Assembly: GCA_035297365.1 (NCBI GenBank)
Contig: DATGZA010000056.1
Location: forward strand, 1 to 42,934
From: Nitrososphaeraceae archaeon
Lineage (GTDB): Archaea > Thermoproteota > Nitrososphaeria > Nitrososphaerales > Nitrososphaeraceae
DNA: 42,934 nt
Direction of reading: 5' to 3'
Part shown: positions 1-42,934 of the stretch, one piece after another
Layout of the letters: each line of letters begins with the position of its first letter
Position numbering within the stretch: position 1 is the stretch's first letter
Program-made: the position numbers and the translations under genes
The notes under the pieces: model-generated
What the model was told of the DNA's origin: nothing
Seen by the model: the letters and a program-made list of their open reading frames with translations, nothing else
The model's database searches: none

Positions 1-45
1 CCGTCTTTACCGTCTTTACCGTCTTTACCGTCTTTACCGTCTTTA
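1..45. repeat. 9-bp tandem repeat (CCGTCTTTA)x5, coding for Gly-Lys-Asp repeats on the minus strand
   Basis: Directly visible; truncated by the window start. Confidence 0.95.
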
Positions 46-743
46 TCTTCTCCGTCGGCAGCCTGACCTGCGTCAGATTGAGCAGCAGCTATTGGTGCAG
101 GAACAATAGCATCAAATGTTTCTGCTTGGAGCACGTTACCCGTTACGGTATAGGTTGCGGCAAAAGGATCGCCATTTATAGTATGCAAGGCTAGAGCATT
201 GCCTGCAAATGGCAACGATGCAGCATTTATTGGACCACTATATTGCGGTGATATTAAACTAATAGCGACTGTTCCTTCTCCTAACGGCGCTGTTGCAAGA
301 CCTCCATAGAATGAATCAACTGCAGTATTATTTGCAAAATTTTGTAATACGACTACCTCAACTGGTTTACTTGCAGTATATGTAAGAGTTCCCTCGTAAA
401 TAGATCCATCGGCTCTTGGTGGTAAGAGAATAGCTAATTGATGTGCTTCATGACCAGGAAGTGGGTCTTGTGTAGAAGTTACCGTTCCTTGTTGAGCAAA
501 TGAACCACCCGTCTCTACAGATGATGCTTTTGGCTCTGGTGTGGCAGAAACAGCGGCGCCTTCCGTTGCATTAGCAGTGCCTTCCGTTGCATTAGCAGTG
601 CCTTCTGTTGCACTAATAGATTCAATTTCACTCTCTTGTGCAAGTACAGTTGTAAAAGAATATCCCGCTATTTGTAGACTTATAACTAAAAGTCCTAGAA
701 TAAATCCGGTCAGCATACTTGTATATGCTAATTTTTTCGACAT
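1..743 (-). CDS. Secreted/surface protein (3' end outside window) with signal peptide, ATEGTAN repeats, a QDPLPGHEAHQLAILLPP domain and a (GKD)n collagen-like tail
   Basis: Hand translation from ATG at 743: MSKKLAYTSMLTGFILGLLVISLQIAGYSFTTVLAQE... The frame stays open to the window edge and ends ...DGEDKDGKDGKDGK. Absent from the ORF track because it has no stop in the window. Confidence 0.85.
   Translation of the reverse strand, partial: MSKKLAYTSMLTGFILGLLVISLQIAGYSFTTVLAQESEIESISATEGTANATEGTANATEGAAVSATPEPKASSVETGGSFAQQGTVTSTQDPLPGHEAHQLAILLPPRADGSIYEGTLTYTASKPVEVVVLQNFANNTAVDSFYGGLATAPLGEGTVAISLISPQYSGPINAASLPFAGNALALHTINGDPFAATYTVTGNVLQAETFDAIVPAPIAAAQSDAGQAADGEDKDGKDGKDGKDGKD
558..612. 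repeat. 21-bp tandem repeat (GCCTTCCGTTGCATTAGCAGT), about 2.6 copies, coding for ATEGTAN
   Basis: Copies at 558-578, 579-599 and a partial copy at 600-612. Confidence 0.9.
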
Positions 744-944
744 GAGTAGAAGCTTGGATATACAGAATTTAAAGCTTTCTTCAGTAAAATTCTTCATATG
801 AAAAAATATAGCCAATAAGAATACTGACTGATGGATAATAGAAATTGATTCATCTCGTCAGAAAAATTTGAAGTCGTAGGCATTAAATATATAAACCAAA
901 AAAATTTATAATTTTTGATTTTATCTCTATATTGAAAAAGAAAA

Positions 945-1121
945 TTAGATATGTTTTTCTACTGCTTCAATATGACATTCATGTCCCCTATGTTCTTTAT
1001 TTAAAATAGACATTTCTTCTTCTGTAATAGGAAATCTTTCGGCATCGAGGTGAGATTGACCCTCCTTTTCTAATATTATTTTGTCACATTGATCACAGAT
1101 TAATTGTAAAAATATCTTCAT
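945..1121 (-). CDS. Small putative metal-binding protein (CxxC...HxxHxCH), 58 aa
   Basis: MKIFLQLICDQCDKII...EHRGHECHIEAVEKHI; ATG at 1121 preferred over the upstream start in the ORF track. Confidence 0.75.
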   Translation of the reverse strand: MKIFLQLICDQCDKIILEKEGQSHLDAERFPITEEEMSILNKEHRGHECHIEAVEKHI

Positions 1122-1200
1122 AGTAAAAATATTAAAAATATACAATATAATAGTTATTAAAAAAAATAATTTTTATTACTTTAACAAATTTATTTTGTTG

Positions 1201-1347
1201 ATGGACAGTAAAACTTGCGGCTATTGTGGAAAATTATTTTTTGATCTGGGGTGGCCTCATATTGAAGGAGACTCAAATAGAGGAGTCCTTAAAATCGAAC
1301 ATTTTTGTTCGCAAGAACATAAAGATCTTTTTTTAGGCGCTAAATAA
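1201..1347 (+). CDS. 48-aa TRASH/YHS-like metal-binding microprotein
   Basis: Hand translation MDSKTCGYCGKLFFDLGWPHIEGDSNRGVLKIEHFCSQEHKDLFLGAK; CxxC...FCSxxH pattern. Confidence 0.7.
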   Translation: MDSKTCGYCGKLFFDLGWPHIEGDSNRGVLKIEHFCSQEHKDLFLGAK

Positions 1348-1406
1348 TAGCACTAGAATTTATAAAAAATACATAATACACAAATTAAAGTGTGATATGA
1401 ATATAA

Positions 1407-1694
1407 TTAGACTACCCTTCTAATGAGGGATCGGATTTTTCCTATTATATTATCTTTGATTTTACTTTCTCCTGTGCGTTCAAAGCATTCTTTACATAAT
1501 GCTTTAAGATTTGCAGGACGATTATCTTTTAAAGAACCGTTAATGTGATAAAAAAATGGTGTATCTTTATTATTAAATTTTTTCGAACAGGCTTGACAGC
1601 GATGTTTGGCTCTTTCTAAAACTGTTTGTTTTATTCCCAAGTTTATCTTTTCTATTTTTTTCTTATTACCACTACCCGAATTAGTATTGAACAT
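1407..1694 (-). CDS. HNH-endonuclease-like zinc-binding protein (degenerate motif)
   Basis: ERAKHRCQAC...YHING..DN...NL..LCKECF resembles the HNH consensus. Confidence 0.7.
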   Translation of the reverse strand: MFNTNSGSGNKKKIEKINLGIKQTVLERAKHRCQACSKKFNNKDTPFFYHINGSLKDNRPANLKALCKECFERTGESKIKDNIIGKIRSLIRRVV

Positions 1695-1779
1695 TTGAAT
1701 ATAATAATAGAGTATTTATTGTTAGAATTTATTCTTTCTCCCTTTAGTCAAGGTTATTTTTTTCAGACAAAATTAAAAA

Positions 1780-2157
1780 TCAAGAGATTATTATTTTTCC
1801 GTTCATTGTAGATGGATGTAAAGAGCAATAATATTCAAAAGTTCCATTAATCTTGGAAGCAATTGCAGTTACGAAATCCTGACCCGATGATAGAAATGAT
1901 GTGTTGATCCCCAATTCATCAACAATAAAGTCATGTTTTACAAAATCTTTGTTAACAATAGTCAGTTTTTGAGGATGTCCTAAATGAACATTTATGGTTG
2001 GGTTGGTATTGTTAAACAAATTGTTTTCGGCTATAAGCAACATTCCATCAGTTGATGTGATGGAACTAGTATCTGGATATAATAGATTTCCAATTCCCCA
2101 TAGACTACCTACAACTATAAAACATATGACAATTATAGCTATTAAATTATTCAACAA
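1780..2157 (-). CDS. Membrane-anchored/secreted cupredoxin (type-1 blue copper) protein
   Basis: N-terminal hydrophobic segment; HDF...YYCSLHPSTM supplies His/Cys/His/Met ligands. Confidence 0.85.
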   Translation of the reverse strand: MLNNLIAIIVICFIVVGSLWGIGNLLYPDTSSITSTDGMLLIAENNLFNNTNPTINVHLGHPQKLTIVNKDFVKHDFIVDELGINTSFLSSGQDFVTAIASKINGTFEYYCSLHPSTMNGKIIIS

Positions 2158-2245
2158 TGTGGTTTGGCCTTTTATTTATACTACGTTAATATAAATCAGA
2201 TAACTCGATATTAAAAGAGAGGCAATCGCAATAATAATACCCATT

Positions 2246-3082
2246 TTATGTTCCATATTTTACTCCACTTGAAACAATCGATCTTATGCATTCAAGAGCT
2301 GACAATATCGCTAAGTAACTAGTTCGTGGATTTTTAGAACTAGGAATATTCTTTACCATGATTATCAATTCTCCGAATTTGCCTGTTACTTTTATTTCGT
2401 GTTTATTAATTCGAATAGATGGATCTACTACGATGTTAACTTTGGTTTTTTCAACGCCTAAACCTACTAGCCCCAAAAGTGCGGCTACGTTGACATTAGT
2501 GGGAAAATACTTGACAGCTTCAACTGCAGAACCTTCAAAAATAATAGTCCTTTTTTTTAATGAATCCAAATCTATTTGCGATGTTTGAAAAAATGGAGCC
2601 CCCCGAAGTGATTCTGGATTTTTGGTTGTCGTCAGGGTTACTGAACTAATAAAATTCCTTGTGCTTTTTATAGCATCAATTCCTGCTATAGCTCCGGATG
2701 GGACATAAATATTGTTTTCGTATTTCGCAACATATTTGAGTATATCCGCATAAAAATTAGAATCAGCAAAAGATCCCACACTCATAACCAAAATATCTTT
2801 TCGTTCAGATAAAATTTTTCTAATGTATGCTTTAACAGCTTCTTGTGATGCCGATTCTATCACTAGGTCCACTTCTTTAAAGGATTTGGAATTGACATAA
2901 TCTAAAAAATTACCATAGAGTTCTGGAGAATTATTTTTTAGGATAGAGCGTAAATTTTCGGCATATTCTAAATTTAGATCAAATAGAGAAGATATTTTTA
3001 CCTTGTCAACTAACTCTGAATCAATTGAAAGGGCCAATTCACTTCCAATTGCACCGCAACCAATTATCGAAATTTTTTTCAT
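2246..3082 (-). CDS. nadX: L-aspartate dehydrogenase
   Basis: GCGAIG Rossmann motif, PSGAIAGID, FPTNVNVAA and NPRTSYLA; adjacent to nadA. Confidence 0.92.
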   Translation of the reverse strand: MKKISIIGCGAIGSELALSIDSELVDKVKISSLFDLNLEYAENLRSILKNNSPELYGNFLDYVNSKSFKEVDLVIESASQEAVKAYIRKILSERKDILVMSVGSFADSNFYADILKYVAKYENNIYVPSGAIAGIDAIKSTRNFISSVTLTTTKNPESLRGAPFFQTSQIDLDSLKKRTIIFEGSAVEAVKYFPTNVNVAALLGLVGLGVEKTKVNIVVDPSIRINKHEIKVTGKFGELIIMVKNIPSSKNPRTSYLAILSALECIRSIVSSGVKYGT

Positions 3083-3291
3083 TAGTATATTTCTAATGTA
3101 TTTGTAAAGTAAATTAATAGATTTCTGAAAATTCTAACATTTTAATATCGTAGATCATGATTTTCGAATTACGCAATTGATTTAATGTATTCGTGTCTCA
3201 TAGCTGTATATTTATAATAAAATGCCTTTTGGTAATTATCAATAAATAAATGTGTTACCAATAAGCGACATAATATTATATTTTATGGAAA

Positions 3292-4242
3292 TCATCCAAT
3301 TGACAACATTCTCTCAATTGCCAGTCTGGCGTTGTCTGCAATTTTTCTTGGAACCTGAACTTTATATACATTATTTAATAGTGAATTATATACTTTCTCT
3401 ATCGTTATCATTTTCATGTATTTACATACAGCATCATTTTTTAATGGTATGAAATTTTTGTCTTGATTTTCTTTTTGCATTCTGTAAAGTATTCCGGTTT
3501 CTGTGGCGATGACAAATTCATTATTTGTAGAACTCCTAGCATGTTTCATCATTCCTTCTGTAGATAAAATGTAACCAGTTTTCTGAAGATCTCCCATTGC
3601 CATATGATACATCGTAGATGATGTGCAACTACATTCAGGATGTACCAAAAAGTCTGCTTGTCTATATTTTTTTAATACCGAATTGATATCATCAGATTTT
3701 ATCCCCGCGTGAACGTGACACTCTCCTGCCCAGATAAACATATTTTTTCTTTGAGTTATTTTTTCTACATATGCTCCCAAGAACATGTCAGGAAGAAACA
3801 GAATCTCTTTATCCTCAGGAATACTATTCACAACTTTAACTGCATTGGATGATGTGCAACAGTAATCTGAAAGAGCCTTAACCTCTGCGGACGTATTGAC
3901 GTAACTTACCACTACAGCGTTGGGATGTTCTTTTTTCCAATTTTCCAACTCTTTTGAGTTAATTGATGATGCTAAAGAACATCCTGCGGAAAGATCCGGA
4001 ATAAGAATAGTCTTATCTGGACAAATAATTGACGCAGTTTCTGCCATAAAATGAACACCGCAAAAAATAATTGTTGTCGCCTTTGTTTTTTCTGCTTGCC
4101 TTGAAAGCGCTAATGAATCTCCTATAAAATCAGATATATCCTGCACTTCTGGAAGTTGGTAGTTGTGTGCAAGTATTACTGCATTCCTTTCTTTCTTTAA
4201 CGAAAGTATTTCTTCAAAATACTGTTTTTTTGATAAATTCAT
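3292..4242 (-). CDS. nadA: Quinolinate synthase
   Basis: LAHNYQ, GDSLALS, CGVHFMAE, GCSLA, CHVH, HPEC and C-terminal Fe-S cysteine motifs. Confidence 0.97.
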   Translation of the reverse strand: MNLSKKQYFEEILSLKKERNAVILAHNYQLPEVQDISDFIGDSLALSRQAEKTKATTIIFCGVHFMAETASIICPDKTILIPDLSAGCSLASSINSKELENWKKEHPNAVVVSYVNTSAEVKALSDYCCTSSNAVKVVNSIPEDKEILFLPDMFLGAYVEKITQRKNMFIWAGECHVHAGIKSDDINSVLKKYRQADFLVHPECSCTSSTMYHMAMGDLQKTGYILSTEGMMKHARSSTNNEFVIATETGILYRMQKENQDKNFIPLKNDAVCKYMKMITIEKVYNSLLNNVYKVQVPRKIADNARLAIERMLSIG

Positions 4243-4391
4243 TTACTTTAGTATGAGAAGGTATATGAAAATGATCATTTAAAGTAGTACTATCTAGGAT
4301 AACCTTGCCTCAAGAACGCTAACAACATACAAAGATTGCCACTTTACTTGTAATACATTTATTAAGAGATACTGAATATTTAAAGACAGAA

Positions 4392-4571
4392 ATGCCAACT
4401 CACGGATCGCTTACTAAAGCAGGAAAAGTTAAAGGTCAAACGCCAAAGGTTCAAGCAAAGGAGAGATCTAGTCCTATTTCAAAGGTAAGGAACAAGGATA
4501 ATTTCATAAAAAGGTTTGAGAAAAGAATTCCACCTGGACAGAAGAAACCAGAGCGAATGAGAAGAAGATAA
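4392..4571 (+). CDS. rps30e: 30S ribosomal protein S30e, 59 aa
   Basis: Hand translation [24 protein letters not shown]...; HGSLxxAGKV..QTPKV is the eS30 signature. Below the ORF-track length cut-off. Confidence 0.95.
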
Positions 4572-4603
4572 CCCTACCTGTATGATTTTATAAAGTTTAA
4601 TTT

Positions 4604-5473
4604 CTAATTTACAATTTTTAAGCTAAAATCCAAGGCAGGAGAAGAATGCGTCAATTGGCCTATCGAGATGATGTCAGGTCTAGAAATAGCATACTTTGAA
4701 ATATTTTCTAATGTTATCCCTCCCGACACTTCTATCTTGACCTTGTCTCTGAGACCCAATTTAGCAATTTTTAAGATTGTTTTCTTAACATTTGAAGGAG
4801 AAAAGTTGTCTAACATTATTATATTAGCACCTGAATCTATTGCTTCTAAAGCTCCAGATAGGTTCATTACTTCGCACTCTATTTGAATTGATGAGCCTAC
4901 TCTTTTTTTAATAAACGGTATCAGTTTTGATATAGACTTTTCAATTTGAAGATGGTTATCTTTTATCAGTACCATATCATCAAGTCTTAAACGATGAGTT
5001 GTTCCTCCTCCTACGAGAACAGCCTTTTTATCAAAGATTCTTAAACCAGGTGCAGTCTTTCTAGTAGCAGCTATCAATATTGAAGTGTCTATTTTGCTTG
5101 TTATATCTATAAATTTTCTAGTATTAGTTGCGATTCCGCTCATTCGCATAAGTAGATTTAATGCAGTTCTTTCAACCTTTAAAATATTGTTTGCCTTGCC
5201 TTTGATCTCCATGACTTGCATTTTTGAAGAGAGTTTCATTCCGTCTTTTGCCATACATTTTGTATCACAACCGAACATCTGAAATAGAATTTCGCTTTCT
5301 TCTATCCCACAAAGGATTCCAGGTTTTTTAGACTTATAGGTTATTACTGCAGAAACTACTTTATCTTTAAATCTTAGATTTTCACTGGTAATGTCTCCTG
5401 TGCCAAGATCCTCCTGTATAAAATTTTCCAGGATTTTCCTTAATTCTAAATAATTATATAATTTTCTGGTCAA
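4604..5473 (-). CDS. nadC: Nicotinate-nucleotide diphosphorylase (carboxylating)
   Basis: EDLGTGDITS, ATRKTAPG, HRLRLDD..LIKDNH, IMLDNF and EVSGGIT motifs; start overlaps the spt4 stop. Confidence 0.97.
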   Translation of the reverse strand: MTRKLYNYLELRKILENFIQEDLGTGDITSENLRFKDKVVSAVITYKSKKPGILCGIEESEILFQMFGCDTKCMAKDGMKLSSKMQVMEIKGKANNILKVERTALNLLMRMSGIATNTRKFIDITSKIDTSILIAATRKTAPGLRIFDKKAVLVGGGTTHRLRLDDMVLIKDNHLQIEKSISKLIPFIKKRVGSSIQIECEVMNLSGALEAIDSGANIIMLDNFSPSNVKKTILKIAKLGLRDKVKIEVSGGITLENISKYAISRPDIISIGQLTHSSPALDFSLKIVN

Positions 5474-5658
5474 GAGACTTTTAACGCATATTTGTGTGCC
5501 GTTTTTAATTCTAATGTATGAGCTATTTGAGATTTTTCAGGATCAAATATTATAATAATACCAGACCAGTCGCTTGAAAGTTCCGTTGAATTGCATACAG
5601 CGCATACCTTACCTATAGTGATGGCCTTACATTTCTTACAGGCTAGCTCTTTTGGCAT
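5470..5658 (-). CDS. spt4: Transcription elongation factor Spt4 (RpoE'')
   Basis: ACKKC...CAVC...SSDWSGIIII.DPEKSQIA...YALKV; follows rpoE'. Confidence 0.95.
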   Translation of the reverse strand: MPKELACKKCKAITIGKVCAVCNSTELSSDWSGIIIIFDPEKSQIAHTLELKTAHKYALKVS

Positions 5659-5662
5659 TTAT

Positions 5663-6259
5663 TTACTTTAAACCTCCTTTTTTCTCCTTCGTGGCTTGTT
5701 GTGCTGGTTGTTTTGTTTTTTCCACCTCTTCATTAATCCATTCAAAAGATCCTAAGAAAGGTTGTCTACATGTGATCCCTATTTTTCCCATTGAAGATCC
5801 TTTTCCTAAACTGACAGCGGTTATTCTCGCTCTCATTTTTGAGCCTATCCTTAATGATTTTGAAGACTGGTTTGCAATAATAATACCCTGTTTTATATCA
5901 CTTTTGAGATAATCATCGGTAATTTGAGATAGATGAAGTAATGCATCTGTAGGTCCTACCCTTACAAATGCACCGAAGTCTGTGATTTCAATAATCTCTC
6001 CCTCCACTATTTCTTGAATCTTTGGAAAGAAAGTCAAAGCCTTGAAGGTTACTTTATGATAGGTGGCTCCATCGCCTGTCACTAGTTTACCCACTGAATC
6101 AACTTTAGCGTCTATTATCATTATTACATAGCCTAATTCTTGACTAATCATGCTTTCGTATTTTTCTTTTAAAATACCTATTGCAGTATTTTTGAGCGAG
6201 TCAGTTAATCTATTAGGAGGAATTCTAACAATGTCAGTCATTGAAATAATATAAAACAT
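5663..6259 (-). CDS. rpoE: DNA-directed RNA polymerase subunit E' (Rpo7)
   Basis: DIVRIPP, GDGATYHKV and S1 domain (DFGAFVRVGPTDALLHLSQI). Confidence 0.96.
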   Translation of the reverse strand: MFYIISMTDIVRIPPNRLTDSLKNTAIGILKEKYESMISQELGYVIMIIDAKVDSVGKLVTGDGATYHKVTFKALTFFPKIQEIVEGEIIEITDFGAFVRVGPTDALLHLSQITDDYLKSDIKQGIIIANQSSKSLRIGSKMRARITAVSLGKGSSMGKIGITCRQPFLGSFEWINEEVEKTKQPAQQATKEKKGGLK

Positions 6260-6423
6260 TCTAGACGAATTAGGATATAATATATCAATTTATGAACTTT
6301 TTGTTTAAATAGATCGATATGAGAGGAGATAACCAAGGAACAGTAATTATAATCAAGGTCGCTGTTCCAATTTCGTTTTGTATAAATGAATATTTAAATA
6401 TTGTCGGATATTTTGTTTTCAGC

Positions 6424-7521
6424 ATGGTTACAGTTGATCAAGTTCTTACCTCATTGAAAAAAGTTGTTGACCCCGAATTACATAAAGATATAGTTTCAAT
6501 GGGAATGATCAAAGATCTGGATATTAATAATAATAAAGTATCTTTTACTCTGGAACTTACTACTCCTGCATGTCCATTTAATAGTGAAATAGAACAAGAT
6601 GTAAGAAACACTATTGCCAACTTGGGGGTGGTGGATCTAGATCTTAGAGTTACTGCCAGAGTTATGGAGGGTAGGGCAATATCATTGGACGAATTGTTGC
6701 CTGGAGTTAAGAATATTATAGCAGTCGCGAGTGGAAAAGGAGGAGTTGGGAAAACAACGGTTTCGGTAAATTTGGCATTATCTCTTGCTAAAACAGGAGC
6801 AAAGGTTGGACTTTTAGATGCTGATATCTACGGACCGAGTGTCCCATTGATGTTTGGATTAAAAGATACTCCAATGGTTGAAAAAAATAAGATTCAGCCA
6901 CCAATCGCAGATGGCGTAAAGATAATTTCTATGGGTTTTTTCTACGAACAATCTCAACAGGCTGGAATTTACCGCGGACCGATAATTTCGGGAATAATTA
7001 AACAATTCCTAACTGATGTTAATTGGGGAGATCTAGATTATCTCATCATCGACCTTCCTCCAGGTACTGGAGATGCTCCATTAACTATAGCACAAACCAT
7101 TCCAATAACTGGAATATTGGTGGTTACAACTCCACAAGATATAGCAATGAATGTTGCAGTGAAAGCAATTGGTATGTTCAACAAATTAAATGTTCCAATT
7201 ATTGGAGTGGTAGAAAATATGAGTTATCTGCAATGTCCTCATTGCAAATCTGACATTCATATTTTTGGTACAGGGGGGGGCCTAAAAATAAGTGAACAAT
7301 TCAACATACCGTACCTAGGAGAAATTCCATTGCATCCTCAGATTATGCAAGGAAGTGATACAGGAAAACCAACTGTTATCTCAGAACCTGAATCTTCACA
7401 AAGTCAAGCATTTCTAAAGATAGCCAAATCAGTAGCAGGTAGAATCAGTGTGTTAGCTGCAGAATTGAATAGTCGAGAACAATCTGAACAAGAAACTAAG
7501 AATGAACCTAGTAATTCATAA
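6424..7521 (+). CDS. mrp: Mrp/NBP35 (ApbC) Fe-S cluster carrier ATPase with N-terminal DUF59-like domain
   Basis: DPEL..DIV, LTTPACP, SGKGGVGKT, DADIYGPS, DLPPGTGD, ENMS..CPHC; ATG at 6424 is the likely start. Confidence 0.93.
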   Translation: MVTVDQVLTSLKKVVDPELHKDIVSMGMIKDLDINNNKVSFTLELTTPACPFNSEIEQDVRNTIANLGVVDLDLRVTARVMEGRAISLDELLPGVKNIIAVASGKGGVGKTTVSVNLALSLAKTGAKVGLLDADIYGPSVPLMFGLKDTPMVEKNKIQPPIADGVKIISMGFFYEQSQQAGIYRGPIISGIIKQFLTDVNWGDLDYLIIDLPPGTGDAPLTIAQTIPITGILVVTTPQDIAMNVAVKAIGMFNKLNVPIIGVVENMSYLQCPHCKSDIHIFGTGGGLKISEQFNIPYLGEIPLHPQIMQGSDTGKPTVISEPESSQSQAFLKIAKSVAGRISVLAAELNSREQSEQETKNEPSNS

Positions 7522-7535
7522 AAATAAGTTAAAAA

Positions 7536-8081
7536 ATGCCAGTAAAAGAAAAACATTTAAGTATTTTAAAAAAGCCATTTGGAGATCTAATAAGAAAGGA
7601 AAACATCACTAAAGAGAGTATAATAAAGATAATTAACAGCTATAAGGACGACAACCAGACAAGCATAGTTACTGTTGGTGATGCAACCACGGAAAGAATC
7701 TTATCATTTGGTATTTATCCGAAAATAGCAATAATTGATGGCGTAGAAAGAAGAATAAGGAGACCAGAACTAAAGAATTCAGAAATAATAAAAGCTTATT
7801 CAAATAATAATAAAATAAAATTTTATAAATGTACTAACAGACAGGGAACTATCTCAAAAGAAGCCTATGATATAATAAAAAAAATAATCGAGAGGAATGA
7901 AGATGCAATGGTGTTTGTAGATGGAGAAGAGGATTTGCTAGCGCTACCAGTTTTTGCATTGGCTCGAGACCAATCGGTGGTTCTTTATGGACAACCATTA
8001 GAAGGAATAGTCGTAGTAAAGATAGATAACAAATTAAAGAAAAAAGCGCAAGACTTGTTAGATAGTATTGGATTTAGTTAA
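7536..8081 (+). CDS. GTP-dependent dephospho-CoA kinase (DUF359 family)
   Basis: LKKPFG, TVGDATT, VDGEEDLLALP and YGQP.EG motifs. Confidence 0.88.
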   Translation: MPVKEKHLSILKKPFGDLIRKENITKESIIKIINSYKDDNQTSIVTVGDATTERILSFGIYPKIAIIDGVERRIRRPELKNSEIIKAYSNNNKIKFYKCTNRQGTISKEAYDIIKKIIERNEDAMVFVDGEEDLLALPVFALARDQSVVLYGQPLEGIVVVKIDNKLKKKAQDLLDSIGFS

Positions 8082-8442
8082 AGTGCAGGGAATGATGATG
8101 TGGTGGCTGTATGAATAAAAACTACATGATTAAAGATACCATTTTCTGACCCTTTAAGGAAATAAATATTAGTCATATAAAAAAAATTAAACAGCATCGA
8201 ATTTTTTATTTATCACATCCACAACCATCTAGCTCATTTTCACTAACCGAAATGTTATACAATTTCATACATTTGGAACAGAGACTATAACCGGAAAGCG
8301 CTTTAGAATTACAGAAGGAACAGGTATTTACTGTTTCATTACGCATATGTTATGTTATGTTATCTTTTTAATTAATTTTATCATCCTCATACGAATCAGC
8401 AACTAAAAAATACATGGTATATTAAGTGAAATTGATAAGTTG

Positions 8443-8592
8443 CTATTTAGATTGATAATGACATGTACAATGGCATTTAGTCATTTTTATATCAAATGAA
8501 CAGTCATGATTTGGACCACATATTTCTTCGACCGGCATCTCTAATGGACAGTCGGAATGTCTCTCTCTTTTGCAAAAAAAAGAAATCACCAT
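8443..8592 (-). CDS. 49-aa Cys/His-rich microprotein (CxCxCH C-terminus)
   Basis: Hand translation MVISFFCKRERHSDCPLEMPVEEICGPNHDCSFDIKMTKCHCTCHYQSK. Confidence 0.7.
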   Translation of the reverse strand: MVISFFCKRERHSDCPLEMPVEEICGPNHDCSFDIKMTKCHCTCHYQSK

Positions 8593-8831
8593 ACCTATTA
8601 GATAAAATCAGTAAAACTTATTTTAAGTATTCTGCTCTTGGTGCTTGATTCCTGAATTTATTACGCACTTAAATTTTTTCATAAAATAAATATATTGTAT
8701 AATAACAGACATCATCAATCAAGAATATCAACACTGTCGAAAATCAAGATACAAAAAATCTCTAATACACATCCAATGATAAAGTCAATTTGTGAGGAAA
8801 TTTATAAATAATAAATTTCTGAAATAATTAA

Positions 8832-9095
8832 TCATATATCAATATTGAATAACTGCGGTGCATAAATTGACCCTTCCCTGACTCTTTTTACTTTGGCAAC
8901 TGACAAATAATGTGGCCAGATGGTAATCATTATGGAACCTTGTGGCACGCCTTCAGGAACCTCAATAAGCTCAATATCTTGCAAGACGACGCCGCAATCA
9001 TCGACTAACTTGGATTTGGCTACTTCTATCAATTCTTTGGGCATTCCACTGCTGTAAAGATACACTTTACCAGAATATTCTATTCTGTGTTCCAT
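8832..9095 (-). CDS. Hypothetical protein, 87 aa
   Basis: Clean ATG ORF with globular composition and higher GC than the flanks. Confidence 0.75.
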   Translation of the reverse strand: MEHRIEYSGKVYLYSSGMPKELIEVAKSKLVDDCGVVLQDIELIEVPEGVPQGSIMITIWPHYLSVAKVKRVREGSIYAPQLFNIDI

Positions 9096-9207
9096 CTACT
9101 AATAATGAAAGAGATGGATTATAAAATGTAATTGGAGCTTCAATATAGAAGCCTCACTTTAAGAATAGATAGTATTTCAAATAATCACTACCACTGGCAA
9201 GTAGAAA

Positions 9208-9378
9208 TTATAACTCATCAATATGATATTTAGACATACAGCCTCTACATTCATAGATTTCATCCCCCACTGGGCCGGAAACATTAAATCTTACTATAGT
9301 TGTGCATTTTGGACAACGTCCTTCAACGCTTCTAGTCTTCCGTTGAGGCTTAATGGTGCGCCTTTTTCTACTTCCCAT
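9208..9378 (-). CDS. 56-aa zinc-ribbon microprotein with basic N-terminus
   Basis: Hand translation MGSRKRRTIKPQRKTRSVEGRCPKCTTIVRFNVSGPVGDEIYECRGCMSKYHIDEL; CPKC...CRGC. Confidence 0.8.
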   Translation of the reverse strand: MGSRKRRTIKPQRKTRSVEGRCPKCTTIVRFNVSGPVGDEIYECRGCMSKYHIDEL

Positions 9379-9507
9379 CTTATAATCTTACTAGAACTTT
9401 ACTATTACTCTCTTTTATAAACTTCGTTAAGATCAATTGCAAATAGTAAGAAAAATCTCTAAAATTGCTATCAGTTAGATTATAAAGCCGAAAATATAAA
9501 ATTATTT

Positions 9508-9792
9508 GTGGCATTACCAGATAAATGCTCCTACTCTTCAAAAAAAATTAGATGTATTATGCCTCCGTCATATATAATATCGATTCAGAGTAACGATGAA
9601 TTTTTGGTTGGAATGTCATGTGAAGACCACTATGAATTCATAAAAAGGAAAATTGAATTACTACAAAAAACAAATTTACTCCCAAAGGGAAAAATAAAAA
9701 TACAAAATATTAGAATGATATCAACAAATTGTATAAAAGGTACAAAAGAGGATTATGAAGAAGTAATATCTCAACGAGAAATAGAATTTTAA
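9508..9792 (+). CDS. Hypothetical Cys-containing protein
   Basis: 94-aa ORF with a C..C..C..H arrangement; no family recognised. Confidence 0.7.
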   Translation: MALPDKCSYSSKKIRCIMPPSYIISIQSNDEFLVGMSCEDHYEFIKRKIELLQKTNLLPKGKIKIQNIRMISTNCIKGTKEDYEEVISQREIEF

Positions 9793-9814
9793 AATTCCAA
9801 GATACAAATCTTTA

Positions 9815-10807
9815 TCATATTAATGCATTTTTACTATTTTTGTTAACAAGAAACAGTGGAGATTTACCCTCAAAGATATTATATATATTGAGTGCCGCAA
9901 CTTCTGACATTTTGGATCTGGTTTGTATAGTGGCGCTGCCAATATGGGGAAGAATCACAACATTATTAAATTGCAACAAGCGATTAGATTTTTTTAGTGG
10001 TTCGGATTCAAAAACATCTAATCCTGCTCCTGCTATCCACTTTTTGCCTAGTGCGACAATAAGAGATTTTTCATTAATTACCGATCCTCTTGATGTATTT
10101 ATTAAATATGTATTTTTATTCATCTTTTTAAAATCATTTATATCGATTAAATGATAATTTTCTTTTTGTAGACTCACATGGATTGAAAGAAAATCACTAT
10201 TGTTTAATAATGTATCTTTGTCTACAAAATTAACCCCAAGTTTTTTTTCTTTATTTCTATTTAATCTATGTCTATTATGATACAAGATATTCATATTAAA
10301 TCCTCGTGCCCTTCTCGCTACTGCGGTACCTATATTTCCTAATCCAAGAATTCCTAATGTAGAATTAAAGATGTTAGTTCCAAGAAACAAATTTGGCATC
10401 CAACCATAGTTCCACTTTTTGCTTAAAACATATTTGTTTGCCTCAACTACTCTTCGTCCTAAAGCAAGAATAAATGCAAAAGTCAAATCTGCTGTAGCCT
10501 CAGATAATATATCTCCTGTATTAGTAACATATATTCCCCTCTTTGTGGCTTCGTCTACATCAATGTGTTCATATCCTGTACTAAAAGTACTTATTACTCT
10601 TAGGTTATCACCCGCAGCATCCATTACGTCAGAATCAATTCTTTCGGATAAAGTGCATACGATCGCATGAACATTTTTTACTCTCTTTAGTATTTCCTTT
10701 TTAGAGGGAGATGTATGTTTAAAACTCATAAAAACACTATATTTTTTTCTCAACAGATTAATTCCCGTTTCATCTATTCTACGTGTAACGTAGATTTTTT
10801 TTATCAT
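9815..10807 (-). CDS. D-2-hydroxyacid dehydrogenase (glyoxylate reductase/D-glycerate dehydrogenase)
   Basis: GLGNIG, INTSRG, LDVFESEP and PHIGSAT; start trimmed to MIKKIYVTR (10807) to avoid overlap with the divergent gene. Confidence 0.9.
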   Translation of the reverse strand: MIKKIYVTRRIDETGINLLRKKYSVFMSFKHTSPSKKEILKRVKNVHAIVCTLSERIDSDVMDAAGDNLRVISTFSTGYEHIDVDEATKRGIYVTNTGDILSEATADLTFAFILALGRRVVEANKYVLSKKWNYGWMPNLFLGTNIFNSTLGILGLGNIGTAVARRARGFNMNILYHNRHRLNRNKEKKLGVNFVDKDTLLNNSDFLSIHVSLQKENYHLIDINDFKKMNKNTYLINTSRGSVINEKSLIVALGKKWIAGAGLDVFESEPLKKSNRLLQFNNVVILPHIGSATIQTRSKMSEVAALNIYNIFEGKSPLFLVNKNSKNALI

Positions 10808-10917
10808 TATATTATAATTAACTTCATGTAATATTATTGAATTCCTAGCAAATAACAATAATAAAAAGAAGAAAGAAAGAATTAACAACCAGAGATTAGG
10901 ATATTTCTTTAATAAAG

Positions 10918-12108
10918 TTGAGACGTGGAACAGTAAATTTACCATTACACGTAGGACACGCTCCATTGTATTTAGTTAAACGTATGATATCTTTTTCTTC
11001 TTCTATTTCAAAAATAATAATAGAAGAAAAGGGAACAAATGAATTCTTTAAAAATATTTCCGACCCTCTTTGGTTTCAGGCTTTTGGTTGTGTTCTTGGA
11101 TTTGATTGGCATTCATCTGGCTTGACTACCGTAGTTACAGGAGTTTTGAAGCAAGCACTAAGTAATGAATTTCACGGTGTATCGATAGCAGGAGGAAAAG
11201 GAAAGAGATCTACAGCTACAAAAATTGAGATACCCAGACTGGCAGAAAAACATTACAATCTTTCTACTGAGAAAATATCTAGATTGCTTTATGCCAGTAA
11301 AATGTCTGCCAAAGTAGACAACTCGGCAATCCAAGACGGTTATACCCTTTATCATCATGTAGTATTTTTTGATAAAAACGGAAATTGGACTATTATTCAA
11401 CAAGGATTAAATAAGAACAACAGAATGGCAAGAAGATATCACTGGGTTTCTGATGATTTAAAAAGTTACATTATTGATCCGTATAAAGGAATTATAAGTT
11501 CAGAACGATTATCCAATGTATTGAATATGACTTCAAAAGATTCAGAAGACAATAGAAAAACTTCTGTGGATTTAGCTAAAAGTGGTTCAGGATTAATACA
11601 ATCTTCAATAAAAAAAATTCCGATCAAATTAAATGAAATAAAATTGGACAATTGGATTGAAAACAAGAATGACCGAATGAATTCATCTAAAAATATTAGT
11701 AGTTTTGAATCAGCAATGTATGAAGAATATGAGATGCCACGGAGGTTGAATTGGAAAATCTTTGACAAAATCTACGATATTCAGCCAAACAATTATGAAG
11801 AATTATTAGATATTCAGGGCCTAGGACCTGCAGCAATAAGGGCATTAGCACTAATATCCGAGATGATCTATGGAGATAAAGCCTCATGGAAGGATCCTGT
11901 GAAATTTAGCTATGCGCACGGTGGAAAAGATGGAGTCCCGTATCCTATAGCCAAAAAAACATACGATGAATCCATAAAATATTTAAGTGAGGTCATAAAA
12001 GGATTGGAGAATAAAAATTATGAAAAGGAGAATGCATTGAAAAGATTATCAAATTATTCAAATAATATTTTCAGAACCAACGAGTATGATTTTAATGCTG
12101 AAAAATAA
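10918..12108 (+). CDS. DUF763 family protein
   Basis: LPLH.GHAP, DPLWFQAFGCVLGFDWHSSGLTT, KVDNSAIQDGY.LYHH and HGGKDGVPYP. Confidence 0.9.
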   Translation: MRRGTVNLPLHVGHAPLYLVKRMISFSSSISKIIIEEKGTNEFFKNISDPLWFQAFGCVLGFDWHSSGLTTVVTGVLKQALSNEFHGVSIAGGKGKRSTATKIEIPRLAEKHYNLSTEKISRLLYASKMSAKVDNSAIQDGYTLYHHVVFFDKNGNWTIIQQGLNKNNRMARRYHWVSDDLKSYIIDPYKGIISSERLSNVLNMTSKDSEDNRKTSVDLAKSGSGLIQSSIKKIPIKLNEIKLDNWIENKNDRMNSSKNISSFESAMYEEYEMPRRLNWKIFDKIYDIQPNNYEELLDIQGLGPAAIRALALISEMIYGDKASWKDPVKFSYAHGGKDGVPYPIAKKTYDESIKYLSEVIKGLENKNYEKENALKRLSNYSNNIFRTNEYDFNAEK

Positions 12109-12742
12109 TAATACATGTTTAATACACGAACGATGTATATATATTATTTTTTATTCTTATTTTTTTATTTCTGAAACATAAAAATATTTATTATATTCTT
12201 TAAGAACATAATAACAGATAGCATTATAAGACATGTTTTTTTGGAAGCCATTTCGCTGACACCAAAGAGATACTTAACGATTTTTTTACCATCGTATCAA
12301 TAACCTGTACACTATCATTTACCAATACAGTGAGCGAAGTTGCTACTGTCGAAGATGCAATGATCAATGACAATGCTACAATCATGCATACAAGATTGGC
12401 ATACAACCAGAATTAATGAATAGATTAAACAATTTTTAAAAACTTTTTTTTAAATGAAATTCTTCTATAAAGAAGGAAATTAATGTAGCAGGTACCCAAA
12501 GAGATAAAATATTACTTATCGAATCTGCAAGGTATAGATAATGAGGTTTGATTCAAAAGAAAATTTTATTCGTAAATATTATATTGAAAATAACAAAAAA
12601 CCAAATAGAATGTGTTTACCATAATTTTACGATATGTTATGGTACCATTATTTGAATTCTTTATACAGATTAAAAGCATAATATCACGACTTTTATTAGA
12701 CTAAACTTTTATATTCTAAATGGAGAAATCTGTTATTCTATC

Positions 12743-13630
12743 ATGTCCCATTTTTGTGATAAGTCGGTTATATTGGATAATTTAATTGATCATAAATTTC
12801 ATCCATTTGTAAAATGGGCTGGTGGTAAGTCTCGTTTACTAGTCCATCTTGACAAACAACTTCCAGAGAAATTTTCGAACTATTTTGAGCCCTTTCTAGG
12901 AGGAGGCGCTCTCTTTTTTTATTTGAAACTAAGCAGGTATAACAATCAATATTTTATCTCGTATTTGTCTGATATAAATAAGGAATTGATAAATGCCTAT
13001 AAAATAATAAAGGAAAAACCAAACAGTCTGATACATGTTTTAACGAAATATGAAAACCAATACTACAAGAATCCAAAGAAATTTTATTATGAATTAAGAG
13101 GGAGACGTACCAAAGATAACATCGACATGGCAGCAAGGTTCATAACGTTAAATAAAACATGCTATAATGGACTTTATAGAGTGAATAAAAAGGGTATTTT
13201 TAATGTACCTTTTGGTAAATATAAAAAACCCAAAATTTGTGATGAAAGAAATATAATTAATGTAAGTAACTTACTTAAAAGAACAAAAACTATAGTTCAA
13301 GCAGGAGATTATGAAAAGATTTTGTTACAAAACGCTAAAGAAAATGATTTCATATATTTAGATCCTCCTTACCATCCCATAGACGAAACAGCCAACTTCA
13401 CTGAATATACAAATATAGGCTTTGACAGTCTCGAACAAAAAAGACTTGCTAGGCTATTCAAGGATCTAGACCATAGGGGATGTAAAATAATTCTCAGCAA
13501 TTCGGATACAAATCTTGTTAGAGAGATATATAAGAAATTTAAGATTTTTGAAGTTGATGTATTAAGATCAATTAACAGTAAACCAAATAGAAGAACTGGA
13601 TATAACGAATTAATTATAAGAAATTTTTGA
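12743..13630 (+). CDS. dam: Dam-like (D12 class) N6-adenine DNA methyltransferase, orphan
   Basis: KWAGGK, EPFLGGG (motif I), YNGLYRVN..G.FNVP and DPPY (motif IV). Confidence 0.9.
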   Translation: MSHFCDKSVILDNLIDHKFHPFVKWAGGKSRLLVHLDKQLPEKFSNYFEPFLGGGALFFYLKLSRYNNQYFISYLSDINKELINAYKIIKEKPNSLIHVLTKYENQYYKNPKKFYYELRGRRTKDNIDMAARFITLNKTCYNGLYRVNKKGIFNVPFGKYKKPKICDERNIINVSNLLKRTKTIVQAGDYEKILLQNAKENDFIYLDPPYHPIDETANFTEYTNIGFDSLEQKRLARLFKDLDHRGCKIILSNSDTNLVREIYKKFKIFEVDVLRSINSKPNRRTGYNELIIRNF

Positions 13631-13713
13631 TATTACTTGAACATTTAGAATAAACATCTTTACTGACGATTTCAATATAAAATTTTAAAAAAAATTATAA
13701 ATATAAATAAGCT

Positions 13714-14256
13714 TTGAAGCTTTACAATAGTGATTATATGAAAAAAAATTTTATATATATTCTTCTTTTTAGTTTATCGTTAGAACTTAGTTTTATAGCT
13801 CAGGATAGTGGGATGGATTTTGGTTTTTATCAGAATGTATCAGGTATTGTGGAAGATAATGATTTGATAGAAAATTCAAAACAATTTTTTCAATCCGTGG
13901 ATAATGAAGTGAAGTTATACTTTAACGAATTTTATCAGACTTTTTCGGAATGGAAACAAGGAAAAAATAATAATGAAACTCTAATTCAAAAGACAAATGA
14001 TTATACCTTAACCCTTGAAAATATTTCTAAAAAAATGGAGAATTTCTCACCTTCTAAAGAATATTCGCCAATATTTCAATCATATCTAAAATCAATAAAA
14101 AGTGAAATTGATAGTAATAATCATTTCGTCAAATATCTTGAAACAGGAAATATTACAGAGAATAAGATATCTGAAGACTTATTTTCAAAAGCAGCAGAAT
14201 ATGAAAACCAAGCTATTGGAACATTTAATAGAATAAATTCAGAACTCCCGAATTAA
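13714..14256 (+). CDS. Hypothetical secreted helical protein
   Basis: Signal-like N-terminus (MKKNFIYILLF.., alternative start 13738) followed by amphipathic helices. Confidence 0.7.
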   Translation: MKLYNSDYMKKNFIYILLFSLSLELSFIAQDSGMDFGFYQNVSGIVEDNDLIENSKQFFQSVDNEVKLYFNEFYQTFSEWKQGKNNNETLIQKTNDYTLTLENISKKMENFSPSKEYSPIFQSYLKSIKSEIDSNNHFVKYLETGNITENKISEDLFSKAAEYENQAIGTFNRINSELPN

Positions 14257-14318
14257 TTTGTTTAGCAATATTATAAGTGCCTCTAAAATTTTTATATCGA
14301 TGCCCAAATACAGAGCAT

Positions 14319-14423
14319 ATGAAATGTCCTTGTTGTGGAGGCGAAATGGCTGAAAGTGAAAAAGAAAAAGTAATTTTATTTAAGTGTAAGGAATGTGGAC
14401 TTAGCAATAACCAACTGAAATAA
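14319..14423 (+). CDS. 34-aa CPxCG-type zinc-finger microprotein
   Basis: Hand translation MKCPCCGGEMAESEKEKVILFKCKECGLSNNQLK. Confidence 0.75.
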   Translation: MKCPCCGGEMAESEKEKVILFKCKECGLSNNQLK

Positions 14424-14566
14424 AAATTAGTTTCAATTTATCGGAATACGATTTGATCAGATAAGGAAAAAATAGATGCTTGTGAGATAGGAAAATTAAA
14501 AAGTTTAATCTTATATTTCTATTATTCAATGTATATTGTAGTTACTAAAATGCGTCCATAATGTAA

Positions 14567-15568
14567 TTGATGAAATTTATAAAGAACTGTAGTTATTTAA
14601 TATGTATGAATCGTTGCTTTAAAATTTATGTCCTTATCATGGTTTTATTCATTATAAATTTTGGGTTGATATTCAATTATGTTTTTGCAGAAGATAATAA
14701 ACTCAGATATAAGTTCTCCTTTATATTTGGAGGAATGGGAGATCAAGATGGACAGTTTATGAATCCTCATAGTATTGACATAGACAGAAATGGAAATGTA
14801 TACGTCACTGATACTGGAAACAATAGAATTCAAAAATTTAATTCTGATGGTAAATTTATTTTAAAATGGGGAGAAACAGGTTCCAATGATGGACAATTTC
14901 TTAAGTTACATGATGTTGCAGTCGATCCTTCTGGCAAATATGTCTATACATTAGAACTAACAAATCATAGAGTGCAGAAATTTACTTCTAACGGTGAATT
15001 TATTTTGAACTGGGGGTTTGAAAGTACTGGGGGGAGGGGCTCTGACCGAACACCCCATCAATTATCAATTGATTCAAATGGATTTGTTTACCTGAGTGAT
15101 ATGAATGGAAATCAGATACTTAAGTTTGATAAAGATGGTAATTTTATTAAATCTCTTGGTTCCAAGGGTTCACGAGAAGGACAGTTTATACATCCTCATG
15201 GAATAGTTTTTGATTCTAGTAATAACATGTACGTAACTGATATGGGTAATTATCGTATACAAGTTTTTGATAATAACTTTAGTCTAATCACACAATGGGG
15301 ATCGTATGGAAATGGTTCTGCGCAATTTTTAAAAACTTTTCCAGGCATAGATTATTTTGATAAGGGAAATATACTGGTTGTAATAGATAAAACATCAGCT
15401 AATGTAAAGATATTTGATAATAAAGGTCAGTTTATTACAAAATTCGGGACGAAAGGAAAAGAAGATGGACAATTTAATCGACCAGAAGATCTAGCGTTAG
15501 ACCCAAAAGGTAGAATCTTCATAACAGATACAGGAAACTCACGGATACAAGTATTCGATAAAATTTAA
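14567..15568 (+). CDS. Secreted NHL-repeat beta-propeller protein
   Basis: Six GQF..P..I.VD..GN.YVTD.GN.RIQ.F repeats after a signal/TM segment. Confidence 0.92.
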   Translation: MMKFIKNCSYLICMNRCFKIYVLIMVLFIINFGLIFNYVFAEDNKLRYKFSFIFGGMGDQDGQFMNPHSIDIDRNGNVYVTDTGNNRIQKFNSDGKFILKWGETGSNDGQFLKLHDVAVDPSGKYVYTLELTNHRVQKFTSNGEFILNWGFESTGGRGSDRTPHQLSIDSNGFVYLSDMNGNQILKFDKDGNFIKSLGSKGSREGQFIHPHGIVFDSSNNMYVTDMGNYRIQVFDNNFSLITQWGSYGNGSAQFLKTFPGIDYFDKGNILVVIDKTSANVKIFDNKGQFITKFGTKGKEDGQFNRPEDLALDPKGRIFITDTGNSRIQVFDKI

Positions 15569-16230
15569 TAAAATGTAAATTACATTATACCTAGTGTTTG
15601 ATTTAATTAATGAAAATAATAATATCCAAAAGAGTAAACCCATAGATCAAGCCGGGATTTAATATGGCATTAAGCAATTGTCTCGTTAATACAAAAGGTA
15701 ATGTTATAATTGTAAGTATTAGTAAGTCGTTTTACAATAAATAATTTGATTTTTAACTTTATTCTTCAACTGATTTGTAAATAATAAGTAAAAAATCTGA
15801 TTCTATTGAAACAGTGTAGTTAGAACAAGTGTCATTGTATTGTCATGAATTGTCGTCCTTTTTAAAAAGATATTATGATTCCAACTTGTTTAGGAAAATA
15901 ACAAATTTATTGTATCGCTCTAACATAATTGTGCTTCTTCAAATAGAAATTAACATGAGGATTTGAACAATAAAGGAGTTTCTTATTCAACTTCCCAACT
16001 CTTCCCATTCCAGTGATATATGGTATGGTAATTTTACAACTTGATGATTCCAAAATTTCATTTACAATAGAAGGAGTTGTTCTGCCGTTTTTACTTTGAT
16101 GATTTAAAAGAAATAATTAAAGCATATATTTTGTAAATCATTGTAGGGTCCCTATAGAGAAACGAAATAAATAGAATAGCATCCTAATTAAATTAAAAGA
16201 AAAACAACCAAAAGAAAATATATCATGAAT

Positions 16231-17418
16231 TTATTTGTCTATCGAGAACTCATCGTATATTTTTCCATCATTACCATAAAATTCACCCTTGAGTGTTCTT
16301 CCGTTATTCACAATATCCACATTTAATACTCCGTATTTTATGAAACGTTCTGCTGTATAGTCACTAGTAGATCCCAAACCTGTTGCAAAGGATCCTCCCG
16401 TTCCCACAGTCACAAAAACAGCTCCATCTATATTTTTATAATCGTTAGAACTATCATCTGTTATGTAGGGTTTGTCATCATCTTCTTCGTTGTAAGAAAG
16501 AGGATACATTCTTTCATAAATATGTTGATGACCCTGCAATACCAGATTTACTCCAAACTCATTAAATAAGGGATGATATATTTCAGTAAATTTTTCTTCG
16601 TTTTCTGGAGAGGAACCTGATCCATAAGATTGCCTATGAAAGAATACGATTATCCAATCTATATTAGGATCATTTGAATATTTTTCTAAATCATAGGTTG
16701 CAAATTCATATTGGTTTGAATCATCATCGTATGGAACCTCAGTTGACAGAGAAATAAAATGAATATTTTCAAAATTAAATGAATAATATTGCTTTTCCAA
16801 ACCAAAATATTTCATTAAATCTTTCAATTTTTTGGAGCTTTCGGCATCATGATTTCCCATTGTTATTTTTAACTTATCGGAGATTGGATTGACCAATTTT
16901 AACCAACAACCCACGCTTCCACTGTATGAGTAATCCCCCAAACCAATAGCTAGTTCTGGATCTAGTTCTTCTATATTTTTGATAGTTTTTTTAGCTTTCG
17001 AGTTACAATCCCAATCCCCAACTGCAACAAAATTAAGTCTTGCGTAGGAGGAGGGATCGTGATTCTCTTCATTATCATCATCAGACTTGTGTTTATCTTT
17101 TTTTACTTTTTTAGCAAATTCCGTCGTTTTGCTTTCTTCAGAATAAGACTTCTTACTATCTGTGTTTGAATTTGATTTATCGTCACCGGTAGTTGACTGA
17201 GATTTTCCCTTGTCGTCGTCATGTTCATCTCCTACTCCAGGAAATATAAGATTATTATTTTTGTCAGAAACTGAAAGAGCACTTGAATAGTTTTCACTTA
17301 ATGTAATAAGCATTAAAGATAAAAAAGGAATTAGAATAAATGGTTTAATGTTCGATCTAATCAATATCGAAGTCTGGTATGTTTTAGTATATTTCAATAT
17401 TACTGTGTTTCTAAACAA
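16231..17418 (-). CDS. Secreted metallophosphoesterase (purple acid phosphatase-like)
   Basis: GDW, GDYSY, GNHD, FFH and GHQH.YER motifs; charged low-complexity linker after the signal peptide. Confidence 0.9.
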   Translation of the reverse strand: MFRNTVILKYTKTYQTSILIRSNIKPFILIPFLSLMLITLSENYSSALSVSDKNNNLIFPGVGDEHDDDKGKSQSTTGDDKSNSNTDSKKSYSEESKTTEFAKKVKKDKHKSDDDNEENHDPSSYARLNFVAVGDWDCNSKAKKTIKNIEELDPELAIGLGDYSYSGSVGCWLKLVNPISDKLKITMGNHDAESSKKLKDLMKYFGLEKQYYSFNFENIHFISLSTEVPYDDDSNQYEFATYDLEKYSNDPNIDWIIVFFHRQSYGSGSSPENEEKFTEIYHPLFNEFGVNLVLQGHQHIYERMYPLSYNEEDDDKPYITDDSSNDYKNIDGAVFVTVGTGGSFATGLGSTSDYTAERFIKYGVLNVDIVNNGRTLKGEFYGNDGKIYDEFSIDK

Positions 17419-17928
17419 TTAGTATAAGAATAAATTCCTAATGTTAACTATGGATTTTCTATTAAACAAAATTATGCAAGGTAAATGTACTCGAATGAGA
17501 AAAGTATTTATAAAACACATAAATGAGACTAAGGTGATTTTTTTGTATTAGAGGTGGCCAATTTTTACATCGATTGAACATATTTATTGAATATATAATC
17601 CCAACAATAAAATTTACAATTGTTAGAAGACATTACACTTTCTAGTCTATATTTGATTGAAACTAAAATGTGGATTAGTAACGATGGAACTGTTTTTTCT
17701 CATTTCTTAGGAAATACTGGTTTCATAAAAGAGATTCATATAAACACTATGACTTTGTTGCTACCTTTGACGTTGTGGCGCTATTATGTTACTGTTTACT
17801 ATAACAACAGTGACTAAAACAGTATTACTGGAGCAATCAAACACATTGCAATAAGTTTCTGGGGAACTGTAATAATTTTATGACCTTTGGCTGGATTATT
17901 AGCTAATCTAAATTGGATAAAAGAGTAA

Positions 17929-19896
17929 TTATTTATTTTTAACCTTAAGAAAAAACCTTATTGAAAAATATAAAGAAGGAATGAAGATCAATAGACTGGC
18001 GTACAACATAAAGATCAATGAGATATTTTCATCTTTATCCATTTCCTTAGGTTGAAACGTTCTTGATTCATATTTCTCTATTAGTTTCCTGATAATTTCC
18101 CCTGAATCTGTGCGTTCCCTGTTAAAATCAAAAGCATTCAAAAGGTTATTTGCAGAAGAGTCACGTGAATTGAGAGCAGGAAGATTATAGTTATATTCTA
18201 TGAATTTCAGGATTGAAGCAGTATCATACAATGTACTGTCTACAAAACCGTGTTTTGAATATGGTGAAATTATCATGGTAGGAATTCTAAAACCAAATTC
18301 ATAGTCACTTACCTCAGGCGGAATAACATGATCATACCACCCACCTGAACTACCGTATGTTAATATAAACACGCTATGTTTCCAATATGTACTTTTCATA
18401 AGCTCAATAATCAATGAAGTAACAAACTCCTCTCCTTTGGTTACATCTTTTGGCGAACTTTCGTGACTATCGGAGGAAATTATGTATGACACAGTTGGCA
18501 GATCATCTTTTAAATCTTTAAAATATTGTTTCAAGTCAACTATCTTGGAATTTAGTATAGGATTTTCCACGAATCTTGGAATTGCCAAAATTGGATTTAA
18601 TGTTAAGTGACGTTTTGAAGTATCATCATTTTTGGTGTAGTTCGAGTTGGGATCGTAGTTTTCTACATAAATTTTCCATGACAAACCATTTTTCTCTAAT
18701 AAATCAAATATTGTATTATTAATATTTATTAATCCTTCTTTAGGTACATTTTTTTTATATATATCAGGATCAGCAGAATAAAGATAAAGATTGTTAGCAA
18801 GGTCGTTAAAGGGTGATGCACTAAAAAAATTATCGGTTAGTACAAAGTATGATGCAAGAATCCAATACATGCCAATAATTTTGTCATCATAATATCCCAT
18901 CACAATCGTTTGATTTTTGTCGGGGGATGCAGTTTTTTGAGCATCTATAAAGCCATCCATAAAACCATAATTATATGAAATGTCAAACACAGATTTATCG
19001 AATTTGAGTTGAGATGTTTTTTTATCGACAAGACTAAATGGCTTTATCTTCTGAATCTTATGATCGTCGGGTGTTATTTTAATATCAAGGTAGCTCTTGC
19101 CATCAAAACTAATAAATTCATTTTTTGGTTTTGACTTTATTTTGTTCGGCCCAAAGCTGAAATCCAAGTCTACTAGGGAACCATAACTTCTTTTAGTATT
19201 ATTAAACAAAGAATATACCTCCTTCTCTGTCAGAGGTCTATTCCAAATCTTGAGATTATCGACGTCTCCTATGAAAAAAGAGTTTGATTTTAAAAAATTT
19301 GAGCCAATTCTAACTATAGGTACTTTATTATTATCAGGTATAGCAGCGTTAGTTTTTTTTTTTGAAACTAAGACCTTATCAACATAGAGACTCAATAAAG
19401 ATCCGTCGTATGAAACCAGCATACTGTGCCACCTGGTATCGCTATACTTTTGTTTGGAAGTTAAAAAATAATCTAAACCTGTTTTAGTTTCAAATCCAGC
19501 TTGAAGTTTTCCCTCTTTATCGAGAATTACTCCAAAATTAAGGTTATTTCCGGGATTTTCCTTCCCAATTCCCCCTTTATTGACGAGAATTTGCTCACCA
19601 TTTGACTTAGATTGATTCAATCTAAAGTCAAGATACACTGTAAAATTATTAAAATCAATGGTATTAGACACAGAATTTACGGGTAGCGAAATATTTTTAG
19701 GAAATCCATTGGCGCCAGGATATGTTCCAAAATAATTATCAAAGCTTCTACCTCCTTGAGAGATAACTATAATGTGTTCTATGGGTGTTTGTGTATTATT
19801 TTTTTCATTTTCTTTAAGAGAATAAGATGACTCTAGTATCGATAAATTTTCAGAAGAGATATTCAGATTGGAAAATAACAAAACTAACAACAACAT
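17929..19896 (-). CDS. Phosphoesterase (PLC/AcpA family) with inserted LamG-like domain and C-terminal TM anchor; active site looks degenerate
   Basis: PIEHIIVI...RSFDNYFG, GGWYDHV.PP, GFRIP..ISPY and SILKFIE; LamG features (WH....YDG....LYVD, F.G.VD.LKIWNRPL). Confidence 0.85.
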   Translation of the reverse strand: MLLLVLLFSNLNISSENLSILESSYSLKENEKNNTQTPIEHIIVISQGGRSFDNYFGTYPGANGFPKNISLPVNSVSNTIDFNNFTVYLDFRLNQSKSNGEQILVNKGGIGKENPGNNLNFGVILDKEGKLQAGFETKTGLDYFLTSKQKYSDTRWHSMLVSYDGSLLSLYVDKVLVSKKKTNAAIPDNNKVPIVRIGSNFLKSNSFFIGDVDNLKIWNRPLTEKEVYSLFNNTKRSYGSLVDLDFSFGPNKIKSKPKNEFISFDGKSYLDIKITPDDHKIQKIKPFSLVDKKTSQLKFDKSVFDISYNYGFMDGFIDAQKTASPDKNQTIVMGYYDDKIIGMYWILASYFVLTDNFFSASPFNDLANNLYLYSADPDIYKKNVPKEGLININNTIFDLLEKNGLSWKIYVENYDPNSNYTKNDDTSKRHLTLNPILAIPRFVENPILNSKIVDLKQYFKDLKDDLPTVSYIISSDSHESSPKDVTKGEEFVTSLIIELMKSTYWKHSVFILTYGSSGGWYDHVIPPEVSDYEFGFRIPTMIISPYSKHGFVDSTLYDTASILKFIEYNYNLPALNSRDSSANNLLNAFDFNRERTDSGEIIRKLIEKYESRTFQPKEMDKDENISLIFMLYASLLIFIPSLYFSIRFFLKVKNK

Positions 19897-19995
19897 AGAT
19901 GACAGGACAATGATGTTTACATAAATCGTCTCACTTCACCTCAGATGACATCAAGAATTTGTTGCTCAGAATTAACTTTCTAGTCATGATTATAT

Positions 19996-21519
19996 TTAAT
20001 TTATAGAATATACTATTATTGCAGGCTTTGATAAAGTTTTTCCGTCCTCATCATTATAGTACTCATACGAGGTATAAATTGGAATTGCATTGTATTTGTT
20101 TATATATTGATCCATTTTTTGAGCTTCATTTTTCAAAAATGGTGCGTTTTCTAACTGTATTTTTTCATAGACAAGATAGTTTATTTTTTTAGAGATAATC
20201 AGAAAATCGGCATTATCAATTTTATCATAAGCTGGATTGTTGTTAGACTGCAGAGAAAAAGAATCTCTGTGTGAATAATATTTTATATTATTTGACATAT
20301 GGGTATAAAGTGTCAATGCTGTAGAATTTTCAGGAGTGTTTTCTTTCATCCATAGAGATACATCTTTCATATAAGGAATTGATTCAGAGCCCAAAATGGG
20401 ATTATGAGGGATCTGAAATACAAAATTATATAGAAAATAAACATTAGAAATCAAAATTAAGGGCACCAGAAGAATAATAACCAATATTTTAATCCTAAAA
20501 TTGGTGAGCCAAGATCCAAAGAGAAAGGATGTTCCAATAATTACAAATAAAGGAATAACAGAATATAAAAAAGTATAATTCTTTATAGATAACGATTGAT
20601 AAAAAATAACCAGTATTGGAATCCAAACTAAAGGTATAGATACAATTTGCGTATTCCATAACTTTCTATTAACAATGAAATATATATAAAAAAGAAACAC
20701 TAGGAAAAGAAGTGGATATCCAAGGCTTTCCTTTGCTAATATATCAAGATAGTAAAAATTGTCATGATTTGGAGGCCGTGAAGATTGCCAAGATACATAT
20801 TCATTTATCGATGTCTGGGCATCTTCAATAAACAAATAAGATAACCAATATGGAGAAGAAACGATTAGAAACGTGGATAGAATAATGAAAATATTTTTTC
20901 CATTAATTTTTTTGTCCAGCCCCAAAACAATGAAAGTTGCTATTATTACAATTATTCCGACTTCTTTCGAAAGGAAAGATAATCCAGAACATGCACCTAT
21001 ACAATATAAAAATAAAGTATTATTATTTCGTAAATATAGTACCAACATTAGTATATTGAGTATCAAAAAAAAAGATAACGAAACATCGACTAGAACTTGT
21101 CTTGAAATTATAATATGGTATGGTAAAAAAGTCAATATTAATGAGGAAACTATTGCAATTGGTTTTGAATAAATTAATTTAGCTATAAAATAAGAAAATA
21201 ACACAACACCGGTTCCCATTATTGATGCAACTAACCTAGCTGAGGTTTCACTTAATCCAAATGTCAATATTGATAATCCGACGAAAAATTGCATAAGTAA
21301 AGGGTGTGCTCGAAAAATAGAAAAATGCTCTCGAAAATCATCAAAGTTTGCCAGTGAAGCAGCTTGTCCTACATAAATTGTTTCGTCATTGTTAAATCCC
21401 GAATCACCCACTCCGTAGAATCGTAATACAAAAGAAGCTGAAATCAATGTAATTAAAATAAAAACTTCTGTTCTTCTGGAATCAAGAACTTTATTCTTTT
21501 TTATGGAAGCTAGAATCAA
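19996..21519 (-). CDS. GT39/ArnT-PMT family membrane glycosyltransferase (GT-C)
   Basis: DE..Y, HPLL, FG.SE..ARL and LSKE motifs; many TM segments. Confidence 0.88.
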   Translation of the reverse strand: MILASIKKNKVLDSRRTEVFILITLISASFVLRFYGVGDSGFNNDETIYVGQAASLANFDDFREHFSIFRAHPLLMQFFVGLSILTFGLSETSARLVASIMGTGVVLFSYFIAKLIYSKPIAIVSSLILTFLPYHIIISRQVLVDVSLSFFLILNILMLVLYLRNNNTLFLYCIGACSGLSFLSKEVGIIVIIATFIVLGLDKKINGKNIFIILSTFLIVSSPYWLSYLFIEDAQTSINEYVSWQSSRPPNHDNFYYLDILAKESLGYPLLFLVFLFYIYFIVNRKLWNTQIVSIPLVWIPILVIFYQSLSIKNYTFLYSVIPLFVIIGTSFLFGSWLTNFRIKILVIILLVPLILISNVYFLYNFVFQIPHNPILGSESIPYMKDVSLWMKENTPENSTALTLYTHMSNNIKYYSHRDSFSLQSNNNPAYDKIDNADFLIISKKINYLVYEKIQLENAPFLKNEAQKMDQYINKYNAIPIYTSYEYYNDEDGKTLSKPAIIVYSIN

Positions 21520-21601
21520 ATTGAAGTTACAAATAGAAGATATTACGAATTAATAACCTTTCTAGTTTTTTAAAACATTGGCCAATAGAGTATTGATTGG
21601 T

Positions 21602-22516
21602 TTATCGTTTCGAAATGGTGTCGTTAGACCCTGCTATTGGTTTTGATTCGTTTATGTTGATATGATTTAATTTATAGACCTCCATGAGATTTGGATGAAT
21701 TATTCCATGAATGAGTTTTGCTATTTCAGTATATGGAAGCTTTGAATCAACCACCAATCCAAGTTGATTAAGAGCGTCATCCATCTTATCTAATTGTACT
21801 GAAGTTGTTTCAGTAACATCTTGTTTTACTGTAGAATTGTAAATGTCCTTTATAACAGAAATCAATCCTTTCGCTGTTTCATATGAGATAAAGTCAGAAA
21901 TAGTTTTATTATTAGAAACAGTGGGTTCGTTAATTTTATATCCCTCTGTATGTTGTGAATGTGCAGAATCATGCATAGCTTTAGATGTTTCACTTGAAGG
22001 TAAAAAATGAGGAATTATGAAAGAATGTTTGTAGTTGCTATCTAGAGAATTTAACAATTGAGCAAAGTGTAATGCATGTACAGTGGAATTGTTAAGAGAA
22101 ACATCTTCAAGCCTAACACTGACAGATTCATCCAAAATCGCATCCAGATTATCAATCGAGTTCATGATTTCTTCTTTTGCTGTTTTCTGAATTATATGAT
22201 CGCCTATAACAGATATTGTCTCCGTTATTTCGTTAGCTATTCGTTCGTTTCTTTCAGACAATTCATCTCTTATTTCATCAGTATACAATTGAGAAATTCT
22301 ACTAAGATGTTTTTCAGCTTTATCGTAATCGTCTTCGGATACAAATTTTTTTATTAACTTGTCTTGGACTTTAATTTCATCCACAAAAGATAGAAAAAGT
22401 GAAGTTTCATCAGTACTGAAGGAATGGGCAAAAACATTGAATATTGTATTGCCACCTGTGGATATAAATGCGAGTGTAAAAACGTAAAGAAAGATTTTAG
22501 ATTTTGATTTTAGCAT
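21602..22516 (-). CDS. Hypothetical secreted helical protein with His-containing linker
   Basis: Signal peptide ending VFA-HSF; long open frame. Confidence 0.75.
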   Translation of the reverse strand: MLKSKSKIFLYVFTLAFISTGGNTIFNVFAHSFSTDETSLFLSFVDEIKVQDKLIKKFVSEDDYDKAEKHLSRISQLYTDEIRDELSERNERIANEITETISVIGDHIIQKTAKEEIMNSIDNLDAILDESVSVRLEDVSLNNSTVHALHFAQLLNSLDSNYKHSFIIPHFLPSSETSKAMHDSAHSQHTEGYKINEPTVSNNKTISDFISYETAKGLISVIKDIYNSTVKQDVTETTSVQLDKMDDALNQLGLVVDSKLPYTEIAKLIHGIIHPNLMEVYKLNHININESKPIAGSNDTISKR

Positions 22517-22681
22517 GTCATGTTTAAATTTATCATAGAAATAATAAATTTATCTTTTTCATATAAAAAAATTATTTTTGGTAATTCTAAAATAATTTAT
22601 ACATTATCGGATAATCGTGTATATATTTTTAGTTTTTATATAAAAAAATAATAGAAATGGTTTTTTAATCATTCAATAAAA

Positions 22682-23239
22682 TCAGGGCAGTGGAAATGCT
22701 CTAGGTATCGGATATGGTAAGCCGACTAATGTTACACTATACCATTTAGTTAAAGGACCTGGGTTAATACAGGTTAATTTTGAAGTTAATTCATTGGTAC
22801 CGGGTTCAATTTCGTGAGTATTCCTGTCATAGGTAAATTGCCATGTGGAAAAATCAGTAGCACCTCCGGGTCCGGTGGCGGTGACAATCCATGATGGTTT
22901 TTGGTTATTCCAGTCCATTTCAACTATACAATCTCTTGTATTACTGTCGCTTGATAATCCAAGAATTGTAACCGTACCAGAATCAACTTTATCCGCATTT
23001 TTATGCGATGTAATTTTAACAAACATTTTCGGGAATTTATCCTCTATAGAAGAAGGTGGCAAGCTCTGCGATTTAGTGTCTTGATCGAATACCGGACCAG
23101 TTAATTCTGACTCATTGTCTTGGCTATATACGGGGGAGAAACATACTCCTATCAAAAAAAATACTGCGGTAGAGACAGCAAAGCCCCAATAAAGAAAATT
23201 GCTACTATGCAAAAAAGAACCAAATTGAATAGATTTCAT
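22682..23239 (-). CDS. Hypothetical secreted protein with Ig-like beta domain
   Basis: Signal peptide; VKITS...G.SSD...C...W.F......G.NELTSKL.C pattern. Confidence 0.75.
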   Translation of the reverse strand: MKSIQFGSFLHSSNFLYWGFAVSTAVFFLIGVCFSPVYSQDNESELTGPVFDQDTKSQSLPPSSIEDKFPKMFVKITSHKNADKVDSGTVTILGLSSDSNTRDCIVEMDWNNQKPSWIVTATGPGGATDFSTWQFTYDRNTHEIEPGTNELTSKLTCINPGPLTKWYSVTLVGLPYPIPRAFPLP

Positions 23240-23343
23240 TTATCTTCCAATAAAAAAATTTTATTTAATGAGAATTGTAAAAATGGATAGAGTATAAACT
23301 TAACATATTCTTATCAAATATTGATATTTTCATTTGTTTCTTT

Positions 23344-23553
23344 TTACGATCTCTTTTTAATAAAAACGATAATGCCAACTATCAAAATAGAGATTCCAAT
23401 GATTATCAATATTAGACCATTTAGGCTCCATTCGGTATTACTATACATAAAGGACTCAGGTGGTCCAATATAAGATCTACTTTGGAGGAAAAATAAAATT
23501 CCAAGTGAAATTATTAATAATGAAGTTATCAGCAAGAAATATAGCTTTTTCAT
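23344..23553 (-). CDS. Small two-TM membrane protein
   Basis: Two hydrophobic helices flanking QSRSYIGPPESFMY...W. Confidence 0.75.
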   Translation of the reverse strand: MKKLYFLLITSLLIISLGILFFLQSRSYIGPPESFMYSNTEWSLNGLILIIIGISILIVGIIVFIKKRS

Positions 23554-23659
23554 ATGATCATGTCCAGTATTTTTTCGAAGTTAATATTTTTTGAAAAGCG
23601 GTTTTACCTATGTTTTATTACTGTCAATCTTATAAAGAATATATTTATCCATTTTTGTA

Positions 23660-24079
23660 TTAGCATCTAAACAGACGCTCATGCTCCTCCATCATGCATC
23701 TATTATAAACGAAATCAATTCCGTTCTTTTTCGCTAGCCCCATTGCTTCTTCATTGAAGATCCCTTTTTGTAGCCATATGAGCTTAATTCCCTCTTTCTT
23801 TAAGAGATCTTTTATAACGTCCATAACATCTTCTGATTTTCTAAATACGTTAACTATGTCAACCTCCTGCTTTATTTCGGAAACTCGATCATAACATTTC
23901 CTTTGAAGAATCTCATCTGTATTTGGATTTACCGGAATTATGTTGTATCCTTTTTGCAGGAGATACTCCGGAACAAAATGTGAAGGTTTTTCCCTATGTG
24001 CTGACATTCCTACCACTGCAATATTCTTTAAGGCATAGAACTTTCTTATCTCACCATCAGAGTAATTATCAATGTTCAT
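23660..24079 (-). CDS. CoA-binding protein (YccU-like)
   Basis: IAVVGMS, PVNP, VDIVNVFR, WLQ.GI and RCM motifs. Confidence 0.92.
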   Translation of the reverse strand: MNIDNYSDGEIRKFYALKNIAVVGMSAHREKPSHFVPEYLLQKGYNIIPVNPNTDEILQRKCYDRVSEIKQEVDIVNVFRKSEDVMDVIKDLLKKEGIKLIWLQKGIFNEEAMGLAKKNGIDFVYNRCMMEEHERLFRC

Positions 24080-24206
24080 ACCATATCTTTGTTATCTTCG
24101 TCATTTATTTTATAGTAATAATTATATATTTGAAAATAATTTAAATGAATAATCAAGAATAGAAATAGGGACTTGTAGTATGGATTATAAGATAGTATTT
24201 TCGTTA

Positions 24207-24722
24207 TTATTTTAATTCATCTTCGTCCAAAGGAAGTGAGAAACCACCCTCTTCAAGGGGAATATCTGTCATTGTTATCATATCAAGAATGTTGGAATCG
24301 AATTTTAGGTTTTGTTTTATTTTGCTTTTAAGATCGTTAATCACATCAGTAGTAGTAACTATTCCCAAAATATCATTACCATCACTTACTGCCAGGTGTC
24401 TGATCCTCTTATCCACCATGAATTTAACTGCCTCTTTTATTGTGGAACCTTTATCTATCGTCAAAAGAGGAGAGGACATTACCTTTTCGGCTGTAAGTGA
24501 GCTTGCTAAAATATCCTTGGCACAGATAGACCCTACTAGATCCCTCTCTGTAATGATGCCAATTATTTTATCAGATTCACCTGTTACAGCTACGGAACTT
24601 ATCCTTTTTTTTATCATTAGTTTAGATATATCTGATGCAATACTTGATGAGGTCACCTTAACTATATTGTCACACATTATTTGGGTTACGAATGTTTTTT
24701 CAGATTCTGCGCTATAATCCAT
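24207..24722 (-). CDS. CBS-domain pair protein
   Basis: GIITERDL, VMSSPL, IRHL.V and GIVTTTDV. Confidence 0.92.
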   Translation of the reverse strand: MDYSAESEKTFVTQIMCDNIVKVTSSSIASDISKLMIKKRISSVAVTGESDKIIGIITERDLVGSICAKDILASSLTAEKVMSSPLLTIDKGSTIKEAVKFMVDKRIRHLAVSDGNDILGIVTTTDVINDLKSKIKQNLKFDSNILDMITMTDIPLEEGGFSLPLDEDELK

Positions 24723-24884
24723 CCATATTATTTTTTAAATCTAGTTAAATAAAGATTTGTGAAATTTAATGAAATTTATAATTACATTATCTGCAAGAAT
24801 GAACTATGAAAATCAGATGCTGTCATAAGAAATTATAGGATAAAATGATTGACTTTTATTACTAAGAGGTAATAGAAAATACAT

Positions 24885-25295
24885 TTGGGAAGATGGGATA
24901 GTGATAGTAATAGATGGGATGACTACGGTAAAGAAAAACAATCGACTAGAGATTATAAAAAGATTGCCAAATATGTTATATCAGGTGGTTTCATAATAGT
25001 TGTAGTCGTTGTCCTGATGGTTTTTATTCCAAGGGCAGGATTATCAATTGAAATACAGGAGAGGGGAGAAGCAATGAATACATTAAAAACCATTAGCATA
25101 AAAATCAATAACAATTATCCACAGGAACTCAAGAACGTTATTGTTCAATTTGGAGATAATGCAAGAAATCATTCTTTTGGAAATTTAGCACCATTTAGTT
25201 CAATATTTGTGACCCCTGATAATGAAGAATTGAAATTCGATAAGGTAATTGTTTCTGCTAATAACGGAGAATTTAAAGCAGTGAAATACAAGTAA
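24885..25295 (+). CDS. Hypothetical single-TM protein with beta-rich ectodomain
   Basis: One strong hydrophobic helix; 136-aa frame. Confidence 0.75.
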   Translation: MGRWDSDSNRWDDYGKEKQSTRDYKKIAKYVISGGFIIVVVVVLMVFIPRAGLSIEIQERGEAMNTLKTISIKINNNYPQELKNVIVQFGDNARNHSFGNLAPFSSIFVTPDNEELKFDKVIVSANNGEFKAVKYK

Positions 25296-25779
25296 AGCGT
25301 AACTAACAGTTTTACGTTTGTGAATCTTTTTTAGTTGGAGATCGATTTACATATACATACAAAAAGAATAATCTAGTTCTTAATATCAGTAGACTATTCG
25401 AAATAATTAAATTGTTTTAATACCATTTTTCTAGTTCTCTTTAAAATCTTTGTTTTTTGTGTTCTCAAAAATGAAAAAATAAAGCTGATTAATTTCCAAA
25501 TTAATTAACATCATTCAACTTTAAAAAGAATTAATTTTAGAAGTAAAAAAAATCCAACTAGAATCTCGAATAAAATACCGTTATATCAAAAACAACCCAT
25601 TGAAATTTTGAAGTTACAATACATAATATAAAGAAATGGGCATACTATCAGATGAATTATTCTCTTATCTATGTTATAACTGCAATTTTTAGCTATATAC
25701 GATAACATAAAAATCTAGATAGCTTGTTTTTCATCCCAGGTGAAGTAGTAGGATGATTTTACAAATAAATAATTGTGTT

Positions 25780-26730
25780 TCATTGAGACAACAATGAACG
25801 CATCAAAAGCAAAATATTTCTTTTCCTCTCTTTGATCCTACGTATCGAATAGGGTAACCAGTTCTGACCATATGGAACATATTCATAAATTCGAAAACCT
25901 CTCCCTAATAACGCCATTTTTAGATTATCTCGGATACCCTTCAAGAATTGAAATTGTAAATTTTCCTTGTTTAATCTAGACTCATAAAATAGACATATCG
26001 TCCTTTCTATGAGCTTTGAATCATGTGTTGCTATTGCAATAACACGATTTTCGAATTTTATTTCATTATCTTGCGAGAATAGTATCCCTACTAATTTCAA
26101 ATAATTTTCATCTACTTGAAGTTTAGATTGATAGGCAATGTCTTCTGATTCTTTATACGCACCTTTTACTATCCTTATATTAGAGTTATACTCGAGTAGG
26201 TCAATTAAATCTGAATAACTCCTCTTAAGGTAGGATTGTAATACTACACCTACTTCATGATTTTGTCCTATTATTTCTCTGTAGAGTGCAATGGTTGAGC
26301 CAACAAATTTGTAAGACTCCATGTCTAACCAAACAAATACTTTTGTTCGGCTGGCAACATCCAATAATTGTTGCAAATTTTTTAAGCAAAAATCATAACC
26401 TAATGTGAGCCCGATCTGAGTTGGTTTAACAGATATCGATGCTATTAATTTCTGTGTCTTTATTGCATTCAATAATGAAATATATTCTTTAATGGTTTTT
26501 CTTACACTTTCAGCTTCAGTGAGATCCTCTCCAAGGTAATTTAAAATACAATAAACACCACGATCGTTTGCTTTTTGTGCATAAGATAAAACTTGATCGA
26601 TTGAATATCCTGCTATCCATTTTTTTGCAAGTCTAAAGAGCAATTTTTCCAATAAAGCGGGGTCATAATCATGAGAATAAGGAGGATGTTCATAGGGATC
26701 TTTCCAAGAGGAATTGTTAGATAATGACAT
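25780..26730 (-). CDS. Monofunctional proline dehydrogenase
   Basis: WIAG, LGE, SVKPTQIG, LDME, LQSYL.RS, RIVKGAY, ATHD and YVPYG..W.PY..RR. Confidence 0.93.
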   Translation of the reverse strand: MSLSNNSSWKDPYEHPPYSHDYDPALLEKLLFRLAKKWIAGYSIDQVLSYAQKANDRGVYCILNYLGEDLTEAESVRKTIKEYISLLNAIKTQKLIASISVKPTQIGLTLGYDFCLKNLQQLLDVASRTKVFVWLDMESYKFVGSTIALYREIIGQNHEVGVVLQSYLKRSYSDLIDLLEYNSNIRIVKGAYKESEDIAYQSKLQVDENYLKLVGILFSQDNEIKFENRVIAIATHDSKLIERTICLFYESRLNKENLQFQFLKGIRDNLKMALLGRGFRIYEYVPYGQNWLPYSIRRIKERKRNILLLMRSLLSQ

Positions 26731-27397
26731 CTTTTCTAATAATGTTTGTCATTCCATCGTAATTTTTATATTTTTCATCAGTATAAGCCTACAAATTATA
26801 AACATAATTAATTTATCTCAATAATTTTAGTAAAAAAAATTTGAGGCCTATTTATAATGGCATAGATGTTTCTATTTTTAGACCATTATAAAGAGTAACA
26901 AAGAAAAGACTGAATTTTTTTTAAATAAGTTAAAATTCGCCTAGATTATATGTTAAATGGGTTAGTAATTTCGAATTCTAAAAGATAATCATCTTGACAT
27001 AAAGATATTTGAAAATAGCTTGCCTTAAACGGCCTGATGTAGGTTTTTTAAAGATTAAAGTTAAACTTGTGATTTTTATAGAAAAGCTACAAAATCTTCT
27101 TACCCAGTATACATTATTTAAAAAATGTATTAAACAGATTAACTGAAGAAAAATACTAATAATTACAAATAGCGATATTGATTAAAGTAACTTATAACGG
27201 AAATACCATAATAACATTCAAAGCATGAATTTTTCTAGGTTTCCAAGCGAGCAGTTTAGAAATTAATTACAAACAGGAAATAAGAAAAATTTTTGTTCTA
27301 AAAATGTAACTAACTCAAACTAGAATACTTTATTATTTTATTTTCATAGCAAATAGGCCTAGTTTATTTGAGTATTATGTTTTGGTGAAAAATCACA

Positions 27398-28429
27398 TGC
27401 GCCAACAAATTAGAACAAAATAGATCTTAATCTATTCCAATTAGATTTTTGTATTTGATGAGAATGATTCGATGTTCATGTAACAATGATGAAAGAATAC
27501 GAGGTAGACAATATGTTTATTCTGCTAAGGTTATTTTGGGATGTTTTGTTGTAAGTACTTCGCTACGATTGGATATTTTCAAAGCATTATATGAATATCT
27601 TGCAACGAATCTCGATCGATCATATAACGAAGAGATAATTATAACATGTGGAATATCTACAGTACCAAGTACAAGATCACATAACACAGGTCGCGAATAC
27701 ATTATCTCAAGATATTAAAAGCAGGTATATTGCCATCTAAGAAACTTTTTGTTTATAGAAAATGGGTGATCTGAATATTGTTTCTTTACAAAGTAACATT
27801 AGCAAAGATAAAGATTCTGTCTGGCAGAAATGTAATATGATTGAATGGATAGTATCAGGTTCTGATATTGATATAAATGCAAGATAGGTATTCAGCGATA
27901 CCAAAGGTTGAATATTTGGATATAAATTACGCTTGTTATCAAGTAATGGTACCTTTATTGTACCTTTGGCAGCAAATTTTACAACAGTAAATATTCCTTA
28001 CAATCAGATGTACAGTACACTAACATACGGTCTACCCGTTAGAATAATTAGAAAAACATCATCCTTGTCTGCAGATCGTGGATATGATGATCCTAAACTC
28101 AATCAACTAAGCCCGATACGGAATTTCAGCTAATGTGTCTAGAACACAGATAAGAACATATCCCTGCTGATAGGATCAAATTAGTTAAGTTTTATGAAAC
28201 TAATGGAAAGTCTATCTATTCGTTGAGAAGTAAATCAACTAATGCATTGACAGAACATATCAATTCTCTTCTTAGAATAGATCCATTAGCTGTAAGAGGA
28301 TATGATAAGACTTGTGCTTCAGTACTGTTATCAGTCTTGCTATACCAGATAGTTTTATATTATAACTATAAAAACAAAAAAAATAAAAAAGATAATCCCA
28401 GAGCAACCAAACACATGTTATGGACATAA
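27398..28429 (+). pseudogene. Decayed DDE transposase (IS4/IS5-like)
   Basis: Fragments in several frames: RGRQYVYSAKVILGCFVV, GYKL, VPLAANFTTVN, ADRGYDD and RS...EHI, separated by stops and frameshifts. Boundaries approximate. Confidence 0.75.
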
Positions 28430-28552
28430 CTATCGATTGGATAGTATTGTTAGAATATGACATTTGTTTACTGAATTACCTATCCTCAATTGACTAAAGT
28501 CAATATTAGACATTCTTTTATATCCATATCGAGTATATTTATTTGAAAGAAA

Positions 28553-29893
28553 ATGAGTACTCAGATGAGTAGTGCAAGAAGGGGAATTGCAACAAAAGAG
28601 ATGATCCAAGTTGCAAAGGACGAGGATATAGATTTAAATTTTCTTATTCAAAAAGTTGCCAGTGGTTCTATAATTATTCCAAGAAACAATGTAAGGAGAC
28701 AGGATATAAAAGTTGTAGGCATAGGTAAAGGCCTTAGAACGAAAGTAAATGTAAACATTGGTACATCTACTCTTTATCAAAATATAGACGAAGAGATTGC
28801 AAAAGCGAAGGTTGCAGTAAAGTATGGGGGAGACACTATAATGGATTTATCTGATGGAGGAGACTTGAATTTAATAAGAGAAAAACTCTTAGAGGCTGCA
28901 CCTATAACCTTTGGAACCGTTCCAATTTACCAAGCGTATGCATATGGAGTAGAAAAATATAAGAACCCACTGAATATAACTGAAGATGATTTTCTCAATG
29001 CTTTCGAAAAACATGTGAAAGATGGAGTAGACTACACTACTATTCATTCAGGAATAACTAGAGAGATTGCAAATAGGATATTAGAAGTAAAAAGACATGC
29101 TGGTATTGTTTCTAAAGGTGGGACAATTACAGCCGCATGGATGCTAAAATACGAAAGAGAAAATCCCTATTTCGAACATTTTGATTATATGTGTGAAATT
29201 GCAAAAAAATATGATGTTACTTTCAGTCTTGGTGACGCATTAAGACCAGGGTCTATTTTGGATTCTCATGACGAACTTCAGGTTGCAGAAATGATAAACG
29301 TAGCGCGTCTTGCAAAACGCGCACATGAATATGAAGTTCAGGTAATGATTGAAGGACCTGGTCACGTACCGTTAGATCAGGTAGCAGCCAATGTTAGATT
29401 GGCAAAATCTCTCATAGGTGAGGTGCCTTATTATGTATTGGGACCTCTAGTTACCGACATAGCAGCTGGGTACGATCACATAGCCAGCGCGATAGGGGCC
29501 GCAATTTCAGCAGCAGAGGGTGTAGACCTATTATGCTATTTAACCCCTGCAGAGCACCTAGCATTGCCCACGGTTGAGGATGTCAAAGAGGGATTAGTAG
29601 CTTACAGAATTGCGGCTCATGCCGGCGACCTCGTAAAAATAAGGGACAAGGCCATAAAATGGGACAAAGAAATAACAAAAGCAAGAAGGACACTTAATTG
29701 GCAGAAACAGATTGAACTTGCAATAAACCCAGAAGAAGCAGAAAGAATTCATAAAAGACAAGGTCAACATGAAGGTAATAATGTGCCATGTACAATGTGT
29801 GGAGGAGCATGTGTGTATATAATGTTGCCACAACAAAGGAAATATGAAGACAAATCTGATGAAAGTGAAGACCAAAACGCAACAAATAACTGA
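28553..29893 (+). CDS. thiC: Phosphomethylpyrimidine synthase
   Basis: TKVNVNIGTS, MDLS, GTVPIYQ, SLGDALRPG, EGPGHVP, GYDHI and CTMCG..C. Confidence 0.98.
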   Translation: MSTQMSSARRGIATKEMIQVAKDEDIDLNFLIQKVASGSIIIPRNNVRRQDIKVVGIGKGLRTKVNVNIGTSTLYQNIDEEIAKAKVAVKYGGDTIMDLSDGGDLNLIREKLLEAAPITFGTVPIYQAYAYGVEKYKNPLNITEDDFLNAFEKHVKDGVDYTTIHSGITREIANRILEVKRHAGIVSKGGTITAAWMLKYERENPYFEHFDYMCEIAKKYDVTFSLGDALRPGSILDSHDELQVAEMINVARLAKRAHEYEVQVMIEGPGHVPLDQVAANVRLAKSLIGEVPYYVLGPLVTDIAAGYDHIASAIGAAISAAEGVDLLCYLTPAEHLALPTVEDVKEGLVAYRIAAHAGDLVKIRDKAIKWDKEITKARRTLNWQKQIELAINPEEAERIHKRQGQHEGNNVPCTMCGGACVYIMLPQQRKYEDKSDESEDQNATNN

Positions 29894-30039
29894 TTGAATA
29901 CACAAAGTATTACAACAGTCATTTTTTGACTAAATCTAAGGTATCTAAAATTATTATCGATACTTGAAATGACTTTATAAGATAAGTGGAAGGATAACAA
30001 AAAAGTTAAGTAATGCTCAATGTTATTATTAAATCTAGA

Positions 30040-30183
30040 ATGTTTGGTAAAGCTGAATGTAGATTATGTGGTGAAAATGTACGATTTGCATTACGTCATT
30101 TGAAAACAAAACATCAAGAGGAATTTGAAAAAGTAACACATCTTCAGATGTCAAAAATAATGAAAAAATATTTCAAGGAATAA
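30040..30183 (+). CDS. 47-aa C2H2-type zinc-finger microprotein
   Basis: Hand translation MFGKAECRLCGENVRFALRHLKTKHQEEFEKVTHLQMSKIMKKYFKE; CxxC-x9-HxxxxH. Confidence 0.75.
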   Translation: MFGKAECRLCGENVRFALRHLKTKHQEEFEKVTHLQMSKIMKKYFKE

Positions 30184-30925
30184 TATCAAACTGGCAATTG
30201 ATTCATTTATTCATCATAATTAATTGATCGTTTTGATATTTTAAAGAATATTTGGGTACACAATAAGAAGTTTACTGCCAGTATTTTTGACCATATTCTT
30301 TATTATTCAACATTACCGGGTTTATATACTGCAAAATTTCATTTTCATAGGCTAAAAGACATAATGATTTAATATTAGGGTTATTTTCACTTAAAAGCCA
30401 ATCGTCCTTTGGAGGTTCTAGTAATTTCGGTTGCTCTGTATATATAACATACCAAGTTTGTGAATATAACTTTTATTTTGTCAACACAGATTGAAATTTT
30501 AACGATTTGGAAATAGGCAGAGAAGAAGGTCATAAATGTGTAAAACTGCGTCAGTGTGTTCGATGCTATGTGCAATAATATTACCCATTTTACGTTCTAT
30601 GTTAGGTTTGATTGTCTCAATTATCCTTTTGCTTCTCAATTTTTTTTAACCGGATTTTCTTGATTTAAAATATCATTCAAGATCATAGTCAAATACAAAT
30701 TCATCGTTGGTTATATCGACACACAGATTTTATAAAATCATTAGATAAGAATTTTTTGTATGTTTGAGTAAATTCTTGTTTATAATATTCTTTCAAATAA
30801 ATAACATATTTGAAAATGATTAGACCTTAACCCATTTATTTAAACACTTATATAATCCATAAAAGAATTTTGAAATTCAAGGAATAATCCTGAAGGATAA
30901 TTATTATAATAAAGAAAAATTAAAG

Positions 30926-30984
30926 GGTTCTGTTAACTTGTTAGGCGATAAGCCATAGTTTTTGACCAGTTAACCTTCGGGTGA
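30926..30984 (+). repeat. Left bipartite inverted end: 23-bp TIR + 20-bp spacer + 16-bp inner IR (GTTAACCTTCGGGTGA)
   Basis: Both blocks are exact reverse complements of blocks at the right end. Confidence 0.93.
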
Positions 30985-31794
30985 TGATTTTTTATTTTCA
31001 TAGGATTTGTCATTATTTAAAATAACTTCTGCATCTTTAATTGTAGGTTCTGTTTGTTTAACAGTATTTAATAGGTTCATAGATTTTATCTTTTTAAGCA
31101 AAATTTCAAGAACACTTTTTGCTAATTCTAATGTATCTTCATCCGTGATTTTGATACTACCTATACCTTTGGCGGATAAAACACCAAATTCATTTTCCAA
31201 TCGTTCATCGGGATAGTGAATAGACGAATCAATAGTAAATTGTTGATTTTGCATAATCTGTTTATTATTATATTCGTCAGTGTTATAGCTTTTCTGTTTA
31301 TTTTGTTCAAGTATCTCATCAGGAATTATTGATATATCTTCCAGATACCATTCTCTTATTTGCTTTTCTTTCTTTTCTATTTCTAACGGTTCAGCATTTG
31401 TTATATTACGTAATTGAGAAAATAAACTATCAGGTATGTTCTTTTGTATCCTATCATAGAGTTTTTTCCACAATTGTACATTGAATATTGCCTGTTTTTG
31501 GATACTTGATTCCTTGACTTTTTCTGGGAATAGAATATCTTTTCCAAGTTCTTCAATTTTATATTTGCCTCTTGAGATTGAACTAATAAGACCGTAAATC
31601 TCCATACTATATATTTTTCTTGGTAAGCCACTGGAGGTAGGTGATGCATATTTCAAATATCTCGCAACATCTTGCATAGTAAAGTCACGATTTCCAATAT
31701 TATTTTCATAAATTTCTCTCAAATCAGGAATTAGATTTAGAAACCTTATCATTGGTATTTCATAAGTTCCTATTTGAAATCTCTCTGAAGGCAT
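30970..31794 (-). CDS. IS passenger protein, probable N-terminal winged-helix domain
   Basis: DVARYLKY..PTSSG.....SMEIYGLI.....GKYKIEELG resembles a wHTH; stop codon lies inside the inner inverted repeat. Confidence 0.75.
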   Translation of the reverse strand: MPSERFQIGTYEIPMIRFLNLIPDLREIYENNIGNRDFTMQDVARYLKYASPTSSGLPRKIYSMEIYGLISSISRGKYKIEELGKDILFPEKVKESSIQKQAIFNVQLWKKLYDRIQKNIPDSLFSQLRNITNAEPLEIEKKEKQIREWYLEDISIIPDEILEQNKQKSYNTDEYNNKQIMQNQQFTIDSSIHYPDERLENEFGVLSAKGIGSIKITDEDTLELAKSVLEILLKKIKSMNLLNTVKQTEPTIKDAEVILNNDKSYENKKSSPEG

Positions 31795-31862
31795 TTACTT
31801 AGAATACGTAATTCATCCTAATAAGTTTACTTATTTTGATAGAAATTATAAGTATAATATGC

Positions 31863-31919
31863 ATACGTGAAAAAGTTTAAAAAACGTAAAAGTTAAATAA
31901 TATACGTTATATAAGTTAT
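31863..31919. promoter_or_regulatory. Divergent promoter region with three ~20-bp spaced ACGT...AAGTT repeats and a TATA-like box (TTATATAA, 31907-31914)
   Basis: ACGT at 31865, 31884 and 31904, each followed by AAGTT. Confidence 0.4.
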
Positions 31920-31926
31920 CTGAGAT

Positions 31927-32004
31927 AGAAACTCCTCGGCATAGTGCTCCGTTGGGCTGTCAACTCGGACGGATGCTGTGTAAGTCAGCACGAGGAGACC
32001 TTCT
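31927..32004 (+). ncRNA. Putative structured RNA (four-way junction, tRNA-like geometry) upstream of the transposase
   Basis: CTCCTCG/CGAGGAG closing stem, GCA/TGC, TCCGT/ACGGA and TGCTG/CAGCA arms; 39 of 66 bases are G+C, within AT-rich flanks. Confidence 0.6.
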
Positions 32005-32083
32005 GTTTTGCAACAAAAGATGAAAGTCAAATGATATATACGTAAACCCAACTATTAAGTTTTCTCTTAGAGAAAGCAAAGGA

Positions 32084-33160
32084 TTGGCAATTGCCAATTC
32101 CAATAGTCATATATCAAGAATTGATGACCATTCTTACAAGGTAAAATCTCAATCATCCAATAATCAATATGATGTATTTTCTACAGAATCAGGATGGTCT
32201 TGTTCTTGCCTTGATAATACATACAGAAAGGTAACCTGTAAGCATATTTTTGCCGTTCAGTTCAGTCTTAATCTTAGAAAGGAAGTTCAATCTACCTTAA
32301 CAATTGAACAATTAGACACTTTATCATGTATTTTCTGCCATTCAGAACATTTTGTCAAAGATGCAGTTAGACATAACAAATATGGAGATATTCAACGATA
32401 TCTTTGTAAAGATTGTGGTAAAAGATTTTCATTTAATGTTGGATTTGAAAATATGCGGGCAACTCCACAGATAATTACATCTGCTATGCAATTATACTTT
32501 AGTGGAGAATCATTCAGGAACGCAAGAAATTTCTTAAAGTTACAAGGAGTTAACGTTAGTCATGTTGCAGTTTACAAGTGGATTAAGAAATATGTTAATC
32601 TGATGGACAAGTATCTTGAAAAAATTACTCCAAATGTTTCTACTGTCTGGAGAACTGATGAACTATACCTGAAAGTAAAAGGTAATAAAAAATACCTTTT
32701 TGCTTTAATGGATGATGAAACAAGGTTCTGGATTTCTCAACAGGTAGCAGATAAAAAGAATACAAGTGATGTTAGACCATTATTCAAAGAAGGTAAAGAA
32801 ATAGCACAGAAAAGACCTAGTGTATTGATTAGTGACGGAGCACCTAATTTTCATGACGCCTACAAGAAAGAATATTTCACATTGAAAAATCCGAGAACAA
32901 AACACATCAGATATATCAGGTTACAAGGAGATAACAATAACAATAAACAAGAACGTTTCAACGGTGAAATTCGTGACCGTGAAAAGACAATGAGAGGCTT
33001 GAAAACAGTTCACACATCCATATTGAAAGGGTATCAGATTTATCACAACTATATTAGAGAACATGAAGGCTTGAACGGACAAACACCTGCCGAAAAATGT
33101 GCAATTACTATTGAAGGAAATGATAAATGGAGAACGATAATTGAAAATGCAAAAAAATAA
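32084..33160 (+). CDS. IS6-family DDE transposase with N-terminal SWIM finger and zinc ribbon
   Basis: CSC...CKH (SWIM), CIFC...CKDC, HTH, WRTDELYLKV, LISDG and NNKQERFNG; frame is open from 32024, so the true start is uncertain. Confidence 0.92.
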   Translation: MAIANSNSHISRIDDHSYKVKSQSSNNQYDVFSTESGWSCSCLDNTYRKVTCKHIFAVQFSLNLRKEVQSTLTIEQLDTLSCIFCHSEHFVKDAVRHNKYGDIQRYLCKDCGKRFSFNVGFENMRATPQIITSAMQLYFSGESFRNARNFLKLQGVNVSHVAVYKWIKKYVNLMDKYLEKITPNVSTVWRTDELYLKVKGNKKYLFALMDDETRFWISQQVADKKNTSDVRPLFKEGKEIAQKRPSVLISDGAPNFHDAYKKEYFTLKNPRTKHIRYIRLQGDNNNNKQERFNGEIRDREKTMRGLKTVHTSILKGYQIYHNYIREHEGLNGQTPAEKCAITIEGNDKWRTIIENAKK

Positions 33161-33229
33161 CACTACAAATCATGGTCTACGACATTATCGAATTTTCGAT
33201 TCTAACGTAGTAGGAGGTGAAAGAAAGTA

Positions 33230-33292
33230 ATGAGTTGTTCATGCAGAAGAGTAAGAGTTCGACGACATTTCAGGCGAGTTTGTAGACGTTAA
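33230..33292 (+). CDS. 20-aa Arg/Cys-rich peptide MSCSCRRVRVRRHFRRVCRR
   Basis: Perfect SD GGAGGTGA (33213-33220) 9 nt upstream of the ATG; strongly biased composition (9 Arg, 3 Cys). Confidence 0.55.
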   Translation: MSCSCRRVRVRRHFRRVCRR

Positions 33293-33308
33293 ACCGACCT
33301 CCTAACTA

Positions 33309-33347
33309 ATTGAAGCCCTAAACTTCAATAACCCCACTTATTTTTTT
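33309..33347 (+). terminator. Hairpin (ATTGAAG/CTTCAAT) followed by a T7 tract; likely end of the peptide transcript
   Basis: Inverted repeat at about 33309-33329 and TTTTTTT at 33341-33347. Confidence 0.4.
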
Positions 33348-33412
33348 AGATATATTAACTATATTCTCAGCTAAATTTGTTTCGTTAAGGTATAATATTT
33401 TATATTCAATTG

Positions 33413-33471
33413 TCACCCGAAGGTTAACACCTTGAAGATTTTCACTTGTCGCCTAACAAGTTAACAGAACC
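33413..33471 (-). repeat. Right bipartite inverted end of the IS6 element
   Basis: TCACCCGAAGGTTAAC (33413-33428) + 20 bp + TCGCCTAACAAGTTAACAGAACC (33449-33471). Confidence 0.93.
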
Positions 33472-33518
33472 AATTAAAGATTTCTTTTTATTATGCCCCA
33501 GATAAATAGCAATTTTAG

Positions 33519-34808
33519 TTGAAAAAAGTATATCATGACGTTAATGATAGTCTCACAAATCTTTCCGAGATGAATTTTGAAGTTTCTAATAATCAAAAAA
33601 ATTTTCTTGAAAGAGTAGACAAAGTATGTAAATCATTAAGATTAAATGAAGAAAAGTCTTATCTGAGAGGATCAATAAACGAAAAACTGATTCCAGAATT
33701 TAGTAAAATAGGCATGTTGGGTTGTCCTATCTCGAAGAGATTTGGTGGATTGGGATATGATATTTTGACTTATTTACTTGCATTAGAGAGGATAGGTCAA
33801 GAAGGAAGCTCTATGAGGACTTTTTTTTCATGTCATACCTCTATTGGACAGTTGGTCCTACAAATGTGGTCAAATAACGAACAAAAAAGAAGATATCTCC
33901 CAAACACAACAAAGGGTAAAGCGGTTATGGCCTTTGCGCTAACAGAGCCAGAAGCAGGAAGTGATCCGTCCTTAATAAAAACTAGCTTTGAGGATAAAGG
34001 AGATCATTATTTGATTCATGGAAAAAAACATTGGATCGGAAATGGTACATTTGCTAAAATTATAACAACGTATGCAAAAGAAAAGGGAAACAGTAGCTCA
34101 AATATCTCTGCGTTCATTATAGACATGGATTCTTCACATATTAAAAAAAGAGAGATCAAAAATAAAATGGGTTTATTGACTGTTAAAAATGCAATAATAG
34201 AATTTGATAAATGCAAGATCCCTAAAGATAATCTATTGGGGATTCAAGGTCAAGGGTTAAGCATAGCATTTAGCGCCCTGATAGATGGTCGGTTGAGTGT
34301 TGCTGCAGGAGCGATTGGAGTCATGACTGATTGCCTACAGCAAGTGGTAGAATATTCAAAAAAAAGATATCAACACGGTTCTCTTCTAGCAAACAAACAG
34401 TTAATTCAACGACATATAGCTAAAATTGCAATTTCGATAGAAACTACTAAATGGGTTACCTACCGTGCAGCCATAGCCAAACAAAAACTCAATGATTATA
34501 TCGAATCTCTAAAACAACATGATGAAAAATGGATAATGAAATTAAATAGAAATAACAAAATTTATTCGGGCTTGAGAAGAGAAAGTGACAAATTGGCAGC
34601 GATGGCCAAACATTATGCAACAAACTCATCTTTCGATGTTGCAAATAGATCTGTTCAAATTTTTGGTTCTGAAGGATATAAGAAAACCTCAAGAGTGGCC
34701 AGACATTTTCTAGATTCCAGAGCCACTACAATATACGAAGGCCCAAATGAAGTGATAGAGTTAAAGATAGCATCTGAAATATTGGGAAGTAATTTCAACG
34801 CATATTAA
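33519..34808 (+). CDS. Acyl-CoA dehydrogenase family protein
   Basis: FALTEPEAGSD, GKKHWIGNG, QIFG..GY and TIYEG.NEV; ATG at 33570 is an alternative start. Confidence 0.93.
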   Translation: MKKVYHDVNDSLTNLSEMNFEVSNNQKNFLERVDKVCKSLRLNEEKSYLRGSINEKLIPEFSKIGMLGCPISKRFGGLGYDILTYLLALERIGQEGSSMRTFFSCHTSIGQLVLQMWSNNEQKRRYLPNTTKGKAVMAFALTEPEAGSDPSLIKTSFEDKGDHYLIHGKKHWIGNGTFAKIITTYAKEKGNSSSNISAFIIDMDSSHIKKREIKNKMGLLTVKNAIIEFDKCKIPKDNLLGIQGQGLSIAFSALIDGRLSVAAGAIGVMTDCLQQVVEYSKKRYQHGSLLANKQLIQRHIAKIAISIETTKWVTYRAAIAKQKLNDYIESLKQHDEKWIMKLNRNNKIYSGLRRESDKLAAMAKHYATNSSFDVANRSVQIFGSEGYKKTSRVARHFLDSRATTIYEGPNEVIELKIASEILGSNFNAY

Positions 34809-34935
34809 ATGAAAAGCAATCTGGTAGTCAATAACCAAAAATAATATTCTTAATTTTATTAATAATTTCTGTATTTATGTTTAATATTTTATAAGCATAT
34901 TATAAAAATTGAAATCTAAAGTTTAGAAAAAGAAA

Positions 34936-35799
34936 TTATTTCCTGATAGACGCAAGTATTTCTTTTAACAATCTTGCTGAAAAATTTGCAGTAACATCGT
35001 TTACATCATAAGAAGGCGACAATTCGACGATATCACAACCGATAACACTTTTCTTTTCAAGAATTTTCTTAACAAGATATGTCAATTCTAATGTAGATAA
35101 TCCACATGGAGTTGGAACAGATATGCCTGGAGCAAATGCAGGATCTAAACAGTCAAGATCTATTGAGATATATATGTCATTATCAATCGACTTATCGATA
35201 CATGTATCAGAAATTTTTTTTAGTGTTTTTTTAATTCCTATTTCTTGGATTTCTAGTGGATTAATAATAACAGCTTTATGTTCCTTCAGATTACACATCT
35301 CTTCTGGTTCGCATGCCCTTGTTCCAATAAAAATACTTGTCCTAATATTAATAAAATCAATCGAATCACTCACAACTGATCCATAATAATCTTTTACCGA
35401 AGTAACGAAATCAGGATGAGCGTCAAAATATATTAAATTAATTTTTTTGTTTGTATATTTTCCTATTGCTTTTATCGTAGAAGAAGTTATTGAATGATCA
35501 CCTCCAATGACAATTGGAATTTTATTTTGTAATAAGACATCGGAAACAATGTCATAGAGTTGATCTCTTTTTATATTACCCAGATCAAATATTTTTTTAT
35601 TATCTATTCGTCCTTTCATGGGAAGAATTGGAATTTTTTTTCCTGATCTTTTAAAATTTTCTGAGTGTTCAAATGCCTTACGCAAGGCATTAGGTCCATT
35701 ACGAGCGCCCTTTCTTGGAGCTTTAGATTTTGATTCATCGGGAACCCCTATGACAACGATATCAGCATCAGAAAAAGATTTGACGTTTGAACAACCCAT
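34936..35799 (-). CDS. Ureohydrolase (agmatinase/arginase family)
   Basis: GGDHS, DAHPD, SIDLDCLDPAFAPG and DIVELSP motifs. Confidence 0.92.
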   Translation of the reverse strand: MGCSNVKSFSDADIVVIGVPDESKSKAPRKGARNGPNALRKAFEHSENFKRSGKKIPILPMKGRIDNKKIFDLGNIKRDQLYDIVSDVLLQNKIPIVIGGDHSITSSTIKAIGKYTNKKINLIYFDAHPDFVTSVKDYYGSVVSDSIDFINIRTSIFIGTRACEPEEMCNLKEHKAVIINPLEIQEIGIKKTLKKISDTCIDKSIDNDIYISIDLDCLDPAFAPGISVPTPCGLSTLELTYLVKKILEKKSVIGCDIVELSPSYDVNDVTANFSARLLKEILASIRK

Positions 35800-37124
35800 A
35801 TAAATCAGATTCTAATAGGATAATAAACTTTATTTCAATGTTTTTTTGCGAGTGGAAAAGTCTACGTGCAAGTATTATTTTTTCTAAAATGCACATATTT
35901 ACTATAATCTAGATTTATCAAAATATTTTGAAATCATCATATCAAAAAGAACAAAAATAATTTTAACTTTTATTAAGATATATACTAGATTTTTGTGCAA
36001 CAAGAAGCGATATTGTTAAAGATTGTGAGACTAATGGTATTTCTCGATATCCGTTCTCGGTTCTTCGCCGGTATTTTCTGTTATGACTATAGCAAAATCG
36101 TTCTATTCTAGGGAGATGTAGTAATACTATTACCCAATAATTTTCATCAACAATACTGCTTGTAATTTGTGGGCCTAGTATAACTCGATAAACATGTCAG
36201 TTCATTTACTGGATCTAGAATTATTTCTATTAATTCTTAAAATACAACAAGTACATAGTTCATAATAGTATATTCTTTTTTGAAAATCTAATCACCATTC
36301 AGATCGTTTTTCAAGTCTTCGGAAGGAAATACAATTTCCCATTCTGTTTTCGTTAATATTCCTTTTAAACCTCCAGATAAGATGTTAAATATCATATTCT
36401 CGAAACATACCCCGAATAGTTGTTTAAATTAAATGTACAATCGAAGTTAAATACAGGTCTTACTGATGGCTTGGTCATAAGACATCATATGTCAGTACTA
36501 AAATCTCATCCTAAATCGTAGGTTAAGACTATTGTATCTTGTTGTCAAAACAATGTATGAATGTCAATATTTTTCACAAGATGTTTATTTTAAAAAATAC
36601 AAACAAATAATTCCAATGTATTGTTTGATTTTACTCTTCTAGTCGATAAGGTAATTAATACTCTATTTCTTCGCGATACTGCATGTAATAGTTTTTATAA
36701 TGAATGATTGGATTTGTATACACATACACATTTACTAAATTAACATTCGTTATCCTAACTATGAAAAAAATAGATTAATGTTGTACATATTTATTCTAAA
36801 ATTGTGGCGAAATCATATTTGAAAAATTACATGGTCTTTAGAAACTATACTACCTAACATAATTTCATATACAGATTACTCTTATCACAATATTTTTTTT
36901 TTGGTGGTTGAAGATGATGATTTTTTAAATTTCAAGGATTTAGAAAAGTCTCAACCAGTATGTCATTAGATATTTGTATTTAGGAGGTAAAATTTTTAAC
37001 ATACAAAAATTACATCAAATCTACACTAACAATCAATTGAGGCTTCTATAAAATGTGTATAGTCAGCAGTATTACTATTAGAAAAGTATATTTTATTTAC
37101 AATGTTATAATTTATTGATAACGA

Positions 37125-37670
37125 TTGATGTCTAAAGAAAATGTCAACAAAGCACGAGAAAAAAGTATCAATAAAGATTATTTTCGGGGAGATGTAAAAA
37201 TGATTGAGATTCTACATAATGAAAACTCATCTGAATACGAAATGTACCATGTTTTTTTCATAAATAACGCTATAACTACTATTCATTACCATGAAACCGA
37301 ACAAATTCTTATTGGTACAAAAGGGAGAGGGATAGTATGTACTTTAAAAGAAAATTTTGTAGAAAATATTTCGAAACCTGAGAAAGTCTTTATAATAGAA
37401 GAAGGGGATGTTGTTAGTATTCCTGCATACGTGTTTCATTTCCATGGATCATTTTCTGAGAAAGAATTTTCACATATAGCGTTCAGAAGTAGAAGAATGT
37501 TAAATTCAGAGGGAAAAATAGTTGAGGCTAAAAATCTGTGGGAGGTAGATTTCCTGGAAAAAACATTCGGACCAAACAAAACAAGTGTTAAAGAGATTAC
37601 CAGACAAATTGACAATGATATAGCAAAGTTGATTAGAAATTTAAAGGAAAAATATGTATTTGAAATGTAA
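37125..37670 (+). CDS. Cupin-domain protein
   Basis: HYH...Q.L....G.G and GDVV.IPA...HFHG cupin motifs. Confidence 0.85.
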   Translation: MMSKENVNKAREKSINKDYFRGDVKMIEILHNENSSEYEMYHVFFINNAITTIHYHETEQILIGTKGRGIVCTLKENFVENISKPEKVFIIEEGDVVSIPAYVFHFHGSFSEKEFSHIAFRSRRMLNSEGKIVEAKNLWEVDFLEKTFGPNKTSVKEITRQIDNDIAKLIRNLKEKYVFEM

Positions 37671-37710
37671 TATAATAAAATTAAAGAAATTAAATACGAT
37701 TATGTTCATC

Positions 37711-38277
37711 CTACCTTAGATCACTTAGAGATGAGAAAGAATCAGAAGAGAACTTATTTTTGGAATAAATAAAAAAATTTTTAACTTCTTTTTTGTAAAG
37801 ATAATAGATTATTAAACTGTTTATTATGATAGTAAAGATATTTCCTCCAAAAATAGCTAAGCTATCATCAATTACATTTACCATGTTTAAAACTGTAGAG
37901 GCTATTAAAATTATAATTACATTGATCAATATTCCCATGACAGCTATGATAATTGTCATTTTACGGGCCCATGATCTTGCTCTTAATAATCCATATGCTA
38001 TAAAGAAATGAATCAGTGAAAATACTACAAGTAATGTTCCCACAAAATAAAGAAAATAATCAAAATTTTCCATAACTGTTTCAAAATCTTCTCTAGAAAA
38101 TGAGGTATTCGAGCTTTGAGTATCGAATCCACCTAAAGTAGAATTCACTAGATCGGTTCTTGAATTAAAATTTGATGTGATGACGAAACTTGATAAACCA
38201 CTAAAAAGAAGTAATGATCCATTAATTATCATCAGGATTGCGATAATTGTAACACCTAACGGTCTTTTGACATGCAT
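37711..38277 (-). CDS. Four-TM membrane protein (RPxGVTIIA type)
   Basis: RPLGVTIIAIL, GL.....WAR and YYL....VK..F; four hydrophobic segments. Confidence 0.8.
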   Translation of the reverse strand: MHVKRPLGVTIIAILMIINGSLLLFSGLSSFVITSNFNSRTDLVNSTLGGFDTQSSNTSFSREDFETVMENFDYFLYFVGTLLVVFSLIHFFIAYGLLRARSWARKMTIIIAVMGILINVIIILIASTVLNMVNVIDDSLAIFGGNIFTIIINSLIIYYLYKKEVKNFFIYSKNKFSSDSFSSLSDLR

Positions 38278-38340
38278 TTATCTTAAAATATTATTAACAG
38301 CCTAATAAGTATAAAAAAGTTCAAAAATCTAATGAAAACA

Positions 38341-39918
38341 TCAAGAAACCATTGTCTGACTTTGTTCTCTCATAAATTGAGACAGATAATATCTTCCGCC
38401 AGTTCCCTTCCCCGAAGTCCCTGAATTCTTCCAGCCACCAAACGATTGTTGTCCGACCATGGCTCCTGTAGTAGCACTTTTTTCTCTATTAATATATAGA
38501 ACTCCAGATTCGATGTTTCTTAAAAATACATCGACTTCATTCTTATTTTTTGAATATATCCCCGCGGTAAGTCCGTATTCAGAACTATTGGCTAGATCTA
38601 GAGCTTGTTCAAAATTATTAAATTCGTTAATACACAAAATTGGTAAAAATAACTCTTTTTTGATAAGCATATTATTTTCAGATATTCCATCTACAATTGT
38701 AGGCTGTACGTAATAACCATATTTTAGATCTCCTTCTTCAATTATTGACCCTCCATACAATATTTTTCCTTTTTTTGACACATTTTTTATGTACTTCTTA
38801 AAATTTGAATATGCTTCAGAATTAATTACTGGACCAATATCAGAATTTCTATCAACAGGATTTGACACTTGGATCTTTTCAACATGTTTTATTAACTTGT
38901 TAAGAAAGGCCTGTTTTACTTTTTTATGAACATAAACTCGCGAGCATGCACTACATTTTTGTCCTGAATACGAAAAGGCTGCTTTAGCAATCCCGTTTAC
39001 GGCTTTATCTAAATCAGCACTTTCTGCAACAATAGCTGGATTCTTTCCTCCAAGTTCTGCAATTATTGGACGGGATGCGATCTTTGATGATTCTTGAAGA
39101 ATATGATTTCCGACATATTTGGAACCAGTAAATACAATTCCAGAAATCTTTTTATTGTCTACTATAAAATCACCAATTTCTCTTCCTTCTCCTGTTATAA
39201 AATTTAAAACTCCCGGGGGCAATCCAGCGCTTAATAAAATTTCCACTATCTTGTACCCGATTATGGGAGTATTACTGGCTGGTTTGACTACCGCTGTATT
39301 TCCTGTAATTATTGCACCAATAGTCATACCGACAAAAATAGCTGCTGGAAAATTAAAAGGAGAAATTATTCCCCAAACACCGTATGGTTTCATTATACTG
39401 ATATTCTTTTCATTTTTTTTTGATACTAAATTTTTTGCTTTGAAACCATTATTCATTTTCATTTCAAAACAATAAAAGTTTATGAAATCTATTGCTTCAT
39501 CTACATCAGCAACTGCCTCATATCTATTCTTTCCATTTTCCAAAGTCAATAACGCAGCCAATTCAAATTTCCTATCACTGATGTCTTTAACTGCTTTCTT
39601 AAGTATCTCAATTCTTTCTCGATAATCAAAATTTCTCCATTTTTCAAAAGATAAATATGAGGAATCAATAGCCTTATCGACTTCCACTGATGTTGTTCTT
39701 GATATATATCCCAGGATCATCCTTGTGTCAACAGGAGATATGTGTTTATATTTCGACTTTGTAAATATTTTCTTGTTATCAATAATTATCGGAAAAACAT
39801 TATTACAGCCAATTTTTTTTTTTATCATCTCAATGGCGTTATCAAATTTCTTGTGAAATTTATTTTCTTGGCCTTTGTAAAGAAAGGATTCATATGTTTG
39901 TTCATTGACAAATTTCAT
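38341..39918 (-). CDS. Aldehyde dehydrogenase, 1-pyrroline-5-carboxylate dehydrogenase-like
   Basis: ISPFNFP, FTGS, AELGGKN, GQKCSACSR, YGLTAG and TGAMVG.Q.FGG typical of RocA/PruA. Confidence 0.88.
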   Translation of the reverse strand: MKFVNEQTYESFLYKGQENKFHKKFDNAIEMIKKKIGCNNVFPIIIDNKKIFTKSKYKHISPVDTRMILGYISRTTSVEVDKAIDSSYLSFEKWRNFDYRERIEILKKAVKDISDRKFELAALLTLENGKNRYEAVADVDEAIDFINFYCFEMKMNNGFKAKNLVSKKNEKNISIMKPYGVWGIISPFNFPAAIFVGMTIGAIITGNTAVVKPASNTPIIGYKIVEILLSAGLPPGVLNFITGEGREIGDFIVDNKKISGIVFTGSKYVGNHILQESSKIASRPIIAELGGKNPAIVAESADLDKAVNGIAKAAFSYSGQKCSACSRVYVHKKVKQAFLNKLIKHVEKIQVSNPVDRNSDIGPVINSEAYSNFKKYIKNVSKKGKILYGGSIIEEGDLKYGYYVQPTIVDGISENNMLIKKELFLPILCINEFNNFEQALDLANSSEYGLTAGIYSKNKNEVDVFLRNIESGVLYINREKSATTGAMVGQQSFGGWKNSGTSGKGTGGRYYLSQFMREQSQTMVS

Positions 39919-40005
39919 ACAAATAGTATGTAATAGCCCATTATTAAATAATTTAATAAATAAATAATATTAAGATGGTAATAATATTTAATTATAATTA
40001 TCTGA

Positions 40006-41224
40006 ATGAAAATGCAACATAAACGGTCAGAATTAATTATTAGTAGGATTAAAAAACTTTCCTATGATTCAACCTTTTTATATCCCCTGGTAATCAAAGG
40101 CGGAAAAGGATGTTTTCTGGAAGATATTGACGGCAAAAAATATTTAGATTTTGCCTCCAACATTGCTTCATGTCCACTAGGATATGCACGTCCTGAATTA
40201 ATGAATATTCTTAAAAAATATTTGAATGAAGGAGCTCACAAAATTGCTGGTCAGGATTTTTATTGTGAGGAACATCTAGAGATAGCTAAAAGATTAATTT
40301 CCATTTCTGGAAAGAATTTTAAAACTTTTCTCATTAATCGTGGAGCAGAGGCTGTTGAAAATGCTTTAAAAATAGTTTATAGAAAAACTGGACCACTTCC
40401 AGGAGTATGTTGTATGAATAGTTTTCATGGAAGAACCCTGGGTGCACTTTCGTTTACAAACAGTAAAGACGTACAAAAAATAAACTTCCCCGAATTACCA
40501 GTGAAAAGAATAAAATTCTGTACTGTAGACGATGATTCAGAAATAAACCGGTTAGAACACCTATGTGAAGAAAATAAGATCGCCTTTGTAATTAGTGAAA
40601 TAATACAAGGTGAAGGTGGTATGAATGTTGCATGTAGAAAATTCATAAAGAATCTTTACGGTACAACTAGAAAATATCATGTGCCTTTAATTATCGATGA
40701 GGTTCAGACTGGTATTGGTAGGACAGGTAGATGGTGGGCATATGAACACTATGGTATTAAACCGGACATCATAACAGTTGCTAAATCAATTCAGATAGGA
40801 GCTGTTCTATTTGATCAAATTTTAGAACCTAAACGTAGAGAAGTATTATCAAGTACTTGGGGTGGAGGAAGCAGTATAGATATGGCAATTGGTGCCAAAA
40901 CTATAGAAATTATCCACAATGAAAGGCTACCTAAACACGCCGAGAAGATGGGTAGATTGATGATAAAGAGATTAGAAGAAATTATGGAATAATTTGATTC
41001 AATTACAGAAGTTAGAGGTTTTAGGATTAATGATCGGCGCAGAATTTAAAAGTGCGAAGGAAAGAGATCGAATAATAATGAAATTATTTAAAGTAGGACT
41101 TTTAGTTCTACCGGCTGGACATAAAACTATTAGAATTTTACCACCGTTAATAATATCCAAAGAAGAGATAAATTTAGGATTAGAGATGATTATAAAAGTC
41201 ATTAAGGAAGGTACAAATAAATAA
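40006..41224 (+). pseudogene. Class III PLP aminotransferase (ornithine/4-aminobutyrate type), disrupted
   Basis: FHGRT, E.IQGEGG, DEVQTG.GRTG and AK motifs; in-frame TAA at 40990-40992, then FDSITEVRG continues, and an extra T at 41019-41022 shifts to LGLMIG. Confidence 0.85.
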
Positions 41225-41248
41225 TGATATTGAAAACAATAATTCAAA

Positions 41249-41812
41249 CTAGGATTTATTAATCCTTTCCTCGTGATATTCTATTGCTTTATACAACGCA
41301 ACAATCGATGCAGCATTTAATATTTTTCCTTCTCGCAAGAGTTGTTTCATTTTGTCTAAAGACAACGAATTTACCTCTATTTTTTCCATGACACCTAGTG
41401 ATTGTTGATCTTTCTTTTGAATTCCGTATGCTACGAATATATAACCACGTTGATGAAACATAGAGTAATCCAGTGTATATTCACCTATTAACTTCAGTTC
41501 TGTTGCCACATATCCAGTTTCCTCTTTAAATTCTCTGACCGCGGCTTCTTTCGGTGTTTCACCAGACTCTATATAACCTGAAGGAATTTCAATTTGAACT
41601 GAATCAACTAAATGTCTATAGCTCTTTATTATCAATATCTCTTCATTTGAAATAAATGGAACAATTGTTGAATAGTTTTTTCTAGTTCCTTGTATGTATA
41701 TTTTTTTTATTCCGTTAATATTCAACTCATCTTCATAAAGTTTAATGTATTCACTTGAATATACCTGATTGTGAGAAACTAACTTCCAACCACTTGCTGT
41801 TTTTTCTAACAT
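41249..41812 (-). CDS. NUDIX hydrolase (ADP-ribose pyrophosphatase-like)
   Basis: Nudix box GYIESGETPKEAAVREFKEETGY. Confidence 0.92.
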   Translation of the reverse strand: MLEKTASGWKLVSHNQVYSSEYIKLYEDELNINGIKKIYIQGTRKNYSTIVPFISNEEILIIKSYRHLVDSVQIEIPSGYIESGETPKEAAVREFKEETGYVATELKLIGEYTLDYSMFHQRGYIFVAYGIQKKDQQSLGVMEKIEVNSLSLDKMKQLLREGKILNAASIVALYKAIEYHEERINKS

Positions 41813-41913
41813 AAGGAAGGATAATTAATTCATAATTATTTAATACTTTTTTTATCATTACCTTGTAAATAGAATTAGAGCATTATCAATAACAACTTTT
41901 TTTAAAAAAAATA

Positions 41914-42933
41914 TTATTTGACTATTCTGAATGAATCTTTCATTAAATAACTATCTTTTGATACCGCCTTCTCTGAATGATCTTTATGATTACCATGGAA
42001 CTCTCCTATCACCTCGTTTTTGGTAACGTTTAGCCCCAGAAATCCAAAACCATAATCATACGTTTTTGCCATATACTTTGGAACATTCAGTTCATCAATA
42101 TTATACAGTCTATGACCCCCAGTTCCCACAGTAACAAAAATAGGATGTTTGGGATCCTTATATGTGGAGTTAACCTCATCATCAATTAGTGTTGCGTTTT
42201 TACCTTCAAAGGCAATTTGATGAATGTAATTACTGGAAGTCGAATTTGGAATCACTACCCAGGGCGAAATAGGGTTGTTGTAATTGAATTTCAGTGGAAG
42301 TGATCTTTCATACCAATGATTATGTCCTGAAAATACTATGTCAACATTATATTTATCAAATAAGGGGTGATAAAGAAATGTATTCTGAATATCTGGTGGA
42401 TGTTTTCCTGAAGATGTGTAGAGAGGTTTATGAATTACCACGAAGATCCATTTTATGTTAGGATTTTTCGATGCATCCTCGAGGTCCTGTTGCACAAAAT
42501 AGAACTGGGCGGACATTTTAGATGGTGCTAATGACGAATCCATCATTAGAAAATGTATATTTCCATGATTGAAAGAATAAAATGGACGAGTCAAGTTAAA
42601 GTGTTTCATATATTCATACCTTATTTGCTTGGTTTCATCTTCTTCATTATCATGATTTCCTAGAGCTACTTTCAATTTCGATGAAATTGGTTTCGTTAGG
42701 GTGTAAAAACACTGTCCGGTTTCCTCATATGAAAGATCACCAGGAGTAACAACTAGTTCCGGATGGGAACTTTGAATATAGTTTACTACTAATCTTGTGT
42801 TGTTATTGCAACCCCAATCTCCTGTTACTGCGATGTTGTATTTCTTATCAAAAATATAATATTCAATTTTACTTGTTTCAGTAGTTGCGTTTGTTGTAGG
42901 TAGTACCGTTGTTGTTGTCTTTGCTGCTGTACT
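41914..42933 (-). CDS. Second purple-acid-phosphatase-like metallophosphoesterase (5' end outside window)
   Basis: Frame stays open to the window edge: Thr-rich linker, TGDWGC, PGDLSY, GNHD and GHNH.YER. Confidence 0.9.
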   Translation of the reverse strand, partial: STAAKTTTTVLPTTNATTETSKIEYYIFDKKYNIAVTGDWGCNNNTRLVVNYIQSSHPELVVTPGDLSYEETGQCFYTLTKPISSKLKVALGNHDNEEDETKQIRYEYMKHFNLTRPFYSFNHGNIHFLMMDSSLAPSKMSAQFYFVQQDLEDASKNPNIKWIFVVIHKPLYTSSGKHPPDIQNTFLYHPLFDKYNVDIVFSGHNHWYERSLPLKFNYNNPISPWVVIPNSTSSNYIHQIAFEGKNATLIDDEVNSTYKDPKHPIFVTVGTGGHRLYNIDELNVPKYMAKTYDYGFGFLGLNVTKNEVIGEFHGNHKDHSEKAVSKDSYLMKDSFRIVK

Positions 42934-42934
42934 A

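Follow-up and report, generated by a model that had tools for sequence, protein, structure and literature searches.

A cargo-carrying IS6-like transposon of a Nitrososphaeraceae archaeon with a tRNA-like RNA before its transposase gene

A stretch of 42,934 bp from a Nitrososphaeraceae archaeon (contig DATGZA010000056.1; hereafter the window) holds, between two perfect inverted repeats, a transposase gene together with a divergent gene, a GC-rich segment and a short Arg-rich reading frame. A sequence-only reading had taken the whole for an IS6-type transposon with its own RNA- and peptide-based regulation or maintenance system. What kind of element is this, which of its parts recur in its relatives, and what could these parts do for the transposon?

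An intact element with an IS6-like transposase

The proposed outline of the element, i.e., perfect 23-bp terminal inverted repeats, an 8-bp target-site duplication and a length of 2546 bp, was confirmed, and the ORFs of 274, 358 and 20 aa were found where they had been placed. The features are listed in the order of the window.

30918-30925, no strand: target-site duplication AATTAAAG, left copy
30926-33471: whole element, 2546 bp, with perfect 23-bp inverted ends and 8-bp duplication
30926..30989, + strand: left end, two-part (perfect terminal repeat 30926-30948, inner box 30969-30984)
30970..31794, - strand: passenger gene, 274 aa, divergent from the transposase gene
31804..32043, + strand: four ATACGT boxes (31804, 31863, 31902, 32038), candidate operators in the divergent control region
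31932..31998, + strand: tRNA-like RNA, 67 nt, on the transposase strand
32084..33160, + strand: IS6-like transposase, 358 aa, TTG start
33213..33292, + strand: GGAGG box, ATG and 20-codon ORF MSCSCRRVRVRRHFRRVCRR (ORF itself 33230-33292)
33310..33347, + strand: terminator-like end (hairpin in the MFE fold, CCCC box, T run)
33408..33471, - strand: right end, two-part (inner box 33413-33428, perfect terminal repeat 33449-33471)
33472-33479, no strand: target-site duplication AATTAAAG, right copy

The left terminal repeat is GGTTCTGTTAACTTGTTAGGCGA and the right end is its exact reverse complement. The inner box of both ends is GTTAACCTTCGGGTGA, and the similarity between the ends runs on imperfectly to about 59-64 bp, inner box included. 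Both ends show GGTTCTGTT, with a GG start and a cTGTt-type motif, and the right copy of the duplication lies 40 bp upstream of an acyl-CoA dehydrogenase ORF starting at 33519. The element is single-copy in its own genome. The empty site that the sequence-only reading had suggested looking for is present in a sister genome (G017:C3), which reads ...ataataaagaaAATTAAAGatttcttttt... with the 8-mer in single copy, and in a second one (G014:C29) the site is likewise uninterrupted (...aaaaaATAAAGatttcttttt...). Both alleles occur in three soil metagenome runs of one study (X1-X3), where some contigs join position 30917 to 33472 with 8 shared letters and others cross both element junctions; no RNA run among those listed contains the element. 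Positions 30926-33471 thus make up a single copy of an IS6-like DDE transposon, intact and inserted recently.

In the transposase, a SWIM finger (C40, C42, C52, H54), a zinc ribbon (C82, C85, C108, C111) and the catalytic residues D192, D251 and E290, followed by R297, are invariant in all 51 aligned sequences; D192/D251/E290 we take to be the DDE triad from the residue spacing of IS6 transposases. The Pfam domain DDE_Tnp_IS240 (PF13610) scored 55.9 bits (cut-off 27). An IS6-type element that carries genes, as the sequence-only reading had it, is borne out. The description of the enzyme as a SWIM-DDE transposase also held, with both finger and DDE domain present (the Pfam SWIM model gave 18.7 bits, under its cut-off of 19.6). 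The IS1/IS1595 zinc domain of NCBIfam reached 29.7 bits (cut-off 28). The top NCBIfam transposase model was transpos_IS6 (NF033587), covered over positions 1-201 of 202 at 110.2 bits, under the cut-off of 125. By this score it is a distant, IS6-like branch and not an equivalog of the curated IS6 transposases.

As the IS6 review describes the family (Varani et al. 2021, PMC7986276), most members are of 700-890 bp and the longest of 1230-1760 bp, with one ORF, and one passenger-carrying member is counted among about 160. At 2546 bp the window element lies beyond these bounds (at most 1.76 kb, one transposase ORF). The closest description is that of clade h in the same review, whose members are long, encode proteins of about 350 aa with an N-terminal CxxC zinc-finger extension and reside in Clostridia. 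Shared with clade h, so described, are the IS240/IS6-type DDE domain, 8-bp duplications, GG...CTGT ends and an N-terminally extended, CxxC-bearing protein of ~350 aa; different here are the size of 2.0-6.1 kb, the cargo, the two-part ends, the extra SWIM finger and the archaeal hosts. Harmer and Hall 2019 (PMC6807381) already argue for separating the archaeal and the long 'IS6' elements from the family.

A family of archaeal transposons with cargo

From one transposase query, 398 relatives were confirmed by tblastn, in assemblies of Nitrososphaeria, Bathyarchaeia, Asgard, Methanoperedens and Thermoplasmata. The best 80 of the 398 (transposase identity 58-71%) were kept for locus analysis. An IS26-type end regex was uninformative in the near relatives, and the elements were delimited by a looser motif plus a duplication test, which gave a GGNNCTG end pair with an 8/8 duplication in 49 of the 80 best loci. 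The delimited elements range from 1983 to 6126 bp (median 3275); all 49 carry cargo, and 45 have a non-transposase ORF of at least 100 aa. Restriction-modification, GmrSD, Shosta-like and AbrB/RHH-type genes are among the cargo, much of which, where identifiable, is defence-related. In 73 of 100 family ends, gapped alignment showed the terminal motif once more further inward, at an offset of 27-28 or 37 bp (an ungapped 12-mer test, which was set aside, detected it in only 15/100). Variable cargo, two-part ends, 8-bp duplications and a size of 2-6 kb are traits of a widespread archaeal family.

The passenger of the window element lies inside a single pair of ends with a single transposase gene, as in a transporter IS or unit transposon. 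It is unlikely that the 2-6 kb elements consist of two ordinary IS of 0.8-1.3 kb with host DNA between them, because each has one transposase gene and one end pair. Two further loci (L163 and L165) have perfect ends and no duplication, which is compatible with recombination between copies and is not proof of cointegrate transposition. ISDsp3 of Dehalococcoides, the sole transporter IS of the IS6 family that we find named in PMC7986276, is of IS6 type and likewise encloses a passenger gene between its ends; going by its description, it stands alone and carries one hypothetical gene, whereas the archaeal family has diverse, often defence-related cargo throughout.

In the account of Krupovic et al. 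2019 (PMC6563490), passenger-gene DNA transposons were not detected in archaea. The family described here is large and apparently undescribed, although the per-family thaumarchaeal IS tables of that paper may already record such elements. Its cargo-bearing relatives across archaeal phyla point to a compact vehicle of inter-phylum gene transfer, and the elements could supply small, self-contained archaeal transposons for genetics.

The passenger gene and the tRNA-like RNA

The passenger gene runs at its 3' end into the inner box of the left end. The protein had no match in Pfam, NCBIfam or PADLOC and belongs to a family of 226 cluster representatives at E<=0.001. Its AF2 model (mean pLDDT 84) contains an H-H-H-wing at residues 18-80 with pLDDT above 95, which is compatible with the winged helix-turn-helix proposed by the sequence-only reading. 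The best VIA matches were the FokI recognition domain (Z 8.0), N.BspD6I (7.5) and BrxA (7.3), in a Z range of 7-8 that according to the tool unmatched models also reach, and MarR- and IdeR-type winged helices gave Z 5-6. Foldseek against the PDB returned no match at E<=0.001 and only matches at E 0.02-0.15, and the ESM Atlas gave unnamed clusters, with DUF5343 at 0.87 as a lead and no more. On the strength of the model, the passenger is likely a DNA-binding protein with a winged helix and a helical domain, of an unnamed family. The family mostly occurs alone, in 14 full-length loci without the RNA (13 of them scanned with the RNA model) and without a transposon end pair within 1.5 kb. Homologues at L129 and L136, the two loci read, adjoin what by eye are apparent housekeeping genes.

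The segment between the divergent genes has several TATA-like boxes in its AT-rich DNA upstream of the RNA, with no single start site assignable. ATACGT has 12 matches on both strands of the 42.9-kb window, four of them within the 240 bp of 31804-32043, and TACGTA-type repeats fill the same control region in L047 and L068, elements with small divergent genes. We rejected the idea that the RNA is a nested insertion between 8-bp ATACGT-type repeats, since such an insert, of 128 bp, would lack inverted ends. GC content peaks at 0.47 in 31900-31999 (background 0.20-0.36), where the RNA folds as follows.

31932-38 with 31991-97: acceptor stem CTCCTCG/CGAGGAG
31939-47: mini D hairpin GCATAGTGC
31948-73: long anticodon-like arm
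31974-90: T arm, 5 pairs and a 7-nt loop
31998: discriminator A

We know the RNA from six loci (window, L077, L162, L163, L164 and L165). It was detected in 5 of 98 sources scanned with the model and in 4 of 151 genomes of the class, own genome included; the copy in L162 came only from the latter search. These relatives were found by position and structure and not by DNA similarity: blastn of the RNA against all loci collected here, together with a search of 401 class genomes, gave only 20-30 nt matches in the AT-rich 3' flank. In metagenomes, at least 120 stretches matched the pattern GGCATRGTGC-N28-36-GTTCRAATC, and the 80 loci examined with the model, among the matches listed, held one true copy (L232, which is L163 DNA at 99.98%), two weak matches of another kind (L180 and L240) and no new independent example.

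The folded RNA that had been predicted from the window alone is a real structured RNA, backed by compensatory base changes across loci. RNAalifold reports compensatory change in 12/18 pairs and we counted two-sided, pairing-preserving changes in 12 of the 21 modelled pairs; the covariation counts come from six sequences. In alignment A4, which was fitted to the model, 84.8% of cells pair, as against 35-50% once the partners are slid, and its covariation score was reached by 0/500 shuffles; the T arm is paired at 96.7% across the copies. Model R1 gives the window RNA 81.5 bits. ARAGORN called no tRNA gene anywhere in the window, nor at any of the six sites of the RNA. Rfam returned no tRNA match for the RNA, which has an acceptor stem, a T arm and a D region of 9 nt; for the window copy it gave only AniS (E 0.55) and two lncRNA models (E about 6), which we take as chance. 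The shortened D hairpin GCAURGUGC is kept in four of the six copies. Anticodon loops of Thr type (CGU, GGU, UGU) with U33 and A37 are retained in three relatives, and the loop is not conserved in the window copy or L077. A C/D-box sRNA was dismissed for the GC-rich segment, where no RUGAUGA box was seen by eye on either strand.

Processing signals of tRNA-like shape are familiar from the Haloferax 't-elements' cut by tRNase Z and from the mascRNA of MALAT1. The RNA resembles these in its acceptor stem and T arm, its reduced D/anticodon region and its predicted place within a longer transcript. It is no member of Rfam mascRNA-menRNA (RF01684), for which the L077 copy, at 28.3 bits (E 0.0013), stays under the gathering score (42.5) and the window copy gave no match. 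A tRNA-like element in a transposase leader was not reported in the literature searched. Structured non-coding RNAs inside an IS and beside its recombinase gene are also found in IS110 (bridge RNA) and IS200/IS605 (omega RNA). To our knowledge those RNAs are universal in their own families and base-pair with ends or target, whereas the RNA described here is tRNA-shaped and present in few members; we found no excess complementarity to the element ends or the leader.

In all recurring loci, the RNA lies directly upstream of the transposase gene on the same strand, with AT-rich, promoter-like DNA ahead of it. The distance from the end of the RNA to the transposase start is 29-33 nt in L163, L164 and L077, which share a AGGAGTGT box in this gap; in the window copy the T loop is non-canonical, the box is missing and the TTG start comes 85 nt past the RNA, and the cassette may be decaying there. 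L162 comprises no more than the RNA and a remnant of the transposase. In L165, too, the transposase is a remnant, and in these two loci the acceptor stem of the RNA is broken or its D region is longer by 15 nt. The passenger of L077 is shortened to 197 aa, with RNA and transposase both complete. The RNA thus tracks the transposase and not the passenger. The transposases beside the RNA are only 51-59% identical to that of the window, and in a FastTree of 51 transposases, read irrespective of support values, the RNA-bearing elements do not form one clade.

The sequence-only reading held that parts absent from related elements would be incidental captures, and this applies by half. Since only L077 among the 49 other delimited elements has both RNA and passenger, and neither is found in L039, the closest relative by its transposase (71% identity), the two are variable accessories and not the family core; they are not incidental, because the same RNA-passenger-transposase order is repeated in the genomes of four other species. 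The sequence-only reading had remarked neither on cargo as the rule of the family nor on the likeness of the RNA to a tRNA.

Possible control of the transposase gene

Taken as a whole, the locus is probably best explained as an IS6-like cargo transposon with a captured-tRNA cis leader and a winged-helix repressor. The RNA would descend from a captured tRNA gene, in keeping with the Thr anticodon loops of three relatives, and act in cis as a promoter-plus-leader cassette, with transcription starting at or just before it. Host RNase P and tRNase Z would recognise the acceptor/T-arm helix and cut the RNA off, and the cut would fix the 5' end of the transposase mRNA and, in consequence, its stability and translation. 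The winged-helix protein would bind the four ATACGT boxes and repress the divergent promoters. In 27 of the 49 sister elements, the nearest upstream neighbour is a divergent ORF of at most 110 aa (several are AbrB/MazE or RHH by Pfam), and this would be the part apparently played there by small AbrB/MazE, RHH or zinc-ribbon proteins. Tn3-family transposons, as PMC7157771 presents them, have toxin-antitoxin pairs in the transposition module and are likewise unit transposons with cargo and small antitoxin-type DNA-binding genes by the transposase control region; on that description, the archaeal elements differ in belonging to another transposase superfamily branch, in having no resolvase/res site, in being much smaller and in their hosts, and few toxin partners are recognised in them. 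The tRNA-like leader offers a testable case in which a transposon would have recruited a signal for RNA processing in its host. A stronger version, which we consider unlikely, is that the RNA poses as a pre-tRNA at the 5' end of the transposase message and couples transposase output to the processing or charging state of host tRNA, possibly with the winged-helix protein joining it as an RNA-protein switch. If true, this would be the first DDE IS lineage with a tRNA-derived RNA control element, and the element would belong to an unrecognised, phylum-crossing archaeal family of defence-gene transposons.

There is a slim chance that the RNA is a decaying pseudo-tRNA, i.e., a tRNA-Thr gene captured along with flanking DNA and carried passively without present function. 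A predicted full tRNA-Thr(UGU) in the sister element L073 shows that tRNA capture happens, and decay would agree with the failure of ARAGORN to call any of the six copies a tRNA, the D arm cut to 9 nt, the non-canonical T loops of the window (UGUAAGU) and L165, the loss of acceptor pairing in L165 and the absence of the RNA from most family members. However, neutral decay is disfavoured because the helices are kept, with their two-sided changes and paired T arm, across transposases of 51-59% identity; the recurring short D hairpin and the fixed position before the transposase start also speak against it. Nor do we give much credence to a trans-acting cargo module of RNA and 274-aa protein that would benefit host or element independently of transposase expression, whether the RNA serves against anticodon nucleases, as tRNA mimic or decoy, or as a partner to the winged-helix protein. 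In 5/6 loci RNA and protein gene are neighbours, and they stand beside transposases of different tree branches, as if a mobile unit; the defence-related cargo of the family and the Thr-type anticodon loops of three copies would suit such a module. The protein family, however, is mostly found alone, the truncated protein gene of L077 leaves the RNA intact, the RNA always lies on the transposase strand, abutting its ribosome-binding site, and the anticodon loop is unconserved in the window and L077.

Compared with the captured-tRNA leader that we favour, the maintenance system of the sequence-only reading, spelled out here as self-maintenance through a toxic Arg-rich micropeptide under the control of the structured RNA, in the manner of a type I toxin-antitoxin pair, is very improbable. 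A good AGGAGGT box stands 10 nt ahead of the ATG of the 20-codon ORF, the GGAGG box and ATG recur in four elements (L077 keeps the box 15-mer TAGGAGGTGAAAGAA unchanged, in a BLAST match that spans 16 nt), and in the MFE fold the AGGAGGT box pairs with a downstream ACCUCCU, a pairing like that in some type I toxin mRNAs. The ORF at this position, however, has 20, 43, 7 and 2 codons in four related elements, with no similarity among them, and the fold of the region is no better than that of shuffles (z 0.05). RNA and peptide region share a strand but are 1.2 kb apart, and 204/300 shuffles bind the peptide region at least as well. With neither a conserved peptide nor a complementary RNA, the type I comparison fails, and the Arg-rich ORF, conserved in neither length nor sequence, is probably not a gene; because the peptide is unconserved, the fold z-score is 0.05 and the RNA has no excess complementarity, an RNA- and peptide-based maintenance system finds no support. 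Downstream of the ORF, the box of CCCC and T run aligns in the window, L077, L164 and L165, and 33310..33347 presumably ends the transposase transcript.

Ends, insertion site and mobility

The sequence-only reading had proposed an IS6-type cargo transposon of 2546 bp with perfect 23-bp ends and an 8-bp target duplication, and these measurements were confirmed: GGTTCTGTTAACTTGTTAGGCGA lies at 30926-30948 with its exact reverse complement at 33449-33471, and AATTAAAG flanks both ends (30918-30925 and 33472-33479). The features of the element are as follows.

30926-33471: the whole element, an IS6-like cargo transposon
30970-31794, minus strand: 274-aa passenger gene
31932-31998, plus strand: tRNA-like RNA
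32084-33160, plus strand: 358-aa transposase ORF
33230-33292, plus strand: 20-codon ORF

Imperfect similarity between the ends continues about 60 bp inward, and a second box, GTTAACCTTCGGGTGA, is found in both ends 37 bp inside the terminal GTTAAC. The inner box of the left end overlaps the last codons and stop of the 274-aa gene (30970-30984), where transposase binding could interfere with transcription of that gene, or the reverse.

The element, its transposase and the 274-aa gene are each present as a single copy in the genome of the archaeon (110 contigs, 97% complete), which also holds two short transposase-like remnants on other contigs (G000:C48:737-841 and G000:C63:19197-19550), one with four in-frame stops. 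The empty site that the sequence-only reading had suggested looking for was found in two same-genus genomes with uninterrupted flanks, one carrying a single AATTAAAG precisely at the flank junction (G017:C3) and the other AAATAAAG (G014:C29). In three soil metagenome runs of one study, some assembled contigs join 30917 to 33472 with the 8 letters shared, and others from the same runs span the junctions on either side of the element. Alleles with and without the insertion thus occur side by side, the assembled contigs being read for the presence of alleles only. In two runs the element also shows slight differences, among them indels at 32022 and 32034. The element has moved recently and is demonstrably mobile. 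It sits 40 bp upstream of an acyl-CoA dehydrogenase ORF (33519-34808; three Acyl-CoA_dh domains in Pfam), in the presence of empty-site strains, and probably either cuts this gene off from its promoter or provides one that reads outward.

Transposase and family of related elements

The proposed SWIM-DDE transposase was borne out, as the 358-aa ORF passes Pfam DDE_Tnp_IS240 and, across 51 aligned family transposases, the SWIM finger CxC...CxH (C40, C42, C52, H54), a CxxC...CxxC ribbon (C82, C85, C108, C111) and D192, D251, E290 and R297 are invariant, the window copy having all of them. Its start codon is TTG; homology of the relatives reaches a few codons further upstream, where the window has no start codon. 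The assignment to IS6 held in part: IS6 is the best NCBIfam transposase model and is covered whole, but at 110 bits against a cut-off of 125. The 2021 review of IS6 (PMC7986276), in its passages on size and content, gives 700-890 bp as typical and 1760 bp as the maximum, describes a zinc-finger clade from Clostridia with 340-350-aa transposases, and names ISDsp3 as the single passenger-carrying member. Harmer and Hall (2019; PMC6807381) argue for placing archaeal and long members outside IS6/IS26, and the account of IS-like transposons in Krupovic et al. (2019; PMC6563490), on thaumarchaeal mobile elements, gives them one or two genes and reports no passenger-gene transposons detected in archaea. 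Searches of open-access papers on IS6 cargo transposons of archaea, on archaeal IS6 elements with SWIM and on tRNA-like elements in transposase leaders gave nothing on point. The element works like an IS6-type transposon but exceeds IS6 in size, carries more than a single gene and falls below the curated equivalog score, so we class it as a unit transposon that is IS6-like and belongs to a distinct archaeal lineage.

In a scan covering one genome for each prokaryotic species, 398 transposase relatives were confirmed; the best 80 share 58-71% identity and lie in assemblies that bear the labels Nitrososphaerales, Nitrosotalea, Nitrosopumilales, Bathyarchaeia, Asgard, Methanoperedens and Thermoplasmata, with a few labelled bacterial. 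Each of these 80 loci was searched for a GGNNCTG end pair around the transposase gene: 49 match at 15 or more of 20 end bases and show an 8/8 duplication, three have an end pair without duplication, and 28, many on short contigs, have no end pair. The 49 delimited elements range from 1983 to 6126 bp (median 3275), and 45 carry a further ORF of at least 100 aa. Most of their cargo belongs to no known family; the remainder includes type I/IIG-like methylase, specificity and HSDR_N genes (seven elements), an N4/N6 methylase fused to an Mrr-type nuclease (two elements), GmrSD-HNH, a ShosA-like DprA protein adjoining a ParB_N protein, PIN and HicA matches too weak to reach the curated cut-offs of Pfam, GNAT, CBS and proteasome-like proteins, and one nested IS. 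In 27 of the 49, the ORF closest to the transposase on its upstream side reads divergently and has at most 110 aa; Pfam identifies several of these as AbrB/MazE-type, RHH or zinc-ribbon proteins. Of 100 ends, 73 contain a significant second, inner copy of the terminal motif, at an offset of 27-28 bp in 65 ends and of 37 bp in 22. Of the 12 ATACGT sites in the window, four fall within 31804-32043, all on one strand, and TACGTA-type palindrome arrays occupy the same place in two sister elements with small divergent genes; these are candidate operators.

The closest same-genus relative, L022/L039 (one locus under two handles), has a transposase of 71% identity, a length of 2515 bp, the duplication TAAATTTT (AAAATTTA in L039, which is that contig in reverse orientation) and accessory genes quite unlike those of the window element. 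Beside a sister element in G017:C8, the ORF at 2000-2857 of locus L023 is, judged by eye, what we take to be an IS1595/ISXO2-like transposase. Locus L163 (4694-10862; G150:C22) holds one whole and two partial IS6-like transposase genes within 6 kb; the two ends of its 3038-bp RNA-bearing element agree perfectly for 26 bp or more but no target duplication flanks them, and the 1612-bp relic in L165 is alike in both respects, which is compatible with recombination between copies or cointegrate resolution. A tRNA-Thr(GGU) gene lies near four related loci, 0.66-0.85 kb outside an element end in L094, L099 and L114, with L097 lacking delimited ends; tRNA-Glu and tRNA-Asn genes lie 46-60 bp from an end in L043 and L110. 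There may be a preference for insertion near tRNA genes.

The passenger gene and the proposed micropeptide

The 274-aa protein has no match in Pfam, NCBIfam or PADLOC; an exhaustive profile-free search gathered 226 cluster representatives, mostly of 220-270 aa and conserved over residues 7-160. The winged helix ascribed to it earlier is present in the AF2 model (60 relatives, mean pLDDT 84) at residues 18-80, after which come a helical domain reaching residue 166, a linker without order, and a beta-hairpin with a long helix, but no Pfam family backs it and Foldseek gave weak winged-helix matches only. In VIA-align, BrxA and the recognition domains of FokI and N.BspD6I ranked highest, with Z 7-8, and MarR-type proteins scored about 6; because, by the tool's own caveat, models without a true match also reach Z values of that size, we call the protein probably DNA-binding and no more. 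The family is present in 31 of 401 genomes of the class. Fourteen full-length family loci have no transposase and no end pair within 1.5 kb, nor did they yield the RNA (13 were scanned with the RNA model), and therefore the gene looks like a host-type gene captured by some elements. At the two loci whose neighbours were read by eye, L129 and L136, it adjoins ordinary-looking metabolic genes.

The proposed Arg-rich micropeptide gained no support. AGGAGGT and an ATG are present at 33213-33232, the 15-mer TAGGAGGTGAAAGAA of this box is unchanged in L077, a Nitrosotalea sister element (the BLAST match spans 16 nt), and a GGAGG box with ATG aligns in four elements. The reading frames behind it differ in length (20, 43, 7 and 2 codons) and do not resemble one another. 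Shuffled sequences fold as well as this region does, and the RNA shows no excess complementarity to it; we regard the peptide as unsupported. A conserved CCCC-T-run box downstream of the ORF looks like the end of the transcript.

A tRNA-like RNA upstream of the transposase

The tRNA-like RNA is the most unusual part of the element. Taken alone, the window segment folds modestly better than shuffles (z -2.4) and has no Rfam and no sequence relatives. L077, the one sister element sharing the 274-aa gene, carries at the same place an unrelated GC-rich sequence whose acceptor stem pairs perfectly over 7 bp and whose T arm is canonical; this sequence matches Rfam mascRNA-menRNA at E 0.0013. A 120-nt RNA stretch of G170, the single unpublished genome bearing on these results, is identical to public L077, and none of the conclusions depends on G170 by itself. 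Three further RNAs lie upstream of transposase-adjoining 274-aa family members (L143/L163, L144/L164 and L138/L165, paired handles for one locus each), and a covariance model search of 151 class genomes added a sixth, L162. All six have an acceptor stem of 7 bp, a mini D hairpin of 9 nt (GCAURGUGC in four), an anticodon-like arm of 9-10 bp whose loop has 7 nt, and a T arm of 5 bp, also with a loop of 7 nt, that directly adjoins the 3' strand of the acceptor; the discriminator base is A in five. By RNAalifold, 12 of 18 pairs show compensatory change. In the model-fitted six-sequence alignment, where both the fit and the small sample inflate the figures, the share of cells that pair is 84.8%, compared with 35-50% when partners are slid, and none of 500 shuffles reached the covariation score. 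The structured RNA claimed earlier is upheld, being well supported as a structure. ARAGORN called none of the six a tRNA; three anticodon-like loops are those of Thr anticodons (CUCGUAA, CUGGUAA, CUUGUAA), and that of the window is CUGUCAA. The RNA model matches five of 98 scanned sources (the window, L077, L138, L143 and L144), so the RNA is rare in the family.

The RNA always lies on the transposase strand, preceded by AT-rich DNA in which several TATA-like boxes occur. The distance from its end to the transposase start is 29-33 nt in L163, L164 and L077, which have a AGGAGTGT box in common in that interval; sister elements without the RNA have no such box ahead of the start codon.

State of the modules at the six RNA loci
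Window: 274-aa gene whole; RNA whole, odd T loop, AGGAGTGT box missing; transposase whole, TTG start
L077: 274-aa gene truncated; RNA whole; transposase whole
L163: 274-aa gene whole; RNA whole; transposase whole
L164: 274-aa gene whole; RNA whole; transposase whole
L165: 274-aa gene whole; RNA acceptor pairing lost; transposase remnant
L162: no 274-aa gene found within 1.5 kb; RNA D region 15 nt longer; transposase remnant

Across this small sample of six loci, integrity of the RNA tracks the transposase and not the 274-aa protein, and for that reason we prefer a role in cis in transposase expression. A captured tRNA promoter would drive the transposase message, and host tRNA-end enzymes would take the tRNA-shaped leader off it. 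A quick transposase tree does not group the RNA-bearing elements as one clade, so the module would have been either lost many times or exchanged between elements.

The window and L165 RNAs share a joint change of the mini D loop (UGG to UAG) and the T loop (UUC.. to UGU../UGC..), at 31939-31947 and 31979-31985 in the window; these positions form the D-loop/T-loop contact in real tRNAs, and the joint change may be one inherited event. The Methanoperedens-labelled element of L073 (2553-5123) has, upstream of its transposase, a full predicted tRNA-Thr(UGU) of 89 nt (3472-3560) that the RNA covariance model R1 does not match. Other tRNA-like sequences, with no transposase or 274-aa gene near them, occur on two metagenome contigs (L180 1257-1331 and L240 10956-11029); both carry the same GGCATGGTGC box, have a canonical T arm with ...TCCACC as its last letters, and score 35-40 bits with R1.

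Follow-up and report, generated by a model that had tools for sequence, protein, structure and literature searches.

RNase P, tRNase Z and the CCA-adding enzyme recognize an acceptor/T-arm stack together with a T-loop and a discriminator that has no CCA behind it, and a CCA directly after the discriminator would block tRNase Z. Processing signals that resemble tRNAs have been described in organelles, in a few viruses, in eukaryotic lncRNAs and in a single haloarchaeal rRNA operon. Among the lncRNA examples, RNase P and RNase Z cut the mascRNA and MEN-beta RNAs free. Transposons also encode structured RNAs in their transposase flanks, namely the IS110 bridge RNA and the IS200/605 omega RNA, both of which are guide RNAs.

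The signals called t-elements direct RNase Z/P cleavage at plant mitochondrial mRNA ends; upstream of cox1, rps4 and ccmFN1 in the mitochondria of Arabidopsis, mRNA 5' ends ascribed to RNase Z fall at tRNA-like structures (PMC1920247). The tRNase Z of Haloferax volcanii cuts a t-element that lies upstream of 5S rRNA, and t-elements have been used in vivo as processing signals to release a crRNA (PMC4326828). In the IS6/IS26 family of insertion sequences, according to PMC7986276, ends beginning with GG and 8-bp target repeats are hallmarks, the size is 700–890 bp with one ORF, a passenger gene is found in only a single member, and extensions with a zinc finger occur mainly in Clostridia.

The window, by which we mean the whole 42,934-nt stretch of Nitrososphaeraceae DNA that was analysed, contains a 67-nt tRNA-like element within a 2,546-bp IS6-family transposon (30926-33471). 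Like known t-elements, it forms a cloverleaf that is non-canonical but keeps the acceptor stem and T-arm intact, and it may lie directly upstream of another RNA. In the known t-elements tRNase Z makes the 5' end of the downstream RNA, in one case in an archaeon (PMC4326828). The window element differs in being the cargo of a mobile element in front of a transposase mRNA, in having a D-arm of only a 3-bp hairpin and no variable region, and in that its cleavage is a prediction. The closest architecture is that of mascRNA and MEN-beta, with a 7-bp acceptor, a 3-bp mini D, no variable loop and a canonical T-arm; unlike the window element, those RNAs are eukaryotic and lie at lncRNA 3' ends. With the bridge and omega RNAs the element shares the position of a structured non-coding RNA beside a transposase gene within a transposon. 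It differs from them in its tRNA-like fold and in its DDE IS6 transposase, which is neither DEDD nor TnpB, and its loops lack complementarity. A guide RNA was rejected on the last point, the loops being, by eye, not complementary to the inverted repeats or the target duplications. A literature search conducted largely outside the subscription journals found no description of a tRNA-like element in the leader of a prokaryotic IS transposase.

The host transposon

The transposon runs from GGTTCTGTTAACTTGTTAGGCGA, which begins at 30926, to the reverse complement of that sequence, which ends at 33471. These mark inverted repeats of ~59 nt that have a variable middle and are identical at both ends over the terminal 23 nt, and the 8-bp target duplication AATTAAAG is present at both transposon ends. 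From left to right the transposon carries ORF274 on the minus strand, the tRNA-like element, the transposase gene and a small Arg/Cys-rich ORF. The features are as follows.

30926..30984, plus strand: left terminal inverted repeat (GGTTCTGTTAACTTGTTAGGCGA...), preceded by the target duplication AATTAAAG at 30918-30925
30970..31794, minus strand: divergent passenger ORF of 274 aa (ORF274), N-terminal ~165 aa winged-helix-like
31893..31914, plus strand: AT-rich TATA-like tracts (TTAAATAATATA, TTATATAA), candidate archaeal promoter, from sequence only
31932..31998, plus strand: tRNA-like element (putative t-element), from its sequence, a unique descriptor match and covariation
32084..33160, plus strand: SWIM zinc-finger and DDE transposase, IS6 family, 358 aa from TTG, from Pfam and NCBIfam
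33211..33292, plus strand: GGAGGTG Shine-Dalgarno-like motif and 20-codon Arg/Cys-rich mini-ORF, 3' of the transposase
33413..33471, minus strand: right terminal inverted repeat, followed by the target duplication AATTAAAG at 33472-33479

A reading made from the sequence alone (the sequence-only reading) had seen the element as part of a transposase leader. That context was correct as far as it went, and the surrounding IS6-type transposon with its inverted repeats and target duplication had been missed. The element is single-copy in the window's own genome.

The transposase matched Pfam DDE_Tnp_IS240 (PF13610) at 55.9 bits against a cut-off of 27, and SWIM at 18.7 bits. Its best NCBIfam match was transpos_IS6 (NF033587) at 110.2 bits, below the equivalog cut-off of 125. 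Homology to the N-termini of its relatives runs upstream to ~32045 through sequence without ATG, GTG or TTG. The terminal inverted repeats and the direct repeats of 8 bp at the target site are those of IS6. The typical size and single ORF of that family are not found here, since the transposon has 2,546 bp, three ORFs and an RNA, which makes it an atypical, passenger-carrying member.

In a species-representative genome collection, 409 relatives of the transposase were confirmed. The best 80 of these 409 are 57–71% identical to it and come from Nitrososphaeria and Bathyarchaeia MAGs. Many of the 80 loci have GGTTCTGTTAAC ends 2.2–4.5 kb apart, and perfect 8-bp duplications were found around L007, L008, L033 and L082 (loci are given as L numbers). 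The shared ends and the 8-bp duplications among relatives indicate a family of passenger-carrying IS6-like transposons. It shares with IS6/IS26 the IS240/IS6-type DDE transposase, inverted repeats starting with GG and 8-bp target duplications, and is set apart by its size of 2.2–4.5 kb, its SWIM finger, its variable passenger modules and the tRNA-like RNA in one of them. This is an undescribed SWIM-finger branch of IS6 that is widespread in Nitrososphaeria and Bathyarchaeia.

What lies between the left end and the transposase varies by module, with a zinc-ribbon-like small ORF in some copies and an AbrB-like ORF with TCTACGTAGA palindromes in others. In L082, two Rfam tRNA matches (54.1 and 45.5 bits) lie inside the inverted repeats, with target duplication CCAAGATC. 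The window element resembles this canonical tRNA cargo in its tRNA ancestry and in its location, the left-hand passenger region of the same transposon family. It differs in failing tRNA models and in having neither a D-arm nor a conserved anticodon.

Structure of the element

On the plus strand, positions 31932-31998 read CTCCTCG / GCATAGTGC / TCCGTTGGGCTGTCAACTCGGACGGA / TGCTG-TGTAAGT-CAGCA / CGAGGAG / A. The 67 nt form a gap-free four-way junction with zero unpaired junction bases. In the acceptor-like stem of 7 bp, CTCCTCG (31932-38) pairs with CGAGGAG (31991-97), which is followed by ACC, and the discriminator is the A at 31998. The mini D hairpin (31939-47, GCA-UAG-UGC) has 3 bp and a 3-nt loop. 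The anticodon-like arm of 26 nt (31948-73) has 6 bp at its base, with TCCGT (31948-52) opposite ACGGA (31969-73), then an upper 2-3 bp and a loop of 7-8 nt, which is the 7-nt CUGUCAA if G31967 is bulged. The T-like arm (31974-90, TGCTG-TGTAAGT-CAGCA) has a 5-bp stem and the 7-nt loop UGUAAGU, and abuts the 3' acceptor strand. GC content is 0.58 over the element versus 0.18-0.36 in neighbouring 80-nt intervals. The stems, loops, positions and lack of junction gaps described in the sequence-only reading are all present in the sequence, as is the high GC in AT-rich surroundings that it remarked upon.

A descriptor of four abutting helices had a sole match on both strands of the 42.9-kb window, at 31932-31997 (plus strand), and 0 matches in 100 copies of the window shuffled within 200-nt blocks. 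For practical purposes these four helices, which are genuine, cannot be put down to chance. RNAfold gave an MFE of -29.4 (z = -2.37) for the plus strand and z = -1.28 for the minus strand, which alone is only mildly persuasive. In the window copy an extended hairpin is the MFE structure (-28.6) and the four-way junction (-27.2) lies 1.4 kcal/mol above it. The junction is the MFE structure in L102 and L129 and lies 0.8 kcal/mol above the MFE in L105.

Comparison with canonical tRNAs and other RNA families

ARAGORN found 0 tRNA genes in the window and none in L033 or L124. The Rfam tRNA model (RF00005) had no match over the window element at E≤10, nor in L033 at E≤1. With the whole of Rfam, nothing in the window reached gathering score and nothing fell over the element at E≤10. 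Both programs thus agree with the sequence-only reading that this is not a canonical tRNA. Canonical tRNAs have a D-stem of 4 bp with a D-loop of 8-11 nt, an anticodon stem of 5 bp and a variable region; the element departs from this architecture in its 3-bp D hairpin, its 0 variable-region nt and its irregular arm of 26-28 nt. The element is clearly tRNA-derived, with a D-arm reduced to a 3-bp hairpin, a variable region that is absent and an anticodon-like arm that is elongated and irregular.

The five transposon copies share no anticodon, their loops being CUGUCAA, CUCGUAA (twice), CUGGUAA and CCCGCUA. That the transposon carries a functional decoding tRNA as cargo is extremely improbable. 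The parts needed for decoding, namely a D-arm, a regular 5-bp anticodon stem and a fixed anticodon, are missing or variable; there is no variable region, the anticodon stem runs to 8-10 bp with bulges, the anticodon varies between copies, and position 1-72 is C-G in most of them. Neither ARAGORN nor the Rfam tRNA model recognizes the element in the window, L033, L102/L124 or L105. What would suit a decoding tRNA is the 7-bp acceptor, the T-arm, the discriminator and the 7-nt CU-NNN-AA loop of 4/5 transposon copies.

The mascRNA-menRNA model (RF01684) scored L033 at 28.3 bits (E 0.024), under its gathering threshold of 42.5, and had no match to the window copy even at E≤10. The likeness to mascRNA is one of analogy, not membership. 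Other RNA families were also considered. The weak Rfam matches to a CRISPR repeat and to AniS (E>0.05) lie outside the element and were rejected, as was a C/D-box sRNA, no C or D boxes being seen by eye in the element or its flanks.

Occurrence of the element and of ORF274

The trio of ORF274, element and transposase was found in three other intact transposons (L033, L102/L124 and L105) and in one decayed transposon (L088). L033, from a Nitrosotalea MAG, is the sole one of the best 80 transposase loci that shares ORF274 (tblastn, 33% identity) and the sole one with a tRNA-like element in the same place; its ORF274 is split and its element is intact. The metagenomic L124 has the same sequence as L102 across the element and the flanks shown; perfect inverted repeats of 59 nt, 3,038 bp apart, enclose it, and no target duplication is present. 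In L106 the contig edge follows what appear to be the first 18 nt of an L033-type element. The decayed L088 has a stop in ORF274, a transposase match to residues 260-358 only, flanking 8-mers that differ, and three broken acceptor pairs in its element.

A covariance model (R1) seeded with the window, L033, L102 and L105 recovered, among 100 sources, only these four seeds (72-87 bits; the window copy 79.1 bits) and L088 (36.4 bits). The best ordinary tRNA scored 25.1 bits under this model. By covariance-model search the element is present in 2/151 genomes of the window's family and in 3/151 of the sister family, one of the three being an unpublished genome counted on a 29-bit match. In the search of 151 genomes of the order, matches outside G000 were limited to 22-25 bits and ~75 nt and are probably ordinary tRNAs. 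A sequence search of 200 family genomes matched only a 31-nt AT-rich flank, and blastn-short and nhmmer gave no element matches in the transposase loci.

Pattern scans were also used. Among 401 Nitrosopumilaceae genomes, a pattern whose gap was one base short for L102 returned the genome of L105 together with G428 and G440; the latter two were unsupported by model R1 and were rejected. The metagenome scan returned 20 loci, among which L124 is identical to L102 and L129 to L138. 16/20 loci scored ≤13.4 bits and were set aside as chance matches or ordinary tRNA fragments. L126 and L129 were picked by a pattern that fixes the mini D sequence, the T-loop and the closing T pair, and are treated as structural look-alikes.

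The element was found in 1/80 of the closest transposase loci (the best 80 of 409) and is missing from 79/80, three of the 79 having <150 nt of upstream sequence. It is no general trait of the transposase family and goes instead with one left-hand module that also bears ORF274. L007 (71%) and L008 (65%), both without the element, are closer to the window transposase than any carrier. On a quick IQ-TREE tree, from which L036 was left out for an internal stop, the window transposase groups with the element-free L007 (support 94), and L033, L102 and L105 fall in a separate clade of eight members (98) with five element-free copies. The carrier state needs at least 3 gains or losses on this tree, and the module of ORF274 and RNA is exchanged or lost repeatedly.

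ORF274 had no Pfam or NCBIfam family, and a sequence profile search of the PDB gave nothing below E 0.5. Its AF2 model has a mean pLDDT of 73, and above 90 for residues 1-165. Foldseek gave weak matches to DtxR/MarR/IclR-type wHTH proteins (E≥0.02), and the predicted fold holds no hint of an RNA-binding or tRNA enzyme fold. On this model ORF274 looks like a DNA-binding winged helix. A k-mer homologue search found 3 relatives (P0002-P0004), and homologues are present in 24/401 genomes of the class, G000 included. They adjoin a SWIM/DDE transposase in L088, L102, L105 and L101, the last of which is identical to L033 over the element and, as its genome is flagged as unpublished, was left out of all claims. 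In these four loci the tRNA-like element lies between ORF274 and the transposase, on the transposase strand, ~125-160 nt upstream of ORF274 and divergent from it. Homologues not beside a transposase (L089-L098, L103 and L104) have no such RNA adjoining.

Conservation and covariation

All copies have a 7-bp acceptor, a mini D of 8-9 nt, an irregular arm of 26-28 nt, no variable region and a 5+7+5 T-arm, for a total length of about 65-69 nt. The mini D hairpin is GCAUGGUGC in L102 and L105, GCAUAGUGC in the window and L088, and GUCGGAAC in L033. The discriminator is A in four copies and U in L033. Best conserved are the 12-bp acceptor/T-arm stack, the T-loop, the discriminator base and the lack of an encoded CCA. 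Least conserved is the upper part of the long arm, where the loop is CU-NNN-AA in 4/5 copies with the 'anticodons' GUC, CGU, CGU and GGU. The sample behind these statements is small, comprising 4 intact transposon copies and 1 decayed one.

In a MAFFT alignment of the four intact copies 96.6% of cells were paired, a measure flattered by the derivation of the structure from the same sequences. Covariation upstream of homologous transposases, on which the sequence-only reading had staked its fold, was found, with double-sided changes in 14/22 pairs. As controls the 3' partners were slid by 1-3 columns, which left 36-51% paired, and 0/500 shuffles reached any of five measures. When L088, L126 and L129 were added, in an alignment fitted to the model, 95.3% of cells were paired and 17/22 pairs had double-sided changes. 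The acceptor/T-arm stack of 12 bp is 100% paired in the four intact copies and covaries in 9/12 pairs (double-sided changes in 5/7 acceptor pairs and 4/5 T-stem pairs), and these changes are unaffected by the bias from structure derivation. Double-sided compensatory changes occur in all five helices.

The carriers differ from the window by much more in their proteins, with transposases 52-59% and ORF274 proteins 29-36% identical. Since the proteins have diverged this far, the RNA pairing is under selection. Pairs of the G-U type outnumber A-C pairs 8 to 1, which favours an RNA read from the plus strand; a DNA cruciform was rejected on the same excess.

Five sequences have the T-loop UUCGAAU; the window has UGUAAGU and L088 has UGCAACU, and positions 1 (U) and 5 (A) are constant in 7/7 sequences. 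The D-loop UGG (CGG in L033) occurs with the T-loop UUCGAAU in 5/5 cases, and UAG occurs with a T-loop starting UG in 2/2, the window and L088. This pattern is as expected if an elbow contact of the G18-U55 type were kept. The window and L088 may share ancestry, so the joint change to UAG and UG counts as one event at most.

These data bear on a decaying captured tRNA gene without present function, a possibility that we consider improbable. Compensatory double-sided changes have accumulated in all five helices despite proteins at 29-59% identity, the reduced architecture is kept in all copies, and pairing is lost only in the decayed L088. A relic of this kind would fit the clear tRNA derivation, the many Thr-like anticodon loops (CGU, GGU), the real tRNAs carried by the related transposon L082, the rarity of the element (2/151 and 3/151 genomes) and the degenerate T-loop of the window copy.

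Position relative to the transposase gene

Between the 3' end of the element and the transposase start, L033, L102 and L105 have 28-31 nt. This interval contains a conserved CTAC..AGGAGTGT motif and a GGAG Shine-Dalgarno-like motif, and in these three loci it has no T-tract and no TATA-like tract. For L033, L102 and L105 this places the predicted start of the transposase mRNA at the element or upstream of it. In the window an 86-nt spacer separates the element from TTG 32084, and it contains TGTTTTG (a T4 tract) and a TATA-like ATATATA (~32033-39), which makes co-transcription with the transposase less certain than in the relatives. The window element may be a separate transcription unit. The term transposase leader, as used in the sequence-only reading, consequently suits L033, L102 and L105 (28-31 nt, no T-tract) and is less secure for the window copy with its 86-nt spacer.

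The same reading had noted a TATA-like box upstream. AT-rich TATA-like tracts are indeed found at 31893-31904 and 31907-31914, 18-39 nt upstream of the element. The tracts of L102 and L105 are similarly placed, the distance to the first acceptor base being roughly 20-35 nt in all three. Judging from this spacing, transcription from the TATA-like tract would start at or within a few nt of the element.

The arrangement raises the question of an independent small-RNA gene, whose product would be a stable, trans-acting tRNA mimic that titrates or senses a tRNA-binding factor, serves as a decoy for tRNA-targeting nucleases, or regulates transposition. Such a gene would have its own TATA-like tract at the right distance, and in the window a T4 tract after it and a second TATA-like tract before the transposase; in L033, L102 and L105, however, no terminator separates the element from the transposase. 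The co-variation of D-loop and T-loop is of the elbow type and suggests that the full L-shape is kept, but the anticodon-like loop is not conserved and there is no known target or partner. Genuine tRNA genes can occur as cargo in related transposons, as in L082. Taken together, we find an independent gene quite unlikely.

A second alternative is an unprocessed structured 5' leader that acts in cis on the transposase mRNA, as a 5' cap against exonucleases, as a modulator of translation, or as a platform for the transposase or ORF274. We regard it as unlikely. The element is directly upstream of the ribosome-binding site, and as a modulator its pyrimidine-rich 5' acceptor strand (CUCCU/CUUCU/CUCUU), which by eye is complementary to AGGAG, could pair with the downstream AGGAG; the L033 acceptor GCUCGUG, on the other hand, has little anti-SD character. 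The element always occurs with the winged-helix-like ORF274, but ORF274 looks DNA-binding, its non-transposon homologues (L089-L098) are without adjoining RNA, and L033 has a split ORF274 yet an intact element. The strongest conservation, moreover, is in the acceptor/T-arm stack and T-loop, the part that tRNA enzymes read.

A putative t-element

We interpret the element, by analogy with the systems described above, as a transposon-borne t-element, a tRNA-like signal that would be cut by tRNase Z and RNase P, and give this interpretation about half of our credence. It has the acceptor/T-arm stack (7 bp + 5 bp) and T-loop of such elements, and in no copy does CCA follow directly after the discriminator. 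The decayed transposon L088 has also lost acceptor pairing. The host genome encodes the enzymes, with RNase P RNA scoring 165.7 bits and RNase Z 312.4 bits, above cut-off. The sequence-only reading had proposed three functions. The RNase P/Z processing signal fits best among these, and a transposase-bound ncRNA has no support.

As a t-element, it would lie at the very 5' end of a transcript that runs into the SWIM/DDE transposase gene. The tRNA-maturation enzymes of the host would recognize the acceptor/T-arm stack, with tRNase Z predicted to cleave 3' of the discriminator and RNase P on the 5' side if any leader exists. From this would come a small RNA resembling a tRNA, along with a transposase mRNA that has a 5'-monophosphate and a defined leader of ~30 nt, and transposase output would in this manner be tied to processing and perhaps limited by it. 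The co-transcription with the transposase, the cleavage and the effect on expression are all steps that we infer.

Some results count against a t-element. The element is dispensable for this transposase family, 79/80 of the closest loci being without it, and the window copy departs from its relatives in its T-loop UGUAAGU and its spacer. In 2012 Hoelzle et al. (Biochimie) reportedly saw no in vitro cleavage of most computationally predicted Haloferax tRNA-like elements.

A dedicated tRNA mimic with its own regulatory role is a related idea. The RNA would be released by tRNase Z, possibly be CCA-tailed, adopt an L-shape and act in trans, by binding the SWIM-finger transposase or ORF274 or by competing for tRNA-handling enzymes. 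This is very doubtful in our opinion; if true, transposition would be gated by the tRNA-processing or charging state of the host, a layer of RNA sensing undescribed for DDE insertion sequences.

For t-elements in general, the host (Nitrososphaeria), the carrier (an IS6-type transposon) and the partner (a transposase mRNA) would each be new, on a reading that could as easily prove wrong as right. If the t-element is cleaved, a mobile element would be exploiting host tRNA-maturation enzymes to shape its transposase mRNA, a control of transposase dosage that would be new for an IS. The element would in addition represent a compact natural archaeal t-element (67 nt, with a reduced D-arm) from ammonia-oxidising archaea that could serve multiplexed RNA expression.

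Other features of the transposon

The Arg/Cys-rich mini-ORF at 33211-33292 is bracketed by the stem TAGGAGGT/ACCTCCTA and is part of the transposon, not of the RNA element. In L033 a GGAGGTGAAAGAAA motif likewise precedes a Cys-rich ORF, here of 43 aa. Repeated motifs of the ATACGTAA type were observed in intergenic DNA.

Transposon family and its passengers

The transposon of the window (30926-33471) belongs to an IS6-like family of 2.2-4.5 kb elements in Nitrososphaeria and Bathyarchaeia, which also includes L007, L008, L033, L082 and L124. The family is characterised by a DDE transposase with a SWIM finger, GGTTCTGTTAAC ends and 8-bp target duplications. The stretch from the left end to the transposase holds interchangeable passenger modules. 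In the IS6 review (PMC7986276), by contrast, IS6 elements are described as 700-890 bp long with a single ORF, and a passenger gene is described in only one member.

Sequences around the transposase and ORF274

The tRNA-like RNA element is flanked by repeated motifs in the intergenic region between the transposase and ORF274, the divergent winged-helix-like ORF. The features of the window and of the intact relative L033 are as follows.

Window 31804-31831 and 32038-32065; also 31863, 31884 and 31902: ATACGTAA-type motifs
Window 31820-31834, - strand: conserved (C)ATGTTTATAAAT block (columns 28-40 of alignment A5)
Window 33211-33292: Cys-rich ORF region, 20 aa, MSCSCRRVRVRRHFRRVCRR
L033:3615-3746: Cys-rich ORF region, 43 aa

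The ATACGTAA-type motifs include a 28-nt direct repeat with 75% identity. TCTACGTAGA palindromes occupy the equivalent place in L013, L014, L042 and L066, four relatives that carry different passenger genes. These intergenic repeats may be operator sites. In 5/5 loci the (C)ATGTTTATAAAT block precedes the ORF274 start by ∼25-40 nt; it probably serves as the TATA box for an ORF274 mRNA with a short leader or none.

Similarity to the N-termini of related transposases extends ∼13 codons upstream of the TTG at 32084. Reading upstream in this frame, the first stop is a TGA at 32021-23 (window 32021-32086), and no ATG, GTG or TTG occurs in frame between this TGA and the TTG. The window transposase may use a non-canonical start codon or have a truncated N-terminus.

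Downstream of the transposase, in both the window and L033, a conserved GGAGGTGAAAGAAA ribosome-binding motif precedes the small Cys-rich ORF. In the window this mini-ORF is enclosed by a TAGGAGGT/ACCTCCTA stem.

tRNA genes and a structural look-alike

Two genuine tRNA genes are cargo of the Bathyarchaeia relative L082.

L082:1117-4341: transposon with target duplication CCAAGATC, enclosing the tRNA genes at 1913-2103

Their Rfam tRNA scores are 45.5 and 54.1 bits. One has a long variable arm, and its UUA anticodon would pair with the stop codon UAA; the other, with the anticodon GCU, has 22 nt inserted in its D-loop and lacks a long variable arm. A tRNA-Thr(GGU) gene lies 660-850 bp from four related transposon copies (L052, L053, L058 and L064), possibly one ancestral insertion shared by related genomes. 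Thr-type loop triplets (GGU, CGU) occur in the tRNA-like elements of L102, L105 and the decayed copy L088.

A look-alike with a reduced D-arm was found on a metagenome contig (L126:1916-2062), 3 nt after a tRNA called by ARAGORN, and scored 43.3 bits with R1, the covariance model of the RNA element. It adjoins an Orc1/Cdc6 gene, and an unrelated DDE_Tnp_1 transposase lies ∼300 nt downstream. The arrangement may be coincidental, or such an RNA may have become paired with a transposase a second time, independently.
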